Below, in pieces: positions 1 to 64,000 of a DNA stretch of 64,000 nt. The stretch spans positions 46,863,376 to 46,927,375 of the forward strand of contig NC_068998.1 of NCBI RefSeq assembly GCF_001194135.2. The letters run 5' to 3'. Under the pieces are notes generated by a model that was given only the letters and a program-made list of their open reading frames with translations, was not told the DNA's origin and ran no database searches. The position numbers were made by a program, and so were the translations under genes. The stretch comes from Octopus bimaculoides. Taxonomy: Eukaryota. Within the stretch, counting starts at the first letter, position 1. Every line of letters begins with the position of its first letter.

Positions 1-329
1 AATTACAGTCAACAAATGAAAAAAGAATGAATGCTGAAAAATAAATGAAAGTAAAATACTTAGGGAAAATGGAATATTTTGTTTAAATCTATGGAGAATT
101 CTTGTTAATTCGCTAAAGACATCGAAAACGAAAGGAAGGAGAGAAAGTAAAAAAAAACAGAAAGGAGAAATATATATGTGTCCGCCACCACCACCGGCTT
201 CTGGAGATATATTTGGAATATTACGGATTTAACTAGTTTGTAATAACTTCGTTATACAACATGTAATTATTATTATTATTGATATTATTATTATCATTAT
301 TATCATATATACAGTTGTTATTATTTATG

Positions 330-1440
330 TAATTTTTTATGTTAAGTGTATGTGTATCACAAAGTGTGTGCATGCGTATATATATGTGTGCGTAAGCGTG
401 TGTGTGTACTTGTGCATTTACGTGTGCATATGTGCGTGTGTAAGGATGTGTGAATATGTGTGCATGTTGGTATATGTGTGAGTATAAGCGTATGAACGGA
501 TGTGTGAGTATAAGCGTATGGGCATGTGTATGTATTTGTCTATATTGTGTGTATTAGTGTGTGGTATTTTGATATTTGTATATTATGTATACGTATGAGC
601 AAGTGCGTGTGTTTATGTACTATTTTGTGTATACGTGTGTATGTGTGTGTATGTGTGTGTGCGTGTGACATTTTGATATTTGCATATGTGTATGCACGTC
701 TGTGTGTGTTTGTGTTTGTGTGTGCGTGTACGTCTGTGTGTTTGTGTGTGTGTGTTCATATGTATGTGCGCATTTGTGTGTGTACGTGTGGTGTGTGTTT
801 ATATGTATGTGTGTATTTGTGCGTGTACGTCTGTGTGTGCTTGTGTGCGGTGGGTTTATATGTAAGTGTGTATTTGTGTGTGTACATGTGCGAGAGTATT
901 TAGGTATTTCTGTTTTACGTGTAGCTGTATACTTGTGCGTGTGTATGTATGTGTGTGTGTACGTGCCTATATGCTTTTCTATATGTGTGAGTGCATGTTG
1001 GCGTGCGTGTGAGTCTATGAGCGTACGTGTGTGTGTGTGTGTGTGAGTGTGCAAGTGTGTATGTATCTGTGTGCCTGTGTTTGTACGTGTCTGTGCGTAT
1101 CTGTGTGCATGTGTGTGCCTTCATGTTTGTGCGTGTGTGATTGCGTGTTCGCCTGTGAGCGCACGTGCGTGTGTGTGTTTACATGTGTGAGTCTGCATCC
1201 ATGTGTGAGTCTGCATTCATGTGTGAGCCTGCATCCATGTGTGCCTGTGTTTGTACGTGTCTGTGGGTGTCTATCTGTGTTTGTGTGGGCACGAGCGTGC
1301 CTGTCTGTGTGCGCGTCTGTGTGCATGCGTGTCCCTGTGCATTGTCTGTGCGTCTTTGTGTGCATATATGTGTGTGAGTATGTGTCCGTGCGTGCATGTA
1401 TGCTTATGTGTCTGTGCATATCTATATATGTGTGTGTGTT
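330..1440. repeat. Degenerate (TG)n/(TGTA)n low-complexity tract, including three copies of an 18-bp unit at 1182-1235
   Basis: Alternating purine/pyrimidine sequence throughout; catgtgtgagtctgcatc x3. Explains all the VCVC/HTHT ORFs here. Confidence 0.95.
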
Positions 1441-1810
1441 TGTGAATCACATATTAATCTCATGTTGTTTTCATGTAGTTGCTGCTGTTTGCTTTGGAAG
1501 TTTTTGTGGTAATGGAATCGACTTGTGTCGAAGATGTTCCCTGTCGGTTACGTAACAGCATCGGGTGGTGACTGTACAGTGCATGTTATAGTATAAAGTG
1601 GTGTTTATGAAGAATATGTGTTGTGTTATGATTTGTAAAGTATGTGTTGTAGTATTGAGTGGCTGTTGTGTAGAAATGTGTTGTGTGGTTTGCATTGTAG
1701 TAGCGGTGAGTGACTCTGTAGTATATGTTATCGTAATAGGTGGCGAGTGTGTAGAAACATGTCCTGTTGCATATTCTTGGCTTAAAATAATCCGGTGTGT
1801 ATAATGTGTA

Positions 1811-1979
1811 TAGCGGCAGGCATGGATGTATGGTAACAAGCTTGCTTCTCAACCACATGCTTCCAGGTTCAGTCCCACTGCGTGGTACTTTGGGCAAGGG
1901 TCTTCTTCTATAGCCTCGAGCCGACCAAGGCCTTGTGAGTGGATTTAGTAGACGGAAACTGAAAGAACCCTTATCTAGA

Positions 1980-2047
<68 letters not shown>
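1811..2047 (+). mobile_element. SINE family A, left arm plus internal (GT)n running into a gap
   Basis: tRNA-like head with B box ggttcagtccc, then ttgggcaag...gccttgtgagtggatttagtagacggaaactgaaagaa, matching the copies at 14708, 50732 and 62998. Confidence 0.9.
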
Positions 2048-2652
2048 NNNNNNNNNNNNNNNNNNNNNNNNNNNNNNNNNNNNNNNNNNNNNNNNNNNNN
2101 NNNNNNNNNNNNNNNNNNNNNNNNNNNNNNNNNNNNNNNNNNNNNNNNNNNNNNNNNNNNNNNNNNNNNNNNNNNNNNNNNNNNNNNNNNNNNNNNNNNN
2201 NNNNNNNNNNNNNNNNNNNNNNNNNNNNNNNNNNNNNNNNNNNNNNNNNNNNNNNNNNNNNNNNNNNNNNNNNNNNNNNNNNNNNNNNNNNNNNNNNNNN
2301 NNNNNNNNNNNNNNNNNNNNNNNNNNNNNNNNNNNNNNNNNNNNNNNNNNNNNNNNNNNNNNNNNNNNNNNNNNNNNNNNNNNNNNNNNNNNNNNNNNNN
2401 NNNNNNNNNNNNNGATGAGAGAGAGAGAGGGATGAGAGAGAGAGAGGGATGAGAGAGAGAGAGGGATGAGAGAGAGAGAGATGTGTGATGTGGGAGCGAT
2501 TATTATTATTATGATTTAAATGAATCTTGTTTCCAAGGCTGTAAAACGAAAGTATAAAGCGCTCCCTCTGAGAATTGTGCTGTTCATTCAAGGGTGTGTG
2601 GCAACGCGTATAAGTAATACGTACGTCACGTGAGATAGAGACCTCTATAGGT

Positions 2653-2687
<35 letters not shown>

Positions 2688-3469
2688 GTGTAATATGAAA
2701 TATTGGTAATTATGTGTAGATGTTCAAGATAATGATGATGTTGAAGGTTAATACATAACATTAAAAATCTATTTTTATGTCATTTTGATATGCTCGTATT
2801 TTGTAATAAATATATGTATTAGGCGTTGAACACGCACCTTGCACACATACATGCATATATACATACACACGCACACATACACTCTTACACACACACACAC
2901 ACACTCATACACACACCCATATACATGCATACACATTCGTGGATGCGTACAGACACGTATAAATACATACTTGTGTAAACGTGTGTGATTGTGTGTGTTT
3001 GTGTGTATGTGTGTCCACGCGCGTGTGTGTATGTTTGTGTGTGTGTGTATGTGTGTTTGTGTGTGTTGATGTAAACATAGACACATATGACTTTATGAAT
3101 ATGTTTTAATAAACAATTTCGAGTGAGATGTTTTTTAAGTGATGATAGTGACCTCGAAGTTGGGCCAAATCAACCCTGAAATCAGTTTCAAATACCAGAA
3201 ACGTCGTAGTCTCTATCATCTTTAATTGACAAATAGACATAAGTGTACACCCACCCGCACACACACATGAAACCGTGCAAACTTTGACAACGCACACTCT
3301 ACGTGTTGACTTCCTCGTTTAACGAACCTGATAAAAAATCATATAAAACAAGAGATCGGCAAAATGAAACTTGAGAAATTCATGTATTCGATGTAACATA
3401 CAAACGTCAAAACACAGTTACAGTGATATCTTTGAGTGAATCCCCTCTCTTACCTATATATCTACCAAC

Positions 3470-3509
<40 letters not shown>

Positions 3510-4319
3510 NNNNNNNNNNNNNNNNNNNNNNNNNNNNNNNNNNNNNNNNNNNNNNNNNNNNNNNNNNNNNNNNNNNNNNNNNNNNNNNNNNNNNNNNNNN
3601 NNNNNNNNNNNNNNNNNNNNNNNNNNNNNNNNNNNNNNNNNNNNNNNNNNNNNNNNNNNNNNNNNNNNNNNNNNNNNNNNNNNNNNNNNNNNNNNNNNNN
3701 NNNNNNNNNNNNNNNNNNNNNNNNNNNNNNNNNNNNNNNNNNNNNNNNNNNNNNNNNNNNNNNNNNNNNNNNNNNNNNNNNNNNNNNNNNNNNNNNNNNN
3801 NNNNNNNNNNNNNNNNNNNNNNNNNNNNNNNNNNNNNNNNNNNNNNNNNNNNNNNNNNNNNNNNNNNNNNNNNNNNNNNNNNNNNNNNNNNNNNNNNNNN
3901 NNNNNNNNNNNNNNNNNNNNNNNNNNNNNNNNNNNNNNNNNNNNNNNNNNNNNNNNNNNNNNNNNNNNNNNNNNNNNNNNNNNNNNNNNNNNNNNNNNNN
4001 NNNNNNNNNNNNNNNNNNNNNNNNNNNNNNNNNNNNNNNNNNNNNNNNNNNNNNNNNNNNNNNNNNNNNNNNNNNNNNNNNNNNNNNNNNNNNNNNNNNN
4101 NNNNNNNNNNNNNNNNNNNNNNNNNNNNNNNNNNNNNNNNNNNNNNNNNNNNNNNNNNNNNNNNNNNNNNNNNNNNNNNNNNNNNNNNNNNNNNNNNNNN
4201 NNNNNNNNNNNNNNNNNNNNNNNNNNNNNNNNNNNNNNNNNNNNNNNNNNNNNNNNNNNNNNNNNNNNNNNNNNNNNNNNNNNNNNNNNNNNNNNNNNNN
4301 NNNNNNNNNNNNNNNNNNN

Positions 4320-4930
4320 ATATACACATAAGCACACATTCACATATATCTATCTTCTCTGAGGTTTACATATATACGTGTGTATGTGTGTGTTTGCGTG
4401 TGTGTGTGTGTGCCAACAATAAGGTACAAGCATATACACACATAAACACATTTATACAGTACGGGCATGTACTACACATGTTGACACAAACCACGCACAC
4501 ATACACACACACGCACATGCACAAACACACACATGCACACATTCAGACTCCCATACATAGGTACTATACATGTACATACACACCCATGGAGATATACGCA
4601 CACACACACACACATACTCCGTACACATATACACATCCACATTGACTCACATACATATTCACGCCCACACTGACACACATACAGGTACAAAATACATACA
4701 CACATAGACATACACATATACGAAACACATACACAAGCATACAGATATACGCGCACACACATACATACGCACACGCACACACACACATACACACAAACAC
4801 ACACACATACCAGACTCCATATTACTCCACAAACACATTAATGTTCTTATACAAATACACATACACACACGTATATATTAATACGCACACATACTCATAT
4901 ACATATACATACGTATGCACACGTGTACAC
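4320..4930. repeat. Degenerate (CA)n/(TACA)n tract
   Basis: Directly visible low-complexity alternating sequence. Confidence 0.9.
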
Positions 4931-4932
4931 AC

Positions 4933-5110
4933 CGACATTTCTTCCGGCTCTTTACGTTCTGAACTTGAATGCCGTCGAGGCTGACTTTGCCTTTCATCCT
5001 TCTGAGGTTAATAAAATAAGTTACTAGTCCAGTCCTGGACCCGATGAGATCGAGTGACACCCTTTCAAGAAAAAAAAAAATCTGTTGATCTTGTGTCAAA
5101 ATTTGAAACA
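4933..5110 (+). mobile_element. SINE family C, 5'-truncated
   Basis: ctttacgttctgaacttgaatgccgtcgaggctgactttgcctttcatcc, shared with 38797-39030 and others; tail ttgtgtcaaaatttgaaac. Confidence 0.8.
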
Positions 5111-5115
5111 ATTTA

Positions 5116-5292
5116 AAGGCGGCGAACTGGACGGCCTGAGTTCAAATGCCGCCAAGGTTGACTTTGCATTTCATCCTCTCAGAAATGGATGAATAGGGTA
5201 CCAATTGAGCACGGGAGGTGGGGCGATGTAATCAAGTAGCAACCTCCTCCAAAATTTCAGCGCTTGTGCCAGTAATAGAAAGGATTATTATT
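5116..5292 (+). mobile_element. SINE family C with internal deletion and (ATT)n tail
   Basis: aggcggcgaactgg head, gagttcaaat B box, gactttgcatttcatcc core, aaatttcagcgcttgtgcc...gaaaggattattatt tail. Confidence 0.85.
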
Positions 5293-5860
5293 GTTGAGTG
5301 AGAGAGAGCAGTGCATGCCATCAAAATGACACTGGGGTAAGATATATGAAGCCAAGTATACCCATAATTACTACCTGTCTGATAAGGTACACCAGGCACA
5401 TGCATCACAACCATATATCTGTGACATGGTGATCTCATATCAAGATAAACAGCACGTGACCTTGCAGGTGGGGCCCAGTTAGAATTTTCTTCAGGTTGTG
5501 TAGCCCATCCCACTCAAAAGGTCACTGAATACGGGTTGTTAAAGGATGTTGAACGAAACACCCATGTTTCCAAAGGTGAATTATTCAAACCCCAAAGAAT
5601 TCCTCTCAACACATGGCTGTGATGCTCCCTCCACTACTTCTGCTCATGATCAGAGATGCACATATCGTCAGCCACTAAGGGACATGCTCAACTGGTTCAG
5701 GTCAAACAACTGACGAGCAAATCTGTGGTATTAAGCAGAATATTTGCTTTAGCCTATCTTTTTATACCAAGACAAAACAATGTATATGATAGCACTTCCA
5801 TTCAATTAAGATCAAAAGCCACGAGAGTCACTGTCTGGTACTGCGTCAGGGCGTTTATTA
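5293..5860 (-). mobile_element. Unclassified interspersed repeat family D (about 565 bp), probably a retroposon 3' region with an (AAT)n tail
   Basis: Second copy at 19833-20089 and two 3' stubs at 56001 and 56217. No ORF. (ATT)n on both sides. Confidence 0.8.
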
Positions 5861-5950
5861 TTATTATTATTATTAGTAGTAGTAGTAGTAGCAGTAGTAG
5901 TAGAAGCAGTTGTCGTGGTAGTGGTGGTGGTGGTTATGGTGGTGGTGTTG
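5857..5950. repeat. Compound (ATT)n-(AGT)n-(GGT)n microsatellite
   Basis: Directly visible. Confidence 0.9.
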
Positions 5951-6618
5951 ATGGTATATATGGTTGTTGTTACGCAACCTATGGCTGTCAATGTTCTGAG
6001 AAAGAAATATGTAAAATGGTATATTTTTAACCAAAATTTCTACATTTACCTTTGATACTGGCATCCCCCCCCCACACATGAATATATATGTATATATGAG
6101 TGTGCGTATATATATANNNNNNNNNNTATATATATTGCTTTATATATGTTTATATATGTACACACATACACAGAGTTCAGAGTTCTCGACTGGAAGCATT
6201 GCTGCTGGTTCATGTGCTAATACTTAATCATTCGCGCTTTAACGATCATAGCTCTTCATCAAACTTCGTGTTTTCACGTCCCCATCGCTAAACTGAGTAG
6301 ATTGGGTGAGTGAGTAGAGAGCGACCAACCACTAAGCTTAAAAGTCAATAATTGTTTTGGTATTTGACTTATCCTGCCAAGAAAGAAACACCATTAAAAT
6401 GTAAAAACAAGATGGTTGTTACAAGTATGACACAGCATAATACTTTTGCTCGGCAACATTAACATGCCGTGGAAATATCAAAACCACGGGCCTGGATTGC
6501 GGCGATGAACTACGTTTGGAAGTGGATTACTACCCTTCACCTCTGTATAACACCGCACAGAGGAATTGGAGATGTAGATATATATTTAGATTGTCTGATC
6601 AGTAAAGTTATATAGATG

Positions 6619-6621
<3 letters not shown>

Positions 6622-6670
<49 letters not shown>
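6622..6670. repeat. (CTAT)n microsatellite
   Basis: About 12 perfect units. Confidence 0.95.
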
Positions 6671-6899
6671 GTGTTCAACCGTGTGTGGCTAATAAAGAAA
6701 CATATCTATCTACTTATCGGTCCTAACTGTCTATGTATCGATAAAAGATACTCCAAAAGTCCGGAATATGGAGGCAGACTTCGTTAGGATGCCGAATACT
6801 AGCCCCACTTCTGCTCATCAAGGCAGAGAGAAATTGGACCCATGGAAAGTTAAACACGCAGAGTTAAATACACGCTTCAGTGGTTCTGAATACCTTACC

Positions 6900-7135
6900 T
6901 CATACCATCCATCCACCACTCCTTTGATGGTGATGGGGGTAGAGTTCTTAGGTACTTACTTCCTTCATAGGCTCCTATCAGAAGCAATCGTCATTACACT
7001 TTTCGGCTGGATCCCCGAAAGTGACCAACTGAGACTACGAACGTTATCCACCCATTTCGTTCTTGCTCCACCCCTAGGTCTCCTACCAGTTGGCTCGATT
7101 TGAAGAATATGTCTTGTAATTTTTTCCTATGATAT
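6900..7135 (-). mobile_element. RTE-clade LINE 3' end fragment (decayed ORF2 C-terminus plus GGAT tail)
   Basis: Minus-strand translation EKITRHILQIEPTGRRPRGGARTKWVDNVRSLSWSLSGIQPKSVMTIASDRSL*RK fits the RTE C-terminal pattern G.RPRGRP..RW.D....W..LG....DR..W; ends in ggatggatgg. Not in the ORF track. Confidence 0.75.
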
Positions 7136-7213
7136 TTTAGAAAATTTCACCCATAAGTTACCCAGTTTATTTAAATAGAACACCAGTCGACCTGTCTGAC
7201 AAATGGTTACAAA

Positions 7214-7365
7214 CAGCGCTGTCTTAAGACGTCGGAGCACGATGCGGTTACCTGGCGGGGCCTGATGAGTCTGGGGCTCCAATTCCGGTCTATATATATG
7301 GTAATACTATAGGCCCCAATACCTTGATATGCGCGGGGGCCTATAATGCCGCTCAGAGGGCCCTT
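7214..7365. mobile_element. Possible decayed hAT-type MITE
   Basis: Starts cagcgctgtctt and ends cagagggccctt (hAT/Tip100-like cagggcc termini, degraded); internal ggggccc-like motifs; flanks gttacaaa/gatataaa match at 6 of 8 positions. Confidence 0.3.
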
Positions 7366-7964
7366 GATATAAACTAAATAAGCATAAAGATCTAAGCCTA
7401 CGACAAGGTTTTCAGTCGATTGTTGTTTCTTTGTTGTGTTGTATTGATTTTGTTTTAGTCAATGATTTCGCTATCTTAATGTGTCACTTTACCGTAAATC
7501 ATTCCTAAATGCACCAAGCAACCTTGCCATACAAATGTGTGTGTGTGTGTGTGCATAATTATATGCATATATATATATATATNNNNNNNNNNNNNNNNNN
7601 NNNNNNNNNNNNNNNNNNNNNNNNNNNNNNNNNNNNNNNNNNNNNNNNNNNNNNNNNNNNNNNNNNNNNNNNNNNNNNNNNNNNNNNNNNNNNNNNNNNN
7701 NNNNNNNNNNNNNNNNNNNNNNNNNNNNNNNNNNNNNNNNNNNNNNNNNNNNNNNNNNNNNNNNNNNNNNNNNNNNNNNNNNNNNNNNNNNNNNNNNNNN
7801 NNNNNNNNNNNNNNNNNNNNNNNNNNNNNNNNNNNNNNNNNNNNNNNNNNNNNNNNNNNNNNNNNNNNNNNNCTTGCAAGCGATTTTGCAAGCTCGCAGC
7901 CTTCTACTGATAACATACGTTTATATATAGTTTTACACTGACCAGCGTTTAAATACGCACGACT

Positions 7965-8017
<53 letters not shown>

Positions 8018-8774
8018 CACATACACACACACACGCATACACAGAAAGAGGCTGACAGATTGAAAACATTATCACACTGTCACTCACATACACGCAAGTT
8101 TGTGCACAGTGCGCATGTCAAAACACCAACGATCGTAAATGACCACCACCACCACTACCACTACCACCACCAGTAACATTACTACCGCTACCACCACCAC
8201 CGCCACTTAAACACTGTAATATAATCACACACACATACACAAACATATACACGCGCACACACACACGTACACACACACATACAAGCCTTTCTTCAGGTAG
8301 TGTTACAAGACAAGACATCATTCTGTCGTCGAGATACAGACTGACAAGTTCAACACAGCTATCAGGGCGGTGAAACTGTAACGCGGCAGAACAAATACCA
8401 TTAGGTATTTTGTTCAACGCTTTAACAAGTTCAACTAACCAACAAACAACCAACTCATCAGCCAGGGATAATAACTAATTTATAAACCTCGGAAATACAA
8501 AAGCCAAAAGTTGATTAACTTTAACACGGGTTTGAACCTAGAACATAATGACAATATACCTCATGGTATTTTGTCTTCCCCTCAAACCAACTCGCCAATC
8601 GTCAACTTAAAAATCATACACATACGTTCTCATTTACATACATTTCACAGCCGTGTCACATTAACAGTTCTTAGTCATCTTATAATTTTCTTGATTACTA
8701 ATCAAATTATATTATTAAATGATTTAATTAACTTCTATCATTGTTTTCTTTTCCCTATTCTTTTCCACTTCAAG

Positions 8775-8846
8775 TACCTTTGTGGGAAAAACGGATTACT
8801 TTTACCTGCTATCTTTTGATGTAATCGACAATAAACGTGGTCAAAG
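8775..8846 (+). CDS. Candidate 72-nt symmetric (phase 2-2) internal exon, product unknown
   Basis: About 30-nt polypyrimidine tract plus caag acceptor, AAG|GTAAGT donor, TTAAC about 45 nt upstream. One open frame: TFVGKTDYFYLLSFDVIDNKRGQ. No homolog recognised. Confidence 0.3.
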
Positions 8847-8859
8847 GTAAGTTGTATAC

Positions 8860-8924
8860 TTGTCTATCTATCTATATATCTATCTATCTATCTATCTATA
8901 TATCTATCTATCTATCTATATATA

Positions 8925-8988
<64 letters not shown>

Positions 8989-9294
8989 GACCTACCTATA
9001 GCTTTCTGTCTGTCTATCATGTTTACTTATCTACCTACAGCTGTTTGTCTATAGGTGTCTCAAACTACAGCTGTTGTATACAGGTGCCTCTAACTACTCA
9101 CCTACATATCTACTGCTGTCTGTCCATCCATCCATCCATCCATCCATCCATCCATCCATCCATCCATCCATCCATCCATCCATCCATCCATCCATCTATC
9201 TATCTACAGCTGTTTGTCTATTTCTGTCTACTTATCTGTCTTATACAGCTGTGTGTTTGCTTATCTGTCTATCGATCAGTTTATCTACCAACAC

Positions 9295-9355
<61 letters not shown>

Positions 9356-9360
9356 CTTGT
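8860..9360. repeat. (CTAT)n / (CCAT)n tetranucleotide arrays
   Basis: Directly visible; explains the SIYL/HPSI ORFs. Confidence 0.95.
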
Positions 9361-9439
9361 CTATTCCAATAACCACGGATAGTTATCTATTGTGTTCGCT
9401 TGAGAGTGGGTACTACTATTACACTAACTGTTTTACGTT

Positions 9440-9620
9440 TCTCTATAGTTGTGATCAGGCATATACCCTTCACAGCCGTCCCACATTTAATTTAGTGGAA
9501 CATGCAGGCTGTGGCAAATGCATAGAGAGGGCTGCATCCGTAATTGGCATCTGCGCACTTCACCCGAGTAGAATGGAACAACTTGAATAAGGTGCCTTGT
9601 TCAAGAACACAATACACTAT
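9440..9620 (-). mobile_element. SINE family B, degraded internal/3' part
   Basis: Reverse complement contains gtgttcttgaacaaggcaccttattcaagttgttcc and a gatcacaactatag tail similar to 15126-15365. Confidence 0.5.
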
Positions 9621-11044
9621 TCTTGTACATACATACAAACATTAAAGGATTGGTCGCTGTTTAGTTACGTATTTAGGAGGTGGTTATAGATTTACTTATT
9701 GAATTTATTTACCGATACTGTTGTACATAGGGTAAATATGTGTGAAAGTTGTGGTTTCTTTGGTATGTTTATTCCCAAACAACACTTATTTTAGTGCTGT
9801 TGACACCATCGGATTGAATGGTACTGCTCAGGTGTCGAAACCATAATGATATTCATGGGGCAGCACACATATATTTTTCATAATGTTAAAGATAGACAAT
9901 GTGTCTTTAGCTCACAAACACTCACACACATAAGTTTTTTTTTTATTGCTAATAATTTGGCCCATTCAACAGCTGCTGAATGAGTTTGAACTGGCAAGTT
10001 TCCTTGCGAATTAGCAATTCATTTCATTGTCTCTCCTTAATCTGTAACAGATGGTTAATTATAACACTGTAAACATGTGTACCAAGGTACATAGTGGACA
10101 AGGTGCATATACAAGGTACATAGTGGACAATGAGATATAAAATATCGGGGCACTAAAATAGGGTGGGTTAAAGACAGAAACCTATTTAGAGCTCTCACTG
10201 GCCCCAGCTGGGACGAATTTTTGTCTATCTCTAACAGTTATTGTGTTTTTACACAGTAACTCAAAAAACCGATCGTGATTCGCTAAAATATTTCCAACGT
10301 CATCTAAAAACCTAACCATTCAAGACTTCGTGTGGAACCGGATCTAACAATTTCGTATTTGGCGCGCTTTTATCGAACCAAGACCATTGCTATATATTCA
10401 GTGCTTTTTAGCCACTGAGAACAGACGACGGGCGGCAGACATCGGACCGGACACATGTAACAGCAACTAGCAGACAATAGAACTGGCAGCAGGCCCTGAA
10501 TGCTGTTACAACACAAAGACAATCGACAACGGCGGCGGCAGCAATACGCCGTGAACAGCTAACATCAAGAAAGTCATGAACGCAAATTCAATCATTTCTA
10601 GTCCAAGAACAATAAACTTCGCTCTGTCTCGATGCTTGTTGTTGGCAGCTACAACATCTTTATTTACGACAAAAATAAATATATTTCATTGAAGATTTCA
10701 AACAGATTTCTCTCTTCTATATCGTAACACAGATATGACATCAATTTAGCAATTTAACCCACATATCTGTCATATATACGACTATTTAGCTCCCACAGCA
10801 GTCTTATGTTCGACAGTAATCCAGCGATGTTGCTCACGTATCGATCAGATACCCAACAACAAATCCGGTTCACTTCTCATCCCCAGCCTTATAGCAATCA
10901 TTAAAACCCAACAGACATACAACCAGCTTTATGACTACACTACGACAGCTTAATTCAAATTACACTCGCCATACATCTTTCGCTTTACTTTCTTTCGCTT
11001 TTTCTTGATTTTTGTACAAAGCTAAAACAACTTTCGCATGGGTT

Positions 11045-11678
11045 TCCGGAGTGGCTGTGAGCTATGAAGTTTGCTTCCCAGGCACATGATTGCGGTTTCA
11101 GTCCTACTTGGATAATGATGCCTTGGGTAAGCATCGGATGTACCAAGACTTGTAAGTGGATTTGGTAGACAGAAAGTGTAAGAAGCCCGTCGTAGATACA
11201 TATATATGTGTTTGTGTTTGTATACGTTTGTGTGTGTGCGTTTATGTGTGTATTAGTTTGTGTGTGTTTTTTTGTTTGTGTGTGTTTGTGTGTGCGCGTC
11301 TCTTTGTGTATGTGCTTGTGAGTGCGTGCGGATGTCTGTTTGTTTGTATGTGTCTTAGCATGGTTTTGTTTGTACTTGTGTATTTGTTTGTGTGTGTATG
11401 TGTGTGTGTGTGTGCTTGTGTGTGCGTGCGGGGTGTGTGTTTGTTTGTGAGTGTGTCTGTAAGTTTGTGTGTCTTTGATTGCGTATATGTGAGTGTGTTT
11501 GTTCCCCACCATCGCTCAACAATCAGCGTTGCTTACAAAAAAAAAAAGAGCCTTTAAAACACGTACCAAGCTTTAAAAAAATGAGTCCTGGGGTCGACTC
11601 GTTCGACTAAAAGTCTAAAAAGCGGTGCCCCAGCATGGCTGCAGTCTAATGACTGAAACAAGTAAGAGCATAAAAGCA
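11045..11678 (+). mobile_element. SINE family A, both arms, with a roughly 320-bp internal (GT)-rich spacer
   Basis: Left arm gtggatttggtagacagaaagtgtaagaagcccgtcg; right arm gtcctggggtcgac...gcggtgccccagcatggctgcagtctaatgactgaaacaagtaa. Confidence 0.85.
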
Positions 11679-12099
11679 TGTTACACGAACACTGATACAC
11701 GAATGAGACCACAGCTTTCGGTCACAAGCTGTTTGCAGCTTTTGCATCTGCTTGAAGCCATTTTGCAACCTTCGCAGTAATTGCAACCACAAGACAGTTC
11801 TGCAGCAAACACAGTGATAGTTACACATCCTTCGTTATTTATTGCAACAAAATTATAATCTTTACAGCGAAAGAAACTTCATTTTCTGATAGTCTTAATA
11901 TAAGACACGTATTTAAGCGAACCGATACCTAAAGCAGTAAATCATTTCCGCAGTTTCCATAATAACTGTGTCTATTTTATTTCCTTTTACGTGCCGCTTT
12001 AAAAAGCAGAACCGCCATTCACGTTCTCGAATCATTTAATGAACATTGATATTAGTTTATACGATATCAACTTCAGGTTTATATTAGAAGGACTGCTAC

Positions 12100-12330
12100 T
12101 TTATAAAGCAGAAGAACTGCTGGTTTTGTTGATTTATATAGCAGGTGAATTGCTGGTTTATATAACAGATGGGCTGATTATTTATATATCATATGAACTG
12201 CTGATTTATATAACATATGAAAAGGTGGTTTATATTATTAACTGTTGTTGTGTATATGAGCTACTGGTTCATATAACATACGAATTATTGGCTTATATAA
12301 CACAAGGTCTGATGGTATGTATAACACAAT
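12100..12330. repeat. Degenerate 24-bp minisatellite (consensus approximately gaactgctggtttatataacatat), about 9 units
   Basis: Successive 24-mers gaattgctggtttatataacagat, gggctgattatttatatatcatat, gaactgctgatttatataacatat, gaaaaggtggtttatattattaac. Confidence 0.75.
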
Positions 12331-12529
12331 AACGCGTTGGTTTCGTAGTATTTAGAACTATTAATGCTATAATTCTGCCACATCTATAGAACGAATATAT
12401 AGCTTTAAACTACAGATGGGAGGAAAAAGTAGAAATAAACTCTTGCATATAAGAAAATATAATTAATATATATCTTCTCTGTGCATCCATCTACAACAGT
12501 TTCTTTACTCCAACATTTCTCCCGGCTTT

Positions 12530-12690
12530 ATATTCAGAATTCAAATTCCGCCGAAATTACCTTTGCCTTTTATCTCTTCGAGGGCGAGGAAAGAGGAACC
12601 AGTTGAGCACCGGAGACAATGTTACCGACTAGACCACATATCCCACCTCTACAAAGTTTCAGGTCTTGTGCCAATAGTAGAAAGAGTTAT
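12530..12690 (+). mobile_element. SINE family C, degraded and 5'-truncated
   Basis: aattcaaattccgccg...ctttgcctttt...accagttgagcac...tttcaggtcttgtgccaatagtagaaag. Confidence 0.75.
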
Positions 12691-13457
12691 TTGAAGATAT
12701 TGGTACTAGGATTAACTAGGAGGCGGTGGCTTAACTGACTTTGCTAGCGATGATGTTGACGGATTTCAACATTTTGATAAAATTTAAACACTGTAGTATG
12801 TTTTTTTTTTTTTGCTTATAATATACGACTCTGCTAGTTTGTTGTATTATATATAAATTAGAGATTTTATTGTCATTTGTAACGTTTTACAGCTGCTGGT
12901 ATATTTGCGCTGTAAGTCACTGTATTTCATGTCTGATCTCCTTGCATCATGTACAATGATACGACTTACTTAGTTGCTGGAAAATGTTTACTGTTACAGC
13001 TAAGATATATTTATTGTTTTCTCTTGGTGTATTTTATTAGGACATTCATGGAAATCTTCAATGTCAATGACTCTCTCTAGTTTGTACTAACAACGGATAT
13101 ATCAATATTTTCATTTGTAACTTTATACAATATTTTTCTGCTGTAACTGAGCTACTTTTTGCTTTCTCGTTGTTGTTGTTGTTGCTTTTCTTTTTCATCT
13201 CAGGTTCTGTTGTAACTCCTGGAGTCTTGCATGCGTAACGGGCTTGTTGCCTGCAGCCTACGGTACCATGCTATATTTTCTTTTCAACTGTCTAATACTT
13301 ACCTGATTATTCTGGCCGTGCCAAGGAGGTAAACCTAAATCATCATCATCATTATTCTCCATAAAATAAATGCAAATTGTCTACTAATGTCGATTAATAA
13401 CTTTATTGTTACCTCTTTCTTGTATTCACATTCAAGTTACTTATATAGAAAATTAGA

Positions 13458-13645
13458 TGGCACGTGGACTTGTGGTTAGGGTGTTGCACTGTCGATTGCT
13501 TGATCGTAGGTTCAATTCCTGGACCGAGCATACGCTGAGCTCTTGTGCAAAACACTTCATTTTTCGTTGCTCCAGTCCATTCACCTGTAAATGAGTAATC
13601 CTGCGACAGATTAGCGTTCCGATTAGAGGGAATGCTTGCCTGCAC
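13458..13645 (+). mobile_element. SINE family B (tRNA-derived head)
   Basis: A-box-like tggacttgtgg, B box ggttcaattcc, then gcaaaacacttcat...gttgctccagtccattcacctgtaaatgag. Confidence 0.8.
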
Positions 13646-14318
13646 GCCTAACTATCCGATAGTCTAGTCGATCAAATGATCACGCGATATAGAAAATAAT
13701 TAAAATAAACCTCACGACTTTAGTTTCATGCCAGTGCGATGATCATGCGAGAACTGTTGGTCTTTCTACATGTATCCATTTTACTCACATTGCAATAGAT
13801 TCTTTTTTCCTTCTTTATCTGATGTTTTAGAATGTTTTTGAAATATTATTTTGCTATTTGTTCTGTTGTCTTTTGGGGTCGTTGTTTGTGTGTCGTTCAA
13901 GTTGGTTAGTTGTCGATATTATTTTGTTTTATTTATTTTCGGACGTGACTAAGGTTTCCGTCGAATCTTTTACCCACCCGATGAAAGTACTATATATTCA
14001 TTGATCAGTTGTACCGTTCTTATTTTTATGCGGTTTTGAATTTTATCGTATATTGGGATGCAATCGCTGTTTTACTTCTGATAACCTAATGTTTTCGGTC
14101 ACAGTTGATTTGTTTTATATTCTGTATATCTGTTTATTCTTGCTTAAAATCGAATTTATTTTTCTCATTTCTGATTTTATTTCACTATGGTCCGTTGGTT
14201 ACTAGTGACAGTATCACCGATGTCCTGTTCACGTCGCCTGATTTCAGCTCTCATTTATTCTCTCTAGCTATTTTGCAAATTGCTTTTTTTTTTTTGCTTC
14301 TTTTTTCATTTCTTATAG

Positions 14319-14365
14319 TTCATTGGTTATTATTTACGGTGCGGAGGTCTTGTATCCTGCCATTG
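14319..14365 (+). CDS. Weak candidate 47-nt exon
   Basis: Long T/C tract plus tag acceptor and TTG|GTGAGA donor. All three frames are open, so coding status cannot be judged. Confidence 0.15.
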
Positions 14366-14639
14366 GTGAGATATGCTCTCAGGTTGTGAAATTATTTCTC
14401 TGTATGTTTGTGCGAACACACAGACACACACATACACACACGCACACACGCGCAAGAACTGACATACTGCCACGCATAACGCGGAGAAACAGTTACACAA
14501 ATATATAACCTTGCGCATGTTTATGTGTCCATTGAAGCATACATGAGCATGTATTCAAATGTGAAGGCTGGCTATAAGGGAATAAAGGAAGAAATAGAAA
14601 GAGAATATTAAGAACCAAAAGGAAAGAGTATATTCTCCC

Positions 14640-14671
<32 letters not shown>

Positions 14672-14707
14672 TTCTTCTTCTTCTAATTATGCTAATTCTG
14701 TTTCTTC

Positions 14708-14850
14708 TATGTGGTTTCGGGTTCAGTCCCACTACGTGGCACCTTCACCAAGTGTGTCTTCTACTATAGCCTCGGGCCGACCAAAACCTTATGAGTGGAT
14801 TTGGTAGACGGAAACTGAAAGAAGCCCGTCGTATTTATATATATATGTGT

Positions 14851-14889
<39 letters not shown>

Positions 14890-15107
14890 GTGTGTGTGTG
14901 TGTCTGTGCTTGTCCGCCCAACATCGCTTGACAACCGGATGCTGGTGTGTTTACGTCCCCGTATGCTAGTGGTTCGGCAAAAGAGACCGATAGAATAAGT
15001 ACTAGGCTTACAAAGAATAAGTCATGGGGTTGATTTGTTCGACTAAAGGCGGTGATCCAGCATGGCCACAGTCAAATGGCTGAAACAAATAAAAGAATAA
15101 AAGAATA
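14708..15107 (+). mobile_element. SINE family A, near full-length reference copy with internal (GT)n
   Basis: B box gggttcagtccc, left arm, about 75-bp (TA)(GT)n spacer, right arm ending in a taaaaga repeated tail. Confidence 0.92.
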
Positions 15108-15125
15108 TATATGTTAATATATACA

Positions 15126-15365
15126 CGAGGGCGCATAACCTAGTGGTAAGGCTATTGCACTCACGATCGCTAGACCGTGGTTTCAAATCCTAAACACTTC
15201 ATCTCACGTTGCTCTGCCATCATTTCAACACCTGATGCGTGGTACACCATGCACCTGTCTGTTCAAGCAGCATCGATTTGATGGAGGGAGGGAGCTGACG
15301 TAGAGTGCATGCGTTTGATCACTATAGACAAATCATTTGTGCAAGCCGTTCGGCAAAAGCTGAAC
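15126..15365 (+). mobile_element. SINE family B
   Basis: gggcgcataacctagtgg A-box region, gtttcaaatcc B box, aaacacttcatctcacgttgctc core, gtttgatcactatagac 3' part. Confidence 0.8.
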
Positions 15366-15468
15366 ACTTATATGTCATATGCATAAATATATGTGTGTGT
15401 GTGTGTGTGTGTATGTGTGTACGTGAGTGTTTGTGTGTGGAGGGAGAGAGAGATAGAGAGAGAAAGAA

Positions 15469-15517
<49 letters not shown>

Positions 15518-16327
15518 GACAGAGACAGAGAAAGGTTTACTCATATATACAAATATATATTTATCGCTTTTACATGAAGTATTAAGTACTTCATTTAGTA
15601 TGCGAAATTTTCCCTACGTGCTGAGATGACTTTCACTTCCTTCCGGTATATATCGTATTTTTAAACAGAGCACCTCCATAAGAGATGTTTATCTTTGGGC
15701 GCAGTAACTATTTATAATATGTATGTTACATGGAAGGCTGCGTGTGTGTGCGTGTGTGCGCGTTTGTGTGTGCACATAAAACATACACATTTAGAATAGA
15801 ATTGATTTTCGATCGTTTTAATCGATTTGAATATTTTTCATTTTCTATTTGAAAATTTGGTTATGAAACACGCGTAGTCGTTTTATTATCATTATCTTAT
15901 GATATTTACTTTGTATTATACTATACATATTTATCGTGCATTTACTTATTAATTTTTCTATATGTGACTGTTCATGAAGTTTGGTTCTTTTCCCTAAAAC
16001 TATATATATATGTCTGCACGGATAATCTATTTTTATCTATTTTTATCAAACATCCTTGACCATATTTTCGGATGAACTTTCTGATGATTTGTTTCTGAGA
16101 GGAGAATGTCTAAATCAATCATGAAATGTTTCTAGAGCTCAGGAGAATACGAAAAAAATAGTAAAGGAAACAACATAAGAGCAGAACATTTGTGTTTTTA
16201 AACACATATCTCAAAGATAACCTGTGCCTCAACACACAAACACAGATAAATATATAGATGTATGTGAATTTGTTAGTGTTTGTGTGTATGTGTGTGTGCG
16301 TGTAGGAGTGTATATTTGTGTCTTATG

Positions 16328-16369
<42 letters not shown>

Positions 16370-16848
16370 TGAGTGAGCGTGTGTGAGTGTGTTTGTGAGT
16401 ATATGTGTGTGTGTATACGCCAGCCTAATGCATCTACATCACCTGCTGTTCTACGTCAGCCATGATGTGTTGCTGCTCGTTTGTAAACATCGAGGAAATC
16501 TTTAAACAAAGACAAGGCATCTATGTACACAGACAGACACAAGCACATACACACGCACATGCACACACACACGCACATGCTCACGCAAACACATATACAC
16601 ATACACAGACGTGTATGTGTGTATATATTTGTNNNNNNNNNNNNNNNNNNNNNNNNNNNNNNNNNNNNNNNNNNNNNNNNNNNNNNNNNNNNNNNNNNNN
16701 NNNNNNNNNNNNNNNNNNNNNNNNNNNNNNNNNNNNNNNNNNNNNNNNNNNNNNNNNNNNNNNNNNNNNNNNNNNNNNNNNNNNNNNNNNNNNNNNNNNN
16801 NNNNNNNNNNNNNNNNNNNNNNNNNNNNNNNNNNNNNNNNNNNNNNNN

Positions 16849-16887
<39 letters not shown>

Positions 16888-18744
16888 TACATGTGTTTGT
16901 GTTTATATGCACATACAGAAAGCACACACATACATACAGAATCACACACATGTCTGTGTATCTTATATATTTGCATATACATATACATACATATATACAT
17001 ATATAAACACATTCATACACATGTATATATATATATATATATATATATAACCTGTTTAAGAGATATTATTAGCATTTGTTTCAAAATCACTTAAAAGGCG
17101 AATATTCACAAGGAATTGTTTTCGGAACCCCCAGTTTAAGTCACCCAGTTTAATAGATTCTCATTTGCACCAATAATTACTGTACCAGTTGCTTATATTA
17201 GCAAATGCCAATGTGTCGTCTGAAAAATCTGAGGGGGTGGGGGCTTAGACCAAAAAGAGACCAACGAACAATGGGATCTTTACAAAATACTGGAAGTCCA
17301 ATAGTAAAAGTATACAGGACCTGTTTCTAAAGTTCAACTTGAAACAGATTGCTTCTGTTATCGAAATTCCGGCTTTCGAGCTTCTGTTTCTTTTGTTAGA
17401 AACCAGTTTGTTGTCTTTTTTTCGGGGAAGAATTCGAATAACATTAAAGAGATAACTATTCATTTGTAAGCAGTATACACGATGTACATAAACAAGGATA
17501 TCTACGTAAAAATACACACACACACACGTACACTTACACACACGCGTACATACACACACACGTACACACACACACACACGCGTACACACACACACGTACA
17601 CGTATACAGTTGCTAACTGTATCTGTAAAATAGATAGATAGATAGATACTTTTGTTTGGTATGTAAATACATACATGTACACACACGCATATACAGAGAG
17701 AAACACAGATAGAAAGACATATATATATATATATATATATATATANNNNNNNNNNNNNNNNNNNNNNNNNNNNNNNNNNNNNNNNNNNNNNNNNNNNNNN
17801 NNNNNNNNNNNNNNNNNNNNNNNNNNNNNNNNNNNNNNNNNNNNNNNNNNNNNNNNNNNNNNNNNNNNNNNNNNNNNNNNNNNNNNNNNNNNNNNNNNNN
17901 NNNNNNNNNNNNNNNNNNNNNNNNNNNNNNNNNNNNNNNNNNNNNNNNNNNNNNNNNNNNNNNNNNNNNNNNNNNNNNNNNNNNNNNNNNNNNNNNNNNN
18001 NNNNNNNNNNNNNNNNNNNNNNNNNNNNNNNNNNNNNNNNNNNNNNNNNNNNNNNNNNNNNNNNNNNNNNNNNNNNNNNNNNNNNNNNNNNNNNNNNNNN
18101 NNNNNNNNNNNNNNNNNNNNNNNNNNNNNNNNNNNNNNNNNNNNNNNNNNNNNNNNNNNNNNNNNNNNNNNNNNNNNNNNNNNNNNNNNNNNNNNNNNNN
18201 NNNNNNNNNNNNNNNNNNNNNNNNNNNNNNNNNNNNNNNNNNNNNNNNNNNNNNNNNNNNNNNNNNNNNNNNNNNNNNNNNNNNNNNNNNNNNNNNNNNN
18301 NNNNNNNNNNNNNNNNNNNNNNNNNNNNNNNNNNNNNNNNNNNNNNNNNNNNNNNNNNNNNNNNNNNNNNNNNNNNNNNNNNNNNNNNNNATATATATAT
18401 ACTTTATATATATTCCCACATGTACGACATGTAGTACGTATTATCACCTATGTACGTACGTCCATGTGTATGAAGAAATAGATAAATATATGTTTATGTA
18501 TGTGTAACTATGTATTTATCAGACGCGTACCGCAATGTGTAGCAGCGTCTTCCAAAATAAAAGCTAAACTATAAGTACTGATAACTAATTATTAAAACTC
18601 GATAATTTCCAATTATAAAAGCATGCTAATTTAACGTAATTGGTTATTTAATTTTGTAAATGGTTGATATTTTAATGTTGAAGAAGTCCAATACTCGCTG
18701 ACCTTCAGTTCAAGATATTCATTATATAATAGCGTAATAACAAT

Positions 18745-18957
18745 GATTCTTTCTACTATAGGCATAAAGCATAATAACATTGGGAGAGTGGGTATGCTTA
18801 GTTCAGTACATCGACTCCAGGGCCAAACTGGTGCATGTGTTAACGATCCAGAAAGGACGGAAGGCGAAGTTGATATAGGCGGAATTTGTATTCAGAACGT
18901 AAAGACAAAAGAAATGCTGCCAAGCATTCCTCCGTTGCTGTAAGAATTCTGCCAGCT
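18745..18957 (-). mobile_element. SINE family C, diverged
   Basis: ggcggaatttgtattcagaacgtaaagac...attctgccagct and ctactataggcata tail on the opposite strand. Confidence 0.8.
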
Positions 18958-18980
18958 GGACTTTATAATGGTTTCTAATA

Positions 18981-19260
18981 TGGTTGACTTAAACTGGGTG
19001 ACTTAAACTGGGTGACTTAAACTGGGTGACTTAAACTGGGTGACTTAAACTGGGTGACTTAAACTGGGTGACTTAAACTGGGTGACTTAAACTGGTTGAC
19101 TTAAACTGGGTGACTTAAACTGGTTGACTTAAAGTGGTTGACTTAAACTGGGTGACTTAAACTGGTTGACTTAAACTGGGTGACTTAAACTGGGTGACTT
19201 AAACTGGTTGACTTAAACTGGGTGACTTAAACTGGGTGACTTAAACTGGGTGACTTAAAC
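18981..19260. repeat. 14-bp minisatellite tgg(g/t)tgacttaaac x20
   Basis: 280 bp = 20 units; variation is limited to g/t at position 4 and one aaag variant. Confidence 0.97.
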
Positions 19261-19762
19261 TGGGGGTTCCGAAAACAATTCCTTGTGAATATTCGCCTTT
19301 TAAGTGATTTTGAAACAAATGCTAATAATATCTCTTAAACAGGTTATATATATATAAAAACAAAAGTAAATGAGTATATGCATATATACGTACAGGTATG
19401 TGCATACCGACATCCACCTGTATGTATAGGTGCATATCTGGGTACAGGACATTGCAAACAAACGTAGACGAGAACACACGAGCCACATAGAGAACATTCT
19501 ACTTCATCAGCTACCCACGTTTTAACACCGGCGNNNNNNNNNNNNNNNNNNNNNNNNNNNNNNNNNNNNNNNNNNNNNNNNNNNNNNNNNNNNNNNNNNN
19601 NNNNNNNNNNNNNNNNNNNNNNNNNNNNNNNNNNNNNNNNNNNNNNNNNNNNNNNNNNNNNNNNNNNNNNNNNNNNNNNNNNNNNNNNGCAACGTTAAAA
19701 CGGCTCGTCCCATGGATCGCAGATTAAATCTGTATACGCAAATTAAATCTAGCCATGGAGGA

Positions 19763-19794
<32 letters not shown>

Positions 19795-19832
19795 GTGTGT
19801 GTGTATTTTTACGTAGATATCCTTGTTTATGT

Positions 19833-20089
19833 GCGTGACATCTCACATCAAGATAAACAGCGCATGACCTTGAAGGTGGGACCCAATTAGAATTTTCTTC
19901 GGGTCGCGTAGCGCATCCCGCTCAAAAGGTCCCTGAATAAAGGTTGTTTAAGGATGATGAACAAAACACCCATGTTTCCAAAGGTGAATTATCCAAACCC
20001 CAAAGAATTCCTCTCAACACATGACTGCGATGCTCCTCAACCACTTCTGCTCATGATCAGAGATGCACACATCATAAGACACTAAGGGA
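19833..20089 (-). mobile_element. Family D internal fragment
   Basis: Collinear, high-identity match to 5420-5682. Confidence 0.9.
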
Positions 20090-20492
20090 TCCGTGTCGCG
20101 TAGGCCGCCTCGCGTTCCCCAATCACAGATGGTTCAGTTATGCTGTGAAGAACGAATGTTAAAACTCGGAAGTATTTGGTCGAGTGAGATACAATTTCTG
20201 TTAAAATTTCTTATTCAATATGACATATATAATTTATACAACGTACCTGGCACTCAATATAAATACCACGTACATCATTCACTATATAAATATATGATAT
20301 AATAATGACACCATGCCAGATTAATAGTGGTCCATTTCTGAGGTGAAGAGAAATGCGTTTACGTGTCTGCACGCGCGCACATATGTATTTGTGGCATTCA
20401 TAGTTATTTCGAAACTCACGTAGTATAATTTATTATTATTACGCATCATTAACATACATCATGTACATATACACATAAACCATACACATAAA

Positions 20493-20569
<77 letters not shown>

Positions 20570-21039
20570 NNNNNNNNNNNNNNNNNNNNNNNNNNNNNNN
20601 NNNNNNNNNNNNNNNNNNNNNNNNNNNNNNNNNNNNNNNNNNNNNNNNNNNNNNNNNNNNNNNNNNNNNNNNNNNNNNNNNNNNNNNNNNNNNNNNNNNN
20701 NNNNNNNNNNNNNNNNNNNNNNNNNNNNNNNNNNNNNNNNNNNNNNNNNNNNNNNNNNNNNNNNNNNNNNNNNNNNNNNNNNNNNNNNNNNNNNNNNNNN
20801 NNNNNNNNNNNNNNNNNNNNNNNNNNNNNNNNNNNNNNNNNNNNNNNNNNNNNNNNNNNNNNNNNNNNNNNNNNNNNNNNNNNNNNNNNNNNNNNNNNNN
20901 NNNNNNNNNNNNNNNNNNNNNNNNNNNNNNNNNNNNNNNNNNNNNNNNNNNNNNNNNNNNNNNNNNNNNNNNNNNNNNNNNNNNNNNNNNNNNNNNNNNN
21001 NNNNNNNNNNNNNNNNNNNNNNNNNNNNNNNNNNNNNNN

Positions 21040-21098
<59 letters not shown>

Positions 21099-21148
21099 TA
21101 GATAGATAGATAGATAATATATATGCACAAGCACACACATATACACGT

Positions 21149-21179
<31 letters not shown>

Positions 21180-21669
21180 TACAAACACATACATCTATAT
21201 GTATACGTATGTGTATGTGTGCGTGTGTGTTGGTTTGGGTATCCCTACGTAGATGTTTCAACAAGCACAAGCTCACATGCGTATACCCTCACACGTTGTA
21301 ACTTCGTAACTTATTATACACACATCTATACACTTATCTACACATTCCACATCATGCATTCATGCCATTCCGGCATTTGAAATCCATGAATAAACTACAC
21401 GCATACCACCCGCATACTTCATTTGTTTCATTCTTTTCAATGAATATGTTAAAATCTATTTGAAACAACGTCTTACATCTGCCATTATCGTCTGCCCCCA
21501 AAGCAGACGACTGCTCAATAAATTGTGCTCTGTACACAGTGCAGGTAAATTATTTTACTCCCATATGAATATTTCATGAAAAAGTTTCTCGAATTCGGTC
21601 GAGAAGAAATTCCAGACAGTTGTAATATAAATAACAATTAAAGAGCAATTGCATTGATTAATTTAATTA

Positions 21670-21725
21670 CGTATGTATGTATGTATGTATGTATGTATGT
21701 ATGTATGTATGTATGTATGTATGTA
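21670..21725. repeat. (TATG)n microsatellite
   Basis: Directly visible. Confidence 0.95.
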
Positions 21726-21741
21726 TTTTTGTATATATATA

Positions 21742-21908
21742 GTAACGTTGTCTGTACAGGTGCAGGATGCGTCACACGTCAAATGTCGAAGGGATTGCAG
21801 AGCAATAAGAAAGGAAGTCTTTCGCGTAAAAACAACCCACCGCCGGGTCCGGAAACCTAAACCATGATCTTGAGTGTAACATCCTGATCACTAGGTTACG
21901 TGCCTTCA
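21742..21908 (-). mobile_element. SINE family B
   Basis: Reverse complement: gaaggcacgtaacctagtgatcaggatgttacactc...ggacccggcggtgggttg...ttgctctgcaatcccttcgacatttgacgtgtg. Confidence 0.7.
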
Positions 21909-21951
21909 TAATCTTCATACTGATAAAGGATTATTAATATGTAAGAGTGTT

Positions 21952-22160
21952 AAGGCGGCGAGCTAGCAGAATCGTTGGCACGCCGGTAAAATGTTCAGCG
22001 GCATTTTATCCATTTTTACGTCCTGAGTTCAATTTCCGTTGTGGTCGGCTTTTCCTTTCTGCGTTAATAAATTAAATACCAATGGAGCACTGAGGTTAAT
22101 GTAAACGGCTTAGCACCTACCCTGAAATTGCTGGCCTTGTGCTCAAACTTAAAACCAGTA
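21952..22160 (+). mobile_element. SINE family C, full-length
   Basis: aaggcggcgagctagcagaatcg head, tgagttcaatttcc B box, aaattgctggccttgtg tail. Confidence 0.88.
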
Positions 22161-22495
22161 TATGTACAAGTGTGTTATTTACCACAATAAATACCTATTT
22201 AAGTTTTCAACTGCGGTTGGAAATATATGAACAATACTATTTTAACTAGGTGTAACCGAACGAGGTCAGACCTCAATTCTTTGCTCAATTACAGAATCCA
22301 CAATCGCAATCTGTTGCAAAATTTATTTCTGATCTTCGATATCAAAGAGAAACTTCCAAGAGTTTCTCTTCTCCCAAATGACTTCAACGCTAACAGCAAA
22401 CATGATATCGTCATTACGTCACAGTTTGTTTATCTATTTATCTGTCGCCTTAAATATTTGCCTCCATTTTAAATATATTTTTATGTTTATTTTCA

Positions 22496-22535
<40 letters not shown>

Positions 22536-22810
22536 TCACGCACACACGCACACATGAATAGACACTGTAATGTGGATTTTGTATATTTGTTTTCTGTATT
22601 TGATTTATGCATTTGTTTTATGTGTTTGTTATATATTCAGTCATGTGTTTTTTAAGTATGTTTGCATTTTGTTCTATTTTTTTATTGATTTTTTTTCTCA
22701 TGTATTTGCTGATGTCTTCTCGACTTATTTCTCTTCGAAAAAAATTTCTCTTTCTCTCACCCTTTCCCACCCTCTCTCATTCTCTGTCGTTTTCACCCCT
22801 CTATTTACTA

Positions 22811-22847
<37 letters not shown>

Positions 22848-22913
22848 TCCCTTATCTGTCTTCTTATCTATCTATATATGTTTGTGTGTGTATGTTGTAT
22901 ATGTGTATGCTCA

Positions 22914-22975
<62 letters not shown>

Positions 22976-23294
22976 CACATACATATATGTACATATGCAT
23001 GTGTAGGATGTAAATATATATCTGTGCACATATATGTATGCATTTGTGTCTATGTATGTATATATGTATGTATGTATGCATGTGTCATTCATTCTCTTTA
23101 TTTCTTACACACGCAATCTCACTCTTTTGATTTCCTCCTCCACCCCACCTCCCTCTCTATCTCTGATTCTCTCTTTATCGATCTACCGATTTCCTATCTT
23201 CTCTTTTCTCTTCACCTGTCTCCATTTCCCTCTGTGTCACTTTTTTCTCTTTCTCCATCAGGTTCTGTGTCAGACTTTCTCACAACACACTCTA

Positions 23295-23334
<40 letters not shown>

Positions 23335-23773
23335 ATTCGTACAAACACTCACACACGCTTACACACTTTCATACACAGCAAGGTACATAGACAGACACTC
23401 CGACAATAGCTCCATTTCTTTATCCCCATTAGACTTCATATTCAATGTATTTCAAGTCAACATATGTTGCAATAAACGTGGGAGATGGGGGCTGGTTTAT
23501 TGTTTATATTCGTAAGCCAAGGGGATTAAGGATGGATGATCTGTGATTTAAGTATTAGCAGACACGATCAACGGAGGAAGAGCGGAAGTTAATTCTATAA
23601 CTCGAAATATCTCTTGGAAATGTGAGCGACTTCATGTAAAGCTGGTTAAAAGACTTCCCTCTTGAGTATTTAAACGAAAAGCTCACACGTATTCTTAATA
23701 TATATCCTTCACCCTTATACGGATGTGTGTCTGTATATTATATATATATATATGTAGATAGACAGATAGATAA

Positions 23774-23818
<45 letters not shown>

Positions 23819-24180
23819 CAGAGACAGACAGACAGACAGACAGATAGATAGACAGATAGATAGATATGCAGTATGAGCTAAGGGTCACGCACAAAATAAG
23901 TTCAACCCTCCCTGGAATTGTCAAAGACATGCCTAAATTTTTCTAAAATAAATAAAATAATGGTATTCACGTACTTGTGCATGATAAACAAAATGAATAA
24001 GGCTAGCAATTTCGGTGGGAGCAAAATTCTGTAGTAAATTCTCCAAGAAACTTTGCTTCTTTTTTTTAATTTATTAACGTAGGAATAAAAAAAAAAATCA
24101 GTACTATGACTTAAAATGAAATCGCTGCACGTAGCTATTGATACCGTGTCGGCGTCATGTCTATTCAATAAATAAAATCT

Positions 24181-24500
24181 ATTGTTGTTGGCACTCCGTC
24201 GCTTACGACGTCGAGGGTTCCAGTTGGTCCGATCAACGGAACAGCCTGCTCGTGAAATTAACGTGCGAGTGGCTGAGCACTCCACAGACATGTGTACCCT
24301 TAACGTAGTTCTCGGGGATATTCAACGTGACACAGTGTGACAAGGCTGACCCTTTGAATTACAGGCGCAACAGAAACAGGAAGAAAGAGTGAGAGAAAGT
24401 TGTGGTGGAAGAGCACAGCAGGGTTCGCCACCATCCCCTGCCGGAGCCTCATGGGGCTTTAGGTGCTTTTGCTCAATAAACACTCACAACGCCTGGTCTG
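24181..24500 (-). mobile_element. SINE family E, head lost in the gap, (ACA)n 3' tail
   Basis: Core ggcactccgtcgcttacgac...acccttaacgta is near-identical to 42302-42431 in the opposite orientation. Confidence 0.88.
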
Positions 24501-25198
24501 NNNNNNNNNNNNNNNNNNNNNNNNNNNNNNNNNNNNNNNNNNNNNNNNNNNNNNNNNNNNNNNNNNNNNNNNNNNNNNNNNNNNNNNNNNNNNNNNNNNN
24601 NNNNNNNNNNNNNNNNNNNNNNNNNNNNNNNNNNNNNNNNNNNNNNNNNNNNNNNNNNNNNNNNNNNNNNNNNNNNNNNNNNNNNNNNNNNNNNNNNNNN
24701 NNNNNNNNNNNNNNNNNNNNNNNNNNNNNNNNNNNNNNNNNNNNNNNNNNNNNNNNNNNNNNNNNNNNNNNNNNNNNNNNNNNNNNNNNNNNNNNNNNNN
24801 NNNNNNNNNNNNNNNNNNNNNNNNNNNNNNNNNNNNNNNNNNNNNNNNNNNNNNNNNNNNNNNNNNNNNNNNNNNNNNNNNNNNNNNNNNNNNNNNNNNN
24901 NNNNNNNNNNNNNNNNNNNNNNNNNNNNNNNNNNNNNNNNNNNNNNNNNNNNNNNNNNNNNNNNNNNNNNNNNNNNNNNNNNNNNNNNNNNGTCATTTTA
25001 CAATATACTTTCATCTCGAGTTAATTACTGAAAGGTGATAACTTATCTTTGTTGGCAACTTTACAGTTTGATGCGAAACCATTCCAAGGTATTCAGTATT
25101 GTTCCAGTTTACATGTGTATGGGAATATTGTGTACATATGTGCGTGTTCGTGAGTCTGAGTTCGTGTGTAGATGAGTTTATGCGTTTAGGCTAGCATT

Positions 25199-25269
<71 letters not shown>

Positions 25270-25299
25270 GTATGTATATATTTGTGCCTCTTTGTGTCT

Positions 25300-25495
25300 A
25301 TATTTGTCCTCGCCCCACATCACCGTTTGAGAAACCGTAACTTAGCGGTCCGGCAAAAGAGACCGGTAGAATAAATACTAAGCTTAAAAATAAGCTCTGG
25401 GATAGATTTCTTTGATAAAAAGACCATTCAAGGAGGTGCTCCACCTGGGCCACAGTTAGAACATTGAAACAAGTAAAAGATAAAAGATAAAAAAA
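25300..25495 (+). mobile_element. SINE family A, right arm
   Basis: cgtaacttagcggtccggcaaaagagaccggtagaataa...gaaacaagtaaaagataaaag. Confidence 0.8.
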
Positions 25496-25669
25496 TGTAC
25501 ATATGCATTTAGCGTCTATACATCTTCCTGCTCTCAAAGAGAAATTTCTCAATTTGTGGCATCTGCAGAAATACTCGTCCAAAGCCGACTGCACAAAGAT
25601 TAAACACCGTTCATGAGAAACTAACTTCCTAGCCACATGAGTATATTTTTGAGTATACGTGCGTACAGC

Positions 25670-25810
25670 CGTACATACATACATACATACATACATGTAT
25701 GTATGCATGCATGCATGCATACATACATACATACATACATACATACATACATACATTCATACATACATACATACATACATANNNNNNNNNNACATACATA
25801 CATACATTCA

Positions 25811-25844
<34 letters not shown>

Positions 25845-26050
25845 CATCCATTAGGCTTCTCAAAACCAGAAAGGAGAAAGCTAATTCGAAAACTACAGAT
25901 CCAATCCATCACTGGAACTGTAAAAAATCTGTAAAACTTACCAGAAATTTATCATTTAAATATATATGAGCATGTCTATATGTGCAAGTATATGCATGAG
26001 AATACATACATACATACATACATACATACATACATACATACATACATACA
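25670..26050. repeat. (TACA)n arrays
   Basis: Directly visible. Confidence 0.92.
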
Positions 26051-26309
26051 TTCCCTGTTGTTGATGTTGAAATTCCAATGAAGGAACCTTGGATCTAGGT
26101 TAGAAACCAATTTTTTTCTCTATTGGCAAGAAATCTTGAAATATAACTGAACAATGACATACATACATATTCAAAAATATTTACATATGATTGTTCCATG
26201 AACGTCTTTATTCGTAAATCTGTGATTCAGAGATATACGTTGCCGTTTATTCAAACGTTTGAAGAATCAAATAGTTTATAAGGAAACCTATTCTAAAACA
26301 AGAGGGCAC

Positions 26310-26410
26310 TTTGCCTTATGGCTAGGATGTTGCACCTACGAACACAAGATCGTGGTTTCAATTCCTTAATCGAGTGGTGCGTTATGTTCTTAAGCAAGAC
26401 ACTTCATCTG
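26310..26410 (+). mobile_element. SINE family B head, truncated by the adjacent family A copy
   Basis: ggctaggatgttgcac...gatcgtggtttcaattcc...gttcttaagcaagacacttcatct. Confidence 0.7.
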
Positions 26411-26615
26411 ACAACACCGGTTGTCAAGCGAGGTGAGGGTCAAACACAAACACAATGGTGTGCACACAGACATATATACATACATATATATGACAGGCTT
26501 CTTTCAGTTTCCACCGGCCAAATTCACTCACAAGGTTTTGGTCAGCCCGAGATTATAGAAGACACTTACTGAACCCGGAGATATGTGGTTGGGAAGTAAT
26601 CTTTACAACACAACG
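26410..26615 (-). mobile_element. SINE family A, internally deleted
   Basis: ggttgtcaagcga, gcttctttcagtttcc, cactcacaagg...gactgaacccgg-like sequence on the opposite strand. Confidence 0.8.
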
Positions 26616-27423
26616 ACGGCTAATAGCGGTTAATAGCAAGTCAAGTATCAACAAGAATTCACCAATTCGATTCTTTTATCTAGAATTGCAAAGGACTAAT
26701 AGAATAGCGCTTTCCTGAGAGGGAAAGAGGGAGAGACAGAGAGGAGAGATAAGGGACAGAGAGGAGGAATAAAAGGGAGAGAGAGAGTTCATCACGTGTT
26801 GAAACATTAATGCTGAGTGTTGCATGTTCTGTAATGAGCTAATAGATTTATAATTTGTTAATAAAATAATCTTTTAAATGCCAGATATATCTGGACAGAG
26901 AGGCGGCAAGAGGGTTTTTCTGAATGTTTGAATGTATACCTATGTTGCAAGAGTCTTTTTTAAAAAGGATTTTCAGTTAACCCTATATATATATTTATAT
27001 ATTTTTTGTGCTAATGTTACTTGAAAGGAAAACTCTTTAGTTCCATAATGTAAATATTTAGAAAGACATATCATTGAGAGAGAAGATATTCAGATTGTTA
27101 TAATTACACAGAAATAAAGTGTTCAGCGTGTTCTTACTGGAACCATTTCTTCTGTTTATACCGACAACAGAAACAGCAAAGCCTTTTAGTGCAAGTGTAC
27201 CTGTTCAGAGATGGAATTACAAAAACTAAAAATGGCATTGCAACCATAGCGAATAGGAGTATGAATATGTGACTTCATTGGCCGCTATGGTGGGATATAT
27301 ATCTTTATATATCTTTTCTTTTTCCGTTCAGATCCAGTGCACTTTGATATTGTGTAGAAGATTTATGCTCCATATTCCCTACCAATATATTTTAATTTCA
27401 GTTGATGTTGGGTATGTTCACGA

Positions 27424-27450
27424 TTATTATTATTATCATTATTATTATTA

Positions 27451-27536
<86 letters not shown>

Positions 27537-27539
27537 TAC

Positions 27540-27603
<64 letters not shown>
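27424..27603. repeat. (ATT)n microsatellite running into a gap
   Basis: Directly visible. Confidence 0.97.
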
Positions 27604-28408
27604 NNNNNNNNNNNNNNNNNNNNNNNNNNNNNNNNNNNNNNNNNNNNNNNNNNNNNNNNNNNNNNNNNNNNNNNNNNNNNNNNNNNNNNNNNNNNNNNNN
27701 NNNNNNNNNNNNNNNNNNNNNNNNNNNNNNNNNNNNNNNNNNNNNNNNNNNNNNNNNNNNNNNNNNNNNNNNNNNNNNNNNNNNNNNNNNNNNNNNNNNN
27801 NNNNNNNNNNNNNNNNNNNNNNNNNNNNNNNNNNNNNNNNNNNNNNNNNNNNNNNNNNNNNNNNNNNNNNNNNNNNNNNNNNNNNNNNNNNNNNNNNNNN
27901 NNNNNNNNNNNNNNNNNNNNNNNNNNNNNNNNNNNNNNNNNNNNNNNNNNNNNNNNNNNNNNNNNNNNNNNNNNNNNNNNNNNNNNNNNNNNNNNNNNNN
28001 NNNNNNNNNNNNNNNNNNNNNNNNNNNNNNNNNNNNNNNNNNNNNNNNNNNNNNNNNNNNNNNNNNNNNNNNNNNNNNNNNNNNNNNNNNNNNNNNNNNN
28101 NNNNNNNNNNNNNNNNNNNNNNNNNNNNNNNNNNNNNNNNNNNNNNNNNNNNNNNNNNNNNNNNNNNNNNNNNNNNNNNNNNNNNNNNNNNNNNNNNNNN
28201 NNNNNNNNNNNNNNNNNNNNNNNNNNNNNNNNNNNNNNNNNNNNNATATATATATATATATATATACAAGTATATAAACATATATGTATACACAAACATA
28301 AACGTATATATTTATATATAGATTCAATTGAATTAGGTACTTAAGTTGGGGCACCAACTCAGTCCGGTATTATCCGCACACCTCCAAGTAAGGTGAATAA
28401 AAAACAGG

Positions 28409-28485
28409 TAAGTAACAAGGATGTCAAGGCATTAATGCATTACAGCCGTAATGCATTATTAATACCTTGACATCTTTGTTACTTA
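28409..28485. other. 77-nt near-perfect inverted repeat (35-bp stem, 4-nt loop)
   Basis: Arms 28409-28443 and 28448-28485 differ by 2 substitutions and one 3-nt indel. Confidence 0.9.
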
Positions 28486-29227
28486 TTGGCTATATATATA
28501 CTTGCATACATACGTAATATATACATGCATGCATACATACATATATACGTTTACACATGTGTGTGTGTGTGTTTGTGTGTGTGTAAACATCATCCTTGGG
28601 ATCGGGCTCCGAGTTAAACCAAACAATAAATGAAGCGGCACCTATTGTCACGTGTGCAACAACTAAAAGCAACAGATTGTGAAAATGAAAGATTAGCGAT
28701 TGACGATCTGAGAAAGCAACAAAGCCATTCGAAGAAGATGTATGTTTATAATTAGCTGTATTATCTGACATCCGAGTATTTAATGTATATATTGATTATT
28801 TATAGGTGAGACTAGCGGTGAGATGAATATAGCAATCTTTGGGTAAAGGTGTAATCCCATTTGGTCATCATTGTTGTGCATTGTTGGGTATGGTTCGGTA
28901 TTGTTCGGAGACGTGTTATATTGTGCTGTATTAAGATTACACAGTGGTTAGATGTTTTCCATCGCCATATCATTAACCAATATACTTTTGTGTGCCTGTG
29001 TGTTTGCGTATGTGTGCGTATTTGTGTGTGTGTGCGTGTATGTGTATGTTTGCAAGTATGTAATCTTGTGTGACTTCGTATTTGTATGCCTGTTTTGGGT
29101 ATGTGCTTATGCGTGTGAATCTGCGTGTATTATGTGTACGTGTGTGTCTATGCGTGCGTTTGTGTACTTGTAATACTTGTAAGTTGGTATTTGTGCTTTT
29201 GCGCATGTGTGATGCCGTGTAAATTTT

Positions 29228-29420
29228 AGCACAAGACCTGCAATTTCAAGAGCGGGGACAAGTCGATTATATAGACCCCAGTGTTCAACTGGTACTTATT
29301 TCATCCATCCTGAAAGGATGAATGGCGAAGTCGACCTCGGTGGGATTAGAACTCAGAATGTAATGAGAGACGAAATGCCGCCAAGCGTTTTGTCCAGCGT
29401 GCTACCGATTCTACCGCCTT
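29228..29420 (-). mobile_element. SINE family C
   Basis: aagtcgattat...caactggtacttatt...gaagtcgacctcgg...gaactcagaatgt...accgcctt. Confidence 0.88.
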
Positions 29421-30503
29421 AAGTCATGACTGATACATTCAAATTAGATGTATTTTATATAAAGTACATGAATTAAATATAAACGCTTTAGATGGAAATT
29501 ACAGAAATTATACATGAAATTTATACAAAAATATGACAGATATTATTAGGGATTAATTCATTCCTAACTTTAGTCATTGAAGTGTGGCTAGGGTAGGGTA
29601 GGGTTAAAGGCTTTTAATCGATCCTATTCCACTGTTTATTCCAGTCTGGTCCTTAGAGCCTATTTTACGAGAGTTTCTTTTATAAAGAGACTTTTTCAGT
29701 AGGCTCTTTATAGCTATTTTGTTTTCGTAAACGGACCCTAGTTCGATAAACTAGCGCATTAGAATGACATGTATATGTGTGATTTAATGGATGATAATTT
29801 TAAACAATAATAAACTCTGCTGGTCCATAATAGAACACACATCTCTCCACTATATTAATGGATCGAGAAAGTGTGGTTTTTGTTTCTCGAAAAAATATAT
29901 TTTATGTTTTTTTTTTCTATAGTTCTGAGCGGAAGATCGAAGCTGGTTAACTCTTACAAATACGTCTAACATCATCTATTGAAAACGTTCCAAAATAAGA
30001 TAATGTATTTCAAACATAGGTCAATTTTCCATACCATGAAAGCTAGTCTCACAAAGAATAACAAAATTCAGTTATTCGTTACCACCAAAAATTTATTAAA
30101 AATAGCCATTTTTATTGCGTTCTTGTTTTCTTTGTTCATCATACAGAAGACAGGAAAATATCATACAATTTGGCATGTGAATAGATAAATATATCACGCG
30201 ATTGGCACATAATAATTCAAACGATCACATTTTCTGTAACATTACTCATATCTCTATGTGCTTGCGAATATTTTTTCCAGTTTTTTCCAGTCTTTTGCAT
30301 AATCGACAACGTGAAATTCAAAGTTACGACTAATGAAGTTTAATTTTCTTATGAAATATTTACACTAAATATATTGAGCATCCATCTTATATATATATAT
30401 ATATATATGCAACTCCGTTGTCGTTGTCGCCGTCTTCGTCATGAATCGAATTAAACATGTATTGGGCGGTAATCCTTGGAGATACAGAGAGACAGTCAGG
30501 TAA

Positions 30504-30601
30504 TGAGTCATGTGATCGCCAAAAGGTCACCATAACTAAGGTCACTTCTATTGAGTCATGCTGATTATGACCTAGCAATGTTAAACCTTTCGACCAGGTC
30601 A
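30504..30601. promoter_or_regulatory. Candidate enhancer: 4 AGGTCA/TGACCT half-sites and 2 TGAGTCA (AP-1) sites in 98 bp
   Basis: TGAGTCA 30504 and 30552; AGGTCA 30524, 30539, 30596; TGACCT 30568. Motif evidence only. Confidence 0.35.
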
Positions 30602-30807
30602 TATATATGTATACACACACACGCACACACACATACACGCACACACTCATACACGCACACACACACACACACATACACGCTCAGAAACGCAGACTGACAT
30701 TTTTAGATAAATACATACATGCAACGCAAAGGTGCTTACATACACATTTGACTGTATGTTAATACATGTGTGAGTGCATTATATACATACATGCGTACTT
30801 ATATATG

Positions 30808-30868
<61 letters not shown>

Positions 30869-31517
30869 NNNNNNNNNNNNNNNNNNNNNNNNNNNNNNNN
30901 NNNNNNNNNNNNNNNNNNNNNNNNNNNNNNNNNNNNNNNNNNNNNNNNNNNNNNNNNNNNNNNNNNNNNNNNNNNNNNNNNNNNNNNNNNNNNNNNNNNN
31001 NNNNNNNNNNNNNNNNNNNNNNNNNNNNNNNNNNNNNNNNNNNNNNNNNNNNNNNNNNNNNNNNNNNNNNNNNNNNNNNNNNNNNNNNNNNNNNNNNNNN
31101 NNNNNNNNNNNNNNNNNNNNNNNNNNNNNNNNNNNNNNNNNNNNNNNNNNNNNNNNNNNNNNNNNNNNNNNNNNNNNNNNNNNNNNNNNNNNNNNNNNNN
31201 NNNNNNNNNNNNNNNNNNNNNNNNNNNNNNNNNNNNNNNNNNNNNNNNNNNNNNNNNNNNNNNNNNNNNNNNNNNNNNNNNNNNNNNNNNNNNNNNNNNN
31301 NNNNNNNNNNNNNNNNNNNNNNNNNNNNNNNNNNNNNNNNNNNNNNNNNNNNNNNNNNNNNNNNNNNNNNNNNNNNNNNNNNNNNNNNNNNNNNNNNNNN
31401 NNNNNNNNNNNNNNNNNNNNNNNNNNNNNNNNNNNNNNNNNNNNNNNNNNNNNNNNNNNNNNNNNNNNNNNNNNNNNNNNNNNNNNNNNNNNNNNNNNNN
31501 NNNNNNNNNNNNNNNNC

Positions 31518-31922
31518 TTAATCTCTTGAGTCTTTCCCAATAGCTTGTATGCTGCATAGAGGCTATCTTCTTCGTGTAGCTTCGTTGGATTGCCTCAAGT
31601 TCTGAGATTAATTTGACACTGGTTGGTGACCATAGCTGAGAGCAATAGTCAAAGTGGCTTAGAACAAGTGTCTTCCAGAGCACCATCATGGTTTCCTGAT
31701 CTCTTGTTCTAAAAGTCCTTAGAATCCATCCGGTTAGTCGCCTGCATTTCATTGACAATTTAGCAACATGAACATGAAAGGATGCATTATTACTCATGTA
31801 GATGCCCAGGTCTCGCACTGTCTCTGCCTCTGGGATTGCAGTCCCTCCAGGTCCAGTGTATTTAATGGATTCTGCATTTAGTCTTGCATGCTGAGAGCAT
31901 AAGGCTTGAAACTTGAAACTTT
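31518..31922 (-). mobile_element. CR1/L2-like LINE ORF2 fragment (C-terminal of the RT core), 5'-truncated, 3' part in the gap
   Basis: KFQALC...VRDLGIYMSNNASFHVHV...WILRTFRTRD..TMMVLWKTLVLSHFDYCSQLWSP....ISELEAIQRSYTKKI...SYWERLKRL fits the RDLG/LY..LV...EY..VWSP/LE.VQR..TK/Y.ERL motif series. Confidence 0.9.
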
Positions 31923-32516
31923 ATATATATATATAAAGAATACACCTCCTCCTCCTTCTTCTTCACACATGCTTTTGTCTCCTTTTCTTTTAGATATAAC
32001 TCCTCCTCCCCATAGAAATGCATAAACATGTCTTTCTCCCCTTCCAGCATACCTGCATACGCTAACTCCCCATCCTCTCGTTATATCTCTTTCTGATTCG
32101 CTAAACTTCGTCTTAGCTTCGTTTTCCATATATTCTGTTAAAGTAGAGATAAAGAGTGAAATAGGAGGAAAAAAGGTGAAGAGAGAGAACGAAGATAAGT
32201 CAAAAAGAGACAGAAAAGGTGGAAGATAAAAGAGAGAAATAGAGAGTAGAGAGAGGAGAGAAATACAGGATGAGAGAAGAGAAAGAGGGAAAGAATGGAG
32301 AGAGAGGCGGAAAGAAAAGTAGGAAATGCGAAGTGAAAGAGAACGGAAGGAAGAGAGACACGAAGAGGTGGAATGAGAATTGAGTTGAAATAAGTAGATA
32401 TTGAAGTAGATTTAATATTTGAAGATGAAAGGAAATCTAGTTTTGATTGGGTAATTCGGTATTCAATGCATTGTTCTCATAATTTAACGTAGCAAACCTA
32501 TTTGTTAGGTAAAGTA

Positions 32517-32554
<38 letters not shown>

Positions 32555-33463
32555 GGATAGATAGATAGATAGATAGGTAGAGAGATGTTAAGAGTTAGAC
32601 AACCAGATGTATAGAAATATTCATGTGTATATATATGTGTGTGTGTTTAGGTGTGTGCATAAATATGTGTATGTACGTGCGTGTGTACGTGTGTGTTTAT
32701 TGGTATTGATATTGTAGGGACGCAGTATTGGGACTGGTATAGACTTCTCTCTTCTTCTTGTATAGTAGGGACACAGTAAACAAATACGTTGATGGAAAAT
32801 ATCTATGAAAAATATAGAAATAATGTATGATTGAAATTGATATGGAATATCTTGGGCTTACAGGAAACACACTTAAACTCCGGCACATACAGCATACACA
32901 TTCATTTAGACAGTACAGTATAAGTAGCTTACACTCATAATTATCGCAATATAGTTGTCCGTGTGTATTTCGGCGTGTGTGTGTTTGTGTGTGTGCGCGT
33001 GCGTGCGAGCGTATCTGTCTATGTATGTCTATAATATAAATATTCATATATATGTACATATGTGTGCGCGTGTTTATGTGAACATATGTATCTGTGTGTC
33101 TATGGGCACTTAAAAGTATAGGTATCAACGATGCCACTATCAAATAAAGCATAGTGAAGAGAGTCAATATAATGCAGTGACATAGAGATGCAACTTATGT
33201 ACAACTGAGAAATACAAAATATAACTACATCATCCAACATCGTAAGTAAAACCAGATGCGGATTTTTCCACAGGATTTTATCGAATGAAACACACATTTT
33301 CTTTTATCAGATGCTTTTAAACCAAAACCAAAACTGGAGAAGCATTCTCTTAATATAGACATCAATACGTGTAACTATATATGATGTATATGTATATACA
33401 TCATTTTGGCTTTAAATTTTTCTATACACACACACGCACATATATATATATATACATGCATAC

Positions 33464-33499
<36 letters not shown>

Positions 33500-33534
33500 A
33501 TACATCATTTTGGTTTTGAATTTCTATATGTATG

Positions 33535-33596
<62 letters not shown>

Positions 33597-34074
33597 CATA
33601 CGTCAACCTTTCATTGTTAAGCGTGTGTTCAACGTGTTTGATATATAACATACTACAGCCAAGAGCAGAAACTTAAACAGGAAGTTAAAGGACATAATGG
33701 ATGCTGACCTACAGATAAATATGAGACGATTTAACGAGAGGGCGGTCCTAACCATTTGTTATGCATTGTGCTGAGAATTGGTATTTAGAAAGAATTATTC
33801 GTTGAACAAATTCCACAGAATTATTTTCCTCATTATTTCAGTATACTATAATTACTTTCCGCAAAACGGTTTTACGGATTTTGTAAAAGCAATATGACCG
33901 ATGAAACAAGAAGTTTCTATGTCTCCGCCAGTCTACGTTTACTCTTTGTGCGGAAGAACACTGTACAATCTCATCTTTATCATATCGGTTTCTACTAATT
34001 CTTTTCCCCATTTCTAATTCCATATTTTGTTGTTGAAGATATAGTAAAGTAACAACAACAACAGCAACAACAAT

Positions 34075-34288
34075 TCTTTCTATTATAGGCACAAGGCCTG
34101 AAATTTGGTGGTGAGAGAAGCCTAGTCAATTACATCGATCTCCTGTGCACACCTGGTGTTTTATTTCGTCTTTCCTGGAAGGACGAAATGCGAAGTAGAC
34201 TTGGTCGGAATCTGAACTCATAAAGCCGGAAGAAATGCCGCAAATAATTCTGTGCAGCATTCCAACGACTCTGCTGGCTCTCCGCTTT
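34075..34288 (-). mobile_element. SINE family C, full-length
   Basis: tataggcacaaggcctgaaattt tail through to the ctgctggctctccgcttt head. Confidence 0.85.
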
Positions 34289-34398
<110 letters not shown>

Positions 34399-37017
34399 TG
34401 GTTTCAAATTTTGTCACAAGGGCAGTAATTTTGGGCGACGGAATAAGTCGATTACATCGACCCCAGTGTTTNNNNNNNNNNNNNNNNNNNNNNNNNNNNN
34501 NNNNNNNNNNNNNNNNNNNNNNNNNNNNNNNNNNNNNNNNNNNNNNNNNNNNNNNNNNNNNNNNNNNNNNNNNNNNNNNNNNNNNNNNNNNNNNNNNNNN
34601 NNNNNNNNNNNNNNNNNNNNNNNNNNNNNNNNNNNNNNNNNNNNNNNNNNNNNNNNNNNNNNNNNNNNNNNNNNNNNNNNNNNNNNNNNNNNNNNNNNNN
34701 NNNNNNNNNNNNNNNNNNNNNNNNNNNNNNNNNNNNNNNNNNNNNNNNNNNNNNNNNNNNNNNNNNNNNNNNNNNNNNNNNNNNNNNNNNNNNNNNNNNN
34801 NNNNNNNNNNNNNNNNNNNNNNNNNNNNNNNNNNNNNNNNNNNNNNNNNNNNNNNNNNNNNNNNNNNNNNNNNNNNNNNNNNNNNNNNNNNNNNNNNNNN
34901 NNNNNNNNNNNNNNNNNNNNNNNNNNNNNNNNNNNNNNNNNNNNNNNNNNNNNNNNNNNNNNNNNNNNNNNNNNNNNNNNNNNNNNNNNNNNNNNNNNNN
35001 NNNNNNNNNNNNNNNNNNNNNNNNNNNNNNNNNNNNNNNNNNNNNNNNNNNNNNNNNNNNNNNNNNNNNNNNNNNNNNNNNNNNNNNNNNNNNNNNNNNN
35101 NNNNNNNNNNNNNNNNNNNNNNNNNNNNNNNNNNNNNNNNNNNNNNNNNNNNNNNNNNNNNNNNNNNNNNNNNNNNNNNNNNNNNNNNNNNNNNNNNNNN
35201 NNNNNNNNNNNNNNNNNNNNNNNNNNNNNNNNNNNNNNNNNNNNNNNNNNNNNNNNNNNNNNNNNNNNNNNNNNNNNNNNNNNNNNNNNNNNNNNNNNNN
35301 NNNNNNNNNNNNNNNNNNNNNNNNNNNNNNNNNNNNNNNNNNNNNNNNNNNNNNNNNNNNNNNNNNNNNNNNNNNNNNNNNNATATATACGTATATATAT
35401 ATATCTATATCTATATCTATCTTTCTATGTATGTATGTATTATGTATGTATGTATTTGATATGAAGAATGTGGGAGAAAGAAAATAAAATGCTACACATG
35501 TCTCTCTACATTTTCACAATTCATCATTTTCTTGAAATGGTTCCAATTACGAAGAGAATGGTAAAAACAATCGATTTTGTAAGACACGGAGTTAATCGAT
35601 CGAATTCTTGCACTTACTTCCCTTTCCCCAGCCAAACTTTCTCTACCTCTCTTATTCCCTCTCTCACGCTCAACCCTCTCTCTCTCACACAATATATACA
35701 AATATATCCATAACTCTCTCTTATCCTTCTTGTATCTCTCTACCTGTTAAGCTCTTATTTCCCCAATCTCGCTTGCTTTCTTTGTCCTTCATTTTCTTAA
35801 CGCTCACATATATATGTATGTATATATGTGTATATACACATATATACATACATAATACACACACACATATATATATATATATATANNNNNNNNNNNNNNN
35901 NNNNNNNNNNNNNNNNNNNNNNNNNNNNNNNNNNNNNNNNNNNNNNNNNNNNNNNNNNNNNNNNNNNNNNNNNNNNNNNNNNNNNNNNNNNNNNNNNNNN
36001 NNNNNNNNNNNNNNNNNNNNNNNNNNNNNNNNNNNNNNNNNNNNNNNNNNNNNNNNNNNNNNNNNNNNNNNNNNNNNNNNNNNNNNNNNNNNNNNNNNNN
36101 NNNNNNNNNNNNNNNNNNNNNNNNNNNNNNNNNNNNNNNNNNNNNNNNNNNNNNNNNNNNNNNNNNNNNNNNNNNNNNNNNNNNNNNNNNNNNNNNNNNN
36201 NNNNNNNNNNNNNNNNNNNNNNNNNNNNNNNNNNNNNNNNNNNNNNNNNNNNNNNNNNNNNNNNNNNNNNNNNNNNNNNNNNNNNNNNNNNNNNNNNNNN
36301 NNNNNNNNNNNNNNNNNNNNNNNNNNNNNNNNNNNNNNNNNNNNNNNNNNNNNNNNNNNNNNNNNNNNNNNNNNNNNNNNNNNNNNNNNNNNNNNNNNNN
36401 NNNNNNNNNNNNNNNNNNNNNNNNNNNNNNNNNNNNNNNTATATATATATATATATATATGTTAGTGTCTCTTTTTCTCACCTATATGTGTGTCAATTTT
36501 ATTTCACACTTCACCATGAGTCATTATATTCACTTATTTACTCTCCATTTCAAAATTTGTGGACACCAGCGCCAAGAGCTGCATATTAGAAACTTACAAC
36601 AGACAGGTTATCTCTGGTTCAATGCAATTACCATGGTGAAAGTGTCAAGGGAATGAGTGCACAATTTGTGCGGAACAAATATCATAAGTGACTTAGTTTC
36701 AAGATCACCGCACCGTTTCATCATTTCCGTTTCAAATGTTTGCTCGTTTGCCGCTATATATATCGATGAAAACAGCGTATTACACGAACACATAGATACA
36801 TACATACATACATACAAACAAACATATATATATATGTATGTATCTATGTATGTATATATGTAATATATGTATGGTTATATATATATATATTTATACACAC
36901 ACGCACACACACGCGTCCACGCAAACACACACGCACATACACATATATTTGTTTCTTGTTTTGATAAATGATATATTTGACAACCAATTAGTATCGAAGT
37001 GAAGGATTACTCAATAT

Positions 37018-37090
37018 TTTAGAGTACGTACTTTAGAGTACGTACTTTAGAGTACGTACTTTAGAGTACGTACTTTAGAGTACGTACTTT
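37018..37090. repeat. 14-bp tandem repeat agagtacgtacttt x5
   Basis: Perfect units start at 37021, 37035, 37049, 37063 and 37077; each contains the palindrome agtacgtact. Confidence 0.97.
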
Positions 37091-37270
37091 TTCACTTTTA
37101 CAGTCTCATGAAGTCACACAATACGAAACTTTGAGGTCGCTGCGTACCTTTATCGTATAAAACTCAACGAGTATGCGTATGCGTGCGTGTGTGTGTTTGT
37201 GTGCATGCGTGAGTACGTGTGTACGTGCGTTTCTGACTGTATTTTAATGCATGTGTGTATCGTTGCGCGC

Positions 37271-37312
<42 letters not shown>

Positions 37313-62203: not shown

Positions 62204-62615
62204 TAATTACTCAGGGTAGGCAGTTGGTGTCGTTTATGTAGTAAAACACTCAAAGAAATAAGCGAAATACAGGCGCACGACTGAGTTGGAGACAGATTTA
62301 CTTCTGCCTTTATAACGCGTAAAGAAAACATTTTTGTAGGAATGCACGCAGCACGTATATTACAGCAGTTTTATGCGTAGCTTTAACACAAAGGTTGAAA
62401 AGCAACGGTGAATTATGCGTATCTAATCTACAAAAGAATAAAATATTTTGTATTTTATGCGTAGTAATTAGAGTAACCTTCATAATTTTATTGAATTAGA
62501 TGCATATTTTGCCATGAAAGGAACATATTACAAGCGATCTATGCCTACCATGCCTACCCAGCCGGTACGTTCCTGATACATACATACATACATACATACA
62601 TACATACGTACATAT

Positions 62616-62646
<31 letters not shown>

Positions 62647-62997
62647 CATACATATGTGTTTGTGTGTGTTTGTAAGTATGTGTTTGGATCATGTGCGCAA
62701 CGACAGAACGTAATGCGAATGAAATATTATAATAAATAACGCATATTTTATAACGATGACGTCATCATCGTTGTTTTCGTGCCAATGGTGATAGAGTATT
62801 GATAATGGGTGATCTCACTTCTCTTACCTAAGCTATAAAATATTATTTTTGCTTCTACCGTCTCTCCTCTCCAATATTATAAAATATATTCGTAAAATAT
62901 ATTCGTGTTTCTGAATATTTTTGTGTTTCTGAGTTTGTCTGTCTTTTTCCAATGTTTTCTTACGAAAATATCAAATATTTTTCTTGCTTTATTTTTG

Positions 62998-63468
62998 ATC
63001 TTTTATGTATTTTGGTCATTGCACTCTGGCCATGCTGGGGCACCGATTTTGAAGGGCTGCATTCCAACATATCGAATGGTGCTTATTTCTCTTCTTTTTT
63101 TTTTTGTAAGCCTGGTACTTATTCTATCAGTTGTCTTTTACCGAACAGCTAGTTTGCGGGGATGTGAACAAACCAACACTGGTTGTCAAGCGGCGGTGGA
63201 GACGGACAAACACAACACAAACACCACAGAAACACAGCATGCACACATACAAACATACATACATACATGAATACATAATGCATGTGTGTGCGCGCGCCCG
63301 TGTGTATGATAGGCTTCTACACAGTTTCCCTCTATGAAATCTACTCACACGGCTTAGGTCAGGCCAGATCTATTGTAGACACTTGCCCAAGGAAGTGCGC
63401 AGTGGGACTGATCCGAAGATCTCATTGTTGGAAAACAAGTGTCTTAATTACACAGCCATGCCTGCGCC
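62998..63468 (-). mobile_element. SINE family A, full-length including head
   Basis: Head on the minus strand ggcgcaggcatggctgtgt; left arm; (CA)/(TACA) spacer; right arm. Confidence 0.88.
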
Positions 63469-64000
63469 AATGTTGTTACTATCGTTGTTTCGGCCTAATA
63501 TTCTAACGTCCCCGAGTTTCATTTGTTAGTATTTATGAATTGATTTATGAATTAAATAAAGAATTAAATCATTGTCCGAAATACTGTACTGAGGAAGAAA
63601 ATAGCGAATACAAAGAAAATCGAAATACGTTCTACTTAGATTTTATATTACCCCCATTTACATATCGGTGCTTTAGTGGGTACTTCTGTTAATAAGAGCA
63701 TGAAGAGATTAATTACGAATATTTGATTGATCTTTGGCTTTGATATTTCATACTAAATTACTGTTCAAGTGTTCAAAAATTACAGTAGGTATTTGTTTGC
63801 TCGTAATCTGGTACTGTCTAAAAGTCAACACCTAATGACACAAAATATATTCTCCGAAAACTATATACGTGTTGCTAGTTTTATGGTTAACATTGTATGT
63901 AATGTTCTAAATGTATAATTACGCTGACGAAACCGGCCGTTAAAAATGTACAGTTATACCTATAAATCAATAACGCTTTGATTAAGGAATTTTCCCAGGC

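What the first reader, a model, noticed from the sequence alone, without database searches (positions are those of the whole stretch)
17050..19344. 2.3-kb TA-flanked foldback-like element: 100% identical 104-bp inverted ends with an asymmetric 14-bp array
Seen: 17050-17153 is the exact reverse complement of 19241-19344. Both ends read TA|ACCTG...CAGGT|TA inside (TA)n. The inner edge of each arm runs into a 14-bp repeat, with about 1.4 units on the left and 20 on the right. The interior holds ordinary old DNA (a diverged SINE C, microsatellites) and a gap. Established: foldback-type transposons have modular TIRs with unequal tandem-repeat numbers and heterogeneous loops. Inference: a young non-autonomous element with ACCTG termini, which I do not recognise, that carries captured genomic DNA and possibly targets (TA)n. 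Alternatives are two opposed insertions of a small element or an assembly artefact.
Basis: partly seen in the sequence, partly recalled or inferred. Interest (0 to 1): 0.7.

Follow-up and report, generated by a model that had tools for sequence, protein, structure and literature searches.

The report
Unverified foldback-like transposon in (TA)n
Two perfectly identical 104-base inverted ends, one with a 20-copy 14-base array, really are in the sequence and most likely mark a young non-coding DNA transposon in a TA microsatellite, but they sit on two small contigs joined only by scaffolding, so the element cannot be proven from this window.

Summary
17050-17153 is the exact reverse complement of 19241-19344. 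The match extends outward only through palindromic (TA)n. A 14-bp array has about 1.6 units on the left and 20.3 on the right. The interior contains an old SINE-like copy, microsatellites and a 645-N gap.

Three things qualify the interpretation:
- The arms lie on different small contigs (897 and 1143 bp), each bounded by gaps, so order and orientation rest on scaffolding alone.
- The "TA" duplication is uninformative: any even length from 2 to 12 bp fits.
- No other copy could be found. The window has none, and no eukaryotic genome DNA was reachable.

In favour of a real transposon end, homology stops sharply at ACCTG. The terminal CCTGTTTAAG recurs in every 14-bp unit (CCAGTTTAAG) and once inverted inside the arm, as in Tetris/Galileo-type foldback elements.

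My estimates are:
- one non-autonomous TIR/foldback-like element, about 0.45;
- two separate 5'-truncated ends of a (TA)n-associated retroelement (Penelope-like behaviour), about 0.25;
- scaffold patchwork, about 0.25.

No superfamily can be assigned. Interest is modest.

The parts
17024..17049 (.). (TA)13 abutting the left end. It is either the target microsatellite with an ambiguous duplication or, in the rival reading, a 3' tail.
17050..17131 (+). Left arm, 82-nt unique terminal domain starting ACCTGTTTAAGAG. It carries the motif TTTAAG[AT][CG]A at nt 6-14 and, inverted, at nt 38-46.
17132..17153 (+). Left arm, about 1.6 units of the 14-bp repeat (CAGTTTAAGTCACC CAGTTTAA). Homology with the right arm ends here.
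17154..17745 (.). Left interior (rest of contig A). It comprises 332 nt unique in the window, the 39-nt segment X' (17486-17524), then (CA)n, (TAGA)n and (TA)13 up to the gap. No coding capacity was found.
17746..18390 (.). Assembly gap of 645 N (length estimated), bounded by (TA)n on both sides. Continuity, order and orientation across it are untested.
18391..18980 (.). Right interior (start of contig B): low-complexity TA/CA-rich DNA, then an old SINE-like copy (about 18741-18920, possibly to about 18960, minus strand) that ends roughly 20-60 nt from the array.
18981..19264 (-). 14-bp tandem array of 20.3 units at 95% identity. Read inward from the right end, the unit is CAGTTTAAGTCACC. Units 4, 7, 9, 10, 12 and 20 carry a C-to-A variant.
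19263..19344 (-). Right arm, 82-nt unique terminal domain ending ...CTCTTAAACAGGT. The exact inverted repeat with the left arm covers 19241-19344.
19345..19356 (.). (TA)6 abutting the right end.

Best explanation
A young, non-autonomous class II (cut-and-paste) element of foldback-like build has inserted into a (TA)n microsatellite.

Each end has an 82-nt unique terminal domain beginning ACCTGTTTAAG. Behind it lies a tandem array of a 14-bp unit that repeats the terminal motif (CCAGTTTAAG). I infer that a transposase supplied in trans by an unseen autonomous relative binds this motif at the tip and in the array, pairs the two ends and moves the DNA between them.

The middle (old SINE-like copy, microsatellites) is passenger or filler DNA without coding capacity. 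The unequal arrays (about 1.6 vs 20 units) would come from slippage, unequal exchange or an internal deletion.

Shown: the anatomy, the sharp ends, the motif repetition and the lack of coding capacity. Inferred: mobility, single-element status, the transposase and the (TA)n target preference. The superfamily is unassigned.
For: - The inverted repeat is exact over 104 nt and unique in the window.
- Homology stops exactly at ACCTG. Flanks beyond the (TA)n are no more alike than random (TA)n flanks; 14.6% of control pairs score as high. Inner continuations are unrelated. The same junction was therefore not assembled twice.
- The ends face outward, and the joined flanks would restore a single (TA)n tract with an abutting direct repeat of 2-12 nt.
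- The terminal 16-mer contains a 9/10 match to the array unit, reached by only 0.18% of background 16-mers.
- The motif TTTAAG[AT][CG]A occurs at the tip, inverted at nt 38-46 and in every unit, against 0.09 per kb in the background. Tetris and Galileo foldback elements show the same relation between tip and internal repeats (PMC4079207).
- Neither arm taken alone has a convincing duplication of its own beyond TA..TA.
- By my own rough estimate, two independent copies landing within 2.3 kb, ends outward, with none in the other ~53 kb, has a probability of about 2%.
- Young TIR families are reported in Octopus vulgaris (PMC13282606). The window's SINE-like consensus looks octopod to me, but that is from memory only.
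Against: - The arms are on different contigs, A 16849-17745 and B 18391-19533, each bounded by gaps. Pairing, orientation and the 2.3-kb size depend on scaffolding.
- No second copy, empty site or autonomous relative was found anywhere I could search.
- The duplication length is undetermined.
- From memory, ACCTG...CAGGT termini match no superfamily I know. The mariner-type MITE in this same window (51223-51491) has quite different ends.
- The interior next to the array is a ~25%-diverged SINE-like copy while the arms are identical. That is equally what two separate young insertions into old DNA would give.
- A second perfect inverted match (17486-17524 vs 19794-19832) interleaves with the arms. 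This hints at patchwork in the stretch.
Confidence: 0.45

Rival explanations
1. The arms are two separate, 5'-truncated 3' ends of one young retroelement family that is tied to (TA)n microsatellites. This is Penelope-like or microsatellite-specific LINE behaviour. The family's 3' region holds the 14-bp array and ends ...AAACAGGT next to (TA)n. One copy is truncated to 104 nt and the other to at least 364 nt. They lie head-to-head in old DNA, so the 'element' is a coincidental or mechanistically linked inverted pair, not a cut-and-paste unit.
For: - (TA)n lies only on the ACCTG side of each arm, never on the inner side.
- The inner ends are unequal and abrupt, as 5' truncation gives.
- The DNA between them is old generic sequence right up to the array.
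- Naiad/Neptune PLEs prefer (TA)n and are highly 5'-truncated. They often carry an adjacent inverted truncated copy that creates inverted repeats, hide their duplications and break short-read assemblies (PMC8557442).
- Penelope and Dong-R4 families are among the recently active elements in O. vulgaris (PMC13282606).
- A second microsatellite-linked perfect match, X joined to (GT)n/(CA)n, is present in the same 3 kb.
Against: - No hammerhead or any other Rfam match occurs in or near the arms.
- No RT or GIY-YIG-like ORF is readable in the interior.
- In PLEs the inverted copy abuts the main copy. Here about 1.8 kb of unrelated old DNA separates them.
- Neither arm has a flanking duplication of its own.
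- Independent insertion in this geometry, with no other copy in the window, is improbable by my estimate (about 2%).
- The repeat of the terminal motif in the array is more typical of transposase-binding ends.
Confidence: 0.25
2. The structure is an artefact of scaffolding or repeat resolution. Both junctions are real somewhere in the genome, but contigs A and B were brought together, oriented or threaded through a collapsed 104-nt repeat wrongly. The paired 2.3-kb structure then does not exist as drawn, and the 100% identity may simply reflect one collapsed repeat sequence used twice.
For: - Contigs A (897 bp), B (1143 bp) and C (881 bp) are each bounded by gaps.
- Contig A has palindromic (TA)n at both ends, so sequence overlap cannot orient it.
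- 13% of the window is N, in 21 gaps, mostly at microsatellites.
- Contig A shares two separate perfect inverted segments with downstream contigs, the arm with B and X with C. Their order (arm, X', arm', X) fits no simple duplication or palindrome.
- Inverted-repeat TE structures are known to upset short-read assemblies (PMC8557442).
Against: - Each arm lies well inside its contig. It has at least 175 nt of distinct outer flank and at least 590 nt of distinct inner sequence, so both junction sets must be read-supported.
- It is not one locus assembled twice.
- An artefact would not by itself place both (TA)n-abutting ends facing outward.
Confidence: 0.25
3. The arms arose by a local, non-transposon inverted duplication. 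A replication template switch or fold-back repair, primed in palindromic (TA)n, copied 104 nt to a site 2 kb away.
For: - (TA)n is palindromic and abuts both copies.
- A second short perfect inverted copy lies nearby.
- No other copy of the arm is seen in the window.
Against: - Fold-back events place the arms next to the central palindrome. Here the (TA)n tracts are outside and the arms are 2.1 kb apart.
- The two inverted pairs are interleaved, not mirror-symmetric.
- It does not explain the tip motif being repeated in the array.
Confidence: 0.05

Closest known systems
Foldback-like DNA transposons (Drosophila FB, Tetris/DAIBAM, Galileo)
   Same: The TIRs are built from a unique flanking domain plus an inner array of tandem repeats whose number differs between ends. 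The middle domain is variable and non-coding. The array shares a motif with the terminal domain, as with TIR-FD vs TIR-220 in Tetris and the extra transposase sites in Galileo repeats (PMC4079207).
   Different: - The arms here are short (82 nt plus array) against hundreds to more than 1,700 bp.
- The repeat unit is 14 bp rather than 10-31 or ~220 bp.
- The left array is almost absent.
- The duplication length (7 bp in Galileo; 8-10 bp in Tetris/Mutator-type) cannot be read here.
- No sequence similarity was tested or is expected.
- Copy number and mobility are unknown.
Penelope-like element insertions (Naiad, Neptune) with an inverted 5'-truncated copy
   Same: (TA)n is the insertion site, and no duplication can be discerned. 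The inverted repeats at the outer borders are identical, and one of them is short. These structures are also troublesome in short-read assemblies (PMC8557442).
   Different: No hammerhead motif was found. No RT/GIY-YIG coding sequence is present in the readable interior. The two copies do not abut but are separated by old SINE-bearing DNA.
Tc1/mariner-derived MITEs (TA duplication), such as the 269-bp palindromic MITE at 51223-51491 in this window
   Same: The elements are flanked by TA, lie in TA-rich DNA, are non-coding and have inverted ends.
   Different: - The ends here read ACCTG inward, whereas mariner-type ends read ..GGTTGGTGC.. inward. That is seen directly; the likeness of that MITE to MADE1/Hsmar1 is from memory.
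- This element has no tandem array equivalent in such MITEs and is 2.3 kb long.
- The TA duplication cannot be told apart from longer ones.
Tandem-repeat-containing MITE-like elements of molluscs (pearl and relatives)
   Same: These are mollusc interspersed elements with conserved flanking modules around an internal tandem array (from memory; pearl is listed among the references seen).
   Different: From memory, those have one central array of ~100-170-bp units and weak or no TIRs. Here the array is part of an inverted arm and the unit is 14 bp. Not tested.

Membership tests
Foldback-like elements (structural class) | Long terminal inverted repeats | tested here: met
   104/104 exact inverted repeat. 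This is short for the class, and the pairing depends on scaffolding across a gap.
Foldback-like elements (structural class) | TIRs contain tandem subrepeats whose number varies between ends or copies | tested here: met
   14-bp unit, about 1.6 units on the left vs 20.3 on the right.
Foldback-like elements (structural class) | Variable middle domain without coding capacity | tested here: inconclusive
   The readable 1,182 nt hold only microsatellites, a SINE-like copy and short ORFs, with no Pfam hit. 645 nt are unread.
Foldback-like elements (structural class) | Target site duplication of fixed length (7-10 bp in described families) | tested here: inconclusive
   An abutting direct repeat of any even length from 2 to 12 nt fits, and odd lengths do not. 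8 or 10 bp is possible; 7 or 9 bp is not.
Foldback-like elements (structural class) | Multiple dispersed copies or evidence of mobility | not testable with these tools
   No other copy occurs in the window. No eukaryotic genome DNA was reachable.
Tc1/mariner | TA target site duplication | tested here: inconclusive
   TA is present on both sides, but inside (TA)n.
Tc1/mariner | Characteristic TIR termini and a DD(E/D) transposase in autonomous copies | tested here: inconclusive
   The termini differ from the mariner-type MITE in the same window and, from memory, from CAGT/YYAGGT-type ends. No transposase ORF was found in the window. No autonomous copy is available.
Penelope-like element insertion | Inverted 5'-truncated copy immediately adjacent to the main copy | tested here: not met
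   The arms are separated by about 1.8 kb that includes an old SINE-like copy. One caveat is the gap and the scaffolding.
Penelope-like element insertion | Insertion bias for (TA)n microsatellites | tested here: met
   (TA)13 and (TA)6 abut the two outer ends. The feature is described in PMC8557442.
Penelope-like element insertion | Hammerhead ribozyme motif in the terminal repeat (canonical clades) and RT/GIY-YIG coding sequence | tested here: not met
   No Rfam hit at gathering level, and none for hammerheads at E<=10. No Pfam hit was found. Naiads lack hammerheads, so this is not decisive.
MITE | Small size (under about 0.8 kb), TIRs, duplication, high copy number | tested here: not met
   The span is 2,295 bp as scaffolded. 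Copy number is unknown.
Helitron | 5'-TC and 3'-CTRR ends, insertion between A and T, no TIRs | tested here: not met
   The ends are ACCTG/CAGGT with a 104-nt inverted repeat. The family definition is from memory.

The most novel reading that the evidence does not exclude
The arms are the ends of an undescribed, recently active cut-and-paste family in an octopod-like genome. Its ACCTG termini fit no catalogued superfamily. It targets (TA)n microsatellites and uses a 14-bp binding-site array, and it can carry kilobases of host DNA between its ends.
Probability: 0.15. Interest if true: 0.45.

Novelty: new member of a known kind. Interest (0 to 1): 0.3.

Why it matters
If real, it would be a young, possibly still mobile DNA transposon family in a cephalopod-like genome. 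It would have foldback-type ends and a microsatellite target. That would be useful for TE annotation, as a source of inverted repeats that can drive rearrangements, and as a link between TEs and mini- or microsatellites.

It also serves as a caution. Perfect inverted repeats that straddle gaps in short-read scaffolds cannot be called elements without genome-wide copies or long reads.

None of this would overturn current understanding. Foldback-like and microsatellite-targeting elements are well described.

Tried and rejected
- Other copies in the window: none.
- Other copies through protein databases:
  - the 65-aa ORF crossing the right end is not on record;
  - a query of all six-frame peptides of the arm found nothing;
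  - ten window ORFs are absent from the collection. The source genome is evidently not ORF-called there.
- DNA scans of the metagenome, viral and prokaryote collections with arm and array patterns: all empty.
- Literature search for the sequences: only unrelated primer or oligo hits. The SINE strings gave none.
- Organism identification through the RT-like fragment: only unnamed metagenome hits, 75% identity at best. The octopod assignment rests on my recollection of the SINE.
- 'One junction assembled twice': rejected, because the flanks and the inner sequences differ.
- Extended degenerate inverted homology inside the arms: none beyond low complexity.
- tRNA or Pol III origin of the arm: no ARAGORN hit, and only a loose B-box-like string.
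- Hammerhead or other RNA families: none.
- Special secondary structure in the arm: none, z = -1.1.
- Left interior as the other half of the SINE: no similarity.
- Harbinger-type TWA duplication: rejected, because TAA on the left and TTA on the right are not a direct repeat.
- Staggered-break inversion, to explain the interleaved arm/X pairs: rejected, because the duplicated blocks do not abut.

Full report
**What is there.** The window is eukaryotic draft sequence with 36.6% G+C. It has 21 gaps that make up 13% of the letters, and it is dense in microsatellites.
- 17050-17153 is the exact reverse complement of 19241-19344.
- The match continues outward for 12 nt only because both sides run into palindromic (TA)n. 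It does not continue inward.
- The 82-nt non-repetitive part of the arm occurs nowhere else in the window.
- Tandem Repeats Finder gives a 14-bp array at 18981-19264, with 20.3 units at 95% identity.
- The left arm holds one unit plus 8 nt.

**The gap, tested first.** The two arms are on different contigs: A (16849-17745, 897 bp) and B (18391-19533, 1143 bp). Each is bounded by gaps on both sides. The gap between them is flanked by (TA)n on both edges. Because at least 12 of the 21 gaps in the window have (TA)n at an edge, that only shows where this assembly fails. Contig A also begins and ends in palindromic (TA)n, so overlap cannot orient it. Continuity, order and orientation rest on read-pair scaffolding that I cannot inspect. 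No independent assembly or read set was reachable.

**What can be excluded.** The pair is not one junction assembled twice.
- Beyond the (TA)n, the outer flanks are no more similar than random pairs of (TA)n flanks in the window. The observed score was 17, and 14.6% of 2,354 control pairs reach it.
- The inner continuations are unrelated.

Two different junctions with the same 104-nt sequence therefore exist.

**The interior.**
- The right interior carries a SINE-like copy at about 18741-18920 on the minus strand. It is about 75% identical to a consensus built from the window's own copies. At least nine other copies in the window are 61-71% identical to it.
- Depending on how far the SINE head extends, this copy ends about 20-60 nt from the array.
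- The left interior (17154-17485) is unique in the window. It is followed by (CA)n, (TAGA)n and (TA)n.
- No ORF of substance, Pfam domain, tRNA or Rfam family is present.

The middle is old, non-coding DNA, while the arms show no difference in 104 nt.

**Evidence that the arm is a transposon end.**
- Homology stops exactly at ACCTG.
- The terminal CCTGTTTAAG is a 9/10 match to the array unit CCAGTTTAAG. Only 0.18% of background 16-mers do as well.
- The core TTTAAG[AT][CG]A occurs at nt 6-14, inverted at nt 38-46 and in every array unit, against 0.09 per kb elsewhere.

A tip motif reiterated in an internal tandem array is what is reported for Tetris (a 37-bp stretch shared between the flanking domain and the TIR-220 repeats). 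It is also reported for Galileo, where the repeats carry extra transposase-binding sites (PMC4079207). The motif was defined after looking, so the statistic is indicative only.

**The duplication.** The last n bases before 17050 equal the first n after 19344 for every even n from 2 to 12 and for no odd n.
- Compatible: TA (Tc1/mariner), 4 bp, 8 bp (hAT, P, some Mutator) and 10 bp.
- Excluded: 3, 7 and 9 bp, and TTAA.

'TA-flanked' is true but not diagnostic. The window has 42 (TA)n tracts of six or more units. Landing in one is unusual for a random site but not extraordinary for a TA-seeking enzyme.

**A complication.** A second perfect inverted match exists. 17486-17524 in contig A's interior equals the reverse complement of 19794-19832 in contig C, outside the element and beyond the next gap. 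Of its 39 nt, 29 are non-microsatellite, and none are expected by chance. In both places it is joined to (GT)n/(CA)n and then (TA)13. The order (arm, X', arm', X) is interleaved. It fits neither a palindrome, a simple inverted or tandem duplication, nor a staggered-break inversion. Two readings remain open:
- This stretch of sub-1.2-kb contigs is a patchwork.
- Short ends of microsatellite-associated repeats are scattered here. That would make 'two separate ends' more credible for the arms as well.

**Rivals.**
- *Penelope-like retroelements.* They insert preferentially in (TA)n (Naiad, probably Neptune) and are strongly 5'-truncated. They often carry an adjacent inverted truncated copy that creates identical inverted repeats, hide their duplications and upset short-read assemblies (PMC8557442). 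Penelope and Dong-R4 families are among the recently active elements in Octopus vulgaris (PMC13282606).
  - For: this reading explains why (TA)n lies only on the ACCTG side of each arm, the unequal abrupt inner ends and the old DNA between them.
  - Against: there is no hammerhead motif and no RT-like sequence. About 1.8 kb of unrelated DNA lies where the copies should abut. Neither arm alone has a duplication, and the geometry is improbable for independent hits (my estimate is about 2%).
- *Scaffold artefact.* It cannot be excluded, for the reasons given under the gap test.
- *Template-switch duplication.* It fits poorly.

**Verdict.**

| Reading | Probability |
|---|---|
| One non-autonomous TIR/foldback-like element in (TA)n | about 0.45 |
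| Two separate retroelement-type ends | about 0.25 |
| Scaffold patchwork | about 0.25 |
| Other | about 0.05 |

No superfamily can be assigned. The termini differ from the mariner-type MITE seen at 51223-51491 in the same window and, from memory, from all catalogued end motifs. If real, it is a new member of a known kind, a foldback-like element, and of modest interest.

**Searches that found nothing.**
- Exact-protein look-ups.
- A six-frame peptide query of the arm.
- DNA pattern scans of the metagenome, viral and prokaryote collections.
- Literature string searches.
- Homologues of the RT fragment were unnamed, so the octopod origin is my recollection of the SINE sequence, not a tested result.

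Noticed in passing
window 17486-17524 and 19794-19832: A 39-nt perfect inverted match, of which 29 nt are non-microsatellite (TATTTTTACGTAGATATCCTTGTTTATGT). One copy lies in the interior of contig A and the other in contig C, outside the element. In both places it is joined to (GT)n/(CA)n and then (TA)13. It interleaves with the 104-nt arms, and no match is expected by chance.
   Followed up: partly
window 51223-51491: A 269-bp near-palindromic, TA-flanked element with ends TTCGGTTGGTGCATAATTATTGCGG.../...CCGCAATAATTATGCACCAACCCAA and 76% self-complementarity. It looks like a mariner-derived MITE. From memory, the ends resemble Hsmar1/MADE1-type TIRs. It gives an in-window example of a true TA-flanked TIR element, with quite different termini.
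   Followed up: partly
window 18741-18920, 38806-39030, 34066-34250, 29261-29389, 12511-12691, 42526-42760, 49416-49574, 5131-5295, 4936-5046, 21961-22122: An old SINE-like interspersed family with at least 10 copies, 61-71% identical to one another. The consensus contains ...CTTTACGTTCTGAGTTCAAATTCCGCCGAGGTC...AAATTTCAGGCCTTGTGCC.... From memory it matches the abundant octopus SINE, which is the only clue to the organism.
   Followed up: partly
window 5432-5682 and 19840-20089: Two direct copies (89% identical over 251 nt) of another interspersed repeat. The copy in contig C starts right after segment X.
   Followed up: no
window 31519-31920 (minus strand), cut by gap 30869-31516: An open frame of 134 aa resembling the C-terminal part of a retroelement polyprotein. 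The best database relatives are unnamed metagenome proteins (75% identity, E=6e-45), and there is no Pfam hit.
   Followed up: partly
window 14917-15104 vs 61166-61353; 24167-24310 vs 42299-42443; 1866-2047 vs 14720-14908: Further repeat pairs at 86-92% identity. They are younger interspersed families and were not classified.
   Followed up: no
whole window: There are 21 gaps covering 13% of the letters. At least 12 have (TA)n at an edge, and others have (GT)n, (CT)n or (ATT)n. There are also 42 (TA)n tracts of six or more units. The assembly breaks systematically at microsatellites, so any feature spanning a gap here needs independent confirmation.
   Followed up: yes
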